Positions 1 through 64,000 of a stretch of DNA of 64,000 nucleotides are shown one piece after another. The position numbers and the translations under genes are program-made. The notes beneath the pieces are model-generated. The model did not search any database, was not told the origin of the DNA, and saw nothing but the letters and a program-made list of their open reading frames with translations. Every line of letters starts with the position of its first letter. Within the stretch, counting starts at the first letter, position 1. The stretch is from Squalus acanthias (taxonomy: Eukaryota): the NCBI GenBank assembly GCA_030390025.1, contig CM059432.1:18850001-18914000 (forward strand). The letters are read 5' to 3'.

Positions 1-167
1 ATGTAGGGAAAGATTTGAATAGATTTTTTCTGTGTTTATATTGTGAATTCTGGGAGATTCTCTCACAGCTACCTTACCTGAAGAAGGAGCGAACAGCTCC
101 GAAAGCTTGTAAAATTAAATAAATCTGTTGGACTATAACCTGGTGTTGTGCGACTTCTGATTTTTGT
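1..167 (+). mobile_element. Penelope-like element 3' terminal (pLTR) fragment, cut by the window start
   Basis: Near-identical to 60098-60263, which follows a GIY-YIG ORF; contains a hammerhead motif. Confidence 0.85.
74..112 (+). ncRNA. Minimal type I hammerhead ribozyme motif
   Basis: TTAC-CTGAAGA-A-GGAGC(gaaca)GCTCC-GAAA-GC-TT-GTAA: helix I TTAC/GTAA, CUGANGA and GAAA cores, palindromic AAGCTT helix III. Confidence 0.75.
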
Positions 168-667
168 TTGTTTTTGGCCATTGCAGTACAGCGGCTCCTT
201 TCGCTCTGTGACAGGTAAAGTGATGTTTGTTTTACTTGCAATTACTGTTTGATAATGCTGTTAGGGTGCTTTGATTCAGTGATGCAGTTCTCTTGGTGAA
301 AGGGTGAACAAGGACTTAAACAGGGAAATGTTTTAAAGGTTGCTTTACAGTTTGACACTTAATTACCTGTGTACTGTGTCACTGATGCCGGCCTTTTCTA
401 AATGGCTACATCTTTGTTAATGTTCACATTGAACTAATTTTCCGTAGTGAATGTTCATATATTGCACTGAATGTCTGAACTATGACAGTTCACCTGCTCT
501 GTTGCTGCTCAGTCAGCTGTGTTTTCGGTTTGAAAGTTCACTTTGTTGATGCTCATTGCTAATTGATGCCCGTTTGTGTGACATTTGTTGAATAAAGCTT
601 TAACTGTTTGTTACATTGTCTGGTCTGGCAGTCTGTGCAATCACAGTGCCACAGATAATGGTCCACA

Positions 668-1209
668 TGCTCCTTACCTAAGAAAGGATATACTTGCTGC
701 AGAGGGAGTGCAGCGAAGGTTCACCAGACTGATTCCTGGGATGGCAGGACTGTCGGATGAGGGGAGATTGGGTCGACTAGGCCTGTATTCACTAGAGTTT
801 AGAAGAATGAGAGGGGGTCTCATTGAAACATATAAAATTCTGACAGGGCTAGACAGACTGGATGCAGGGAGGATGTTTCCCCTGGCTGGGGGGGTCTAGA
901 ACGAGGGGTCACAGTCTCAGGATACAGGGGTAGGACATTTAGAACTGAGATGAGGAGAAATTTCATCACTCAGAGGGTGGTGAACCTGTGGAATTCTCTA
1001 CCACAGAAGGCTGTGGAGGCCAAGTCACTGAATATATTTAAGAAGGAGATAGATAGATTTCTAGACACAAAAGGCATCAAGAGGTATGGGGAGAGAGTGG
1101 GAATATGGTATTGAGATGGAGGATCAGCCATGATCATATTGAATGGCGGAGCAGGCTCGAAGGGCCGAATGGCCTACTCCTGCTCCTACTTTTCTATGTT
1201 GTTTCTATG
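668..1209 (+). mobile_element. CR1 LINE 3' fragment
   Basis: ORF2 C-terminus (PYLRKDILAAEGVQRRFTRLIPGM), 3' hairpin GGCCGAATGGCC, TTCTATG-type tail. Confidence 0.9.
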
Positions 1210-1278
1210 GTTGAGATGCCCTTGTTGTCAATTTGCTTTGCTTTAAGGAGGGGGAAGGGGTTCTGAAAGTAGGGGCAA

Positions 1279-2030
1279 TCAGCTGCTCAATACTTCTGTT
1301 AGGAATCGCCTTCTGGCTTCCCTGGCCTCTCTACGCATTGACTCCTCTGAGCGTTCATCACCCCTTGGCTCTGGGATGTGAAGGTCGAGACCCTTGGGTT
1401 CCAAGGGTTCCTCGGCCGCCATGTCCAGGCTGAGCTCCTCCCACAAGGCAAAATTGTGCAGTGGACAACAGGCCACAAGAATCCTTGCCACCCTTTGAAG
1501 GCGCACCTCCCAACCTGTCCTGGCAGCTGAAGTGAGCCAGGGTCAGGATCGGAGGGTGGGGGGTGTGGTTGGGGGGTGTGGGGGCGGGGGAAAGATCGGG
1601 GTTTGGGAGCGGTGGTGATCAGAGGAAGGGGTCGGGAGCGGCGGCGGGCTTTTGTTTATTGTTAAATGTGGAGCACTCTTGCTCCTCTGGCCTCCACTAT
1701 CCGGCAAGTAAATGTGAAAAACTTACCTTGTAGGCTGCAGGCAAATCGCAAGTCCTGGTTTTACAGGATGCAGCCGGGGTTGGCGCGGGATGCCTCAGGA
1801 CAAACCAATCTTGAAGTGGGGGCCGAAAACAGGCATTTGGCCCTTTAATTGCAGACGCAAAGGCCCTAGGGCCTGCTTCAGGTGTGGGTAAAGGACGCCT
1901 ACTTTTTTTCTTTTGCCAATATGGTGGGCGGCGCACTGCCGGCCGCAAATGTGCATGTGCATCCTGCCCGCCATTTTGTGGGCATAGTAGCGTCCGAAAA
2001 ACGAGCACTGCGCGGTCAAATTTATAGGCT
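1279..2030 (-). mobile_element. Decayed PIF/Harbinger element with transposase C-terminal remnant
   Basis: Peptide RVARILVACCPLHNFAL at 1279-1506 resembles the HARBI1/Harbinger transposase C-terminal motif (IIxACxxLHN); GC-rich end finishing AAATTTATAGGC at about 2030. Confidence 0.6.
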
Positions 2031-2933
2031 TATATTTTTGAGAGATTAAAATGTTACTGAAATGTAACAGCATATAAAAAGGCCTTGGCATAGTTTGTTG
2101 AGGTAAAGAACAAACACAATTTGCAGCAAGCATCTGCACATCTCGAGAAAGGGTCTTGAAAGCACTGCCATTGCTGTCTCAGTCCAGAAGGGTGCTGTAC
2201 TTTGATATTTGTTTCACTAAATGTAATTTATTGCTTGGTTAGGAAGAAAATTGGAACAGCGGTTTTATTGCAGTGCAGGTATTCTTTTATGTTTTGATGT
2301 GGAAGACTGAACATTCTCTCCAAGGCCTGAGAATGATGAGAGGATCAATAATGACCTCACTTGCTGCCATGGTTCTCGCCCGTCTACGCAAAAGAGAGAT
2401 CAGAAAGATCAGAGCGGATGAGTCATCTGAAGACATCCTGTAACGATTTGTTTCAATGTGAGTTTAGCTGCGATGGCCATATTTGTGGTTTTCATCAGCA
2501 GCACTAAATTGGATAATCAGAGAAGATAAGCCTAGGTTACTATAATTGTGATACAGCAATAACATGTTTCTTGCTTCGAGAAATTTATATCGGAGGCTAA
2601 ACTAACAATCTGGCAAGGACACAACAGCGCGAGCATGTCAAACAGCTAAGCTTCAACTGCGATACCCCACTAATAAATATTGACAGCTTTGAAAGCTTAT
2701 ATTTAAATTACGTTATTTAGCAATTACCGGGTTCAAATCTGATCCTTTTCAGGAGTACTTCTATTTTGAAGATAGAATTGAGAAAATAAATCACAAATCT
2801 AATGCACAAAACAGACTGTGTGGGTTTGAGGGTCAGCACAGGGCATATCTCTCATTTCATGCTGCTATGTAAAAATATGCTTCTTTCCTGACAGTGGATT
2901 TCTTCTCCCTGGTATTCGGGCTAACTCACTACT

Positions 2934-3230
2934 CTGGAGGTGAATTTCCGCAGGGATTCTCCCGATCGGTCCACGGTAACTTTGACTTTTGTGCTGGGTT
3001 CCAGGGGGTTTCCGTGGCTCTCCTGGCAAAATGTCGGCACACAATTGGGAGAATCCTCCCAGAAATTCACCCCCTTTATGTCCTGGCAAAGATCATTTTA
3101 CGAACCAGCTGACTAAGCGCCCAATATGGCGGGCAGGAAGCACGCGCCCATTTCTGGCTGGAAGTGCACCGCCCGCCATCTTAGATAAGGTGGTTGCACT
3201 GGTGTCAGGAGTGTACGTCTGGAAAATTCA
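2934..3230. repeat. Degenerate GC-rich MITE-like remnants
   Basis: GAATTTCC...GAAATTCACCCC ends; the CCAATATGGCGGGC...CCCGCCAT segment is shared with 1915-1975. Confidence 0.4.
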
Positions 3231-4206
3231 AAGATGGAAATAATGTATTTAAATTATAGCCACCAGGCTAAAACCAACGGCTCTGTGCATTTTTATGAAC
3301 CTCATTTCCATCAGGTACTGTCGGGCCTGGTTGTTGCTGACAAGAAAGCAGACAAGAATCGTATGCCAGCTGTCATCTCTGCCATCCTCTTATAATCTGA
3401 GCCTTCTTTGCCAGTTCTGGGCAAAGATAAGGCATGGGCGGCAATCCGCAATATAATAGCAGATGAAAAGAGGAGTCGTCCTTTTTTCGGTACGGTTCTG
3501 CTTCTTTAAATAGCATCCGCTTTTTACTTAATGCTTCAGTTCCCCTTGTATAAAGAGAACATGGCCACAAAATTGTATTTTTATTTCCATTCTCCGTGCT
3601 TCAAAGGACAAATAGAAAATAACACTTGGCAATCATTCTGTGACCGTTCATGTATTATGAATGCAGGCATAAGTGACAAAAGCTTCAGCAGAAGATTTGC
3701 ATAACAAAGACATATAAATGCATATTACTTTACTACGTCTGCTTTACTGTAAAAATAATTAAACTGCAACACCATTGTAAGAACATTGGCAACATTGAAT
3801 TCTTTGTGTTCATCTCTAAAAGCTAGGAGTTTCATAATTGCAGTGGAAGGATTTGCATAACTGGTAAACATCCATCAAAGAAACAACCTGGAACTCTGAA
3901 ATGCAAACAGAAAATGTTGGAAGTGCACAATGAGAATGTCGGCATCTGAAAAGAGGAAAAACCAGGTTGACAAAAGGGCCCTATAATTTGCCTCATCTGT
4001 TGCGTCGGGAAAAAAACAAGTTAACTGGGTGGGCAGGGCTGGGAAATCAGTCGGCGACCCGTTACCCCAGCTCTCCGTCCCTTTTATGCGCTGTCTAACA
4101 TTCTGCCAGGAGCAGGAGCGGGTGCATTGTTATGTAACGCAAACGAGGGAAATATGTCTAAAAGGTATTTCCTGTCATTCGTGCCGTTAGCAATGTTGGT
4201 CACAAG

Positions 4207-4662
4207 AAATAAAAAGAAAGACTTGCATTTATATAGCACCGTTCACGCCCACCGGACGTCTCAAAGCGCTTTACAACCAATGAAGTACTTAAAAAGTGTA
4301 GTCATTGTTGTAATGTAGAAAACACAGCAGCCAAATTGTGCACAGCAAGCTCCCACAAACAGCAATGTGATAATGACCAGATAATCTGTTTTTTGTTATG
4401 TTGATTGAGGGATAAATATTGGCCAGGACACCAGGGATAACTCCCCTGCTCTTCTTCGAAATAGTGCCATGGGATCTTTTACGTCCACCTGAGAGAGTAG
4501 ACGGGGCCTCAGTTTAACATCTCATCCGAAAGACGGCACCTCCGACAGTGCAGCACTCCCTCAGCACTGCACTGGAGTGTCAGCCTAGATTTTTGTGCTC
4601 AAGTCTCTGGAGTGGGACCTGAACCCACAACCTTCTGACTCAGAGGTGAGAGTGCTACCCAC
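4207..4662 (-). mobile_element. tRNA-derived SINE (Deu-domain type, SacSINE1-like), head truncated
   Basis: Reverse complement of the full copy at 57929-58393; B-box-like GGTTCAGGTCC; tail ATATAAATGCAAGTCTTTC. Confidence 0.85.
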
Positions 4663-4875
4663 TTATTTTAAATTTTTTAAATTTTTTATTATATAATTTA
4701 TTGAACATTAAGAACATTTACAACATCGTGATCATTCCATTGTGTCATTCAAATCCATTCCGCCGCTCTGCACAGCCATTCCTCCACCACATTTTAACCT
4801 CAAAACCTGAAGTTTAATTTGTCTCCCATAACATATATCAATCGATTGTACTTTAAAAATTGATCATAAAATACT

Positions 4876-6514
4876 GGCACAGAAATTAAAGACTGAGGGG
4901 TAGAAATTAGGTCGCGCCCCATTTGGGGCGCAAATATCGTCTGGACGCAAATATTAGCGCCTGGCGCTAATTATCGGCACTGACTGGAAACTTCACTTTT
5001 ACCGCCCCAGGAGGTGAGTGGAGCGCTAAAGCAGGCGCTGCACACCTGTCTTAAGGCGCAAAGGCCGAGGAGTGAGGCGCTAACTCAGAGCGCTGGCGAA
5101 GCTCATGTAATGTCAGTCAGCAATGGAACACACACACAATGGCACGGGCCAGTTCTTAAAGGGGATGGTTAATCTTGCTTTCCATCCACATCCTGTTCAT
5201 TGCAGCCTTGAATCTCGGCCTGGAGAGACTTGCACATCAAATGTGCTGGAAAGAACAATGGAGAGTACCAGGCAAAGAGCTCAGAGTGCAGCTCCCACAG
5301 TCTCTGCTAAATCGATACAAGGAATGGCAAATCAAAATGAACCTGCAAAGTGCTGCTCAGTACCCAAAACTCCTTCACACAACGTTGAATCTCTCCAGAA
5401 GTCTCTCCCTCTCTCTCTCAGAATGCGTAGTTCAAAAATGCCACCAACAATAAAAGACAGGAAGAGGCCCCCTTTAAATAGCGCCCCCCCCAGCCCCACA
5501 GCGATTGATAGCGTTCCAGTCTTCTGGTCGTTGGATGCGCCAGGCGGTAAGGCAGGGGGCGCCACTCAATTTCCGCTCCGGGGCGCCACAAGGGCGTTGC
5601 ACCATGGAATGATGTCACAATCTGCGCGTGCAGGTGGTCGCAGCGGTAAGTTTTAGCGCCGCCGCACAATGTCAAGTTAAGTTCCCGAGCGGTGCAAACA
5701 TCGCTGCGCCCGGGCGTTAGCGGCTTTGCGCCCCATTAGCGCTCTCTTAAGGCGCTAACGGGAGGCGCAACCAACTGAATTTTTACCCCTGAGTGTTGAC
5801 GCGGGGGTAAGGCTTCCCCGCGATCTCTCACTCCGCGTTGGCTTTTTCAGTTCCAGCTCGCACGAACTTGATGTTCTAGACATCAGCTGGGCAGTGCTTG
5901 CGTATCCCACCGGCGTAGTGAATTCGTGCGAGCTGTGGGATCACGTGACTCAGTTAGAGCCAATGGCAGCACACCATCTTCCATTCATAAGTTTCACATA
6001 AGTGCTGTGAGAGCTATGAATCTTACACACCCCCAAAATAACAGCTAAACCTCAATTAAATTTTTAAAAAAAACCATCACATTAATAAAATAAGTATAGT
6101 TAAATAAATTAACCATTTTAAATAAAAAATTAAATTTTTGAAAAAATTTAAAATCTTTTAAAAAGTTATAAAAATAAACTTACCTGTCTTTAAAGTCTCT
6201 AAAAAAGATATACCTGTTAAAAAAAATTCAAAATAATACTTAATTCACAACTTACCTTGTTAAAAGTGGGTCTTACTCCTCCTTTTTTATTTCTAAAATC
6301 TTCCGTACTTACCTGCGCGTCCAAAGCACTAAGTGCACAGCGTGCGCGCAGCCTGTAGCGCGCACGTGATGCACCGAGGAACCGCCCCCTTTTCCAAAAA
6401 CCAAGTGCCGGTTTTCAGCGCATGCGCAGTGCATGCAGAAAACCGGCAATTGGAGACAGAATACGCGAGAGTACACAGTGCGTACTCTCGCGTCGCGGGA
6501 CTAATTTTTGGGCC
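4876..6514. mobile_element. Harbinger-type MITE, family B, copy 1 (contains a family A copy)
   Basis: TIRs GGCACAGAAATT / AATTTTTGGGCC; flanks ACT/AAT (imperfect 3-bp TSD); homologous to 24840-25602 and 39273-40036. Confidence 0.75.
4897..5789. mobile_element. Harbinger-type MITE, family A (GC-rich)
   Basis: TIRs GGGGTAGAAATTAG / CTGAATTTTTACCCC; TSD TGA at 4894-96 and 5790-92; collinear with 19654-20537. Confidence 0.85.
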
Positions 6515-9500
6515 AATATCTTTAAATTCCTTTCTGAATAAAATATCAACAGAGCCTTATAATGATCTTTTAGCTTATATTTAAAATACTCTTTTAGATT
6601 GATTCTCCTCCCCTTAAAAACCAGAGCATTCTTTCTTTGCACAATCACGAATCTAGCCAAACTGAACTCAGGCAGACTCTCCTGCAATCCCCATCTCAAA
6701 ATTGAGTCCCACGGGATTCCTATTCTCGCTTTTCGGTCCCCACCCAGCAAAAAAACCTCACACAACTGTCGAACATAGTACTTAAAATCATTTAACTGCG
6801 GACATAACACCAGTAAATGGATAGAGTCTCATCCCGTGTCCCACACACTGGGCAAGTTGCCCCCTCCACTCGCCCAATCTTACAAAAGACCGTCATGGTA
6901 AAAATCCGGTTATGAGCCAATTTGAAATCCAGTTCAATCCACCCTGGACATTTAAAATTCACCCACACTCCCTTCCAAATCCTGTTAAAGTCCAGCTGTG
7001 GGTATATACTCTGCCAAAACTCCTGACCAGCAGGTGTCTTGAATCTCCATTCTCTAAATACCTCATAGAAATCTCGAGTATTACAATTGTCAAATTGGAC
7101 CAACTCTAAAGACAGCAGAAAGCTGGGAAAAGCGGGACGCATTTTACTTCCTTTGGAGATTTCCGCATTTATTTCTTCCATCTAATCCTGTGGCATTGCC
7201 CTCACAATCTTCTCATACATGATCATGATTGCTTTTTCCTCCACCTCCTGATCCTCCTCCCACACCATGTCCCTCACTATCGCTTCCGGCAACCAATCTG
7301 GATTTACCTCATATAATACATCTTTCACACATATAATACCAGCTTTTAGAAAAGCTTGATTAAATAAAACCTCTCCTTCGATGTTGACCCACCTGTTCAA
7401 AAATAAGGGTTGTTCTAAAAATTCCTCAGCACCCCTGGGCATAAACTGCACACTTTCTAAAAATTGAGCCCAAGTCTCTACAACCCCCTTATAAAACCTA
7501 GGGAGAGGTTTAATCGAGTTCAAAAACATATTATTGTATTCCATATACAATATCCCCTGCCCTCCTATCCCACTTCGTTTTAAAAAATGCTAAAAATAAC
7601 TCTTCCAAAAACTTGTATTTGACTTCTGAAGAAATCTCTTCACCCATTTGATTCTAAAGGATTTTTTCTTCAAGTCAATATCTGGGAAATTGAGTCCTCC
7701 CTGATTTCTACGTCCAATGATTGTATTGTAAGCCACCAAGGCTGGTTTCCCTTCCCATAAAAACCTCACACAAGCCTCTCAGATGGACTTTTCCGCCCAC
7801 TCAGGAATATCCTCCACCATCAATAAGTACCATAGCTTAGATAGCAGGAGAGCGGACAGCACTGTCGCTCTTCCTTGCACTTTCAACCACCTTCTTTCCC
7901 ATCTTTCCAAAATCTTTTTAATTTTCATAACCTTTGGTTCCCAATTTAATTGATCCACTTCATCCTTGTCTTTCTTGCACCCCATATGCACCCCCAGAAC
8001 TTCCAAAACCTCCACCACCTTAAAGGGACTTTCCTCCAACCATTCCCCCTACCCCTTCCTGCAACCAGGCATTGGGACTTACTATAATTTACTCTGGCTC
8101 CTGAAGCTCTACAATAGTCCTCCACTACATCCATAGCTTTCCTCGCTGACTCCCCATTTCTCAATGTTAAGGTTGTGTCATCTGCATATTGGTGTATCAC
8201 CGACACCAGCCCGGAACTGGGAACCGCAATCCCAACTACACTTTGTTTCTTTCGCATCATGTAACCTAATGGTTCTGCTACCAATGTGTACAACAATGGG
8301 GCCAGGGGACAACCCTGTCTCACTGACCTCTGTATCGGAAAATACTTGGATAAAAAACCATTACATTTAACGCAGCTAAATATGTTTGTATAAAAAATCC
8401 TTAACCACTCAATGAAATTTTCCCCAAAACCAAATGCTTCTAAAACCATCAATAAAAACTCATGAGAGACCCTATCAAAGGCTTTCTCTTGATCTATCTT
8501 TAATACATAAGACTCCCTCCCACTCTCTTCCATGAGCTCTATCGGATCTCGGATTGAGACCACAGAGTCTGCGATGTCCCGGCCTATGACTCCATAGGAC
8601 TGAGAGGGTAAAACTATCTGCGGCATCACCTCCTTCATACGATTTACCATAACCCTCGCCAAGATCTTATAATCCACATTTAATAATGTGATGGGCCTCC
8701 AATTCTTCAGATCCCTTCTATCCCCTTTATTTTTATAAGCTAAGCTTATGATACCTCTCCTCATAGATGGGGCCAGGCTTCCCTCAATTTTAATCTCCTT
8801 AAAAACCTCTAAGAGCAATGGACTTAAAATCTCAAACAATTCTTTGTAAAATTCTGCACTTAGTCCATCGGACCTTGGGCTTTTCCCCCCCTTCATTCCA
8901 CTTATTGCTACTTTTATTTCCGCTAATCCTACTTCTTTGTCACACATGCTTCTCTCATCCTCCTTTAAACCCTCTTCAATAAAAGCATTAACCTTCTCCA
9001 TCACCAAATTGGAAATGTCTTCTTTTGTATATAACTCTTGATAAAAGCTGCTAGCCGCCTCTACAATCTCCCCACTTTCATTAATGATCTTCTCCCCAAC
9101 CTTCAACTCTCCAATTAATGATAATCTCTGTCGCAGCTTCTCTTGCTCTAGAAAATATCTAGTGCATCTTTCGCCCTCCAATGCATCTCTAGCCTTTGCA
9201 CGGAGAATGGCCCCCTTGCATTTTTCAGCTTGCAATAGTTCCCTTAAAACCCGGAACTTAGTCTCAGCTCCCTTATCCCCTCCGTCAACTGCTTTACAGA
9301 CATCCATAAACCTTTTGTTTATATTCTCTTCTCGACGCCGGTTAGCCGCCGCTCTCTCTTTCCCATAACGTACTGAAAAAACTTTTACCTCGTATTTAAA
9401 ATTGTCCCACCAAACTCTTCTTTCTTTCAAGAGCAAAGGTTCCTTCCGAGCATTCTTTATTATATTTAAAATCCCTTCTTTATAAGCAATTTCTTTCAAG

Positions 9501-9569
9501 TATTGATTGTTTAAAATCCACACCCCTGTCCATGTTAAACCAGGAGGGTAAGAAGGTCTGAAGCAGTGG

Positions 9570-9822
9570 CTTCTTCAGAATTCAGAGCGTGGTAAGAAGG
9601 TGGAACTCACTACCACATGGAATAGTCGAGGCGAATAATATAGATGCATTTAAGTGGAAGCTAGATAAGTACCTGAGGGAGAAAGAAATAGAAGGATACG
9701 TTGATAGGGTGAGATGAAGTAAGGCAGGAGGAGGATTGTGTGGAGCATAAACCCCGGCATAGACCTGTTGGACTAAATTGTCTGTTTCTGTACTGTAAAA
9801 CTCTGTAATTCTATGTAATTTA
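9570..9822 (+). mobile_element. Old CR1 3' end remnant
   Basis: WNSLP-like coding remnant and TAATTCTATG tail. Confidence 0.6.
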
Positions 9823-10000
9823 TAAGCTGATAAGATGTTCCCTCCTACAAGGCAGCATTGATCCTGATAAATGTTCTAATTCCTCCAGGTCCAGTGCTTA
9901 TTAGGTAGTAACGTCCATCTATGAGGTAACGTCCAATTAGGAGCTACTTCTTTTTTGCAGAAAGTCTCCGATCTCTGGAACAAGTTGCAGCCACATACAG

Positions 10001-10194
10001 TGTCGTAAGAATGAGCCTTACGCGTGGTGAACTTAAAGTAAGCTTTAATCAACTAAAAAGGTGCTACATACAAAAGAGGTCTTACTCTATGCCTCTCCCG
10101 GATCCAACTGATCAGTCCAGTATTTATCCTGGACTAATCACAGGAAGTGATGCAATAAAGTTCGAGTCACAGGAAGCTGTATTGTGTTACCACA
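10001..10194 (-). repeat. 3' LTR
   Basis: Identical by eye to 14276-14469; adjacent polypurine tract GGGGGGGGGAGAA on the minus strand (10195-10207). Confidence 0.95.
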
Positions 10195-10258
10195 TTCTCC
10201 CCCCCCCAAAAGATTAGGAGACCGGGATGAAGTTCGAGTCACAGGAAGCTGTATTGAG

Positions 10259-13200
10259 TTACCACATTCTCCCTCCATTTCGTAGCCGCTGGACGAGGGA
10301 GAGCCGCACCCGTTTGGGTTCTCGTAGCGGTAGAGGGCCCCTAGCCCGTTTACCCGCCGCGGGCCGTGGACCAGAGTCCGAGTGATCCAGCCCGCTCTGT
10401 GAGGGGTCAGAACGATCCTGACTGTGTACTGGTGCCCGAACGGGTGTCGGGCAGGGCTGTGGCAGATCCGTATCCGAGCGTACGGTACAGGGTGGATCGT
10501 GGCTGCGCGTGCGAGCCCCGACGGGCTCATAGTCAGTCTGCCCCAGGTCGGCACGCTGGAGTGAGGTACCAGCCGGCGTCAGATCCAGATCGTGATGAGA
10601 GGCACCTGGCGAGCCCAGAGATGTGCCTGGTACAATATCATCCCCTGGTGTCCCTCTATGTTTCGGCGGGCAGGGAGCCAGATCCCGCAATGACACGGTA
10701 GATTCCCGACCGTCAGGATACCGAATATAGGCGTAGGTAGGGTTGACGTCAGTGAGCTCAACCTCATCTACCAGGGGGTCATTCTTAGACGCCCGAACAT
10801 ATCTTCGGAGTAGCACTGGTCCCGGTGCAGTCAGCCACGACGGGAGAGATATCCCATAGGATGAGCGACGCTGAAATCGGAAGAACCGTTCAAGAGGCGT
10901 CGTATTTGTGGCGGTCGAAAGGAGGGACCGTGTGGAGTGTAATGTGTCTGGAAGTACTGCTTCCCATTGCTGGTTGGGTAGGCCCCGAGATCTCAAAGCT
11001 AGACGTACCGCATTCCAGATGATAGCATTAAAACGCTCGACTTGCCCATTCCCGACCGGGTGATAAGGCGTCGTTTTGCTGGCAGCAATACCCCGTTCCG
11101 AGAGATAGGCCTTGAGTTCTCCTGACATAAAAGAAGGGCCCCGATCCGAATGAACATAGGATGCCATGCCACAGAAAGCAAATACCTGCTCAAGGCAGCT
11201 GATAACCGTGGTCGTCAGCATATTGGGGCAGGGAAAGGCAAACGGAAAACGGGAATACTCATCGACCATGGTCAATAGATAAGTGTTGCGAGTTGAAGAG
11301 GGCAACGGCCCCTTAAAATCGATGCTAAGCCGTTGCATTGGCTGGGTCGCATGTATGAGTATACCACCCGAGGGGCGGAAAAACCGAGGTTTCAATTCCG
11401 CACAGACTCTGCAGTCCGAGCACATCTTCTTTACATCCCCGGTAGAGAATGGGAGATTTCGGGACCGCACGAAGTGTAGCATGCGAGTAACGCCCGGAAG
11501 ACACAACCCATCATGGATGTCTACGAGCGTAGAGGGTGCCATGGCGGAGCAGAATGCTCGTGTGAGGGTATCCGGAGCCACATTCTCCTTGCCAGGTCGA
11601 TAGTGGATGGTGTAACCAAAAGAGGCCAATTCCAGCCGCCAAAGCTGGATTTTATTATTTTTAATTTTGGTCCGTTTTCGATTATCGAGCATGAAGGCGA
11701 CCGATCGCTGGTCCGTGATTAAGGTAAAGTGCTGGCGAGCTAGGAGATGACTCCACTTCCGTACTGCCTCTGTGATAGCTGTAGCTTCTTTCTCGACTGG
11801 AGGATAATGTAGCTCAGCCCCTTGAAAAGTCCTGGACAAAAATGCCACCGGACAACCTTCCTGATTCAGAGTGGCCGAGATCGCCACCTCCGAGGCATCA
11901 CACTCAACGACAAAAGGAAGACTCTCATCGATGGAGTGAAGAGTCGCTTTCTCCAACTGTTTTTTCAGGAGTTTAAAGGCTGCAACAGCCGCTGTGTCTA
12001 GTGGGAATGTGCTGGCCTTCAGTAGAGGTTGGATTCGGTCCGAGAAGTTAGGAATCCATTTAGCATAGTATGCAAACAGGCCGAGGGCCCGGCGCAAGGA
12101 GGCCGGATTCTTAGGTGGCGGGAGTTCTTGGAGTGGGCGAAGCCTTTCAGGGTCAGGTTTAATGATGCCATTGCCCACACAATAGCCAAGGATGTTGATG
12201 GTTGGTTGTGACTCAATGGATTTAGCCGCATTTAATGTCAAATTACGGTGCTGGAGTGCGTCCCAAAATCGTTGGAGATTGGCGTCATGTTCCCGCTGAT
12301 TGCGACCTGCGACAGTAATATTGTCCAGATAAGGAAACGTATCCTTCAAGTCTTCCTGTTTGACCAGGTCATCCATTGCTCGCTGGAAGACAGCCACTCC
12401 ATTAGTGACCCCAAAGGGGAGGTGACGAAATTGATACAGCCGTCCATTGGCTTCAAAGGCCGTCTACTGCTTGTCTGAGACCTTCAAGGGTACCTGATGA
12501 TAGGCACTTTTTAGATCATATGTTGAGAACACCGTGTACTCAGCCAATTAATTAACCATATCATCGATGCGCGGCAATGGGTATGCGTCCAAGTCCGTAT
12601 ATTGATTGATGGTCTGTGAATAGTCAATGCACAGCCGTTTCTTGTGAGGTTGTAGAGGGTTCTTAACAATAACGACCTGGGCGCGCCATGGTGACGAACA
12701 AGGCTCGATGATATCCTCTGCTAAAAGCCGAGAAATCTCAGCCGCAATAAAAGACTGGTCTTCCTGACTGAAACGTCGTGACTTTGTTATAATCGGTTTG
12801 CATCGAGGAGGGATACTGGAAAACAGTGAGGGTTCATCCAGTGAAGTTGCTGACAATGCACAGAACGGTAATCGAGGTAGTATATTAGAAATAGTGAGTT
12901 CAGGTTTGGATCCGCCGAACTCAATGGTGAGCTTCTTATGCTGCTTTTGAAAATCCAGCCCTAAGATAAGATCACTACATAAGTCCTTGAGCACCGAAAG
13001 CCGGGTGGAGGGATACCTGCGACGATTAAGTGTTATTTCAACCATACAAAAGCCAGAAATTCTGGTATTAAGTGATGACTGAGCCATCGCAACTGCCTGG
13101 TCCGATGGGAAAACATGTAGCTTTAACTCTGCAACAATCTGTTCCCTAATGAAACTATCAGTGCTACCTGAGTCAATTAAGGCATCTAAAGTATGTCCAT

Positions 13201-14197
13201 TAATTGATGCTTTTGTAGCTGCATGGAATAGGTTCTGAGGACAAGCAGCTGTAATTGGTGTCGTTGCACAAAGAGTGGCTGAAACTCTTGGTGTGTTTCT
13301 TCGAGAGGAAGCACGATAGATTTTAGCCGGAACATCTTGATAGGCCCTTACCGGGGCAGTTCGGTAGGACTTAGCTTGATAAGCCCTCGTAGAGGCTCTT
13401 GATAGGCAAACCTTTGCAAAATGACCCTTATTGTTGCAATGACTGCAAAACGCATTGCGAGCAGGGCAGAATTTCCGAGGGTGGAACTCATCACCACAAA
13501 AGAAGCATTTCTTAGATTGCCAAGAGGCTGCCACAGTGGGGTTATCATCCTCTTCATCTGTGAAGTCATCAGATTGATCGTCAGGGATAAAGACCTCCCT
13601 AATAGAGTTCACCTGTGGCCTCTTAAATTGCCTGACTGTAGTTAAGGCAGTAGACCGAGGTCTGGGCACTGTATAAAGGTCTGCATTTCTTTTTGCCAGA
13701 TCTAGAGAGCAAGCCATGTCATAAGCTTTCTGAAGCTCAAGTGTCTTACTTTCCAGTAGACGCTGGCGTATAAATGGGGAGGCAAGCCCGCAGATGAAAG
13801 CATCACGGATCATTTCTTCATGGTACAGCTCAGCTGAGGCCGCCCGAAAGTTACAGTCCATACTAAGTCTGCGAAGCTCTTGGAGGAATTTATCAATGGA
13901 TTCCTCCGGCCCTTGTTGGGCTGTAGCTAGTAGATGTCTGGCATAGACCTCATTCGTTGTCTTAGTATATAGTCTCTTAAGCGTCCGAATTGCCTCCTCG
14001 TAACTGTCCCATTTCTCCACATACTGAAATACATTCGGGGTGACACAGTTGATGAGTATCCGCAACTTTGAGTTATCATCAGCCTTACAATATTCAAGAA
14101 AATTGTCAAACGTGCGATACCAGTGTTTCCACACCTTACCGGCTGCTGGGGTGTTTGGGTCCAAGTCAAGACGCGATGGTTTAAGGATGTTTTCCAT
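10259..14197 (-). pseudogene. Single-frame gag-pol polyprotein with two in-frame stops in RT
   Basis: Zinc knuckles (CFFC..H..C, CSHCNNKGHFAKVC), protease LIDSGS, RT YPLP and YLDN, RNase H CDAS, integrase SIDF/HSDRG/VERFN; stops at 12548-50 and 12464-66 in the same frame. Confidence 0.9.
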
Positions 14198-14275
14198 GAT
14201 GGGTGATTCCCTGGATCCTTAGTTCCGAGTTCGTCCAAAAAGTTTGAGTGCGAAGTTTCCCAAAGTTGATTAAAT

Positions 14276-14469
14276 TGTCGTAAGAATGAGCCTTACGCGT
14301 GGTGAACTTAAAGTAAGCTTTAATCAACTAAAAAGGTGCTACATACAAAAGAGGTCTTACTCTATGCCTCTCCCGGATCCAACTGATCAGTCCAGTATTT
14401 ATCCTGGACTAATCACAGGAAGTGATGCAATAAAGTTCGAGTCACAGGAAGCTGTATTGTGTTACCACA
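14276..14469 (-). repeat. 5' LTR
   Basis: Identical to the 3' LTR; GATAAATA TATA-like and ATTAAA poly(A)-like motifs on the minus strand. Confidence 0.95.
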
Positions 14470-14789
14470 TACAGTGAGTGCAGAGTCACTGCAAGCATTT
14501 AAAAGGGAGCTCGACAAGTTCTTGTGAGAGACAAACGTCTCGACGTATAAAGTCCATGTGGGTCATTGGGGGCCAGTGTCACTTGTCACCGTGATGTACT
14601 GGACCTTGCTTGATCACTTTCGGAAGTGGTGGGGTGGGGGGGCGGTCAGGGGGCAGTCAGAGAGGAACTTCCCAGAGTTTTTTCTTAAATTGGCCGAAGG
14701 TTTTCTCTCTGTTATTTTTGCCTCGCCCAGGAGATTGCGTGACTGTGGGAGAAGGAGGATGATGAAGTAAGTTCCATAATGTTTTGCCT

Positions 14790-15200
14790 TCTCAGCATTA
14801 AGGGAGCAGTAACCCTTTCTGACTGTAATAGCATGAACAGCAGCTTGAGTACAACCGATAGCACTTTGTTCTGAGGGAATGCCACATTACTAGTAAAATT
14901 GCAACGGTCTCTCCTGCTGGTGCAGCATATCACTGTTGAACTTCATTATGCTGACATGTGGCAGAAGAGAGCATCTGTTACCTCAGTAACGCAGCAGTGG
15001 CCTGCAGACTGGCTGATCTGATGATATCGCCTGTTTGTGCTAGACGCATTCACTTCCATAGATGTTTAGTGCAATGGTCACTTTCGCTTGCACTGAGAGT
15101 GCTGGCCAGAGGTTTGTTGTAGATCGGGCTGAAAAAGCTGACAGATGTCAAGATGTAGCCTTCTTATACACCACACCTTGCTGAGTTTTCGGTAAGTGAC
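14790..15200 (-). pseudogene. Decayed Harbinger (HARBI1-like) transposase fragment
   Basis: Hand translation across frameshifts: CIRRLHL, ALSVQAKVTIALNIYGS, ISQSAGHCCVTEVTDALF, AIGCTQAA, RKGYCSLN; compare the family motifs AIDCTHV and RKGxHSLN. Confidence 0.7.
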
Positions 15201-16507
15201 ACGTCAGAGGTGTTCACACTGCATCAGGTAGTCCCGAATCCTGATAGTCTGCCTCTGTTGTCTCAAATCCACTATTCTTGCTTCCCTTCCTAGCATTGAG
15301 AGACTTGACGATAAACCCATACTGCAGAGCTCTCCCAAAAGACTCCAATTTTAGGTTATTTCTGCAGCTCCGCTCAATACGTAAACTCTGCCAGCTTCCC
15401 TCTAGTGCCTAACTGCAGCTTTAACTAGGGGAAAATTATGTTACGTGGGGATGAATGTATATTCCACATTAATTGCCATTTAACAACCATCTAACAAACA
15501 AAACATCATTAACTCTGGATCTGTGCGTAAATAGGTGTTGCAAATACTTAGGCTCAGAAGCAATTTTAGGAGCATTATTCACAGTTTCTCTGCTTCTGAA
15601 CGAACTAGAGAGAGATAATTTTACAAGCCCACACTGCCAGTTGAAAACCCGGCCTGTGTAAAATGGATTAATTTTTCAATGATTTTTGGCTCTTCAGGCC
15701 AAATTCGGAACATTACTCATACAATATTTCTGGTTTCTACAGTTCCACGCCTACATATTTCTACTGCATGCTGGTAAAATTATACATTTAGTCCTTGGTG
15801 CACTCAGAGAAAAACTATTTGAAGAGGGATGAACTATTCACCCACTGTTCACTTCTAGCGAACAGAACAGCACCCACTCTCCTGACACTTCTTTGGAAAC
15901 GTTGTTGCTTGTTTCTCTCGCGCTGTGATGGTAACCAGTGAGTTTCTTCCCCTCTTTGGCAAACCTAAAATTCAGGCATTTGTGAATCTGAATATTGATT
16001 CTGGTGTATGAGGCCACCACACCACCTATCCAGATCCTTTTAGGCCTGTGGAGATGACGCTAATTATTAAAGACAATCTTTTTCTGGGGATGACACTATT
16101 TTAGAGATAATCTTTTCTTCACTTCATATCATCATTGACTAAAACTCTATTAGATTAATCTATTGGGTTTTATGAACCTGATAGACCCTAAGCAATTTAT
16201 TATAACTATTTAAGCTTAAGTGGACAGACGTGACCTTCCTGCCTGAAAGGCATCTTACCCCCACCGAATGTTCAAAGCACACATGAGACTGGGTGGTGTG
16301 AATGTAGGCAGAGTCAGTGGGGATAATTTTCAACTTCACTGCCTGGGCAGTAACCTGGCAGAGCGGATCGCTCGCAACTGTATAATCAACCATTGATTCA
16401 CTTCATTCCTTTTCTGAAAGAACAGTGAAGCTTATTTGTGGTGGCACGTCAAGAGGGTTCGTTGCTAAATTTACCTCCATAGGTTTGACACTGCACTTTA
16501 TCCACTT

Positions 16508-18434
16508 TATGGAATATTGGCCTTTATTGCAAGGGGGTTGGAGTATAAGAGTAAGGAAGTCTTGCTACAATTGTACAGGGCCTTGGTAAGACCACACCCG
16601 AGTGCTGTGCACAGTTTTGGTCTCCTTGTCTGAGGAAGAATATTCTTGCCTTAGAGGTGGTGCAACGAAGGTTCACTAGATTGATCCCTGGGATGAGAGG
16701 GTTGTCCTATGAGGAGAGATTGAGTAGATTGGGCCTATAGTCTCTGGAGTTTAGAAGAATAGAGGTTAACTCATTGAACCATATATAATCCTGAGGTGGA
16801 TTGACAGGGTAGATGCTGAGAAGTGATGTGATAGGAAGGATGTGATTGCATTGGAGAGGGTGCAGAGGAGATTCACCAGGATGTTACCTGGGCTGGAGCG
16901 CTTCAGCTATGAAGAGAGACTGGACAGGTTGGGGTTGTTTTCCTTAGAGCAGAGAAGGTTGAGGGGGGACCTGATTGAGGTGTACAGAATTATGAGGGTC
17001 ATAGATAGGGTAGATAGAAAGGAACTTTTCCCCTTAGTAGAGGGGTCAATAACCAGGGGGCATAGATTCAAGGTAAGGGGCAGGAGGTTTAGAGGGGATT
17101 TGAGGAAAAACTTTTTCACCCAGAGGGTGGTTGGAATCTGGAACTCACTGCCTGAAAGGGTGGTAGAGGCAGGAACCCTCACAACATTCAAGAAGCATTT
17201 AGATGACTTGAAATGCCATAGCATACAAGGCTACGGACCAAGTGCTGGAAAATGGGTTTGAATAGACAGGGCTTGATGGCCAGCGCGGACACGATGGGCC
17301 GAAGGGCCTCTTTCTGTGCTGTATAACTCTATGGGGTAAAAATTGAGTCGCGCCCCATTTGGGGCGCTAACCTCGCCGGGGCGCGACTTTTAGCGCCCCG
17401 AAAAAATTAGCGGCCCCGCGCCGGAACTTCAGTGGTTGCGCCCCAAGAGGGAAGCGGGGCGCCACTGGAAGCACCCCGCATCCCTCTTGGGGCGCTGCGA
17501 GTGAATATCCTGGCGCTACGTGCCGCAGCGCCATGCGCTGCGGCACCTCGCGCCGCGGTATTGCAGGCCTTCCTCCCCTTCTTAAAGGGGAGGGACCCTG
17601 CGCAGCACGAACCGGGGCCCAGCTGGGCCCCCAGGGATCGGGAGTGCCGGCAAAAGAGCCCGGCACTCAAGAGAAGTGCCGGGCTCTTGGAGCGCAGCCG
17701 GCACTTCACGGTGGGGGGGCTTCACGGGGGCCGGGGACAGCAACGGGGGCAGGTGCTGGCAGGTGGCCAGCAACAAAAATGGCCGCCTGCCACCTCCCCT
17801 TTAAATATCGGCGCCCCGGCCGCACGTACGCCTCCCTGAACCCGTCGGACATAGCGTCTGGCGGTAAATCAGGGGGCGCGACTGAAGATCACGGCCGGGG
17901 CGCGAGCGGGGTGCTGCGCACGGCGATGACGTCATCGCCGGCGGCGCAGCGCCACAGGGCGCTACCGGCTGCCGCCGCCGCTAACCTCCCACTAAATTTT
18001 TCGGGAGGCGTGGGCGGCGCTGCGCCCGGGCGTTAGCTGCTTTACGCCCCATTAGCGCCCTCTTAAGGCGCTAACGGGAGGCGCAAGCAGCTGAATTTTT
18101 CCCCCTATGACTCTATTTTCCCTGGCTGGAGAGTCTAGAACTAGGGGGCATAGTCTCAGGATATGGGGTTAGCCATTTAAGACTGAGAGGAGGAGGAATT
18201 TCTTCACTCAGAGGGTTGTGAATCTTTGGAATTCTCTACCCCAAAGGGCTGTGGATGCTGAATCGCTGAGGATATTCAAGGCTGCGACGGATAGAGTTTT
18301 GGACTCTAGGGGAATGAAGGGCTATGGGGATTGGGCGGGAAAATGGAGTTGAGATCGAAGATCAGCCATGATCTTATTGAATTGCGGAACAGGCTCGAGG
18401 GGCCGTATGGCCTACTCCTGCTCCTAATTCTTTT
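16508..18434 (+). mobile_element. CR1 3' fragment containing a second CR1 3' fragment (about 16830-18116)
   Basis: Outer copy breaks at GATGCTGAGA and resumes at TTTCCCTGGCTGGAGAG (about 18117); inner ORF 16842-17261 ends in an ACTCTAT tail. Confidence 0.85.
17333..18105. mobile_element. Harbinger-type MITE, family A-related
   Basis: TIRs GGGGTAAAAATTGAG / CTGAATTTTTCCCCC; TSD TAT; inserted in the tail of the inner CR1. Confidence 0.85.
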
Positions 18435-19653
18435 ATATTACTCCGAATGAAATCGGCCTTTCCACCTTTTATTGTGTATCTGCACACACACATCTCGACA
18501 ATTTTGTGTTACACGATGTGTTTATTGTACTAAATGTATTGCCGTAACATTCATTTAACACTTACTGAGCCAGTGCCTTTTCAAGCTTGTTGAAGTTCTC
18601 AAATGAAATTTTGCAGTTCTCTTCCTTCAGTATAAATCACGCCAGAGCCAGGTCACCAGGCCCATCCGGCAATGGTCCAAGTGACAGCAGCAATAAAAGT
18701 AGCGCTAATTCAGCAAACTTTACGATCGCCATTTATTTTCTCCGTTAACATTTCTTTTACTTATACTAAATCTGGTATTTTGCAGGGCTATGGGCAAAGA
18801 GCCGGCACAGACACGATGGGCCGATTGGCCTCCATCTCTGCTGTATGATTCTATGATTTGAGCGTCCTTCCCTTGACTTATTTTTAGGTTCCATTGTACT
18901 GCTGGTATTTTGTCCTCTTCTTCTACTGTGAAAACGGATACAGGGTAATCATTTAAAAAGTCTGCCATTTCCTTATTGTCCATTATTCAGAGGGGGGAGG
19001 GTGAACAGCCAGAGGTCGTGGTCCATATTGGTACCAATGACATAGGTAGAAAGAGGGATGAGGTCCTGCAGACAGATTTTAAGGAGCTAGGAAAGAGATT
19101 AAAAGGCAGGACCTCAAAGGTAGTAATTTCTGGATTACTCCCGGTGCCACATGTGAATGAGTATAGAGATAGGAGGATAGAGCAGATGAATGTGTGGCTG
19201 GAGAGATGATGCAGGAGGGAGGGCTTCAGATTGCTGGGGCATTGGGGCCAGTTCTGGGGAGGTGGGACCTGTACAGGCCAGACGGGTAGCACCTCAACAG
19301 AGCCGGTACCAATATCCTCAGGATGATGTTTGCTAGTGCCGTTGGGGAAGGTTTAAACTAAGTTGGCAGGGGGATGGGCACCAGGATGTAGCATTAGAAA
19401 GGAGAAACAATGGGCACAAAGGATTGGGAGAGACGGATAGCACTAAAGTAAGAAATAGTAAGGTATTAGTTGGGGTCAGACTAAGAGAGAACACAGATGG
19501 TTTAAGATAGGTTTACAATGTACACGACGCATAGTAAACAAGGTTGGTGAGCTGCAGGCGCAAATAGCCACATGGGAATATGATGTTGTGGCAATGAAAG
19601 AGACCTGGCTCAAAAAAGGGCAGGATTGGGTAGTAAATATTCCTGGATATAGG

Positions 19654-20537
19654 GGGGGAAAAATTCAGTATCGCCCCGTTTGGGGCGCCATTATCAGCCG
19701 TGCACAAAGTTTAGCGCCTGGCGCTAATTATCGCCTCCGACTGCAAACTTGACTTTTATCGCCCCTGGAGGTGATTGGAGCGCTAAATCAGGCGCTTCAC
19801 ACCTGTCTTAAGGCGCAAAGGCCGAGCAGCGAGGCGCTACCTTAGAGCGCTGGCGAAGCTCATGTGATGTCAGTCAGCAATGGAACACAGACACAATGGT
19901 GCTGGCCAGGTCTTAAAGGGGAGGGTCGATCTTGCTCTCATCCACATCCTGCTCATTGCAGCCTTGAATCTCGGCCTGGAGAGACCTGTACATCAAATCT
20001 GCTGGAAAGAACAATGGAGAGTACCAGGGAAAGAGCTCAGAGTGCAGCCCCCACAGTCTCTTCTAAATCGATACAAGGAAGGGCAAATCAAAATGAACCT
20101 GCAAAGTGCTGCTCAGTACCCAAAACTCCTTCACACAGCGTTTAATCTCTCCAGAAGTCTCTCTCTCTCTCTCTCTCTCTCTCAGAATGCGTGGTGCAAA
20201 AGTGTCACCAACAAAAAAAGGCAGGAAGCATTTGGCTTTAAATAGCGCTCCCCCAGTCCCTTCCTGACTGCAAAACGCTCCCCTCAACATGTCATTGCTA
20301 GCGGCAGGCGGTAAGGCAGGGGGCGCCACTCAATATCCGGTCCGGGGCGCTACCGGGGCATTGCACACTCGACTGACGTCACGATCGTGGCGGTACTGTT
20401 TAGTGGCGCCGCAAAATGTCTAGTTAATTTCATGAGCGGCGCAAACATCACCGCGCCCGGGCACTAGTTGCTTTGCACCCCATTAGCGCCCTCTTAAGGC
20501 GCTAACGGGAGGCGCAAACCAACTGAATTTTTCCCCC
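19654..20537. mobile_element. Harbinger-type MITE, family A
   Basis: Perfect 15-bp TIR GGGGGAAAAATTCAG / CTGAATTTTTCCCCC; TSD AGG; removing it restores the CR1 codons PGY-R-VFRKDR. Confidence 0.9.
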
Positions 20538-21480
20538 AGGGTGTTCAGGAAAGATAGAGAAGGAAAGCTAGGAGGTGGTGTGGTAGTATTGGTCAAGGAG
20601 AATGTTGCAGTGCTAGAAAGAGAGGATGTCCTGGAGGGTCAAGGACAGAATCTATATGGCTAGAGTTAAGAAAAAGTAGGGGTGCCATCACACTAATAGG
20701 TGTATTCTATAGACGACCAACTAGTGGGAAAAATATGGAGGAGCAAATTTGCAGAGAAATTACAGAGAGATGCAAGAACTATAGAGTAGTGATAATGGGG
20801 GACTTCAACTATCCTAACATAGATTGGGATTGTAATAGTGTAAAGGGCAGGGAGGGGAAAGAATTTCTGAAGTGTGTTCAGGAGAACTTTCTTGATCAGT
20901 ACATTTCTGGCCCAATGAGGAAGGAGGCATTGCTGGATCTGGTTCTGGGAAATGAGGGGGGGTCAAGTGGAGCAAGTGTCAGTAGGTGAACATTTAGGGA
21001 ATAGTGATCATAGTATCATAAGGTTTAGATTAGCTATGGAAAAGGATAGGGAGCAATCTAGAGCAAAAATACTTAATTGGAGGAAGGCCAATTTCAGTGT
21101 GATGAGAACAGATCTGGCCCGGGAAAATTGGAATCAAAGATTAGCAGGCAAAACTGTAGTGGAACAATGGGCTGGCCTTAAAGAAGAAATAGTTCAGGGA
21201 CAGTCAAGGTACATTCCCACTAGGGGGAAAGGTAGAGCAACTAAAGTCAGAGCTCCCTGGATGATGAAAGAGATAGAGAATTGGATGAAGCAGAAAAAGA
21301 GCACGTATGACAGATGTCAGGTCGAGAATACATCTGAGAATCAGGCTAAATATAGAAAGTTCAGAGGAGAAGTGAAAAAGAAAATAAGAGGGGCAAAGAG
21401 AGGGTATGAGAATAGAATGGCAGCTAACATAAAAGGTAATCCAAAAGTCTTCTAAAGGCATATAAATAGTAAACGGGTAG

Positions 21481-23437
21481 TTTTTTTTATTCGTTAATGG
21501 GATGTGGGCGTCGCTGGCTAGGCCAGTATTTATTGCCCATCCCTAATTGCACTTGAGAAGGTGGTGGTGAGCCGCCTTCTTGAACCGCTCCAGTCCGTGT
21601 GGTGAAGGTACTCCCACAGTGCTGTTAGGTAGGGAGTTCCAGGATTTTGACCCAGCGACGATGAAGGATCGGCGATATACTTCTAAGTCAGGATGGTGTA
21701 TGACTTGGAGGGGAACTTGGAGGTGGTGGTGTTCCCATGCGCCTGCTGCCCTTGTCCTTCTAGGTGGAAGAGGTCATAGGTTTGGGAAGTGCTGCTGAAG
21801 AAGCCTTGGCGAGTTGCTGCAGTGCATCTTGTAGATGGTACACACTGCAGCCACGGTACGCCGGTGGTGGAGGGAGTGAATGTTTAAGTTGGTAGATGGG
21901 GTGCCAATCAAGAGGGCTGCTTTGTCCTGGATGGTGTCGAGCTTCTTGAGTGTTGTTGAAGCTGCACTCATCCAGGCAAGTGGAGAGTATTCCATTACAC
22001 TCCTTACTTGTGCCTTGTAGATGGTAGAAAGGCTTTGGGGAGTCAGGAGGTGAGACACTCGCCGCAGAATACCTAGCCTCTGACCTGCTCTTGTTGCCAC
22101 AGCATTTATGTGGCTGGTCCAGTTAAGTTTCTGGTCAATGGTGACCCCCAGGAGGTTGATGGTGGAGGATTCGGCAATGGTAGTGCCACTGAATGTCAAG
22201 GGGCAGTGGTTAGACTCTCGCTTGTTGGAGATAGTCATTGCCTGGCACTTCTGTGGAGCGAATGTTACCTGTCACTTATCAGCCCAAGACTGAACGTCGT
22301 CCAGGTCTTGTTGCATGCGGGCATGGACTGCTTCATTATCTGAGGAGTTGTGAATGGCACTGAACACTGTGCAGTCATCAGCGAACAACCCCATTTCTGA
22401 CCTTATGTTGGAGGGAAGGTCATTGATGAAGCAACTGAAGATGGTTGGGCCTAGGACACTGCCCTGAGGAACTCCTGCAGCGATGTCCTGGGGCTGTGAT
22501 GATTGACCTTCAATCACCACAACCATGTTCCTTTGTGCTGGTATGACTCCAGCTAGTGGGGAGTTTTCCTCCCGATTCCCATTGACTTCAGTTTTACTAG
22601 GGCTCCTTGATGCCACACTCGGTCAAATGCTGCTTTGATGTCAAGGGCAGTCACTCTCACCTCACCTCTGGAATTCAGCTCCTTTGTCCATGTTTGGACC
22701 AAGGCTGTAATGAGGTCAGGAGCTGAGTGGTCTTGGCAGAACCCAAACTGGGCATCAGTGAGCAGGTGATAGGTGAGTAAGTGCCACTTGATAGCACTGT
22801 CGATGACACCTTCCATCACTTTGCTGATGATTGAGAGTAGACTGATGGGGCGGTAATTGGCTGGATTGGATTTGTCCTGCTTTTTGTGGACAGGACATAC
22901 CTGAGCAGTTTTCCACATTGTTGGATAGATGCCAGTGTTGTAGCTGTACTGGAACAGCTTGGCTAGAGGCGCGGCTAGTTCTGGAGCACAAGTCTTCAGC
23001 ACAATAGCCGGGATGTTGTCAGGGCCCATAGCCTTTGCTGTATCCAGTGTACTCAGCCATTTCTTGATATCACATGGAGTGAATCGAATTGGTTGAAGAC
23101 TGGCTTCTGTGATGGTGGGGACCTCAGGAGGAGGCCGATATGGATCATCCACTGGGCACTTCTGGCTGAAGATGGTTGCAAACACTTCAGCCTTGTCTTT
23201 TGCACTCACGTGCTGGGCTCCATCATCTTTGAGGATGGGGATATTCATGGAGCCTCCTCCTCCCGTTAGTTGTTTAATGGTCCACCACCATTCACAACTG
23301 GATGTGGCAGGACTGCAGAGCTTTGATCTGATCCATTGATTGTTGGATCGCTTAGCCCTGTCTATAGCATGCTGCTTCCGCTTTTTAGCATGCATGTAGT
23401 CCTGTGTTGCAGCTTCCCCAGGTTGGCACCTCATTTT
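21481..23437 (-). mobile_element. Poly(A)-tailed CR1-group LINE fragment (distinct family)
   Basis: RT motifs [32 protein letters not shown]-run at 21481. Confidence 0.85.
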
Positions 23438-23929
23438 TAGGTAAGAGGAGGGGTGGGGTCAATTAGGGACTGAAAAGGAGACATACGCATGGAGGCAGAG
23501 GGTATGGCTGAGGTACTAAACAAGTACTTTGCATCTGTCTTCACCAAGGAAGAAGATGCTGCCATAGACATAGTGAAGGAGGAGGTAGAGGAGATGCTGG
23601 ATGGGATAAAAATTGATAAAGACCAGGTACTAGAAAGGCTGGCTGTACTTAAAGTAGATAAGCCACCAGGACCAGATGGCATACCTCCTAGGATGCTGAG
23701 GGAATTGAAGGAAGAAATCATGGAGGTACTGGACATAATCTTCGAATCCTCCTTAGAAACAGGGGTGGAGCCAAAGGACTGGAAAATTGCAAATGTTACA
23801 CCCTTGATCAAAAAAGTGTGTAAAGATAAACCCAGCAACTATAGGCCAGTCAGTTTAACCTCGCTAATAAAAACAGAAAATGCTGGAAATACTCAGCAGG
23901 TCAGGCAGTATCTGTAGAGAGAGAAACAG

Positions 23930-23966
23930 AGTTAACGTTTCAGGTCGATGACCCTTCATCAGAACT
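23930..23966 (-). ncRNA. Minimal hammerhead ribozyme motif (uninterrupted)
   Basis: Minus strand AGTT-CTGATGA-AGGGTC(atc)GACCT-GAAA-CG-TT-AACT; helix I AGTT/AACT; palindromic AACGTT. Confidence 0.8.
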
Positions 23967-24696
23967 GGAAAAAGTTGGAGATGTAATAGGTCTTTAAGCA
24001 AGTGTAGGGTCAGGGAGAAGGGGGAAGGGAGGAAAGATCAAAAGGGAAGGTCTGTGATAGGATGGAAGGCAGGAGAGATAAAGAGAGAAAAGGGATGATG
24101 GTGCAAGGCAAAAGGAGATGGTAATGGGACAAGTTAAGAAACAAAAGATGAGTCTAGATGAAGTGTAAGTGGCAATGGCAGAATGATCAATAGTTGCCGT
24201 GTGAGAGAGAGAAAAAAAGGATAGGGGCCGAGGTTATGGTCTGAATTTGTTGAACTCGATGTTGAGTCCAGAAGGCTGTAAAGTACCTAATCGAAAGATG
24301 AGGTGCTGTTCCTCGAGCTTACATTGAGCTTCATTGGAACAGTGCAAGAGGCCGAGGGCGGTGAGGTCTGAGTGGGAGTGGAGCGGAGAATTAAAGTGAC
24401 AGGTGACCGGAAGCTCGGGGTCACCCTTATGGACTGAACGGATGTGTTCCGCAAAGTGGTTACCCAATCTGCGTTTGGTCTCCCCAATGTAGAGGAGACC
24501 GCATTTTGAGCAGCGAATACAGTATAATAAATTGCAAGAAGTACAAGTTAATTGCTGTTTCACCTGGAAGGAGTGTTTGGGGCCATGGACAGTGGGAAGG
24601 GAGGAGGTAAAATGGCATGTGTTGCATCTCCTGTGCTTGCACAGGACGGTGCCGGGCAAAGGGGAAGGGGTGTTGGGGGTGATAGAGGGGTAGATC

Positions 24697-26913
24697 TGTA
24701 AAGGAATGAGCCATACCTATTCAGAAAAATTCACCATCCTATGAACAGAATTCTGACATTATTAAAATATGACAAACTGGGTTTAAAAATCTAAAAGCCT
24801 CAACAACACAAAGCTGTAAATACAGGCTTCTGAGATAAGGGCCCAAAAATTCGGCCGTTCTCGGGTGAGTACTCAGTGCGTACTCACCCGTATTAATTCC
24901 CGAAGTGCCGGTTTCCTGCATGCACTGCGCATGCGCGGGAAACCGGCACTTCCGGTATGGCGAAGGGGGCGGTTCCTAGGTGAACCGCGTGCGCGGTAGA
25001 GGCTGTGCGCACGCAGCAAACTTAGATTTTTTTCAGGTTTCTACGCGAGGGTAAGTATGGAAGAAACTACGCTAGTAAAAGGAGGCGTAAGACCCCTTTT
25101 GAACAAGGTAAGTGGTTAATTAAGTATAATTTTAATTTTTTTTCAACATGTTTATCTTTTTTAGAGACTTTAAAGAAAGGTAAGTTTATTTTTATAACTT
25201 TTAAAAAGTATTTTAATTTTTTCAAAAATTTAAATTTTTGTTTAAAGTGGTTAATTTATTTAACTATAGTTATTTTATTAATGTGATGGGTTTTAAAAAA
25301 AAATTATTTGAGGTTTAGCTGTTCTTTTGGGGCCGATTTCAATTCACAGATTTGACAGGTCTCCTGTCAAATCTATGAATGAAAGATGGTCTGCTGCCAT
25401 TGGCTCTCCATGGCCCATGTGATCCCAGGGGTCGCATCGCACTAACTGCGCCCCTGGAACACGCAAGCACTGCGCGCCAGCACTAGGGAGAGGCCCAGGA
25501 CCCGAAGTTCCTGCGGGGGCAAACAAGAACGGCAGACGCGGTAGGTGATATCGCGCGCGATCTTTACCCCCGCAGCAAGCCTCCGAATCGAATTTCTAGG
25601 CCAAGATGAGTCACAAAGCTGTAAACACCATACAAGCTTTTGAAATGGGAATTGGTTGTAAATACTGAGACAATGGCCTCATTGAAACAGAGGGTTGGAG
25701 GTTCCAAGAAGTCTGCAGTTTGGAACCAACACAATAGCTATACCCAGTTTAAAGTGTTAAAAACTAACACTTCGAACAGAAACACAGAACATTAAAAAAC
25801 CATGTGTCTTTGTAAAAGTAACATCAAATGAAAGACAGGAAACATAAATTTGTAATACAACCAATTGAAGTAGCTAGGGAAACAATCAAGTACTCGGTTG
25901 AAGTGCTTTTGATTTACATATTGTAAAAGGTACAAACAGAAGACTTTGTAAATATTACATCAATAGATGCACCAAGCAATCACATTATTTATGTGTTGAA
26001 CTTGAAACACACAGAGACAGAAGTCTGCTTTCAACCAATTAAAGTGATTTAAGAATTCAATAGAAGACCTTCGTAAGAATAGCATCAAATAGATAAATCT
26101 GTTATAACCATTTTTTATGATAAGCTTTGAAACACCTACACAGCAGATATAATTATGCATGCAGCAGCTGAACTGACAGTAAGATTAGAAAGAAGTCAAC
26201 AGAAATATGACTAGAGATAATTAGCTTACATCAGCAGAAAACTTCAAAGGATATGCCACTGCAAAAAGAGGATAAAATATGGAACTTTCAGATAGGAAGT
26301 CAGAAGTCGCTGGAAGGGGCAAGCGATTCTCAACTTCAGAGGCAGGCTCTGTAAGTTTTTAACTCTTTGAGTCTCGGGGATCAAAAGGTACTTTTATTTG
26401 ATTTTGGTGGATATTCTGGATTAAGAATAAGTAGAAGTGTGGAAATGTAACGAAGTTAAGATTTGAGAATAAGGATCTCTGATAAGAAATGTAAGCTATT
26501 TGTATATTGAACTGTTAAAGTTGCGATTGAATCACCACCTGTTAGCTGCATGTTGGTTCTTTAATAAATCTATATATTTTTAGAATTGTCTCACAGAGTA
26601 TTTCTGTATCAAACTCGCAAACTCCATTTCTGTACACTCTTTTGTGAGGAGTTGCAGAATTCTGGGGGCTTTTCTGGACCCTCATAATATCCGGAAGGTT
26701 ACAGTCTAGTTAAACTTATTAAAAATGCTATCTGGAGGATGGTAACATCTTCAAGTCATTCCTTTCCTTTAGGGAGAGATAGTCTGGACCTTTAGACCCA
26801 ATTAAGCATCTCTAGGATTCGGCTATCTCAACTTTAGTTGAAGGTGAACGTCTGGGGAATACACCTGATCTGGGGTAGCCCGAAAAGGGCTAGGACTAGT
26901 AATTATCCCTTCA
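24697..26913. mobile_element. Putative long solo LTR (about 1.45 kb after removing the nested MITE)
   Basis: TGTAAAGG...CCCTTCA termini; flanks GATC/GACC; cleanly interrupts the Penelope ORF; AATAAA at about 26563. Confidence 0.55.
24840..25602. mobile_element. Harbinger-type MITE, family B, copy 2
   Basis: TIRs GGCCCAAAAATTCG / CGAATTTCTAGGCC; TSD AAG. Confidence 0.85.
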
Positions 26914-29822
26914 GACCAGGGTGTCGCAGAAGGAGCGTCCCTTCGAATGCTGAAAGGGGAGGTGAGGGGAAGATGTGTTTGGTGGTGGGATCACGCTGGA
27001 GGTGGCGGAAATGGCAGAGGATCATCCGTTGAATGTGGAGGCTGATGGGGTGAAAGATGAGGACAAGGGGAACTCTATCATGGTTCCGGGAGAGAGGGGA
27101 AGGGGTGAGAGCAGAAGTGCAGGAAATAGTACGGACACGGTCAAGGGCTGTGTCAACCACAGTAGAGGGCAATCCTCGGTTGAGGAAAAAGGAAGACATG
27201 TCGGAAGCACTAGTATGGAATGTGGCATCATCAGAGCAGATGCGGCGGAGACGGAGAAACTGTGAGAATGGAATAGAGTCCTTACAGGAAGCAGGGTGGG
27301 AGGAAGTGTAGTCCAGGTAGCTGTGAGAGTCAGTGGTCTTATAGTGAATGTTTGTCAATAGTCTATCCCCAGAGATGGAGACAGAGAAGTCGAGGAAGGA
27401 AAGGGAAGAGTCGGAGATGGACCATGTGAAGGTGAGGGAAGGGTGGAAATAGGAAGCAAAGTGAATGAAATTTTCTAGTTCAGGGCGAGAGCAGCAACCG
27501 GCACTGATACAGTCATCAATGTACCGGAAAAAGAGGTGAGGGAGGGGACCTGAGTAGGACTGGAACAAAGAATGTTCCACATATCCCACGAAAAGGCAGG
27601 CACAGCTAGGACACATGCAGGTTCCCATAGCAACACCTTTAATTTGGAGAAAGTGAGTGGAGTCAAAGGAGAAGTTGTTCAGCCAGAGAAACAATAATCA
27701 GGGACAAAATTAACAGTCACTTGGACAAGTGTGGGTTGATTAAGGAAAGCCAGCATGGATTTGTTAAAGACAAACCATGTTTAACCAACTTTAATTTAAT
27801 TTTTTGATGAAGTAAAAGAGAGGTTTGATGAGGGCATTGGATTTCCAAAAGGCATTCGACAAATTGCCACATAATATGCTTGCTGGCAAAGTTGAAGCCC
27901 ATGGAATAAAAGGGACAGTGGCAGCATGGATACGATATTGGCTAAGTGACTGGAAACAGAGAGTCGTGGTGAACGGTTCTTTTTCGGACTGGAGGAAGGT
28001 ATACAGGGGTCAGTTCGAGGACCACTGCTTTTCTTGATTATATATTAATGACTTGGATGTGGGTGTACAGGGCACAATTTCAAAATTTGCAGGCAGATGG
28101 CACAAAACTTGGAAGTATAGTGAACAGTGAGGAAGATAGTGATAGACTTCAAGAGGACATAGATAGGCTGGTGGAATGGGCGGCTACGTGCCAGAAGAAA
28201 TTTAACGCAGAAAAGTGTGAAGTGATACATTTTGGTCGAAAGAATGAGAGAGGGAATATAAACTAAAGGGTATAATCCTAAAGGGGGTGCATGAACAGAG
28301 AGACCTAGGGGTATATGTGCACAAATCATTGAAGGTGGCAGGGCAGGATGAGAAAGAAGTTAAAAAAGCTTACGGGATCCTGGGCTTCATAAATAGAGGT
28401 ATAGAGTACAAAAGTGTGGAAATTATGATGAACCTGTATAAAACACTGGTTCGGCCTCAACTGGAGTATTGTGATCAATTCTGGGCACCGCACTTTAGGA
28501 AGGATGTGAAGGCCTTAGACAGAGTGCAGAAAAGATTTACGAGAATGATTCCAGGGATGAGGGACTTCAGTTACGTGGATAGATTGGAGAAGCTGGGGCT
28601 GTTCTCCTTAGAGCAGAGAAGATTGAGAGGAGATTTGATAAAGGTGTTCAAAATCATGAGGGGTCCGGACAGAGTAGATAGAGAGAAACTGTTCCCATTG
28701 GCAGAGGGGTCGAGAACCAGAGGACACAGATTTAAGGTGATTGGCAAAAGAACCAAAGGCGATGTAAGAAAAAACTTTTTTACGCAGCGAGTGGTTAGGA
28801 TCTGGAATGCACTGCCTGCGAGGGTGGTGGAGGCAGACTCAATCGTGGCTTTCAAAAGGGAGTTGGATAACTACCTGAAAAAAAAATTGCACGGCTACGG
28901 GGAAAGGGTGGGTGAGTGTGACTAGCTGAGGTGCTCTTGCAGAGAGCTGGCACGGGCTCGATGGGCCGAATGGCCTTCTTCCGTGCTGTAACCATTCTAT
29001 GATTCTATGATTATGGCATGTACTGTGTATTAAATGGTGTCATGAGAAAACATTTATATTAAATTAATGAATTGATTACAATAGCTGAGTTATGTGGCTC
29101 TCACTTCTTGATGCTGTGTGGCCGTAATGAGAAAAAAAAATGAATAAGGAAGAAGAAAAAGGTCTTCTCCAAAAGAAAGGGAGAAAATAATTTGAAAACA
29201 ATTACAACGGACATCATAACGGTCTGTGAAATTCAGAATATCCCGACTGCATGCAACTGCCACTGAAGCTTAACACTGCAGAATTTCACACATGGAATAC
29301 TTCAGATAGCACTCATTATGGGGGCTCACTTAGAGTGGATGATATGCAAGTCAATGTACTGCTGTAAAGGCAGAGACCGAAGAAGAGCTAGATAACAAAT
29401 AATGATAAAAAATGACCTTTAGGGTCCACTGACTACCTTTACTGTGAACAGGAATCATGAAAGTAAAGTGGACAATCAATCTTTTTACTTTATAAGGGGC
29501 TGCTTTAAAAAACTCTTCCCCTCACAGCACCGTCTTTATTGTATCTTGACAGCAGTGTCGCGTAACTAAATTGGTGAATTAGCTGAAAAAGCGAAGAGCA
29601 AGACAGAAAGAGACGTCAGTGGGCTTTAAAGCTTTGCAGTCACCCCAAGCAATAAAGTAGAAAGTTCAGCAAAAGGTTCCAATTATCCAAGGAGCTATTC
29701 ATTATGGCCATGGGCATCTGGCTTTTTGGTGTCGTGATTTTGCAATTTGAGGTGCATAACGTTTTATTTAAAGCTGAAGTATTACTTACATTCTGTCCTC
29801 CAAAAGAATGAAAAGTGAAATT

Positions 29823-32800
29823 ATACATAGATACATAGAAGATAGGAGCAGGAGTAGGCCATCCGGCCCTTCGAGCCTGCTCCGCCATTTAATGAGATCA
29901 TGGCTGATCCTCAATTCAGTATCCCGTCCCCGCCTTCTCTCCGTAACCCTTAACCCCTTTTGCCTGTAGAAATATATCTAATTCCCTCTTAAATATATTT
30001 AATGAGCTGGCGTACACTGCCCTCTGTGGCAATGAGTTCCACAGGTTCACCACCCTCTGAGTGAAGAAATTCCCCCTCATTTCTGTCCTAAATGGTTTAG
30101 CCCTTATCCTTAAATTATGTCCTCTAGTTCTGTTCTCACCCGCCAAGGGAAACATTCCTTCTGCATCTAGTCTGTCTAGACCTATCAGAATTTTATACAC
30201 TTCTATGAGGTCCCCTCTCAATCTTCTAAACTCCAGTGTGTACATCCCTAAACTACATAGTCTCTCCTCATAGGTCAATCCCGCCATTCCTGGTATCAGC
30301 CTGGTGAATCGCCGCTGCACCCCCTCCATGGCAAGAACATCTTTCCTCAGATGAGGCGACCAAAACTGTACACAGTACTCGAGGTGTGGTCTCACCAGTG
30401 CCCTGTACAGCTGCAGCAAGGTATCCCTGTTCCTGTATTCCAACCCTTTTGCTATGAAGGCCAGCATACTGTTTGCCTTCTTGACCGCCTGTTGCACCTG
30501 CATGCTCGCCTTCAGTGACTGGTGTACAAGAACACCCAGGTCTCTCTGTACTTCCCCCTCTCCCAATTTATTGCCATTTAAATAATAATTTGCCCTCCCG
30601 TTCCTGCACCCAAGGTGGATAACTTCGCACTTGTCCACATTATAGTGCATCTGCCATTTATCCGCCCAATCACCCAGTCTGTCCAAATCGCTCTGGAGCT
30701 TCCTGGTCTCCTCCTCTGAGCCCACCCCCCCCTCCTAGTTTAGTGTCGTCTGCAAATTTGGAAATGCTGCATCCGACTCCCTGATCCAGGTCAGTAATGT
30801 AAATTGTGAACAGCTGGAGACCCAGGACAGATCCCTGCGGTACCCCACTTGTTACTGCCTGCCATTCAGAAAATGAGCCGTTTATTCCAACTCTCTGTTT
30901 TCTATCTGACAGCCAGTTCTCTATCCACGTCAATACTTTCCCCTTTATCCCATGAGCTTCAATTTTCCATGCTAATCTTTTATGTGGGACCTTGTCGAAG
31001 GCCTTTTGGAAGTCCAGGTACACCACATCTACTGGCTCTCCCCCATCTATTTTACCAGTTACTCCCTCAAAAAATTCCAATAGATTCGTCAAGCACGATT
31101 TACCCTTTGTAAATCCATGTTGACTCTGTCCTATCCTGTCCCCATTTGCTAAGTGCTCCGCTATTTCATCCTTAATGATGGACTCCAGCATTTTGCCCAC
31201 AACTGATGTAAGGCTTACAGGTCTGTAATTACCTGCTTTTTCCCTACCCCCCTTTTTGAATAATGGGGTAACGTTAGCTACCCTCCAATCCATAGGCACT
31301 GTTCCCGAGTCTAATGAATTCTGAAAAATCATACTTAGTGCATCCGCTATCTCTAGGGCCACCTCCTTCAGTACCCTAGGATGCATGTTATCAGGCCCTG
31401 GGGATTTGTCCGCCTTCAATCCCTTTAGCTTCCTTAACACCATATCCTTAGAGATATTGATTTGTGTCAGTTCCTCCTTTGCCAATGTCCCTATTTTTCC
31501 CGATATCCCAGGGAGGTTTTTTGTGTCTTCCTTCGTAAAGACTGACCCAAAGTATGCATTTAGTTGGTCTGCCATTTCCTTATTTCCCGTTATATATTCC
31601 CCCGTATCTGACTGCAATGGACCAACTTTGGTTTTCACCAGTCTTTTCCTCTTGATATACTTATAAAAGCTTTTGGAGTTAGTTTTTATATTTTCCGCCA
31701 GCTTGCTTTCGTAAGCTATTTTGCCCCTCTTGATTAAGCCCTTTGTCCTCCTTTGCTCTATCTTAAACTGTTCCCAATCTTCCGCTCTGGCGCTTTTTTT
31801 GGCTATTTTATACGCCCTATCTTTGGATTTTATGCTGTCTCTAATTTCCCCTGTTATCCATGGTTGAGTCACCTTTTTAGATTTCCTTTTATGCCAGATT
31901 GGTATAAACAATTTTTGCAATTTTGTCATTCTATCTTTAAATGCTTGCCATTGTTTATCTACCTCCAGTCCTCCCAGGAACGTTGTCCAATCAGACCTAC
32001 TCAGTTCCCGTCTAATGGCATCATAATTCCCCTTGTTTAAATTCAGGACGTTAGTCTCTGAGTCAATTTCTTCGCTCTCCATTTCGAGTGAGAAATCGAT
32101 CATGTTATGATCGCTCTGACCCAAGGGTCCCCGTACAACAAGATTACTAATTAGTCCCTTCTCATTGCACAGTACCCAGTCCAATATAGCCTGTTCCCGA
32201 GTTGGTTCCTCGACATATTGATCCAGATAACCATCCCTTAAACACTCAAGGAATTCCTCCTCCTCATTATTTTTACTGATTAGGCTAGTCCAATCTATAT
32301 GTAAGTTAAAGTCACCTATGATGACAGCTGTGCTCTTATTGCATGCTTCTCTAATTTCCCTCGTGATGCCCTCCCCAACCTCTATTTTACTATTTGGAGG
32401 CCTATATACCACTCCTATTAATGTTTTTCACCCCTCGCTATTTCTTAGGTCCACCCATATAGATTCTGTATTAACTGAGTTAATATCCTTCCTTTCAATT
32501 GCATTTATCCCCTCTTTTACCAGCAATGCTACCCCTCCTCCCTTTCTTTTTTGTCGATCCTTCCTAAATACTGAATACCCCTGTATGTTAAGCTCCCAGC
32601 CCTGCTCACCCTGCAACCATGTTTCCGTAATCCCAATTAGATCATAATTATTAACCTCTATTTCCACAGCTAATTCATCTACCTTGTTCCTGATGCTTCT
32701 CGCATTAAGGTATAAAACCCTCAGGCTTTTTTTATGCTCACATTTTTTATGAATTCGTTTGGCCCTTTGTTTTTTGTTCCTCACCCTTTTACCATTTATT

Positions 32801-33362
32801 TCTGTCTGCCTTTCACTTTCCTCTATTTCACTACCTAGGTTTCTAGCCCCCTGCCATACTAGTTTAAATGCTCCCGAACTGCTTTATCAAAAATTACCCC
32901 GAGAACATCAGTTCCATCTTTGCACAGGTGTAGACCGTCCCTTTTGTATAGGTCACACCTACCACAAAACTGGTTCCAATGCCTCAAAAATTTAAAACCC
33001 TCCCTCTTACACCACTGCTCAAGCCACGTATTTAGCCTAACTATCCTGTTCTCTGTACTCTTACCAGCACGTGGCACTGGTAGTAATCCAGAGATTACTA
33101 CCTTCGAGGTCCTACTTTTTAGCTTGGCTCCTAACTCCCTAAATTCTACTTGTAGGACCTCTTCCCTTTTTTTAGCTACGTCGTTGGTACCAACATGTAT
33201 CACGACAACTGGCTGTCCCCCCTCCCCCTCCAGAATGTTCTGCACCCGCGCCGAGACATCCTTGACCCTTGCACCAGGGAGGCAACATACCATCCTGGAG
33301 TCTCGGTCGCGACCACAGAAACCCCTATCTATTCCCCTTACAATCGAATCCCCTATTACTAT
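29823..33362 (-). mobile_element. Young CR1, truncated in ORF1 (esterase), near-intact ORF2
   Basis: ORFs 32859-33293, 32428-32784, 30670-32412, 29916-30725; CTATGTAT tail. Confidence 0.95.
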
Positions 33363-33392
33363 TGTTTGAGGTTCTTGGGCATATGGAGCCTG

Positions 33393-33868
33393 CTAAAAAG
33401 AAAAAGAAAGATTTACATTTCTATAGCGCCTTTCACGACCACCGGACATCTCAAAGTGCTTTACAGCCAATTAAGTACTTTTGGAGTATAGTCACTGTTG
33501 TAATGTGGGAAACGCAGCAGCCAATTTGCACACAGCAAGCTCCCACAAACAGCAATGTGATAATGACCAGATAATCTGTTTTTGTTATGTTGATTGAGGG
33601 ATAAATATTGGCCAGGACACCAGGGATAACTCCCTTGCTCTTCTTCGAATTAATGCCTTGGGATCTTTTATGTCCACCTGAGAGAGCAGACGGGGCCTTG
33701 GTTTAACATCTCATCCAAAAGAGGGCACCTCCGACAGTGCAGCACTCCCTCAGCACTGCACTGGAGTGTCAGCCTAGATTCATGAGCTGCAAGTCCCTGG
33801 AGTGGGACTTGGACCCACAACCTTCTGACTCAGAGGCAAAAGTGTTACCCACTGAGCCACTGGCTGAC
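33393..33868 (-). mobile_element. tRNA-derived Deu-type SINE, full length
   Basis: A-box TGGCTCAGTGG and body matching 57929-58393. Confidence 0.88.
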
Positions 33869-34084
33869 AGTGGCATAACACTTAGAAGCGCTGATATGAC
33901 ACTCCTCTATCCATTATATTAATGGAGTGTTGTCACATTTAGCATAAGCAGGTTAATGCTTTCATTAAAATAGTGGACAAATGAATATCATTCGAATGCA
34001 TTGAGTGTTCTTAATTAATATTGCTAACAATCATATCCAGTCGATAGGCAGTGGACAGTCTTGTAGCATTAATTCATTCTTGCT

Positions 34085-34466
34085 TACCTTGGACCCAATC
34101 ATCCAGCATTTTGGCTTCCCAGCGGGTTGCTCTACCTGGGGGCTGAAGGTGCTCAGTCCTGAAGAGGGCCCCTTCCTCTGCTTCACTTGCTACAGTAGAA
34201 TTTCTACAGTCCCATTGGAAAATTGGGCCACTCTCTGATCCAACACACTCCTTCCAGGTATTGCTGCTTTTCAATTTTCAAACTTAGCAATTTTGACCCC
34301 TTTGAGCTGCTGCAGGCCTTAACATTCTGCAGCACTATATTGTTTCCCATCCCTCAATCTCAGTGAGAAGGCATTCTTCATGCTTGGCAGTTGCCCATGA
34401 TGTTGAAAGTAAGCTGATGGTCAGGGTCAGCATGCTATGGCTTGGATGGCTGTAAAATGCAGGCCA
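34085..34466 (-). pseudogene. Possible decayed Harbinger Myb/SANT-like ORF remnant
   Basis: Minus-strand QRVAQFSNGTVEILL*QVKQRK resembles the start of the Myb-like peptide at 62690; AAAATGCAGGCC TIR-like end. Confidence 0.35.
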
Positions 34467-34579
34467 CCCAACTCAGGTCAGGATCAAGGGAGTAGTCACT
34501 CCAGCAAATGGAAACAGCAGCAACCATTTGCATTTATATAGTACCTTTAATGCAGCAATTTTAAAATTGAGGCTTTGCC

Positions 34580-35035
34580 AGACCTGAAGCCAATGTAGGT
34601 CACCAAACACAGGGGTGGTGGGTGAACGGGACTTGGTGCGAGTTAGGGTATGAGCAGCAGAGTTTTGGATGAGCTCTAGTTTACGGAGGGTGTAAGGTGG
34701 GAGGCCGGCCAGGAGAGCATTGGATTAGTCAAGTCTGGAGGTAACAAACGCATGGATGAGGGTTTCAGCAGCAGATGAGCTGAGACGGGGGCGGAGACGG
34801 CCGATATTACGGAGGTGGAAGTAGGCGGACTTGGTGATGGAGAGGATATGGGATCGGAAGCTCAGCTCAGGGTCAAGTAGGACGCCATAGTTGCAAACAG
34901 TCTGGTTCAGCCTCAGACAGTGACCAGGGAGAGGGATGGAGTCGGTGGCTAGGGAACAGAGTTTGTGGCGGGGACCAAAGACAATGGATTCGGTCTTCCT
35001 GATATTTAATTGAAGGACATTTCTGGTCATCATTC
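34580..35035 (-). mobile_element. L2-clade LINE fragment
   Basis: LQLNIRKTE...AYFHLRNIGRLR...LIHAFVTSRLD, typical of the L2 ORF2 C-terminus. Confidence 0.85.
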
Positions 35036-35665
35036 GGCGTTAAGAACCATTAACAAGCTTTTAATTGTTATTATTAAGTAGTTGGTATTAACATAATATA
35101 AGAACATTAGTGCTAATAATCTCTTTTCTAGAGAGCAGAAAGCTGTAATAAGCTTAGACCACTAACTGATGCTGTTAGCAACATTTTGTTTTCTGCCTCA
35201 TTTGATGACACATCTCCATGCACCCGAGTAGCAGAAGACATACCTGAATAGCCAAACACTTAAAATAATTGCATTGTTGATTATTTTTGACATGTTAATC
35301 AGACAATAAGGCTTGAATTTCCTGGAGGATTCTGCTGGACTCTTGCTGTAACTACAGAAGGACTGCAGTTGAACCTATCAAAAAATGGCAGGGAACTGTT
35401 GGAGTGGGACCCGGGGCGGGGGCTCCTTTTGCTCATTCAGGACCCAGTATATAACTGGAAGCTGGTTCATCAAGTACGATGTGGCGTATTGGCCTTCAGA
35501 TCAGTTCAGGTGTGTCCCGCTTTGGAGTGGAGTTGGGGGGAACAGGTGAAAGAAGCAGACTTCTCCCCTAAAAATCTGGATCGGCCCCATTACACAGGAC
35601 TAAAGAAGAGATACCAGGAGTTTTGGGGGGTTGGTGGGGGGAAAGAGGGAAAACCTGGGCACCAA

Positions 35666-36470
35666 TGGCAGGCAAGCAGAGGATTTTCCAACCACATGGG
35701 GCTTGCGACAATGTTGTACAGGTGCTGTAAGGGGTTTTGGCGTGCTTGTATCGCAGACGGTGCTGGTGCGGGGTTAGGCCTTCGTTGCCTAATACTATTG
35801 CTTGCTCTGGTCTCCGGCCAGCCTTTTTGCAATAAGCACCTGTGAGTGGTTCGACCCACTCGCCCTTACGGTTCTAACACTGGACTTAGGTGCGAGAGCA
35901 GTAATGCAGAGAAAAACTCAAATAGACCCGGTTGAATAGTATGAAATGCAAATCTTTATTGCATAGCGTCCAAAATCATGAAGTACATGTCATAGGCGCA
36001 AATTAACGAGAGTACAAGTATACATACATTCATAAAGCTTGGTCTATGGTAATGAAGAACGCACGGCACATCGTAAAAAGGGGAACACATTATACTTTAT
36101 CCTTAATAAAACCACCCTCCCTTATCAATACCTACACTACATCTAGATTTGTAGGATCAGGAAACATGCTCACCACTCGTGATACTTCGGAGAATTTTAA
36201 AGTGAGGCACTCGGCTCGTTTCGCTGCAGCGCCTGACTGTCACGTGTTTTGAGGGGTCTCTGTACCCCACTTGTTTATCTTCGCTGCTGCGGCAAGCAGG
36301 CCGGGCTCCCCGTTGTCATGAAGAACTCGACAGAACTCGGACACGGTTCGAAGAAGAGTCTTCCTGTGTCCGACACCGGTTGCCGGTAGAATTCGAAAAA
36401 GAGTCTTCCTGTCCCCGACACCGGTTGTCGGGGGACTTCAATGAAAAGTTCTTTCTTGTATTTTCGGGCG
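35666..36470 (-). mobile_element. Candidate LTR-like segment with U3-type tandem repeats
   Basis: 45-bp direct repeats 36347-36436; minus-strand AATAAA at about 35955; minus-strand CA-t-TGGTGCCCAGG PBS-like junction at 35654-35667. Confidence 0.35.
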
Positions 36471-36474
36471 TTTG

Positions 36475-39152
36475 ATATATACCACAAAAAGCAAGGGACC
36501 TAGTACTGAGCCCTGCGGAACCCCACTGGAAACAGCCTTCCAGTCACAAAAACACCCATCAACCGTTACCCTCTGCTTCCTGTCTCCGAGCCATTTTGAA
36601 TGCAACTTGACACTTTTGCCCTGGATCCCATGGGCTTTTAACTTCATGACCAGTCTGCCATGTGGAACCTTATCAAAAGCCTTGCTAAAGTCCATATACA
36701 CTGCATCAAAGGCACCACCCTTGTCTACCCTCCTTGTTACCTCCTCAAAAATATCAATCAAGTTTGTCAGACACGACCTTCCCTTAACAAATCTGTGCTG
36801 ATTATCCTTGATTAATCCGTGTCTTTCTAAATGAAGATTTATCCTGTCCTTCAGGATTCTTTCCAATAATTTTCCCACCACCGAGGTTAGGCTGACTGGC
36901 CTGTAATTACTCGGTCTATCCTTTTCTCCCTTTTTAAACAAGGGTAGCACATTAGCAGTCCTCCGGCACCACACCTGAAGCCAGAGAGGATTTAAAAATG
37001 ATGGTCAGGGCCTCTGCTATTTCCTCTTTTGCTTCGCTTAACAGCCTGGGATACATTTCATCTGGGCCTGGGGATTTATCCACTTTTAAAGCTGCTAAAC
37101 CCCTTAATACTTCCTCTCTCACTATGTTTATTTCATCTAATATTTCACACTCCTCCCCCCTGATAGCAATGTCTGCTTCACCCCTCTCCTTTGTGAAAAC
37201 AGATGCAAAGTATTCATTAAGAACCCTACCGGCGTCTCCCGCCTCCACACACAGAATAGTCTCATGATCTCTAATAGGCCCTACCCTTTCTTTAATTATC
37301 CTCTTACTCTTAATATATTTATAAAACATCTTTAGGTTTTCCTTGATTTTACTTGCCAAGAATTTTTCATGCTCTCTCTTTGCTTTCCTAATATCCTTTT
37401 TAATTGCACCTCTGCACTTTCTGTACTCCTCTAAAGATTCTGGAGTATTTAGCCCTCGCTATCTGTCATACGCCTCCCTTTTTTTCTTTATCCTACCCTG
37501 TAGACATCCAGGGGACTCTAGATTTGTTAGTCCCACCGTTTTTCTTTAAGGGCACATATTTGGTCTGAACCCTCCAGATCTCCTCCTTGAATGCCTCCCA
37601 CTGCTCTGACACTGATTTACCTTCAAGTAGCTGTTTCCAGTCCATTATGGCTAAATCCCCTCTGAGCCTAGCAAAATTTGCTTTTCCCCAATTTAGAATT
37701 TTTATTCCTGGCCTATCCTTGCCCTTTTCCATAACTACCTTAAATCTAACAGAATTATGGTCACTAGCACCAAAATGCTCCCCCACTGATACGCCTTCCA
37801 CCTGCCCAGCTTCATTCCCTAAAACTAAGTCCAGAACCGCCCCCTCCCTTGTTGGGCTTGCTACATATTGGCTCAAAAAGTTCTCCTGGATGCATTTTAG
37901 AAATTCCGCACCCTCTATACCCTTCACACTAATTTTATCCCAGTTAATATTGGGGTAGTTGAAATCCCCTACTATTACTGCCCTATAGTTTTTGCACTTC
38001 TCAGAAATTTGTCTACATATTTGTTCTTTTATCTCCCTCTCACTGTTTGGGGGTCTGTAGTACACTCCCAGCAGTGTGATCTCCCCTTTTTTGTTTTTCA
38101 ATTCAACCCATATGGCCTCGTTTGATGATCCCTCCAACATATCATCCCTCCTCACAGCTGTAATAGTTTTTTTAATCAGTACCGCGACCCCCCCCTCCCT
38201 TTTTACCTCCCTCTCTATCCCGTCTGAAAATCCTGTAATAGGAATGTTGAGCTGCCATACCCGCCCCTCTTTCAGCCATGCCTCTGTAATAGCGATAATA
38301 TCATAGTCCCAAGTATCTACCTGTGCCCTCAGCTCATTTGCCTTTTTCGCTATACTCCTTGCATTGAAGTATATACCATTTAGTACAGGCAAACCTCTTT
38401 GTTGACTACTATCTAGCCCTTAATTCCTCTGTCCTTCCAATTTACTTTCTACGTTTTTGTTTTCCAATTCCAGTTTTTCTTCCCTCCCTATTGACTCTAT
38501 ACTTAGGTTCCCATCCCCCTGCCAAGCTAGTTTATCCCTCCCCAACAGCACTAGCAAACCCTCCCGCGAGGATATTGGTCCCGTTGAGGTGCAACCCGTC
38601 TGGCTTGTAAAGGTCTCACCTCCCCCAGAAACAGTTCCAATTCCTCAGGAATCTAAAGCCCTCCCTCCTACACCATCTTTCCAGCCACGCATTCATCTGC
38701 TCAATCTTCCTATTTCTGTACTCACTAGCACGTGGCACTTGTAGTAATCCGGAGATTACTACCTTTGAGGTCCTGCTTTTTAACCTCTTCCCTAGCTCCC
38801 TAAACTCTGCCTGCAGGACCTCATCCCTCTTCCTACCTATGTCGTTGGTACCGATATGGACCACGACCTCTGGCTGTTCACCCTCCACCCTCAGAATATC
38901 CTGCAGCCTTTCAGTGACATCCATGACCCTGGAACCAGGGAGGCAACATACCATCCTGGATTCACATCTGCGGCTGTAGAAACGCCTGTCTGCTCCCCTA
39001 ACTATTGAATCCCCTATCACTATTGCTCTCCCTCTCCTCTTCCCCCCCACCTGTGCAGCTGAGCCTTCCATGGTGCTGTGGACTTGGCTCTGGCTGCACT
39101 CCCCAGAGGAACCATCCCCCTCACCAGTACTCAGCACCGAATACTGGTTTTC
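36475..39152 (-). mobile_element. CR1 internal fragment (esterase, APE, RT N-terminal part)
   Basis: ORFs 38616-39194 (IGDS, HIGTND), 37493-38392, 36438-37359. Confidence 0.92.
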
Positions 39153-39272
39153 AGGGCCTAAAACAATTTTGTGAGGAATACAAGACTTTAACATCTACTA
39201 TCCTGATGGCATAAATCACACAGGTTTCTATGTGCTGAGTATTAAGTCTTGAGCACAATAATAGAGTATAAT

Positions 39273-40036
39273 GGCCCAGAAATTCCGGTCGGAGGCTTCC
39301 CGCGGGCGCAAGCCCCCGACCTGCACTTAAGAAGCGCGCCTACCATTATGCTCTGGGCCCGCGCAGAATTCCGTGCCTGTGCCTGCTCCAGCTGCCGGTG
39401 TGCAGCGCACGCGTATCCCAGGGGCGCAGCTAGTTTGCAGCATCCCTGGGATCACGTGGGCCATGGGGAGCTAATCGGAGCAGGGAATCTCTATTCATAG
39501 ATTTGACAGGATGACCTGTCAAATCTATGAATAGAGATCGGCCCCAAAACCTAAGTGAAACTTCAAATACATTTTTTTAAAAAAATCACATTTTTAAAAT
39601 AACTATAAATTACATAAATTAACTGCTTTAAACAAAAATTTAAATTTTTGAAAAAAATAATTAAAGTTTTTAACAGGGCTAAAAATAAACTTACCTTTCT
39701 TTAAAGTATTTTAAAATGATAAACCTGTGGAAAAAATGTTTTACTTTTACTTTCTTCACCTCTTACCTTGTTAAAAACAGGCCTTGCGCCTGCTTTTTCC
39801 ACGCGCAGCTGCGAGGGACTTACCCGCACTACATCAACTGAGAAAAAAACGGAAGTTCGATGAGTACGCCCTGCCTCTCCGGCGCACGAAGTTGACCTCC
39901 GAACCCCTTCCTTCAAGAGAATGGAAGTTCCGGTTTCCAGCACATGCGCAGTGCATGCGCAAAACTGGCACTTCCATTAGCCCTACGGGTGAGTAAACAG
40001 CACGTACTCACCCGTAGGGAACGGAATTTCAGGGCC
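39273..40036. mobile_element. Harbinger-type MITE, family B, copy 3
   Basis: TIRs GGCCCAGAAATTCCG / CGGAATTTCAGGGCC; TSD AAT. Confidence 0.88.
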
Positions 40037-40249
40037 AATGTATTATACTCTTTATCTAAAAAGGGAGAAGGGCAGTAATTTTGGAAAAGTAATTTTATTG
40101 TAAGGTATACTGTACTTTTACGCAAGAGATCCTGTTTGAAGGAAAGGGTTGAATCAAGTATTCCCACCAGTTCCCAATCTATTTTCTTTCCTTTCTCCAT
40201 GTTCGGTGTCCACCATAGGCCTCTCTTCCTTATTAAAAAATGCTCCAAC

Positions 40250-40698
40250 ACATGAGGATTAGAGTAGACTAGGCCTATATCCTCTAGAGTTTAGAAGAAT
40301 GAGAGGTGATCTCATTGAAACATACAAAATTCTCACAGGGCTTGACGGGGTAGATGCAGGGAGGATGTTTCCCCTGGCTGGGGAGTCTAGAACCAGGGCG
40401 TCACAGTCTCAGAATAAGAGGTCAGCCATTTAGGACTGAGATTATGAGAAATTTCTTCACTCAGAGGGTGGTGAATCTTTGGAATTCTCTACCCCAGAGG
40501 GCTGTGGAGGCTCAGTCATTGAGTATATTCAAGACAGAGATCGATAGATTTTTGAATATTAAGGGAATCAAGGGATATGGGGATAGTTCAGTAAAGTGGA
40601 GATGAAGTAGAAGATCAGCCATGATCTCATTGAATGGCGGAGCAGGCTCGAAGGGCCAAATGGCCTACTCCTGCTCCTATTTCTTATGTTCTTATGTT
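40250..40698 (+). mobile_element. CR1 3' fragment
   Basis: FFTQRVVNLWNSLP; TTCTTATG tail. Confidence 0.9.
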
Positions 40699-40827
40699 AT
40701 TATTGCTATGTAAATGTTGCATGTTGTTAGGTTTGGACTCTAAGCCTAGAAATGTACACTACACACAAAAATGATTTTATTTTTAAATTGTCAATGCATT
40801 CTGATTTTCCTCCCCTTGCTTTCTCTG

Positions 40828-42450
40828 ATTTTTTTTATATTTGTTCCTGGGATGTGGGCATCACTGGCGGGGCCAGCATTTATTGCCCATCCCTAATTGC
40901 CCTTGAGATGGTGGTGGCGAGCCGCCTTCTTGAACCGCTGCAGTCCATGTGGTGAAGGTATTCCCACAGTGCTGTTAGGGAGGGAGTTCCAGGATTTTGA
41001 CCCAACGACGATGAAGGAACGACGATATGTTTCCAAGTCAGGATGGTGTGTAACTTGGAGGGGAACTTGGCGGTGATGGCTTTCCCATGCGCCTGCTGCC
41101 CTTGTCCTTCTAGTTGGTAGAGGTTGCGGGTTTGGGAGGTGCTGTTGTAGAAGCCTTGGTGGGTTGCTACATAAGAACATAAGAACATAAGAAATAAGCA
41201 GGAGTAGGCCATTCGGCCCTTCAAGCCTGCTCCGTCATTCAATGAGATCATGGCTGATCTTCTGCCTCAACTCCATTTACCGGCCCTATCGCCATATCCC
41301 TTGATGCCCTTACTAGTTAGAAATCTATCAACTTCAGTTTTGAATATACCCAATGACTGAGCCTCCACAGCCCTCTCGGGTAGAGAATTCCAAAGATTCA
41401 CCACCCTCTGTGTGAAGAAATTTCTTCTCATCTCTGTCCTGAATGGCCTACCCTTTACCCTGAAGCTCTGGCCCCTGGTTCTAGACTCCCCAGCCAAGGG
41501 AAACATTCTCCCAGCATCCACCCTAACAAGCCCTGTAATAATTTTGTATGCTTCAATGAGATTCCCTCTCATTCTTCTGAATTCAAGAGAATACAGGCCT
41601 AGTTTACTCAATCTCTTCTCATACGACAGTCCCGCCATCCCAGGAAACAATCTTGTGAACCTTCGTTGCACTCCCTCTATGACAAGTATATCCTTTCTTA
41701 GGTAAGGAGACCAAAATTGTACACAGTACTGCAGATGTGGTCTCACCAAAGCCCTATATAATTGGAGTAAGACTTCTTTACTCCTGTACTCAAATCCTCT
41801 TGTAATGAAGGCCAGCATACAATTTGCCTTCCTAATGGCTTGCTGCACCTGCACATTCACTTTCAGTGACTCATGTACAAGGACACCCAGGTCCCTTTGA
41901 GCATCTGCATTCCCCAATCTTTCACCATTTAGGAAATACTCTGCCTTTCTGTTTTTTCTACCAAAGTGAATAACTTCACATTTATCCACATTATATTCCA
42001 TCTGCCATGTTCTTGCCCACTCACTGAGCCTGTCGAGATCCCCTTGAAGCCCCTTCACATCCTCTTCACAACTGACACTGCCACCTAGCTTTGTATCATC
42101 AGCAAATTTGGAAATGTTACATTTAGTCCCCTCATCCAAATCACTGATATAGATTGTGAATAGCTGGGACCCAAGCACCGATCCTTGCGGTACCCTACTA
42201 GTCACAGGCTGCCATCCTGAAAAAGACCCATTTATCCCTACACTGCAGCCATGGTGCACTGGTGGTGGAGGGAGTGAATATTTAAGGTGGTAGATGGGGT
42301 GCAGATCAAGCAGGCTGCTTTGTCCTGGATGGTGTCGAGTTTCTTGAGTGTTGTTGGAGCTGCACTCATCCAGACAACTGGAGAGTATTCCCTCACACTC
42401 CTGACTTGTGCCTTGTAGATGGTGGAAAGGATTTGGGGAGTCAGAAGTTG
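40828..42450 (-). mobile_element. Poly(A)-tailed CR1-group fragment (same family as 21481) split by a CR1 at 41169-42240
   Basis: 40828-41168 and 42241-42450 match 21481-22050; inner CR1 has RT FADD and a CATAAGAA tail. Confidence 0.85.
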
Positions 42451-42455
42451 AGACA

Positions 42456-42628
42456 GGGCTGATTATAATTTTCTGCAGTGGTGGAAATTGCCCAGTAGTG
42501 GATTGGCCGGCCACTATACACCCCATCCTGATTTTCCTTTCCATTGAAGTCACTGAGCTTGGGTGTGTAACGGGAAGCCGATTCATGTCTGTCCACTTTC
42601 CGCCACTGCCGAAAGTTAAAATCAGCCT
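42456..42628. mobile_element. Short MITE with about 32-bp imperfect TIRs
   Basis: GGGCTGATTATAATTTTCTGCAGTGGTGGAAA pairs with TTTCCGCCACTGCCGAAAGTTAAAATCAGCCT; no clear TSD. Confidence 0.6.
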
Positions 42629-44820
42629 TAATGTATCAAAGATTTCTTTCCAAAATATCAACCATTTCCTTACTGTTGTATTCTCTGCTATTTTTCAATG
42701 TACTGGGAATGATATTCCCATTGGCCCGAGCAGGTAGTAATACTGCCGCCAGGTGTAAGGCAATACTGCAGTTGATAGCTGCATCAGTAGTAAGTTACCA
42801 GGAGGTTCTCTCTCAACACCACTAGTAAGGAACCTGCCCATTTATTGCTGTGGGCATGTAGTCCCTGTTGTGTGTGGCGTGTGAGGCCTCTTATTGAACT
42901 GGTTTGAAGTATTCTGGCAATTCTGTGATAGAAACATAGAAACATAGAAGATAGGATCAGGAGTAGGCCATTCGGCCCCTCGAGCCTGCTCCGCCATTCA
43001 ATGCGATCATGGCTGATCATCCAAATTCAGTACCCTGTCCCTGCTTTCTCCCCATATCCCTTGATCCCCTTAGCTTTAAGAAATATATCTAACTCCTTCT
43101 TTTATATATTTAATGAATTGGACTCAACTGCCTTCTGTGGTAGAGAATTCCACAGGTTCACCACTCTCTGGGTGAAGAAATTCCGCCTATTCTCAGTCCT
43201 AAATGGCTTACCCCTTATCCTTAGAATGTGACCCCTGGTTCTGGACTCCCCCGCCATCGGGAACATCCTTCCTGCATCTAGTCTGTCTAGTCCCGTTAGA
43301 ATTTTATACGTTTCAATGCAATCCCCTCTCATTCTTCTAAACTCTAGCAAATACAAGCACAATCGACCCAAACTCTCTTCATACATCATTCCTGCCATCC
43401 CAGGTATCAGTCTGGTGAATCTTCGCTGCACTCTCTCCATGGTAAAAACATCCTTCCTCAGATAAGGCGACCAAAACTGCACACAATACTCAAGGTGTGG
43501 TCTCACCAAGGCCCTGTACAACTGCAGCAAGACATCCTTGTTCCTGTACTCGAAACCTCTCGCTATGAAGGCCAACATACCATTTGCCTTCTTCACCGCC
43601 TGCTGCACCTGCATGCTTACCTTCAGCGACTGGTGCACAAGGACACCCAGGTCTCGTTGCACTTCCCCTTTTCCCAATCTATTGCCGTTCAGATAATAAT
43701 CTGCCTTCCTGTTTTTGCCACCAAAGTGGATAACCTCACATTTATCCACATTATACTGCATCTGCCATGCATCTGCCCAATCACCCAACCTGTCCAAATC
43801 ATACTGGAGTTTCTCTGCATCCTCCTCACAGCACACATGCCCACCCAGCTTTGTGTCGTCTGCAAATTTGGAGATATTACATCTAGTTCCCTCGTCTAGA
43901 TCATTAATATATATTGCGAATAGCTGGGGTCCTAGCACCGATCCCTGCGGTACCCCACTAGTCACTGCCTGCCACTCGGAAAAAGATCCGTTTATTCCAA
44001 CTCTTTGCTTCCTGTCTGCCAACCAGTTTTCTATCCAAGACAGTACCTTACCCCCAATCCCGTGTGCTTTAACTTTGCATGCTAATCTCTTATGTTGGAC
44101 CTTATCGAAAGCCTTCTGAAAGTCTAAATACACCACTTCCACTGGTTCTCCCTTATCTGTTCTACCAGTTACATCCTCAAAAAATTCCAGTAGATTAGTC
44201 AAGCATGATATACCTTTTATAAATCCATGTTGACTTTGTCTGATCCTGTCACTGTTTTCCAAGTGCTCTGCTATTACATCTTTTATAATGGACTCTAGCA
44301 TTTTCCCCACTACCGATGTCAGGCTTACCGGTCTATAATTCCCCGTTTTCTCTCTACCACCTTTTTAAAATAGTGGTGTTACATTAGCTACCCTCCAATC
44401 CATGGGAACTGTTCCAGAGTCTATAGAATTTTGGAAGATGACCAGCAATGCATCTACTATTTCTCGGGCCACTTCCTTAAGTATCCTAGAATGTAGATTA
44501 TCAGGCCCTGGGGATTTATCGGCCTTCAATCCCATCAATTTCCCTCATACCATTTCCCTACAAATACTGATTTCATTCAGTTCCTCCCTCTCATTAGACC
44601 CTATGTTCCCCAACATCTCTGGGAGGTTATCTGTGTCCTCCTTTGTGAAGACAGAACCAAAGTATGTATTAATTGGTCTGCCATTTATTTGTTCCCCATT
44701 ATAAATTCCCCTGATTCTGACTGCAAGGGACCTACGCTTGACTTCACCAAACTTTTTCTCTTCACATATCTATAGAAGCTTTTACAGTCAGGTTTTATGT
44801 TTCCTGCAAGCTTACTCTCA

Positions 44821-47800
44821 TGTTGCAAAGAAGGGAGGGAAAAAGAGTGGCAGGGCTATAGTAATAGGGGATTCGATTGTAAGGGGAATAGATAGGGGTT
44901 TCTGTGGTCGTGACCGAGACTCCAGGATGGTATGTTGCCTCCCTGGTGCAAGGGTCAAGGATGTCTCGGCGCGGGTGCAGAACATTCTGGAGGGGGAGGG
45001 GGAACAGCCAGTTGTCGTGATACATGTTGGTACCAACGACGTAGCTAAAAAAATGGAAGAGGTCCTACAAGTAGAATTTAGGGAGTTAGGAGCCAAGCTA
45101 AAAAGTAGGACCTCGAAGGTAGTAATCTCTGGATTACTACCAGTGCCACGTGCTAGTAAGAGTACAGAGAACAGGATAGTTAGGCTAAATACGTGGCTTG
45201 AGCAGTGGTGTAAGAGGGAGAGTTTTAAATTTTTCAGGCATTGGAACCAGTTTTGTGGTAGGTGTGACCTATACAAAAGGGACGGTCTACACCTGTGCAA
45301 AGATGGAACTGATGTTCTCGGGGTAATTTTTGATAAAGCAGTTTGGGAGCATTTAAACTAGTATGGCAGGGGGCTTGAAACCTATGTAGTGAAATAGAGG
45401 AAAGTGAAAGGCAGACAGAAATAAATGGTAAAAGGGTGAGGAACAAAAAACAAAGGGCCAAACTAATTCATAAAAAATGTGAGCATAAAAAAAGCCTGAG
45501 GGTTTTATACCTTAATGCGAGAAGCATCAGGAACAAGGTAGATGAATTAGCTGTGGAAATAGAGGTTAATAATTATGATCTAATTGGGATTACGGAAACA
45601 TGGTTGCAGGGTGAGCAGGGCTGGGAGCTTAACATACAGGGGTATTCAGTATTTAGGAAGGATCGACAAAAAAGAAAGGGAGGAGGGGTAGCATTGCTGG
45701 TAAAAGAGGGGATAAATGCAATTGAAAGGAAGGATATTAACTCAGTTAATACAGAATCTATATGGGTGGAGCTAAGAAATAGCGAGGGGCGAAAAACATT
45801 AATAGGAGTGGTATATAGGCCTCCAAATAGTAAAATAGAGGTTGGGGAGGGCATCACGAGGGAAATTAGAGAAGCGTGCAATAAGAGCACAGCTGTCATC
45901 ATAGGTGACTTTAACTTACATATAGATTGGACTAGCCTAATCAGTAAAAAAAATGAGGAGGAGGAATTCCTTGAGTGTTTAAGGGATGGTTATCTGGATC
46001 AATATGTCGAGGAACCAACTCGGGAACAGGCTATATTGGACTGGGTACTGTGCAATGAGAAGGGACTAATTAGTAATCTTGTTGTACGGGGACCCTTGGG
46101 TCAGAGCGATCATAACATGATCGATTTCTCACTCGAAATGGAGAGCGAAGAAATTGACTCAGAGACTAAGGTCCTGAATTTAAACAAGGGGAATTATGAT
46201 GCCATTAGACGGGAACTGAGTAGGTCTGATTGGACAACGTTCCTGGGAGGACTGGAGGTAGATAAACAATGGCAAGCATTTAAAGATAGAATGACAAAAT
46301 TGCAAAAATTGTTTATACCAATCTGGCATAAAAGGAAATCTAAAAAGGTGACTCAACCGTGGATAACAGGGGAAATTAGAGACAGCATAAAATCCAAAGA
46401 TAGGGCGTATAAAATAGCCAAAAAAAGCGCCAGAGCGGAAGATTGGGAACAGTTTAAGATAGAGCAAAGGAGGACAAAGGGCTTAATCAAGAGGGGCAAA
46501 ATAGCTTACGAAAGCAAGCTGGCGGAAAATATAAAAACTAACTCCAAAAGCTTTTATAAGTATATCAAGAGGAAAAGACTGGTGAAAACCAAAGTTGGTC
46601 CATTGCAGTCAGATACGGGGGAATATATAACGGGAAATAAGGAAATGGCAGACCAACTAAATGCATACTTTGGGTCAGTCTTTAAGAAGGAAGACACAAC
46701 AAACCTTTCCTGGGATATCGGGAAAAATAGGGACATTGGCAAAGGAGGAACTGACGCAAATCAATATCTTTAAGGATATGGTGTTAAGGAAGCTAAAGAG
46801 ATTGAAGGCGGACAAATCCCCAGGGCCTGATAACATGCATCCTAGGGTACTGAAGGAGGTGGCCCTAGAGATAGCAGATGCACTAAGTATGATTTTTCAG
46901 AATTCATTAGACTCGGGAACAGTGCCCATGGATTGGAGGGTAGCTAACGTTACCCCACTATTCAAAAAGGGGGGTAGGGAAAAAGCAGGTAATTACAGAC
47001 CTGTAAGCCTTACATCAGTTGTGGGCAAAATGCTGGAGTCCATCATTAAGGATGAAATAGCGGAGCACTTAGCAAATGGGGACAGGATAGGACAGAGTCA
47101 ACATGGATTTACAAAGGGTAAATCGTGCTTGACTAATCTATTGGAATTTTTTGAGGGAGTAACTGGTAAAATAGATGGGGGAGAGCCAGTAGATGTGGTG
47201 TACCTGGACTTCCAAAAGGCCTTCGACAAGGTCCCACATAAAAGATTAGCATGGAAAATTGAAGCTCATGGGATAAAGGGGAAAGTATTGACGTGGATAG
47301 AGAACTGGCTGTCAGATAGAAAACAGAGAGTTGGAATAAACGGCTCATTTTCTGAATGGCAGGCAGTAACAAGTGGGGTACCACAGGGATCTGTCCTGGG
47401 TCCCCAGCTGTTCACAATTTACATTAATGACCTGGATCAGGGAGTCGGATGCAGCATTTCCAAATTTGCAGACGACACTAAACTAGGAGGGGGGGTGGGC
47501 TCAGAGGAGGAGACCAGGAAGCTCCAGAGCGATTTGGACAGACTGGGTGATTGGGCGGATAAATGGCAGATGCACTATAATGTGGACAAGTGCGAAGTTA
47601 TCCACCTTGGGTGCAGGAACGGGAGGGCAAATTATTATTTAAATGGCAATAAATTGGGAGAGGGGGAAGTACAGAGAGACCTGGGTGTTCTTGTACACCA
47701 GTCACTGAAGGCGAGCATGCAGGTGCAACAGGCGGTCAAGAAGGCAAACGGTATGCTGGCCTTCATAGCAGAAGGGTTGGAATACAGGAACAGGGATACC

Positions 47801-48406
47801 TTGCTGCAGCTGTACAGGGCACTGGTGAGACCACACCTCGAGTACTGTGTACAGTTTTGGTCGCCTCATCTGAGGAAAGATGTTCTTGCCTTGGAGGGGG
47901 TGCAGCGGCGATTCACCAGGCTGATACCAGGAATGGCGGGATTGACCTATGAGGAGAGACTATGTAGTTTAGGGATGTACACACTGGAGTTTAGAAGATT
48001 GAGAGGGGACCTCATAGAAGTGTATAAAATTCTGACAGGTCTAGACAGACTAGATGCAGAAGGAATGTTTCCCTTGGCGGGTGAGAACAGAACTAGAGGA
48101 CATAATTTAAGGATAAGGGCTAAACCATTTAGGACAGAAATGAGGGGGAATTTCTTCACTCAGAGGGTGGTGAACCTGTGGAACTCATTGCCACAGAGGG
48201 CAGTGTACGCCAGCTCATTAAATATATTTAAGAGGGAATTAGATATATTTCTACAGGCAAAAGGGGTTAAGGGTTACGGAGAGAAGGCGGGGACGGGATA
48301 CTGAATTGGAGGATCAGCCATGATCTCATTAAATGGCGGAGCAGGCTCGAAGGGCCGGATGGCCTACTCCTGCTCCTATCTTCTATGTATCTATGTATCT
48401 ATGTAT
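44821..48406 (+). mobile_element. Young CR1, near-identical to 29823-33362
   Basis: ORFs 44738-45361, 45436-46773, 46661-48304; CTATGTAT tail; splits the antisense host CR1. Confidence 0.95.
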
Positions 48407-50854
48407 TCTATTTTCCCCCTCTTAATTAATCCCTTTGTCCTCCTTTGCTGAATCCTAAACTGCTCCCAATCCTCAGGTTTGCTGCTTTTTCTGGCCAATT
48501 TATATGTACTCTCCTTGGATCTTATGCTATCCCTAATTTCCCTTGTTAGCCATGGTTGAGTCACCTTTATTGTTTTATTTTTATGCCAAACAGGGATGAA
48601 CAAATTCTGTAGTTCTTCCATGCAATCTTTAAATGTTTGCCATTGCCTATCCACCGTCAACCCTTTAAGTAACATTCCCCAATCCATCCTAGCCAACTCG
48701 TGCCTCATACCATCGTAGTTTCCTTTATTTAAATTCAGGACCCTAGTCTCTGAGTCAACTACTTCACTCTCCATCTTAATGAAGAATTCTATCATATTAT
48801 GATCGCTCCTCCCCAAGGGGCTTCGCACAATAAGATTGCTAATTAATCCTTTCTCATTACATAATACCCAGTGTAAGATGGCCTGATCTCTGGTTGGTTC
48901 CTCGACATATTGGTCCAGGAAACCATCCCGTATACACTCTAGGAATTCCTCCTCCACAGTATTGTTACTAATTTGGTTAGCCCAATCTATATGTAGATTA
49001 AAGTCACCCATGATAACTGCTGTGCCCTTCTTGCACGCGTCTCTAATTTCCCTTTTAATGCCATCCCCAACCTCAGCATTACTGTTTGGGGGTCTGTATA
49101 CAACTCCCACTAATGTTTTCTGCCCGTTGGCATTTCTCAGCTCTACCCATACAGATTCCACATCATCAGAGCTAATATCCTTCCTTACTATTGTGTTAAT
49201 CTCCTCTTTAACCAGCAATGCTACCCCACCTCCTTTTCCTTTTTGCCTGTCCTTCCTGAATATTGACTACCCCTGGTTGTTGAATTCCCAGCCTTGGTAA
49301 CCCTGGAGCCATGTCTCCGTAATCCCAATTATATCATATCCGTTTACATCTATTTGCGCAGCTAATTCTTCCACCTTATTACAAATGCTCCTCGCATTAT
49401 GACACAGAGCCTTCAGGCTTGTTTTTTTTAACACTTTTAGACCATTTAGAATTATTGTTTACTGTGGCCATGTTTGATTTACACCCTTGATTTCTCTGCC
49501 TTCCACTTTTGCTTTTCTCCTTCCTGTCTTGTGTTTCTATCCTTGCTTCCCTTTCCTCTGTCTCTCTGCACAGGTTCCCAACCCCCTGCCATTTTAGTTT
49601 AAACTCTCCCCAACAGCACGAGCAAACACTCCCCCTCGGACATCGGTCCCACTCCTGCCCAGGTGCAAACCGTCCAGTTTGTACTGGTCCCACCTCCCCC
49701 AGAACCGGTTCCAATGTCCCAGGAATTTGAATCCCTCCCCCTTGCACCATTCTTCTAGCCACGTATTCATCTGAAATATCCTTCTATTTCTACTCTGACT
49801 AGTACGTGGCACTGGTAGCAATCCTGAGATTACTACCCTTGAGGTCCTATTTTTTAATTTACCTCCTAACTCCCTATATTCAGCTTTTAGGACCTCATCC
49901 CATTTTTTACCTATATCGTTGGTACCTATATGCACCACGACAGCTGGCTGTTCACCCTCCCCCTCCAGAATGTCCTGCAGCCACTCAGAGACATCCTTGA
50001 CCATTGCACCAGGGAGGCAACATACCATCCTGGAGTCTCGTTTGCAGCCGCAGAAATGCCTATCTATTCCCCTTACAATAGAATCCCCTATCACTATAGC
50101 TCTCCCGCTCTTTTTCCTCCCCTCCTCTGCAGTAGAACCACCCATGGTACCAGGAAGTTGGTTGCTGCTGCCTTCCCCCGATAAGCCATCCCCCTCAACA
50201 ATATCCAAAGTGGTATATCTGTTTGAGAGGGGGATGGCCACAGGGGACCCCTGCACTACCTGCCTGCACCTACTACTCTGCCTGGTGGTCACCCATTCCC
50301 TTCCTGCCTGTGCAGCCTTTACCTGCGGTGTGACCAACTCATTAAATGTGATATCCACGACGTCCTCAGCATCGCAAATGCTCCAGTATGCATCCATTCA
50401 CAGCTCCAGCGCTGCAATGCGGTCTGCCAGTAGCTGCAGCTGGATACACTTCCTGCACACATGGTCATCAGGGACACAGGAGGTGTCCCTGATTTCCCAC
50501 ATAGCACAGGAGGAGCATACCACGGGGCCGAGCTGTGCTGCCATGACTTACCCTTTAATTAATTTAAATTAAATTAAATCAAATCAATACCATCAATTAC
50601 ACTACAATTAAATGTTATACTCAAGGGCCCTTGTTTACTAGCACTCCCCGCTACACAAGAGACCTTAGAAAGTATAACCACAAAATTAAGACCTTCTAAA
50701 CTTTCTAAACTATTAACCTTAACAGTCAAACTATAGAGTAGTATAAATACTCACCTGACCGTACTCACCCAATCAGCTGCTTCCTCTTGCCCGTGTCACT
50801 TTCTGAATCGTGACGTGGCTCTGGAATGCTGCCGCCGGTCTGTGAGATTGGTAA

Positions 50855-51372
50855 GCCTCTGAAAAACAGCCCGCGAAAGTGAGTTTAAATACTCACTGAA
50901 CCGTCACTCTCTGCTCCTCCCGACTCCGGCCTCTGAAAAACAGCCCGCAAAAGTGAGTTTAAATACTCACTGAACCGCCACTCTCTGCTCCTCCCGACTC
51001 CGGCCTCTGAAAAACAGCCCGCAAAAGTGAGTTTAAATACTCACTGAACCGTCACTCTCTGCTGCTCCCGACTCCGGCCTCTGAAAAAAAGCCCGCGAAA
51101 GTGAGTTTAAATACTCACTGAACCGCCACTCTCTGCTGCTCCCGACTCCGGCCTCTGAAAAACAGCCCGCGAAAGTGAGTTTAAATACTCACTGAACCGC
51201 CACTCTCTGCTGCTCCCGACTCCGGCCTCTGAAAAACAGCCCGCGAAAGTGAGTTTAAATACTCACTGAACCGCCACTCTCTGCTCCTCCCGACTCCGGC
51301 CTCTGAAAAACAGCCCGCGAAAGTGAGTTTAAATACTCACTGAACCGCCACTCTCTGCTGCTCCCGACTCCG
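50855..51372 (-). repeat. Tandem array of 7 x 74-bp units at the CR1 5' end
   Basis: Units start at 50855, 50929, 51003, 51077, 51151, 51225 and 51299; few variant positions. Confidence 0.95.
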
Positions 51373-51874
51373 ATGCAACATTGAAAATCTATTCTTGAAG
51401 ATTTCCTTTATTTCTAGCAAAATTGTAAACATGTTCAAACAGAATGCATTTATGATTTCACTACACAGAGCAATTCTTCCCCCTCTGATCTTTTCCCTAC
51501 GTTGTTCGTAAGGATATGGAGTGAAGCAAAATTTTACAGCTCTCTGCCAATGGGAAAAGCACAAGCAGTATATTAAAAAATTAGAAGGGAATACGACAGT
51601 GTAGAAAACTATTGATACGTTTGTTGATGTTGATATTCATTGATGCACCATCATACACTATTTGAGCATGGAGAAAATATAGGGATGACAAGAGCCCCTG
51701 TGCTTAAACTAACTGCCTTTCTTCTATTTCAAGCACCATTGTGATATATTTCAGGCCCTGAGGTGTCCAATGCAAACAAAGATGTGTAGGTTCCCTCCAG
51801 ATGATTAGATGACAAACTCTCAGCACAGAGTGCTCCAGATGATGGAGTTGAAGAATTTCATTTTGCTCAGATGC

Positions 51875-52497
51875 CGGCCTTTATATCTAGAGGACGAGAA
51901 TACAAGGGGTTAGAAGTTATTCTGCAGCTATACAAAAACCCTGGTTAGGCCACACCTGGTGTACTGTGAGCAGTTCTGGGCACCCCACCTTAGGAAGGAT
52001 ATATTGGCCTTGGAGGGAGTGCAGCGTAGGTTTACCAGAATGATACCCAGACTTCAAGGGTTAAGTTACAAGGAGAGATTACAAAAATTAGGGTTGTGTT
52101 CCCTAGAATTTAGAAGGTTAAGGGGTGATCTGATCGAAGGTTTTAAGATCTTAAGGGGAATAGTTATAATAGACAGAGAAAATATTTCCAGTGGGGGAAT
52201 CTAGGACGAGGGGGCATAGTCTAAAAATTAGAGCTAGACCTTTCCGGAGTGAATTTAGGAAACACTTCTACACACAAAGGGTGGTAGAAGTTTGGAACTC
52301 TCTTCCGCAATCTGCAATTGATGCTCGATCAATTGTTAATTTTAAATCGGAGATTGATAGCTTTCTGTTACCAAAGGTATTAAGGGATATGGGCCAAAGG
52401 CGGATATGTGGACTTAGGTCACAGATCAGCCATGATCTCATTAAATGGCGGAGCAAGCTCGAGGGGCTGAATGGCCTACTCCTGTTCCTATGTTCCT
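51875..52497 (+). mobile_element. CR1 3' fragment
   Basis: FWAPHLRKDILALEGVQRRF; TTCCTATG tail. Confidence 0.9.
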
Positions 52498-52974
52498 AAT
52501 ACCATTTCAGATATAGTGGCATCAGTGCAGACTGAGGTACACACCTTTAAACATGGGGTCAGATCTTCCAGCCCAGTCCCAAGTTTGACTGGTTGGTCAA
52601 CAGGTACATATATAATGTGATGGCAAATGTGTTTTCTGTACCTAAGAGCACTGTGGAAAATAAATCATTTGGTCGGTATGTTAAATATGATTTTGACTGT
52701 GATCGATTGACGGAGAGTACATCTGAAGGTACTTTTGAAATATATACAATCTTCCTCAAGTGCTGTGCATCATCTATATATTCCCATCATTTTGACAGAG
52801 GAAGCAAGGCAAGAAAAATGTCATCTCAATTCTGAGATTCTCCAGAGGGCCTCATTATAGGTTTAGAACATTCACAGAACCTGCAATACTTGGAACAATA
52901 CATCAACCTAAAGGGTCATGGGGTTCTCTCATCAACCATCTCAACCCACCCCACAATTTGAGACAGTAAGAGAG

Positions 52975-53692
52975 TGCCTCCTATCACAGGCTGCTGGTTA
53001 CCATTTACACCTCCTCTGGAACAATCTTCTGTTTCTTTACTTGTCCCATTAACACCCTCTTTTGCCTAGCACCATCACCCCTATCATCATTTAATCACTC
53101 CTGCCCTCCACCCTATCACAGACCTTCCCTTTTGTTCTTTCCTTCCCCACACCCCCTTCCCCCCTTTACCCTGGCTCTGCTCTCGCTTAAAAAACTATTA
53201 ATCTCTAACATCGTCCAGTTCTGATGAAAGGTCATCGACCTGAAACATTAAGGGTTGGATTTTGAATGACCCATGGAGTCGGGTTTGGAGGCATGTGGGG
53301 GGTTAAATTTGCGGGGTTGGGGTTTCCGACCCCATCCCGACTCCATCCCGCCTCCACGCAATTTTGACAAAATCAGTCGCGGGGTTCCCGACTCTCTCCC
53401 GCCTCTTGAAGGCAGAAGAGGCCATTAAAGCCCTTAACAAGCCCTAAATTGGGTCTGTAATGCTATTTTGAAACGTTATAGCTAGTTTAACCCTTTTCTG
53501 ACGTGAAGCACGCCTGGTGTGAAACACTCCAGTGAAACCTGGCGGGAGCACAAATGGATAGCTAACTATCGGCTGCAAGTCCACTATTACAACGGAGATG
53601 TGATGAAGGTAGTAGTATTAGGTGTGAAAGTCGTCTCTGATACTGCTACATTCAATGTCATGGCATTTGGTGTAACAGGACTTGGATGCAAA

Positions 53693-53727
<35 letters not shown>

Positions 53728-54110
53728 TATTCATTTGCATCCAGGTCCACTCACATCAGAAGCAATGCAGACAGGTCCTCTCTCACCAGTAGCCAGACAA
53801 TCTCTGAGAGCAGGCAGTCAGCAATGATGACATCATCAGAGGCGGGTTTCAGACTGAAACCACTAATTAGTTCATGGGTTCCCACATGCTGCAACTCAAT
53901 TGCCCAATTAAGTGAAAATTGCATCAGGCATCCACATTAATCTGGAGTCGGGGGGGGGGGGAAACACGAAATGCGGATTACACGACCCCAACCCGACCCC
54001 AAGACAAAATCCAGCCCTAACTGTTTCTCTCGCTACAGTTGCTGCCTGAATTTTCCAGCATTTGCTGATTTTATTTCAGATTTCCAGCAGCTGCAGTATT
54101 TTTGCTTCTG
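52975..54110 (+). mobile_element. Penelope 3'UTR/pLTR with its hammerhead split by a Harbinger MITE
   Basis: Homologous to the reverse complement of 23864-24180; core CTGATGA..GAAA at 53221-53245; resumes at 54018. Confidence 0.8.
53252..54017. mobile_element. Harbinger-type MITE
   Basis: TIRs GGGTTGGATTTTG / CAAAATCCAGCCC; canonical TAA TSD. Confidence 0.85.
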
Positions 54111-55036
54111 TTGAAATGTTAAAGATGTTGTGCAACAGCTACACAATGACATTCTATGGTCTCTGCAGACTCTCTGAAGTTTAGCTCGACAGTCAAGTTG
54201 CTAACTACTCTTGTCTGCAACCATTCAGCCTTCCCTCCACAGTTCAGATATGGTGCCAGTGACAATTCCTTAGAGTTCTCTGATGATGAGATCGGGAGGG
54301 TTGTGCTGACAACCTTGAGTGGCTCTGTGACTTTCCATTTCAAGCAAGATGCATCACCATCAAATATTCCGAGCTCAGCCATAGATGCAAAAGCAAATTC
54401 CCTTTATTCATTCCCAGCAATTTACCTCAACCTCAGAAACATTCACAAACAACTTCACCAATGCAAAACGCAGTCCATTTCCCAGAGCAGATATCCTGCA
54501 GCCTTGAGTGAGAATATAACAGTGCAGAATGAGGAAGAGTTTGTGCCCATTAAGAATGGGATTGTTTTTTGCTTTTTGTACCTTCACATCTTGGAAAATA
54601 GCATGAGGTAGTGGAAGGGTTCACAGGCTGATTAACAGTCTGTTAGGCTGCAACATCTTTATGCCAGCTGATAGGGTGGTCAGTCCTATATGGTGGGAGG
54701 ATTTTATGGGCTCCCACAACCCTCACAATGAGGGGGACCACCCACACCCTCACCCATGCATATCCCTCTGGATGTCAACCCAGAGTTTAGAGCCGGAGCT
54801 CCAATCTCCGCATACCAGGACTGTCTGGAGCGGGGTTTGAACGCTGCAACCTTCTGACTCAAAGGTGGGAATGCTACCATGAAGCCCAGAACTGAACTGA
54901 GTCTGCTCAAACTCATTTCGCCCACAGCCCATACAATCATTGTATGGAGAAAACTTCTTTTGCATCAGTCTGGACTGGATTTGAGGCTGCCTTGAAATTG
55001 GGCTTTTCAACCATTGGTGTACAACCTCATATAAAA

Positions 55037-56682
55037 TGTTCTGATGAAAGATCACCGACCTGAAACGTTTGGCTGGATTTTACCAACCTCGGTGGGTCCG
55101 TGGCGGGTGACGTCGGTGGCGGGTCCCGGCCTCGCTGCTGTCTCCAGCCTGCTGTGTAGAATGATTTTCCCCTGATTGGGCTTGTTAAGCCCGCCCAGCG
55201 CGTTTCCCAGCCAATTGAAGGAAGCGGGTCTGATGACATCATTTGATGACGTGTCATCAGCCGGTTTCCTTAAAGAGACCATGCACATTGCACAGGAAGA
55301 CACAAGCAGGGATGTCATCAAGAGGACCAGGCTGCAGTGGTGCAAACCTTTCAATGATCTCAGTAGATCACGAAACGTTACTGCAAAGCCACACTCAACC
55401 TCATCCTGCTGTGCCTCTCATCACATCCCCATCACTCTGCCTTCCCTACCCTACTCCCGCATATCCTTACTCACACCAACTTACCTTGCACCTCCACCCA
55501 TCCCTCTCTATCTACATTATCACTTCCCCATCTCACTAGCCACCCCTCACACTCACCCACATCCTAGTCCAATCATACCAACTAACAACACACAAGGGTA
55601 GGCACATGGGTGTTTTAGCCAATGTTCATGTGAAGTTTCTGTTAATGTACTGTCAAACATTGAAATCTTTATTTTCAACACTTTGCCTTCTTGGACAGAT
55701 GTGTGTGCACCTTTGGAAGTGGCTTAGTGAGTTGCAGTGAATTGTGAGACATACCGGTACCCCCCGCAATGCTGACGAGTGTGAAAGGAATGGCTTGGGC
55801 ATTGTAGGGATGCTTTATGGTGTTGGTGTGGGGTGGTGCCAACCTGGCGCATCATGTGACAGCCAGGGTGTGCAGTGTCAAGTGAAGTAAATGTGGCCAT
55901 GGTGAGGCCATTGCTGGCGTCCCGGGCAGCAATGTGGTCGGGTGCTGATGCCCTGTGTCCTGTGCAGCATCAGGTGATTGCGGAGAAGGTTGGTGTTGTT
56001 GGTGCTGCTGGTGTGCCTGGTGATGCTGGTCGTGGTGGGATGCTGAGGACCAAGATGAAATCGTTTCAAGGGCACCGATGCTGATGGAATAGATGGCAGG
56101 TGAAGTAGAGATGACAGAAGCGATCTGTCAATGGTGCGAGAGGTAATGAGGTCAGACTACATGGAGGCTTGTGTAAAGACTTGCAGCATTCTGAATCTGT
56201 AGTGGAAATGCAGTTTAGAGAAGCTAGTGCCTAAGGGAACATGTCTCCATCAGCTGGGAGCTTTGACTTGACATTTGAAGCTGTCAACTCATCAGCTGAA
56301 ACAATGGGAAGTGACCTATCGCCTCAGCTTCACTGACGAGGTCTAGGCACAGCGGGATACCAGTGGGCGACCTGTCAGAATCAAAAAGCTGGGGTAAAAG
56401 CAATGTTAAGTGGCTGTAAAAAGGGCACTAAAGATTTCAATTGCCTCCCCGCCGCTGCGTGTCCGGTCTGCTCAGCGCTGGTTGACCCGATATTCGGTAA
56501 AGGCGCTGTCAAAATAAAACAATTTCCCACCTGACCCGCCACTGATCGTGCCCGCTGATCTCCTGGAAAACTCTGCCCGTTAACTCTGTTCCTCTCTCCG
56601 CAGATGCTGCCTGAGTTGCTGAGTATTTCCAGCATTTTCTGTTTTAATTTCAGATTTCCAGCATCTGCAGTAATTTGCTTTT
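55037..56682 (+). mobile_element. Penelope pLTR with its hammerhead split by a Harbinger element
   Basis: GTT-CTGATGA...CCT-GAAACGTT up to 55069; resumes GTTAACTCTGTT at 56579. Confidence 0.8.
55070..56578 (+). mobile_element. Internally deleted Harbinger element with Myb/SANT remnant
   Basis: Ends TGGCTGGATTTTACC / GGAAAACTCTGCCC; TSD GTT; peptide IAQEDTSRDVIKRTRLQWCKPFNDL resembles the Myb/SANT RTxxQCRKRFNDL motif. Confidence 0.75.
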
Positions 56683-57459
56683 GTATAAAATGTCTTTGTC
56701 TGCCATTTTAATGGAAACATTAACTTTCCTTTCAACGGGTTATTAGCTCTGTTAAAATAGTGAATATTTGAAGAGCCAAAGCTCAAGACATAGGTTTAAT
56801 TCCAAAAGGAAAAGGCAGAATGTTGATAAGCACACTACAATTAGGTATAACTGTACCTCTGCCAGAGGTAAACATGCAGCTCTGCACACACAGCAACTGT
56901 TCAAGGGAACTATTTCTTTGAGATATGTACAGGCTTTGACTGATACCATAATGCTCCAACAACTAAGCTATGAAAGAACGTAAAATGTCAAATGTACTTT
57001 TTAGCTTATTAAACAAATAAAAAGAAGCAATTACCACATGTGGTTTAATCAGAGTTTCCAGATTGCCTTTGTTCAGTGCCAATTAAATGCTTTGCAGAAC
57101 AGTCAAGTGCTCGGAAAAGACTGAAAATTCATTTCATTATTCTGGTTTTCTGACGATTGAGTGAAAAGATCAGATAAAGAAAAATATTAACATGAAGAGA
57201 AAAAAACACTGATAAACCGATGATGGGAAGCACATTGTGCTCAGGCAAATGGAACTTAATTTTCCGTCGAGGATTTTTTTGTTGCTTCATGTGCAACCTT
57301 TTAATAAATTAATTTGAACACAGGCATCAGCAGACCCTGGCAGAAAGGATTTGCTGAAGAATCCAGCATGCAGTGTACTTACAGGGAGCTGGCTGCTCGT
57401 GCACCATGAGTGGGCTGTAAGCATTAAGCTGGAACCATGTTGTGAAATGAAATTGAAAG

Positions 57460-57856
57460 ACTTGTGTTTATACAGCACCTTATCATGTCGCTCAGAAACT
57501 CCCCAAGCGCCTCGCACACAATAGAATACATTGACGCCTGTTATGTAGGCAACTGCAGTAGCCATTTTTCATATAGCAAATTCCAACAAAACAGCAATGA
57601 AATGATTGAACAGCTAATCTGTTTTGGCCGAGAGAGGAATGTCGGCCAGCACACAAGGAAAACCTCCATGATCTTCTTTTCAGTAGTGTCACGGGATCCA
57701 GGTGAACATTTAGATATGGCCTAGTTTTGACACATTTAACAGCACCAGCGCCTCCCTCAATGCAGCACTTCTTCAGTAACACACTGGAACCTCAGCTTAC
57801 ATTAAGATCTGGAGTGGGGCTTGAACCCCAGTCTTCTGACTCAGAGACAAGTGCTG
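57460..57856 (-). mobile_element. Degenerate tRNA-derived SINE
   Basis: Diverged match to the SINE body and head (GGAGTGGGGCTTGAACCC). Confidence 0.6.
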
Positions 57857-57928
57857 AGGCAATCTGGTACTGTTTCGTCACTATGAGGGTCATGAAATAT
57901 TTGGCATCAATGTGTGTGTGTTTATAGT

Positions 57929-58393
57929 GTCAGCTGTGGCTCAGTGGGTAGCACTCTCGCCTCTGAGGCAGAAGGTTGTGGGTTCAAGTCCCACTCCAGG
58001 GACTTGAGCACATAAAGCTAGGCTGACACTCCAGTGTAGTACTGAGGGAGTGCTGCACTGTCGGAGGTGCCGTCTTTTGGATGAAACGTTAAACCGAGGC
58101 CCCGTCTGCTCTCTCAGGTGGATGTAAAAGATCCCAAGGCACTATTTCGAAGAAGAGCAGGGGAGTTCTTCCTGATGTCCTGGCCAATATTTATCCCTCA
58201 ACCAACATAACAAAAACAGATTATCTGGTCATTATCACATTGCTGTTTGTGGGAGCTTGCTGTGCGCAAATTGGCTGCCGTGTTTCCCACATTACAACAG
58301 TGACTACACTTCAAAAGTACTTCATTGGCTGTAAAGCGCTTTGAGACGTCCGGTGGTCGTGAAAGGCGCTATATAAATGCAAGTCTTTCTTTT
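57929..58393 (+). mobile_element. tRNA-derived Deu-type SINE, full length
   Basis: A-box TGGCTCAGTGG, B-box GGTTCAAGTCC, conserved central domain, TATATAAATGCAAGTCTTTCTTT tail. Confidence 0.9.
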
Positions 58394-59079
58394 ATTCTTA
58401 TTTGAAATAATAACATGGAAATAGAAATCCCATTTAGCTCATTTCTTAGAATAAACCACATACCATTTGCACTTATGTGAACCCGCCCCAATATACTGTA
58501 CCACTGATCTGAGATCAGTAGCTGCAGAATCAATTCACACCTGGGTTGTATTACAGGCTGCCCCAGGCTGCAAGTCGTGCTTTTAATACTAAGAGAGATC
58601 TGTGCAATCAAAGCTTTGCTCAGGGCTGACAATTTTTGAAAGTTTGGGAGCATGAGTATGAGTGCCAACACTTAAAAACATTACAAAGAGAATTCAGTTG
58701 AGAACATACCCAGGCTGTCCAGTGGCCTGCCTGTATACCTTTTAAATCTCGCTGGACAGCACAGTGGAGTTATACTCCATCTGATATCAAGTCCAATTAG
58801 TGTGAGACAGCCTCCTGAGGGCTCATAACATTTACTGGAGTTGGATTGGAACCTGAGTACAGATTCAAACTGACAGTTTTGTATAACTGCAAAGTGGAAA
58901 ACAGTTTCAAGCGCTCCGCTTCCTTCTTGGAGCGCAATCGGCAGCATAAGGGGCGGAGACACCAGCAGCGATGCGCACTGGCACTGCCGCGTTCAAAGGC
59001 TCCTTCCCTCCCTTAAAGGGAAGGACAAAAATGAGAAGTCGCACAACACCAGGTTATAGTCCAACAGATTTATTTAATT

Positions 59080-59117
59080 TTACAAGCTTTCGGAGCTGTC
59101 GCTCCTTCCTCAGGTAA
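59080..59117 (-). ncRNA. Minimal hammerhead ribozyme motif
   Basis: Reverse complement of 60171-60208. Confidence 0.7.
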
Positions 59118-60170
59118 GTTAGCAGTGAGAGAATCTCCCAGAATTCACAATTTAAACACAGACAAAATCTATTCAAATCTTTCCCTACATCAAAGACACA
59201 CTAAGAGCACAGCCAAGACAATGAGATGTGTCCCAGGGGGTCCAACGTGTCAAACCACCTGCTGGCTGCATATCCTGTCAATTTGTGTTGGTTCTTGTGT
59301 TAGTCTTTTTAAAAAAAAACACCTGGGAAGACCGGCCATGATGTCAAGTCACGTTCTGTATCGTGACATGAACCCGATATCGCGATTAAGGCCATCCTCA
59401 TGAGTGCGGAACTTGGCTATCAGTTTCTGCTCTATGATTTTGCGCTGTCGTGTATCCCGAAGGCCGCCTTGGAGAACGCTTACCCGCAGATCCGAGGCTG
59501 AATGCCCCTGGCTGCTGAAGTGTTCCCCGACTAGGAGGGAACCCTCCTGCCTGGCGATTGTTGCATGGTGTCCGTTCATATGTTGTCTCAGTGTCTGCAT
59601 GGTCTCGCCGATGTACCATGCTCTGGAGCATCCTTTACTGCAACGTATCAGGTAGACAACGTTGGCCGAGTCACATGAGTATGTACCATGCAGACACTGA
59701 GACAACGTATGAACGGACACCGCGCAACAATCGCCAGGCAGGAGGGTTCCCTCCCAGTCGGGGAACACTTCAGCAGCCAGGGGCATTCAGCCTCGGATCT
59801 GCGGGTAAGCGTTCTCCAAGGCGGCCTTCGGGATACACGACAGCGCAAAATCATAGAGCAGAAACTGATAGCCAAGTTCCGCACTCATGAGGATGGCCTC
59901 AATCGCGATATCGGGTTCATGTCACGATACAGAACGTGACTTGACATCATGGCCGGTCTTCCCAGGTGTTTTTTTTTAAAAAGACTAACACAAGAACCAA
60001 CACAAATTGACAGGATATGCAGCCAGCAGGTGGTTTGACACGTTGGACCCCCTGGGACACATCTCATTGTCTTGGCTGTGCTCTTAGTGTGTCTTTGATG
60101 TAGGGAAAGATTTGAATAGATTTTGTCTGTGTTTAAATTGTGAATTCTGGGAGATTCTCTCACTGCTAAC

Positions 60171-60208
60171 TTACCTGAGGAAGGAGCGACAGCTCCGAAA
60201 GCTTGTAA
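60171..60208 (+). ncRNA. Minimal hammerhead ribozyme motif
   Basis: TTAC-CTGAGGA-A-GGAGC(gaca)GCTCC-GAAA-GC-TT-GTAA. Confidence 0.7.
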
Positions 60209-61781
60209 AATTAAATAAATCTGTTGGACTATAACCTGGTGTTGTGCGACTTCTCATTTTTGTCCACCCCAGTCCAACGCCGGCATCTCCACATCATGAC
60301 CTCTATTAAAGGGAAGGGCCATCGCTTCAGGCTCTGCAATAGAAAAAGTACCTACCTGGACCACCAAGGCAGCCGCGATCCCGCGCGATCAGCCCGGCAC
60401 TCAAGCAGAGCGAGCGATCGCGGGCACGAACCTGCGAAAAAACTGGAACAGGAAAGGTCATTTTTTTTTTTTACTTACTTCGCCTTTAATCATCGCCCCC
60501 GAAGCGGCCGGCCGCTCGATGCGCGCCTCCTGCAGCTGTCAGTGTTTTCGACCGGCGCTGCTGCAGGGGGCGGAAGTCAATTTCGGGTCCGGGGCGCTAC
60601 CGGGGCGATGCGCACGCCGATGACATCACGATCTCCGGGCGAAGGATATCGGGACGCAACGCCGTAGCACCACCGCAAAACTCCTGCCAAATATGGCGGG
60701 AGTCGATGTCAGCGCCGCGCCCGGTCGCAGAGCCATTTGCGCCCCGTTAGCGCCCCCCGGGAGGCGCAGAGGCACCCAATTTCACCCCTTTAAAAATTAG
60801 CACTCCAAACGGGGCGACAGTGAATTCTCTTCCTGTATTTCAAAAAGCCACTTTTACTGACATTTTTTGATTGCCACCATATACCTACTAAACAAAATCC
60901 CTGTCACTGCCTTGTTATTAATAGAAACAGCACATATTACATTTCGTGTTTAACCAACATCATGAAGCGAAAAACAATAACATTAGGATTGAAGTTAAAG
61001 AATCCTGTGCTGTGGTAAAATAACCATGATGAAAGTATACCAATTTCTGTCCATTAAAGTGCAGAGATGCTTCATCTGTCACATGTGACTCAAGCAAATG
61101 TGTAACAAGTAAAACAAGCCTCTTCCAATTGCATACTCAATCAGATCCTGGGACTGGTGCCAGATAGTTCGCTAACTTGCAATGGTTGTGCATTTTTACA
61201 GGAGCATTTGTGAGTTAAGCTCTTTAGATTTATCATTGCTCAAAGAGCAACAGCCACGACTCGGCGTGTGTTTATGTGTGAGGTGTGGGGTGGGGGAGGT
61301 TCGCAGGTACAGTTTGTCAGATTTGAACCCCACCTGAGTCTTTCAAAGATCCTTCAGAAGTCTGGGAGAACTTTCTCACCCTGCAAAGAGATCTACCTGA
61401 GGGAATCCTATCACTGGGGAGTCTTTTAAATGGGCAATCTGTCAGGAAAGGTGACCGTTAAACAAAATCTGTGCATTTTTTTTGCGTGTGTATATCAAGT
61501 ACATTTTATGAATGTGTGCTGATGTGTGGTTCCAGCAGGTGAGACTCTGCATAGGGAGTGCACATTCATAAGATTTACCCTGTAGAATCCATTAGCATGT
61601 GTGATTTTGCTTTTATGTGGATATGCAAGGGGTCATTTTCCAATTTGCGTTTACAATTTATTACAAAGTATTTACAGCACAAAAACAGGCCGTTCAGCCC
61701 AACTGGTCCCTGCCGGTGTTTATGCTCCACACCAGCCTCCTCCCACCACTCTTCATCTAAACCCATCAACGTATCCTTCTA

Positions 61782-61943
61782 GAGAGAGAAAGAGAGTTAA
61801 CGTTTCAGGTCGATGACGAAAGGTCATCGACCTGAAACGTTAACTCTCTTTCTCTCTCCACGGATGCTGCCTGGCCTGCTGAGTTTTTCCAGCGTTTTCT
61901 GTTGTTATTTCAGATTTCCAGCATCCGCAGTATTTTGCTATCG
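61782..61943 (+). mobile_element. Miniature Penelope pLTR insertion with 5' inversion, inside an old CR1 tail
   Basis: 36-bp perfect inverted repeat (61782-817 / 61823-858); TSD AACGTATCCTTCTA at 61768-81 and 61944-57. Confidence 0.85.
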
Positions 61944-62239
61944 AACGTATCCTTCTATTCCATTCTCCCTCTTGTACTTATCTAGCTTCCGCTTCTGGGG
62001 CCATTCTCACCTGCCAGGAACACACATTAGACATTCTGGCACACGTTGCAAGATTTTCACACCATCACTTTCAAAGTTTAGAATAATCGCAGGCTCTCAG
62101 CAGATGAGGCTGCCCACTGGGAGTGCGAGGTTGGTAAATTAAATCCGTACTGTTGAATAAAATAGTGCATTTATGTTAAAAATGGAAATCTAAAATATGT
62201 GCATTTTCAGTACTTACTTGGTATATAGTATTACAAAAG

Positions 62240-62345
62240 GAAAATACTGCTGATGCTTGAAATCTGAAACAAAAATAAAAACAGAAAATGCCTGAAATAC
62301 TCAGCAGGTCGGGCAGCATCTGTGGAGAGCAAAACAAAGTTAATG
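62240..62345 (-). mobile_element. Penelope pLTR 3' part, cut at hammerhead helix III
   Basis: Matches 23869-23937 up to AGTTAATG, then switches to a Harbinger TIR. Confidence 0.75.
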
Positions 62346-62862
62346 GGAGTGAAATTGGGTATCGCCCTGTTTGGGCCGCTAACCTTTGAAATTTTGAAAA
62401 TTTAGTGCCAGGCGCTAAGGATTCTGAACTTCTGCTAAATTGAGTGTTAACGCCCCAGGAAGGAAGTGGGGCGCTAAATCAAGCGCTAATGACCTCAGTG
62501 GGGCGCTACAGGGGCACTACCAGCAGAACGCTAATGAATTTCAGGTGCAATGCATTCAGCAATGATCCTTCACACTGGTTCCTTCCAGCTCTTAAAGGGA
62601 AGGCTGCATCATCGTCCAAATGCTCATTTTCAGCATTGCTGGCTTTGAGACGACCTGCGAGCAAGTGAATCCCCTGATGGCTATGGCTGTTCCCACTCCC
62701 AGGGAGAGAACTCGTTGGTTCCCAGACATTGCATTGGAGGCATTGATGGCTGGAGTGGAGCGAAGGAGGGCAATGCTTGTCCCGGCCACTGGAAGGAGGC
62801 CATCACCTCAGGTGTTCAGGGCAATGTGGAGGGAAGTGGCCCAGGAAGTCTCAGCCAGTAGT
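62346..62862 (+). mobile_element. Harbinger element left end with Myb/SANT-like ORF
   Basis: TIR-like GGAGTGAAATTGGGT (compare 60775-88); peptide RTRWFPDIALEALMAGVERRR...MWREVAQEVSA. Confidence 0.75.
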
Positions 62863-64000
62863 CATAGAATCATAGAATGGTTACAGCACGGAAGAAGACC
62901 ATTTGGCCCATCGATCCCGTGCCAGCTCTCTGCAAGAGCACTTCAGCTAGTCCCACTCCCCCGCCCCTTCCCCGTAGTCCTGCAAATTTCTTTCCTTCAG
63001 GTACTTATCCAATTCCCTTTTGAAAGCCGTGATTGAATCTGCCTCCACCACCCTTTCAGGCAGTGCATTCCAGATCCTAACCATTCGCTGCGTAAAAAGT
63101 TTCTTTTGCCAATCACCTTAAATCTGTTTCCTCTGGTTCTCGACCCTTCTGCCAATGGGAACAGTTTCTCTCTATCTTCTCTGTCTAGACCCCTCATGAT
63201 TTTGAACACCTCTATCAAATTTTCTCTCAATCTTCTCTGTTCCGAGGAGAACAACCCCGGCTTCTCCAGTCTATCAACGTAACTGAAGTCCCTCATTCCT
63301 GGAATCATTCTCGTAAATCTTTTCTGCATCCTCTCTAAGACCTTCACATCCTTCCTAAAGTGTGGTACCCAGAATTGGACACAGTACTCCAGTTGGGGCC
63401 GAACCAGTGTTTTATACAGGTTCATCATAATTTCCACACTTTTGTACTCTATACCTCTATTTATGAAGCCCAAGATCACTTAAGTCTTTTTAACTGCTTT
63501 CTCAACCTGCCCTGCCACCTTCAATGATTTGTGTACACATACCCCCAGTTCTCTCTGTTCGTGCACCCCTTTCAGGGTTGTACCATTTAGTTTATATGTC
63601 CTCTCCTCATTCTTTCTACCAAAATGTATCACTTCTCACTTTTCTGCATTAAATTTCATCTGCCACATGTCTGCCCATTTCGGCAGCCTGTCTATGTCAA
63701 CCTAAAGTCTAACACTCTCCTCCTCATTGTTCACTATACTTCCAAGTTTTGTGTCATCTGCAAATTTTGAAATTGTGCCCTGTACACCCACGTCCAAGTC
63801 ATTAATATATATCAAGAAAAGCAGTGGTCCTAGAACCGACCCCTAGGGAACACCACTGTATACCTTCCTCCAATCTGAAAAACAATCGTTCACCACTACT
63901 CTCTGTTTCCTATCACTTAGCCAATTTCGTATCCATGCAGCCACTGTCCCTTTTATTCCACGGGCTTCAACTTTGCTGGCGAGCCTATTATGTCGAAAGC
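62863..64000 (-). mobile_element. CR1 3' part, runs out of the window
   Basis: RT C-terminus 62997-63479; CATAGAAT tail; same subfamily as 27690-29011. Confidence 0.92.

Follow-up and report, generated by a model that had tools for sequence, protein, structure and literature searches.

In the fission yeast retrotransposon Tf1, the first 11 nt of the mRNA reportedly pair with the PBS (primer-binding site) and so prime reverse transcription, and the duplex so formed measures 11 bp, as does the one we describe here. Self-priming has been shown for Tf1 (PMC4600332, PMC10085805), whose PBS is copied into the cDNA ends (PMC11042837), and it is also attributed to the rest of the Tf1/sushi group, in hosts that range from fungi to vertebrates (PMC6317226, PMC10085805); predicted self-primers are also described for Tcn1 chromoviruses and for the plant TAR lineage of Ty1/copia elements, with Houba and Osr-1 (PMC6317226). 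So far self-priming has counted as a distinguishing trait of the Tf1/sushi chromoviruses, which one copia lineage of plants is predicted to share. The TAR and Tcn1 predictions rest, like ours, on complementarity between the long terminal repeat (LTR) and the site (PMC6317226); unlike the present clade, these elements belong to another superfamily or clade and have plant hosts, and they indicate that self-priming is not confined to one clade. Sequences that do not match a tRNA also occupy the primer-site position in fungal GalEa copia elements, as the Conserved Hairpin Site (PMC5445492), and in Dictyostelium Skipper, as a polypyrimidine site (PMC5006619); the authors of those two papers found no complement within the LTR, whereas the clade that we describe has an LTR complement that covaries with the site. 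We report here a Ty3/Gypsy element of Squalus acanthias whose primer-site position is complementary to its own LTR, and we consider it quite probable, from sequence comparisons and by analogy with Tf1, that the element primes in a Tf1-like manner with its own LTR arm instead of a tRNA.

The window analysed here, a stretch of 64,000 nucleotides from the S. acanthias genome, contains a young Ty3/Gypsy LTR element at positions 10001-14469 on the minus strand, to which all features of the element given below belong. The genome also contains an intact match to RAG2 (E 4e-147), which marks the host as a jawed vertebrate. Its 5' LTR (14276..14469, 194 bp, TG...CA) and its 3' LTR (10001..10194) are identical, with 0 differences along the 194-bp pair, and it is flanked by a 5-bp target-site duplication, CTGTA (upstream copy at 14470..14474, downstream copy at 9996-10000). 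LTRs with TG...CA, the target-site duplication and a polypurine tract (10195..10207) are all present, as found in Ty3/Gypsy LTR retrotransposons, and so is the domain order protease-RT-RNaseH-integrase, which Tf1/sushi elements share; the best PDB match is Ty3 (E 4e-55). These domains, preceded by gag, lie in a single frame (10259..14197) that is without a chromodomain and that is interrupted in the window copy by in-frame stops in the RT region, at 12548-12550 and 12464-12466. We also note that, 72 bp upstream of the 3' LTR, there is another polypurine tract, behind which the first LTR bases are repeated at 94% identity (10227-10276); this second tract overlaps the end of the reading frame, and a doubled tract and LTR start resembling those of the window element are seen at another locus (L039).

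Past the 5' LTR the minus strand reads CA, a single A, TTTAATCAACT and then TTGGG, and TGG is absent. The single A is a lone unpaired spacer base (14275) between the LTR end and the primer-binding-site position (14264..14274), whose 11 bases match, in reverse complement and without exception, LTR bases 14319-14329; the latter (LTR positions 141-151) are the arm, the predicted self-primer, and the 3' LTR has its own copy of the arm at 10044-10054. An 11-nt self-complementary site without TGG, as claimed in a preliminary description of this DNA, is therefore confirmed to the base. The absence of a tRNA site, together with an LTR stretch that complements the site right after the 5' LTR, is described as well for Tf1, Tf2, Tj1 and vertebrate sushi-ichi (PMC4600332, PMC10085805, PMC6317226). 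When the LTR was shuffled under a dinucleotide model, a complement of at least 11 bases to the post-LTR stretch arose by chance in 5 of 20,000 trials. The predicted fold of the 66 bases that run from the arm to the site has an energy of -15.3 kcal/mol (z -3.64), which 1 of 200 shuffles equalled, and longer folds that include flanks are no better than shuffles (z -1.42 and -0.79), so the fold signal is local to these 66 bases. A short predicted hairpin (P2, 14306..14318) follows the arm without a gap, so that the helix of arm and site would have this hairpin stacked on it, and a second predicted hairpin of 7 bp (14279..14297) lies close to the LTR end. The bases just outside the duplex (14256-14263 and 14330-14334) vary in G/A content among host copies, opposite a T run, and a diverged contig in sequencing run X4 has a different run there; these variable bases may be a fraying extension of the helix.

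Relatives of the window element are found well beyond the shark. A gag-region search returned 175 proteins, most of which consist of one frame some 1,200 residues long, and none of the 120 listed among these 175 homologues has a chromodomain; the named relatives come from crustaceans, insects and nematodes, including Palaemon, Armadillidium, Macrosteles and Hyposmocoma, and cluster members come from corals. Scans of metagenome and MAG contigs yielded 75 loci, 36 of them with a gag start, and scans of viral contigs found no relative. A perfect duplex of 10-18 bp that starts one base after the CA is present at 27 of the 36 non-host loci, with letters that are specific to each family; the one-base spacing of all 27 was set by the design of the scan, and in a control with shuffled upstream DNA 10 bp were reached in 8 of 6,900 trials. 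Five loci (L041, L046, L063, L067 and L075) have duplexes with one defect, which takes the form of a mismatch or G-U pair, of a small deletion, or of a spacer two bases long; seven bases pair at L079, and L058 and L112 have no LTR within reach. One of the scanned loci, L049, has an RT nearly identical to that of an Armadillidium protein. As separate observations, the contig of the clade member L053 starts with CA-A-TGG, which resembles a tRNA-type site, and has its LTR-arm complement about 29 bases further on, an arrangement that weighs against our reading but might reflect a state of transition or come from the assembly; and L045 and L050, two families that are almost identical and belong to the same contig set, are told apart in the helix by a change on both sides.

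The helix itself shows extensive covariation. Our alignment comprises 17 sequences, about one for each family known at that point, with the imperfect L067 and L079 kept in and near-duplicates left out. Over 14 pairs and 17 families, 95.4% of the 238 cells pair, slid registers of the same alignment pair in at most 49%, and two-sided changes occur at 10 of the 14 pairs (38 cells); none of 500 shuffles matched any of these measures, a count that does not amount to a probability, the 17 rows being related and hand-chosen. RNAalifold arrives unaided at the same helix, with a covariation term of -2.76, and G-U pairs make up 2 of the 227 paired cells. Among 23 families, pairs 1-3, next to the LTR end, are A-U in every case (23/23), G-C occupies pair 10 in 21 families, A-U occupies pair 11 in 18, and pairs 6-9 and 12-13 are variable. 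A helix that is fixed at its LTR-side end and variable at its far end is what one would expect if the 3' end of the primer defines the end of the LTR. Pairs 12 and 13, counting back from the arm's 3' end, covary too (7 and 6 two-sided cells, respectively), which together with duplex lengths of 10-18 bp suggests that the RNA partner often extends further 5' than 11 nt; where the duplex measures 16-18 bp it starts in a run of pyrimidines, which does not look like a primer fixed at 11 nt. At pairs 10-11 there are conserved purines, preceded by pyrimidines, that resemble a putative initiator.

Arm and site are separated by loops of 24-68 bases in about twenty families. A second stem of at least 4 pairs follows the arm directly in 13 of 17 families, as against 5.0 expected under a definition that was set after the predicted folds had been viewed, and 10 of its 70 pairs are G-U, as against 2 of 227 in the arm/site helix. 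The clade differs from Tf1/sushi in that the arm usually overlaps a poly(A) hexamer, the duplex spans 10-18 bp and a local hairpin follows the arm. In Tf1 the primer helix lies within a 'pretzel', a three-duplex fold that includes a duplex of the U5 end with the bases after the primer (PMC10085805); the corresponding duplex is seen in 2 of 17 families, with 1.3 expected, in a crude test that covers one of the two extra duplexes.

The exact arm-site pair occurs at 3,219 places in the S. acanthias genome and the reversed-pattern control at 0, and among the arm-site matches listed three kinds of loop mark three families. Both 11-mers are kept at all 30 of the loci examined from the DNA search, which are 98-100% identical, so that their shared 11-mers say little. 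A second host family with long open frames, obtained from a protein search in which 38 of 25,133 candidates were scored, has 69% nucleotide identity to the window element and a U3 that cannot be aligned with it, and all 8 of its copies examined have a 13-bp duplex. For three of the eleven columns we looked for copies in which the arm is changed. At the first of these three, the site carries the matching change in 24 of 29 matches with a changed arm, and these compensated copies form a host subfamily marked by a small loop insertion. Eight compensated copies were followed to the other end of the element: the change is in both LTRs in 3, has been lost from the 3' LTR in 2 and is unread in 2, and 1 is without a 3' LTR. 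The reverse search at this column gave 14 matches in which the site alone is changed, 9 of them from the compensated subfamily; the 3' LTR is readable in 7 of these 9 and the changed base is still there in 5 of the 7, because of which we read the nine apparent exceptions as largely the result of CpG decay of the 5' arm after insertion.

At the second of the three columns the arm is changed in 15 matches, of which 1 is compensated, and of the 14 copies with a 3' LTR, 12 are changed in the 5' LTR only, with the site unchanged; these 12 changes arose after insertion. One copy, L167, whose LTRs are 100% identical, has the arm change in both LTRs and still has the old site, and is the intermediate that self-priming predicts. 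In another, the old copy L176 (LTR identity 94.9%), arm and site are both changed and the 3' LTR arm is not, a pattern that copying through the primer alone does not produce. The site alone is changed in 22 further copies at this second column, and at the third none of the 4 matches with a changed arm is compensated. Covariation of the two 11-mers, for which the preliminary description had proposed to look, is thus present both between families, at 10 of 14 pairs, and in a host subfamily, in 24 of 29 matches. In a tract of the host genome (G000:C1:566513-575072) we also find three arm-site pairs about 4,247 bp apart on one strand, a spacing that suggests a tandem array of elements with shared LTRs.

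The mechanism has been tested in Tf1 and is inferred for the present clade. By our account, transcription would start at the arm or just before it and the RNA 5' end would fold onto the site. By analogy with Tf1, the element's RNase H would then cut right after the terminal AAA of the arm, at the small hairpin stacked on the helix, which in the window copy would be between 14319 and 14318. RT would extend the freed 3' end to give a strong-stop DNA of about 44 nt, and this DNA would jump to the 3' repeat by way of the stretch, roughly 15-30 nt long, that separates the poly(A) site from the cut. Plus-strand synthesis would copy the primer into the new site, and a change in the arm would in this way pass to the site within two rounds. 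Such copying would account for the speed at which two-sided changes arise as well as for the scarcity of G-U pairs, and the passing of an arm change to the site fits the compensated subfamily and the L167 intermediate. The claim of a self-primed, chromodomain-less Gypsy element in a vertebrate is well supported by the covariation across families, and it is likely, on this comparative evidence and on the Tf1 analogy, that the whole group of about twenty related families starts copying with a piece of its own RNA.

The main doubt about self-priming concerns the start of the RNA and the choice of the arm copy that pairs, since pairs upstream of the initiator-like purine covary and TATA-like words lie 74-91 bases upstream in host families. 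What speaks against the geometry of Tf1 is that a TATA box at the usual distance is missing: TATAWA at -25 to -35 is found in 0 of 23 families, and within 110 bases upstream of the arm it is found in 2 of 23, at -91 and -53. The TATA-like word of the window copy (14397..14403) stands 74 bases upstream of the arm, so a TATA-driven start would fall well before the arm. Raw reads of run X15 gave no match to this stretch, and in contigs from seven other runs we saw no starts, ends or joints, a result that speaks neither for nor against the proposed start. We give a little weight to a scheme that is free of tRNA and does not have the Tf1 geometry, in which the site pairs with the arm copy of the 3' LTR, in an RNA circle or on a second RNA, or in which a longer 5' fragment primes after a start well upstream; in the 3'-copy version the 3' end of the primer would be made near the 3' end of the RNA. 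Besides the TATA-like words in the host families, this scheme would accommodate the covariation of pairs 12-13 upstream of a purine at pair 11, duplexes of up to 18 bp, and an arm that always ends in AAA, in or near a poly(A)-like word. Against it, folding predictions clearly prefer local pairing by the 5' copy (z -3.64), TATA words are absent from most families, and a long unpaired tail, once copied into plus-strand DNA, would be expected to hinder the second jump.

Less probable again is that the helix chiefly masks the poly(A) signal in the 5' LTR and that priming is done by something else. The final six bases of the arm in the window (14319-14324) are the poly(A)-signal hexamer ATTAAA, 12 of 17 families have an arm that terminates, on its 3' side, in AATAAA or ATTAAA, and the site stands behind the 5' LTR only, the fold prediction for the 3' LTR counterpart forming no local arm/site helix. 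However, in 5 of the 17 families the arm has no canonical hexamer and the duplex is kept all the same (2 of these 5 have a hexamer in the loop), and masking requires neither the one-base distance from the LTR end nor perfect Watson-Crick pairing, and would leave the element without a primer site. The suggestion in the preliminary description that the stem hides the signal in the 5' LTR consequently does not hold as its main role, given the families that lack the hexamer in the arm, and keeps at most a secondary one; under self-priming by the LTR arm, concealment of the hexamer would be a side benefit wherever it lies in the arm.

We think it very unlikely that the inverted repeat is kept by template switching or conversion at the DNA level, or serves packaging or dimerisation, and is irrelevant to priming: the two-sided change in L176, limited to the 5' part of one old copy, is of the kind that conversion might leave, but such processes would not pin the repeat at a one-base distance from the LTR end across some twenty families whose loops range from 24 to 68 bases, and the element would be left without any other primer site. 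Priming by a host tRNA half or other small RNA, with the LTR complement incidental, is the least probable reading, since the site, while partly conserved in sequence across families, has no TGG and differs between families at 10 of 14 positions in concert with the arm in the LTR, also within one genome, and an outside tRNA cannot account for changes in the LTR, so that covariation nearly excludes it; the region also has no Rfam match beyond one at E 9.6. The comparison with host tRNAs called for in the preliminary description points the same way, with at most 8 complementary bases in the 7 distinct tRNAs tested, from a sample (63 matches, 30 loci examined, 8 genes called, four amino acids) that is too small to decide. 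Splice-dependent priming was also considered and rejected, as acceptor-like sites upstream of the arm occur in 4 of 23 families, with 3.5 expected, and the unspliced LTR already pairs.

Self-priming by the LTR arm would here belong to a clade other than that of Tf1. Neither of the two window reading frames has a Pfam match to Chromo, SH3_Tf2-1 or Integrase_p58_C, and the same three domains are absent from an open host frame (P0121) and from 13 further proteins of the clade. A FastTree of RT-RNaseH sequences (141 sequences, 392 columns, midpoint root), from which segments of fewer than 340 residues for proteins or 200 for loci were left out, L087 and L109 among them, unites the window element with the two other host families and with every self-complementary locus examined; the clade sits on a long branch, with local support of 0.98. 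P0215, which bears a chromodomain, lies on the opposite side of the tree, as do several proteins in which SH3_Tf2-1 or Integrase_p58_C is present, these being mostly fused multi-element predictions. The RT-RNaseH of our clade thus does not group with chromoviruses, in a comparison made under a midpoint root and with P0215 and its side of the tree standing for the chromoviruses. Unlike Tf1/sushi, then, the present clade has no chromodomain and no SH3/GPY-F module, and its RT-RNaseH groups apart from chromodomain-bearing RT; that the element is a chromodomain-less Gypsy, as had been claimed, is borne out by Pfam. As a chromovirus control in the host, 4 of 16 chromodomain matches were examined and none stands beside an RT. 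The deep-branching L106 has a 15-bp duplex, because of which we conclude that the self-complementary trait is old within the clade, among the branches with DNA examined, which stop short of the deepest sub-branch. The closest relatives of the three host families outside the host are two proteins of Palaemon shrimps (P0067 and P0204; weak support, 0.52), an affinity in the sequences that may point to transfer between aquatic hosts.

Atlas matches of the clade are to unnamed zinc-knuckle gag clusters only, the cluster look-ups being without element names. The zinc-knuckle pattern of the clade's gag looks Mag-like, and Cigr-1, an element of about 4.2 kb with short LTRs and one frame of about 1,200 codons, may be a relative. 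Cigr-1, from Ciona intestinalis, and the Mag lineage are listed as a metazoan Gypsy clade (PMC6238403, PMC8556966). In the literature searched we found no statement on the primer site of Cigr-1 or COS41.3, and motif searches in supplementary files of PMC6238403, PMC8556966, PMC3670739 and PMC3601003 gave no match.

Self-priming in a vertebrate Gypsy element, as proposed in the preliminary description, is supported, but it is not new as something found in a vertebrate, given that vertebrate Tf1/sushi elements are already credited with it (PMC6317226, PMC10085805). The new part is the clade, which is not a chromovirus clade and is spread over many animals; in the literature searched, which was without subscription papers, Repbase and GyDB, we found no report of self-priming in a non-chromovirus Gypsy clade of animals. 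If our reading is right, a separate and successful animal clade self-primes, and the trait either arose again or is older than thought. It is possible, and we offer this tentatively, that this animal-wide clade has an independent and different kind of self-priming, in which one stretch would act as initiator, primer and poly(A) signal, the cut would fall directly behind the signal at a stacked helix-hairpin junction, and the primer, free in length at 10-18 nt, may derive from an arm copy that lies internally or at the 3' side instead of from the 5' end with its cap. About twenty variants of primer and site would also make up a natural set bearing on what RT and RNase H need for cutting and extending an RNA duplex. 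Fragments from the 3' ends of tRNAs have been described to target LTR elements through the tRNA-complementary site (PMC7472051), and elements of the present kind would not present such a site to them. Annotation tools that require a tRNA site will overlook or mislabel such elements. Within the window, a broken RT frame of a non-LTR retrotransposon (6415-9574, minus strand) adjoins the Gypsy element, and many repeats that look CR1-like lie across the window.

What the first reader, a model, noticed from the sequence alone, without database searches (positions are those of the whole stretch)
53217..62360. Three different Harbinger elements inserted at the hammerhead cleavage site of Penelope pLTRs
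Seen: the uninterrupted pLTR ribozyme reads CTGATGA..GAAACGTT/AAC (23930-66), with predicted cleavage after GUU. Three other copies are split within these 6 nt (CGTTAA) by Harbinger-type elements with different ends and interiors. 53252-54017 has TSD TAA spanning the cut. 55070-56578 has TSD GTT, the cleavage triplet itself. The element starting at 62346 has flank CAT (from CGT), and its far end is not visible. A weak possible fourth case is at about 3960-3990. Different offsets and elements imply independent events. Inference: either these DNA transposons target the overlapping palindromes AACGTT/GTTAAC of the ribozyme, or copies with a destroyed ribozyme are preferentially retained. I know of no description of such a hotspot.
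Basis: partly seen in the sequence, partly recalled or inferred. Interest (0 to 1): 0.88.

Follow-up and report, generated by a model that had tools for sequence, protein, structure and literature searches.

The report
Transposon hot spot in Penelope hammerhead
Cut-and-paste DNA transposons of the Harbinger superfamily do land repeatedly at one exact spot inside the small hammerhead ribozyme of a Penelope-like retroelement, but mainly because that spot resembles their usual DNA target, and only about 1 copy in 100 is hit.

Summary
In the window, two Penelope tail copies are split by TIR elements with 3-bp target duplications (TAA at 53252-54017, GTT at 55070-56578). A third breaks at the same place (element from 62345; its far end was not found).

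Whole-genome pattern counts show a sharp, real hot spot. Of 509 junctions between the tail's left half and a GGGCTGGATTTT end, 93 of the 100 listed lie exactly 3 nt after GAAAC. At least 15 different element ends follow the shared terminus, so these are independent events.

- A target logo built from insertions elsewhere (YARANAC|WWW|GTNTYTR) ranks this GTT position first in 620 nt. It also predicts the TAA offset of the first element.
- A ribozyme-dead tail variant (GAGAC|ATG) is hit more often: 5 of 100 listed, against about 1%.
- A LINE site is occupied in 25 of 100 listed copies.
- About 69,000 tail copies exist and 100 of 100 sampled were intact.

This is therefore ordinary target-site selectivity of PHIS/Harbinger transposons, which happens to coincide with the ribozyme core. 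One caveat: the additive logo under-predicts the site by about 2.5-6 fold and over-predicts other sites of similar score.

The parts
23841..24010 (-). Intact copy of the Penelope-like element tail (pLTR) with the minimal hammerhead motif CTGATGA-A-GGGTC ATC GACCT-GAAAC-GTT/AAC (motif at about 23930-23966)
   Evidence: By inspection the motif fits the min-HHR traits quoted from PMC4209133. No Rfam hammerhead hit.
24234..24716 (-). ORF with a CxxC...YIGET GIY-YIG-like endonuclease motif directly upstream of the tail; a further RT-like ORF (..FRYIDD..) lies at 26903-27697 (-)
   Evidence: ORFs. GIY-YIG E 0.0053, below Pfam's cut-off; the RT-like ORF has no Pfam hit.
53182..53251 (+). Left half of a tail copy, ending ...CTGAAACATTAA; TSD TAA at 53249-53251
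53252..54017 (+). Non-autonomous 766-bp TIR element (family B; consensus ends GGGCTGGATTTTG / CAAAATCCAGCCC)
   Evidence: 4282 first-look candidates, 40 scored at 92-100% identity, 39 over positions 1-766; 3-bp TSD identical on both sides in 23 of 29 other copies.
54018..54075 (+). Second TAA copy (54018-20) and the right half of the same tail copy (CTGTTTCTC..., 2 bp shorter than the usual AACTCTGTTTC)
   Evidence: The logo's best position in this copy's own reconstructed context is this TAA (6.04 bits).
55038..55069 (+). Left half of a tail copy, ending GAAACGTT; TSD GTT at 55067-69
55070..56578 (+). Non-autonomous TIR element (family C). Its first base is T where relatives match from position 2. 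Imperfect TIR TGGCTGGATTTTACC / GGAAAACTCTGCCC. About 200 bp shorter than relatives near position 213.
   Evidence: 79 matches, outer parts 2-214 and 1435-1509 found beside the inner part in other copies; ends of this type (…ACCAACCTCGG and close variants) directly after GAAACGTT in about 19 of 100 listed.
56579..56649 (+). Second GTT copy (56579-81) and the right half of the tail
61780..61909 (+). Tail copy intact at the site, preceded by an inverted copy of its hammerhead part (fold-back)
62274..62344 (-). Right half of a tail copy ending ...AGTTAAT. AAT at 62342-44 derives from AAC, which is GTT on the tail's strand.
62345..62862 (+). 5' part of a Harbinger element (family E; TIR GGGGGTGAAATTGGG, here GGGAG...) with the start of a Myb-like ORF
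   Evidence: 3437 candidates, 40 scored; other copies continue past 62862. Myb_DNA-bind_4, E 0.0085, below cut-off. DDE_Tnp_4, E 2.7e-35, about 3-3.9 kb into another copy (L061+L064).
62863..64000 (.). Nested insert of an abundant LINE-derived repeat that interrupts element E. E resumes at 64792, beyond the window.
   Evidence: 16485 candidates..

Best explanation
An abundant Penelope-like retroelement tail carries a minimal, dimer-type hammerhead motif. About 69,000 copies have an intact left half. A large, diverse group of PHIS/Harbinger-type cut-and-paste transposons makes 3-bp target duplications. Their termini are GGG(C/G)..ATTTT, many families are non-autonomous, and at least one family carries a DDE_Tnp_4 transposase and a Myb-like ORF.

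These transposons choose targets by DNA sequence: roughly Y-A-R-A-N-A-C | W-W-W | G-T-N-T-Y-T-R. The ribozyme's invariant GAAAC, preceded by C-T, is a good left half-site. The staggered cut therefore falls on the next three bases, GTT, which happen to be the ribozyme's cleavage triplet. The right flank AACTCTG gives a partial second half-site.

The result is a sharp nested-insertion hot spot at 'the cleavage site'. It is a by-product of the transposase's target preference and does not depend on ribozyme function. About 1% of copies are hit. Other repeats that fit the logo better are hit far more often.

Shown: the position, independence, frequency, logo and variant effects. Inferred: that the transposase reads this logo directly, and that insertion inactivates the ribozyme by removing the 3' strand of helix I.
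For: Hot spot:
- CGACCTGA-N(0-15)-GGGCTGGATTTT gives 509 matches, control 0. Of 100 listed, 93 have exactly 6 nt between, so the TSD is the 3 nt after GAAAC.
- With GACCTGAAACGTT as anchor there are 164 matches, and 99 of 100 listed have no gap.
- Right junctions: 947 matches, 81 of 100 listed at the matching distance, about 77 of them with tail sequence.
- Only 19 matches, 2 of them tail-like, in the 15 nt after TTCTGATG.

Independence:
- At least 15 different sequences follow the shared 12-nt terminus.
- Many other termini (GGGCTCGATTTT, GGGCCAGAAATT, GGGGGAAATTTT and more) also sit at the site.
- Both ends of family B occur against the left half.

Logo:
- 58 half-sites of 29 family-B copies elsewhere give A at -4 in 55, C at -1 in 43, A at -2 in 36, and A/T in the TSD. 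29 family-E half-sites agree.
- This matrix ranks the GTT position first of about 590 positions around copy A: 7.27 bits, 99.9th percentile of the window, 95-137 times the mean. It still ranks first after leaving out recurrent sites.
- In the first element's own mutated context the top position is TAA, where it sits.

Ribozyme not needed:
- In the tail variant CGACCTGAGACATGAAC (287 matches), 5 of 100 listed are occupied. The main form is about 0.8-1.2% occupied: 605 GGG-starts among 68,975.
- The matrix predicts a 9-13 fold difference.
- ATT instead of GTT is found in 21 of 64 occupied but 10 of 100 empty listed copies.

Not special:
- 0 of 100 listed ends out of 58,159 lie at this site. Several other repeat sites recur.
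- The LINE site AAACAAATAC|TTT|GTGTCTG is occupied in 25 of 100 listed, out of 2,809.
- Three of 29 family-B copies sit at that same TTT.

Superfamily: DDE_Tnp_4 at E 2.7e-35.

Precedent: Harbinger3_DR integrates into the palindromic AAACACCWGGTCTTT (passage read in PMC3016246). PHIS groups differ in TSD and flanking bases (passages in PMC4482050).
Against: - The additive matrix does not reproduce magnitudes. My arithmetic gives about 130 expected left junctions against about 330 observed (2.5 fold).
- For one family (ends GTSAATGGRG: 3,233 ends, 21 of 100 listed) the excess is about 6 fold.
- A control site of similar score in another repeat (7.95 bits) has 7 occupied against 14,546 empty, or 0.05%.
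- The TCT and TGT positions of the same tail (6.2-6.3 bits) hold 1 of 100 each, against 93 for GTT. The site is therefore 10 fold or more hotter than sites the matrix scores alike.
- The matrix rests on 58 half-sites of one family and assumes independent positions.
- Repeat age, and thus exposure time, is not controlled except within the tail.
- G as first TSD base is rare elsewhere (1 of 58), yet GTT is the main TSD here.
- Families B and C are called Harbinger-type by analogy only (TSD length, termini, shared logo). No transposase was linked to them.
Confidence: 0.77

Rival explanations
1. The hammerhead site has an extra attraction beyond the linear logo. One possibility is that the nested palindromes AACGTT/GTTAAC give a DNA shape or flexibility that these transposases favour. 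Another is that some families have adapted to use this very abundant, conserved motif as a landing pad.
For: - The GTT site exceeds the additive matrix by 2.5-6 fold.
- Sites of similar score are 14-90 fold less occupied: the control site at 0.05%, and TCT and TGT at 1 of 100 each.
- GTT is used despite the rarity of G at the first TSD base elsewhere.
Against: - Variants that destroy the palindromes (GAGAC|ATG, ATT) are hit more often, not less (against 29).
- The excess lies within the error expected from a 58-site matrix with pseudocounts.
- No family examined is devoted to the site: 1 of 100 listed ends, 0 of 29 family-B copies, and 1 further family-E junction in the genome.
Confidence: 0.14
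2. Insertions are not specially targeted. Instead, tail copies whose ribozyme was destroyed by an insertion are kept more often than intact ones.
For: None beyond the coincidence with the cleavage site. An insert at GTT would separate the core from helix I (inference).
Against: - Retention cannot give a single-base-sharp peak. Insertions anywhere in the core or helix II would also kill the ribozyme, yet only 2 tail-like junctions lie in the 15 nt after TTCTGATG, against about 470 at GTT.
- About 99% of copies are intact at the site.
- An already dead variant is hit more often.
Confidence: 0.03
3. The composites descend from one or a few ancestral tail-plus-insert units that were then amplified.
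For: Some transposon ends do sit in amplified composites elsewhere: 17 of 100 listed ends share one identical 23-nt flank.
Against: - At least 15 different element ends and several different termini occupy the site.
- Both orientations of family B occur.
- TSD variants match on both sides of the same insert, for example ATT/ATT and ATG/ATG pairs at neighbouring coordinates.
- The three window cases involve unrelated elements.
Confidence: 0.02

Closest known systems
Target-site-selective PIF/Harbinger (PHIS) transposons, e.g. Harbinger3_DR with its palindromic AAACACCWGGTCTTT target (PMC3016246, passage read), and PHIS groups defined by TSD and flanking bases such as NuwaII C|TNA|G (PMC4482050, passages read)
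   Same: DDE_Tnp_4 transposase and a second Myb-like ORF in family E. 3-bp TSD. Extended palindromic target with ..ACAC-like half-sites next to the TSD. C before and G after the TSD.
   Different: The TSD is loosely A/T-rich (CAT, ACT, ATA, TTA, AAA, GTT and others), not TWA, CWG or TNA. The consensus half-site is YARANAC. There are many non-autonomous families with GGGCTGGATTTT ends. A hot spot inside a ribozyme motif was not found described in my searches.
Minimal dimer-type hammerhead motifs in the terminal repeats of metazoan Penelope-like elements (Cervera and de la Pena 2014, PMC4209133, passages read)
   Same: CUGAUGA core. [quoted passage not shown] 5-bp helix II. GAAA. No helix III loop, with palindromic 15.2-16.2 (C-G). 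Location in the tail after an RT / GIY-YIG ORF. Tens of thousands of genomic copies.
   Different: The 10.1-11.1 pair is A-U or G-U here, where the paper stresses G-C. No cleavage data. No Rfam hammerhead model matches.
Recurrent nested insertion of one transposon family at a fixed site of another repeat (general phenomenon; recalled, not looked up)
   Same: Many independent insertions at the same base of a dispersed repeat, driven by the target preference of the incoming element. The same transposons do it even more strongly in LINE-derived repeats of this genome.
   Different: Here the site coincides with a catalytic RNA motif.

Membership tests
PIF/Harbinger (PHIS superfamily) | DDE transposase of the DDE_Tnp_4 / Plant_tran type | tested here: met
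   Family E only. ORF in L064:1074-2009(-) hits DDE_Tnp_4 at E 2.7e-35, 121.8 bits. It lies about 3-3.9 kb from the 5' end of that copy. The copy's 3' end was not found, so linkage is by contiguity.
PIF/Harbinger (PHIS superfamily) | Second ORF with a Myb/SANT-like DNA-binding domain | tested here: inconclusive
   Myb_DNA-bind_4 at E 0.0085, 16.9 bits, below the cut-off of 27. The window's own 61-aa piece gave no hit.
PIF/Harbinger (PHIS superfamily) | 3-bp target site duplication | tested here: met
   23 of 29 family-B copies have identical 3-bp flanks. Window cases show TAA and GTT.
PIF/Harbinger group in the strict sense | TSD of composition TWA | tested here: not met
   The TSDs of the 23 matching pairs include CAT, ACT, ATA, AGA, TTC, CTG, TAT, AAA, ATG, TTG, ATT, TCT, AAT and AGT. 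Only TTA (3) fits TWA. Superfamily membership stands; the strict group does not.
PIF/Harbinger (PHIS superfamily) | Terminal inverted repeats | tested here: met
   B has GGGCTGGATTTTG / CAAAATCCAGCCC. C is imperfect. The far end of E was not found.
Penelope-like element min-hammerhead | Conserved core CUGAUGA ... [quoted passage not shown] | tested here: met
   By inspection of copies A-D against the traits listed in PMC4209133.
Penelope-like element min-hammerhead | Lies in the terminal repeat of an element encoding RT and a GIY-YIG endonuclease | tested here: inconclusive
   The ORF directly upstream of copy A has a GIY-YIG hit at E 0.0053, below cut-off. The RT-like ORF (FRYIDD) has no Pfam hit. 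Earlier notes on this genome read these tails the same way.
Penelope-like element min-hammerhead | Self-cleavage (as a dimer) | not testable with these tools
   No Rfam hammerhead model matches, even at E up to 10. The paper reports low in vitro activity for such motifs.

The most novel reading that the evidence does not exclude
The hammerhead core of the Penelope tail is a preferred landing pad beyond what a linear target logo predicts. It is 10 fold or more hotter than sites of equal logo score. This could be because the nested palindromes around the cleavage triplet give a favoured DNA shape. It could also be because some Harbinger-type families have adapted to a motif that stays conserved and abundant through the retroelement's own needs. 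In that case one mobile element would systematically disarm the ribozyme of another.
Probability: 0.12. Interest if true: 0.55.

Novelty: new member of a known kind. Interest (0 to 1): 0.3.

Why it matters
The result shows that a striking coincidence, DNA transposons landing exactly on a ribozyme's cleavage triplet, can arise from an ordinary sequence preference. The ribozyme's invariant GAAAC doubles as a transposase half-site, and the 3-bp stagger falls on GUU.

It has three practical uses:
- It gives a target logo for a large, poorly described group of PHIS elements with non-TWA duplications.
- It flags several repeat-internal hot spots that repeat annotators will otherwise see as composite families.
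- It gives a rough figure for how many hammerhead copies are disrupted this way, about 1%.

It does not open a new mechanism unless the residual excess over the logo proves real.

Tried and rejected
- Laying the whole genome in the script box was not possible. I used whole-genome pattern counts instead.
The flanks of family C were therefore read only through pattern listings.
Each pattern therefore covers only 15 nt of the tail, and the part right of +24 was not surveyed.
- Rfam gave no hammerhead hit in the whole window at gathering scores, nor in copy A at E up to 10. The ribozyme reading rests on inspection.
- Pfam gave nothing for the RT-like ORF.
- The search for the far end of element E failed. 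There is no inverted terminus in 29 other copies within 2 kb, none in 5.5 kb of one copy, and no terminus and no missing left tail half up to 20 kb past the window.
- The 'fourth case' at 3960-3990 could not be substantiated.
- The AACTCTGT anchor gave 97 matches, 72 of them directly adjacent. That 8-mer also belongs to another repeat's hot spot (..TATAACTC|TAT), so these were not counted as tail insertions.
- The additive matrix was tried as a quantitative predictor and found unreliable at the 10-fold level.
- Literature searches for a described Harbinger / hammerhead or Penelope hot spot found none. This covers open-access full text only.
- Earlier-findings look-up by words found nothing.


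Full report
WHAT IS IN THE WINDOW

BLAST of the intact tail copy (reverse complement of 23841-24010) against the window finds five copies:
- A: 23841-24010 (-), intact.
- B: 53182-53251 / 54021-54075 (+), split.
- C: 55038-55069 / 56578-56649 (+), split.
- D: 61780-61909 (+), intact at the site, with an inverted duplicate of its hammerhead part.
- E: 62274-62343 (-), which stops at reference position 76.

Reading the sequence gives the following.
- Copy B is split by 53252-54017 (GGGTTGGATTTTG...CAAAATCCAGCCC) with TAA on both sides.
- Copy C is split by 55070-56578 with GTT on both sides.
- Copy E ends ...AGTTAAT and is followed by GGGAGTGAAATTGGG.

The tail itself follows an ORF with a GIY-YIG-like motif (24234-24716, Pfam E 0.0053, below cut-off) and an RT-like ORF (26903-27697, no Pfam hit). 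This fits a Penelope-like element. Two earlier notes on this genome read these tails the same way.

By inspection the motif CUGAUGA-A-(A/G)GGUC AUC GACCU-GAAAC-GUU/AAC has several traits that Cervera and de la Pena list for PLE min-hammerheads:
- the core;
- no helix III loop;
- palindromic 15.2-16.2.

These come from passages of PMC4209133 read. Two caveats apply. The 10.1-11.1 pair here is A-U or G-U rather than G-C. And no Rfam hammerhead model matches.

THE THREE INSERTED ELEMENTS

Family B:
- It is a 766-bp non-autonomous family: 4282 first-look candidates, 40 scored, 39 of them over positions 1-766.
- In 29 other copies the flanks are 3-bp duplications, identical on both sides in 23.
- The duplications have many different sequences.

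Family C:
- The inner 213-1435 and the outer 2-214 and 1435-1509 are found together at other loci, about 200 bp further apart. C is therefore one family, and the window copy has a deletion.

Family E:
- The unit continues past 62862 in all other copies listed. The window copy is interrupted there by an abundant LINE-derived repeat and resumes at 64792-65804. It then abuts another family-C copy.
- 26 of 29 other copies have a G before GGGGTG, so the terminus has five G. The window flank is then AAT, derived from AAC, which is TSD GTT on the tail's strand.
- One other genomic junction, CCTGAAATGTT|GGGGGTGAAATTGG, shows the same thing.
- About 3-3.9 kb into one family-E copy lies a DDE_Tnp_4 ORF (E 2.7e-35). 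The first ORF has a weak Myb_DNA-bind_4 hit (E 0.0085).
- The far end of E was not found.

The three elements share no similarity apart from one 42-nt match.

IS THE HOT SPOT REAL?

The window's genome (3.7 Gb) can be searched by exact pattern with whole counts.
- CGACCTGA, 0-15 nt, GGGCTGGATTTT: 509 matches, 0 for the reversed control. Of the 100 listed, 93 have exactly 6 nt between, so the duplicated triplet directly follows GAAAC. The other gaps are 8 (TAA, 2 cases), 12 (TCT, 1), 14 (TGT, 1), and 5, 7 and 9 (1 each).
- With the stricter left anchor: 164 matches, 99 of 100 listed without a gap.
- The right junction, AAAATCCAGCCC, 0-15 nt, TCTGTTTC: 947 matches, 81 of 100 listed at the matching distance, about 77 with tail sequence.
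- In the 15 nt after TTCTGATG there are 19 matches in all, 2 of them tail-like.

The breakpoints are therefore not spread evenly.

After the shared 12-nt terminus at least 15 different sequences follow (212 matches). Many other termini also sit at the site (605 matches of ...AAAYRTT+GGG). Both ends of family B are seen against the left half. These are many independent events, not one amplified composite.

HOW OFTEN?

The left half CGACCTGAAAYRTT occurs 68,975 times. All 100 listed copies continue with the intact right half. Junctions with GGG-starting elements number 605. A last-letter filter removes roughly a quarter, so occupancy is about 1%.

The window's three broken copies of five are far above this.

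WHY THERE?

From the 29 family-B copies elsewhere I built a half-site matrix of 58 half-sites:
- position -7: C or T;
- position -6: A in 32;
- position -5: G in 31 or A in 19;
- position -4: A in 55;
- position -2: A in 36;
- position -1: C in 43;
- TSD: mostly A or T.

The 29 family-E left flanks agree.

Scanning 620 nt around copy A, the top position is the GTT triplet: 7.27 bits, 99.9th percentile of all window positions, 95-137 times the mean likelihood. Next come TCT at +6 and TGT at +8. GTT remains first when recurrent sites are left out.

Copy B has ATT and a 2-bp deletion. In its own reconstructed context the top position is TAA (6.04 bits), exactly where its insert sits.

The ribozyme's GAAAC, preceded by CT, is the left half-site. 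The TSD is the next three bases. That these are the cleavage triplet follows from the hammerhead's own geometry, in which cleavage comes three nucleotides after GAAAC.

DOES THE RIBOZYME MATTER?

- A tail subfamily reads GAGAC ATG AAC. Its core and cleavage triplet are spoiled and the palindromes are gone. It has 287 matches, and 5 of the 100 listed are occupied. That is about 6 times the main form's rate for GGGCT starts. The matrix predicts 9-13 times.
- ATT in place of GTT breaks the C-G of the dimer helix. It makes up 21 of 64 occupied but 10 of 100 empty listed copies. Several inserts have ATT on both sides, so ATT preceded insertion.

Targeting follows the DNA logo, not ribozyme integrity and not the AACGTT/GTTAAC symmetry.

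IS IT SPECIAL?

Among 100 listed of 58,159 GGGCTGGATTTT ends, none lies at the hammerhead site. Several other repeat-internal sites recur, each fitting the logo, and 17 ends share one identical flank. The LINE site AAACAAATAC|TTT|GTGTCTG has 2,809 matches, and 25 of the 100 listed are occupied. Three of the 29 family-B copies sit there, in both orientations. The hammerhead site is a minor hot spot among many.

WHERE THE SIMPLE ACCOUNT FALLS SHORT

My rough expectation combines three figures:
- about 29,000 insertions per side;
- 68,975 sites;
- a weighted likelihood ratio of about 240, over 3.71 Gb.

It gives about 130 left junctions. About 330 are observed (64 of 100 listed have AAAYRTT), which is 2.5 fold more. 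For the GTSAATGGRG family (3,233 ends; 21 of 100 listed) the excess is about 6 fold.

In the other direction, the matrix over-predicts sites of similar score:
- A control site scoring 7.95 bits in another repeat has 7 occupied against 14,546 empty.
- The TCT and TGT positions of the same tail have 1 of 100 each.

The logo therefore explains the place and the rank, but the size only to within an order of magnitude. A matrix from 58 half-sites with independent positions can be off by that much, but a real extra preference cannot be excluded.

COMPARISON WITH WHAT IS KNOWN

- Extended palindromic targets are known for this superfamily. Harbinger3_DR integrates into AAACACCWGGTCTTT (PMC3016246, passage).
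- PHIS groups are distinguished by TSD composition and flanking bases (PMC4482050, passages).
- The elements here belong to the superfamily: DDE_Tnp_4, 3-bp TSD, GGG termini. They do not have the TWA duplication of PIF/Harbinger in the strict sense.
- I found no paper describing a Harbinger hot spot in a hammerhead or Penelope tail (open-access full text only).

VERDICT

It is a sharp, independent, genome-wide nested-insertion hot spot. The best explanation is ordinary target-site selectivity that happens to match the ribozyme core. About 1% of copies are affected, ribozyme function plays no role, and hotter spots exist elsewhere. Interest is modest.

Noticed in passing
window 61780-61909; also about 12.9-13.2 kb past the window end (locus L003, near 2975-3170): Head-to-head (fold-back) pairs of the Penelope tail. 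In the window pair the inversion point lies in the loop of hammerhead helix II (...GTCGATGAC GAAA GGTCATCGAC...). The second pair turns just upstream of the CTGATGA core (ref 44-49). Two such pairs lie within 16 kb.
   Followed up: no
genome-wide; seen in L012, L020 and L021, and in the listings: A LINE-derived repeat site, AAACAAATAC|TTT|GTGTCTGTC, is a far stronger hot spot for the same transposons: 25 of 100 listed copies are occupied. Other recurrent sites include ..TAGAGRC|ATA|GAGTACAAAAG.
   Followed up: partly
genome-wide, listing: 17 of 100 listed GGGCTGGATTTT ends share one identical 23-nt flank (ACTTATGTAGTGATCTTATCTTA). The terminus there is probably part of a larger amplified unit, and some copies lie about 4.2 kb apart in tandem. 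A second flank, CTATATCCCTTTGCAGACTCTTT, recurs 9 times without its expected partner flank in the list.
   Followed up: no
genome-wide: A tail subfamily of about 270 copies reads CGACCTGAGACATGAACTC. Its hammerhead core and cleavage triplet are both changed, so it is presumably ribozyme-dead yet still dispersed.
   Followed up: partly
window 53182-62360: Three of five tail copies in this window are broken at the site, against about 1% genome-wide. The three inserts are unrelated families lying within 10 kb. Whether this region is unusually rich in these transposons was not tested.
   Followed up: no
families B and E, loci L004-L063: These PHIS elements make 3-bp duplications of loose A/T-rich composition, flanked by C and G (..AC|WWW|GT..). 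They do not make the TWA of classical PIF/Harbinger. They may form a further TSD group of the superfamily.
   Followed up: partly
whole genome: Harbinger-type elements are very abundant here, with at least 58,159 exact GGGCTGGATTTT ends. Earlier notes call this a shark genome, which I did not check. A teleost survey reported no Harbinger elements in elephant shark and asked for other cartilaginous fishes to be examined (PMC9179366, passages).
   Followed up: no
about 1.8-2.8 kb past the window end (locus L003, near 1802-2808): Element E's body ends against a reverse-oriented copy of family C (positions 814-213 and 214-29). This is a nest of at least three transposons plus a LINE fragment behind the broken tail copy.
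   Followed up: partly
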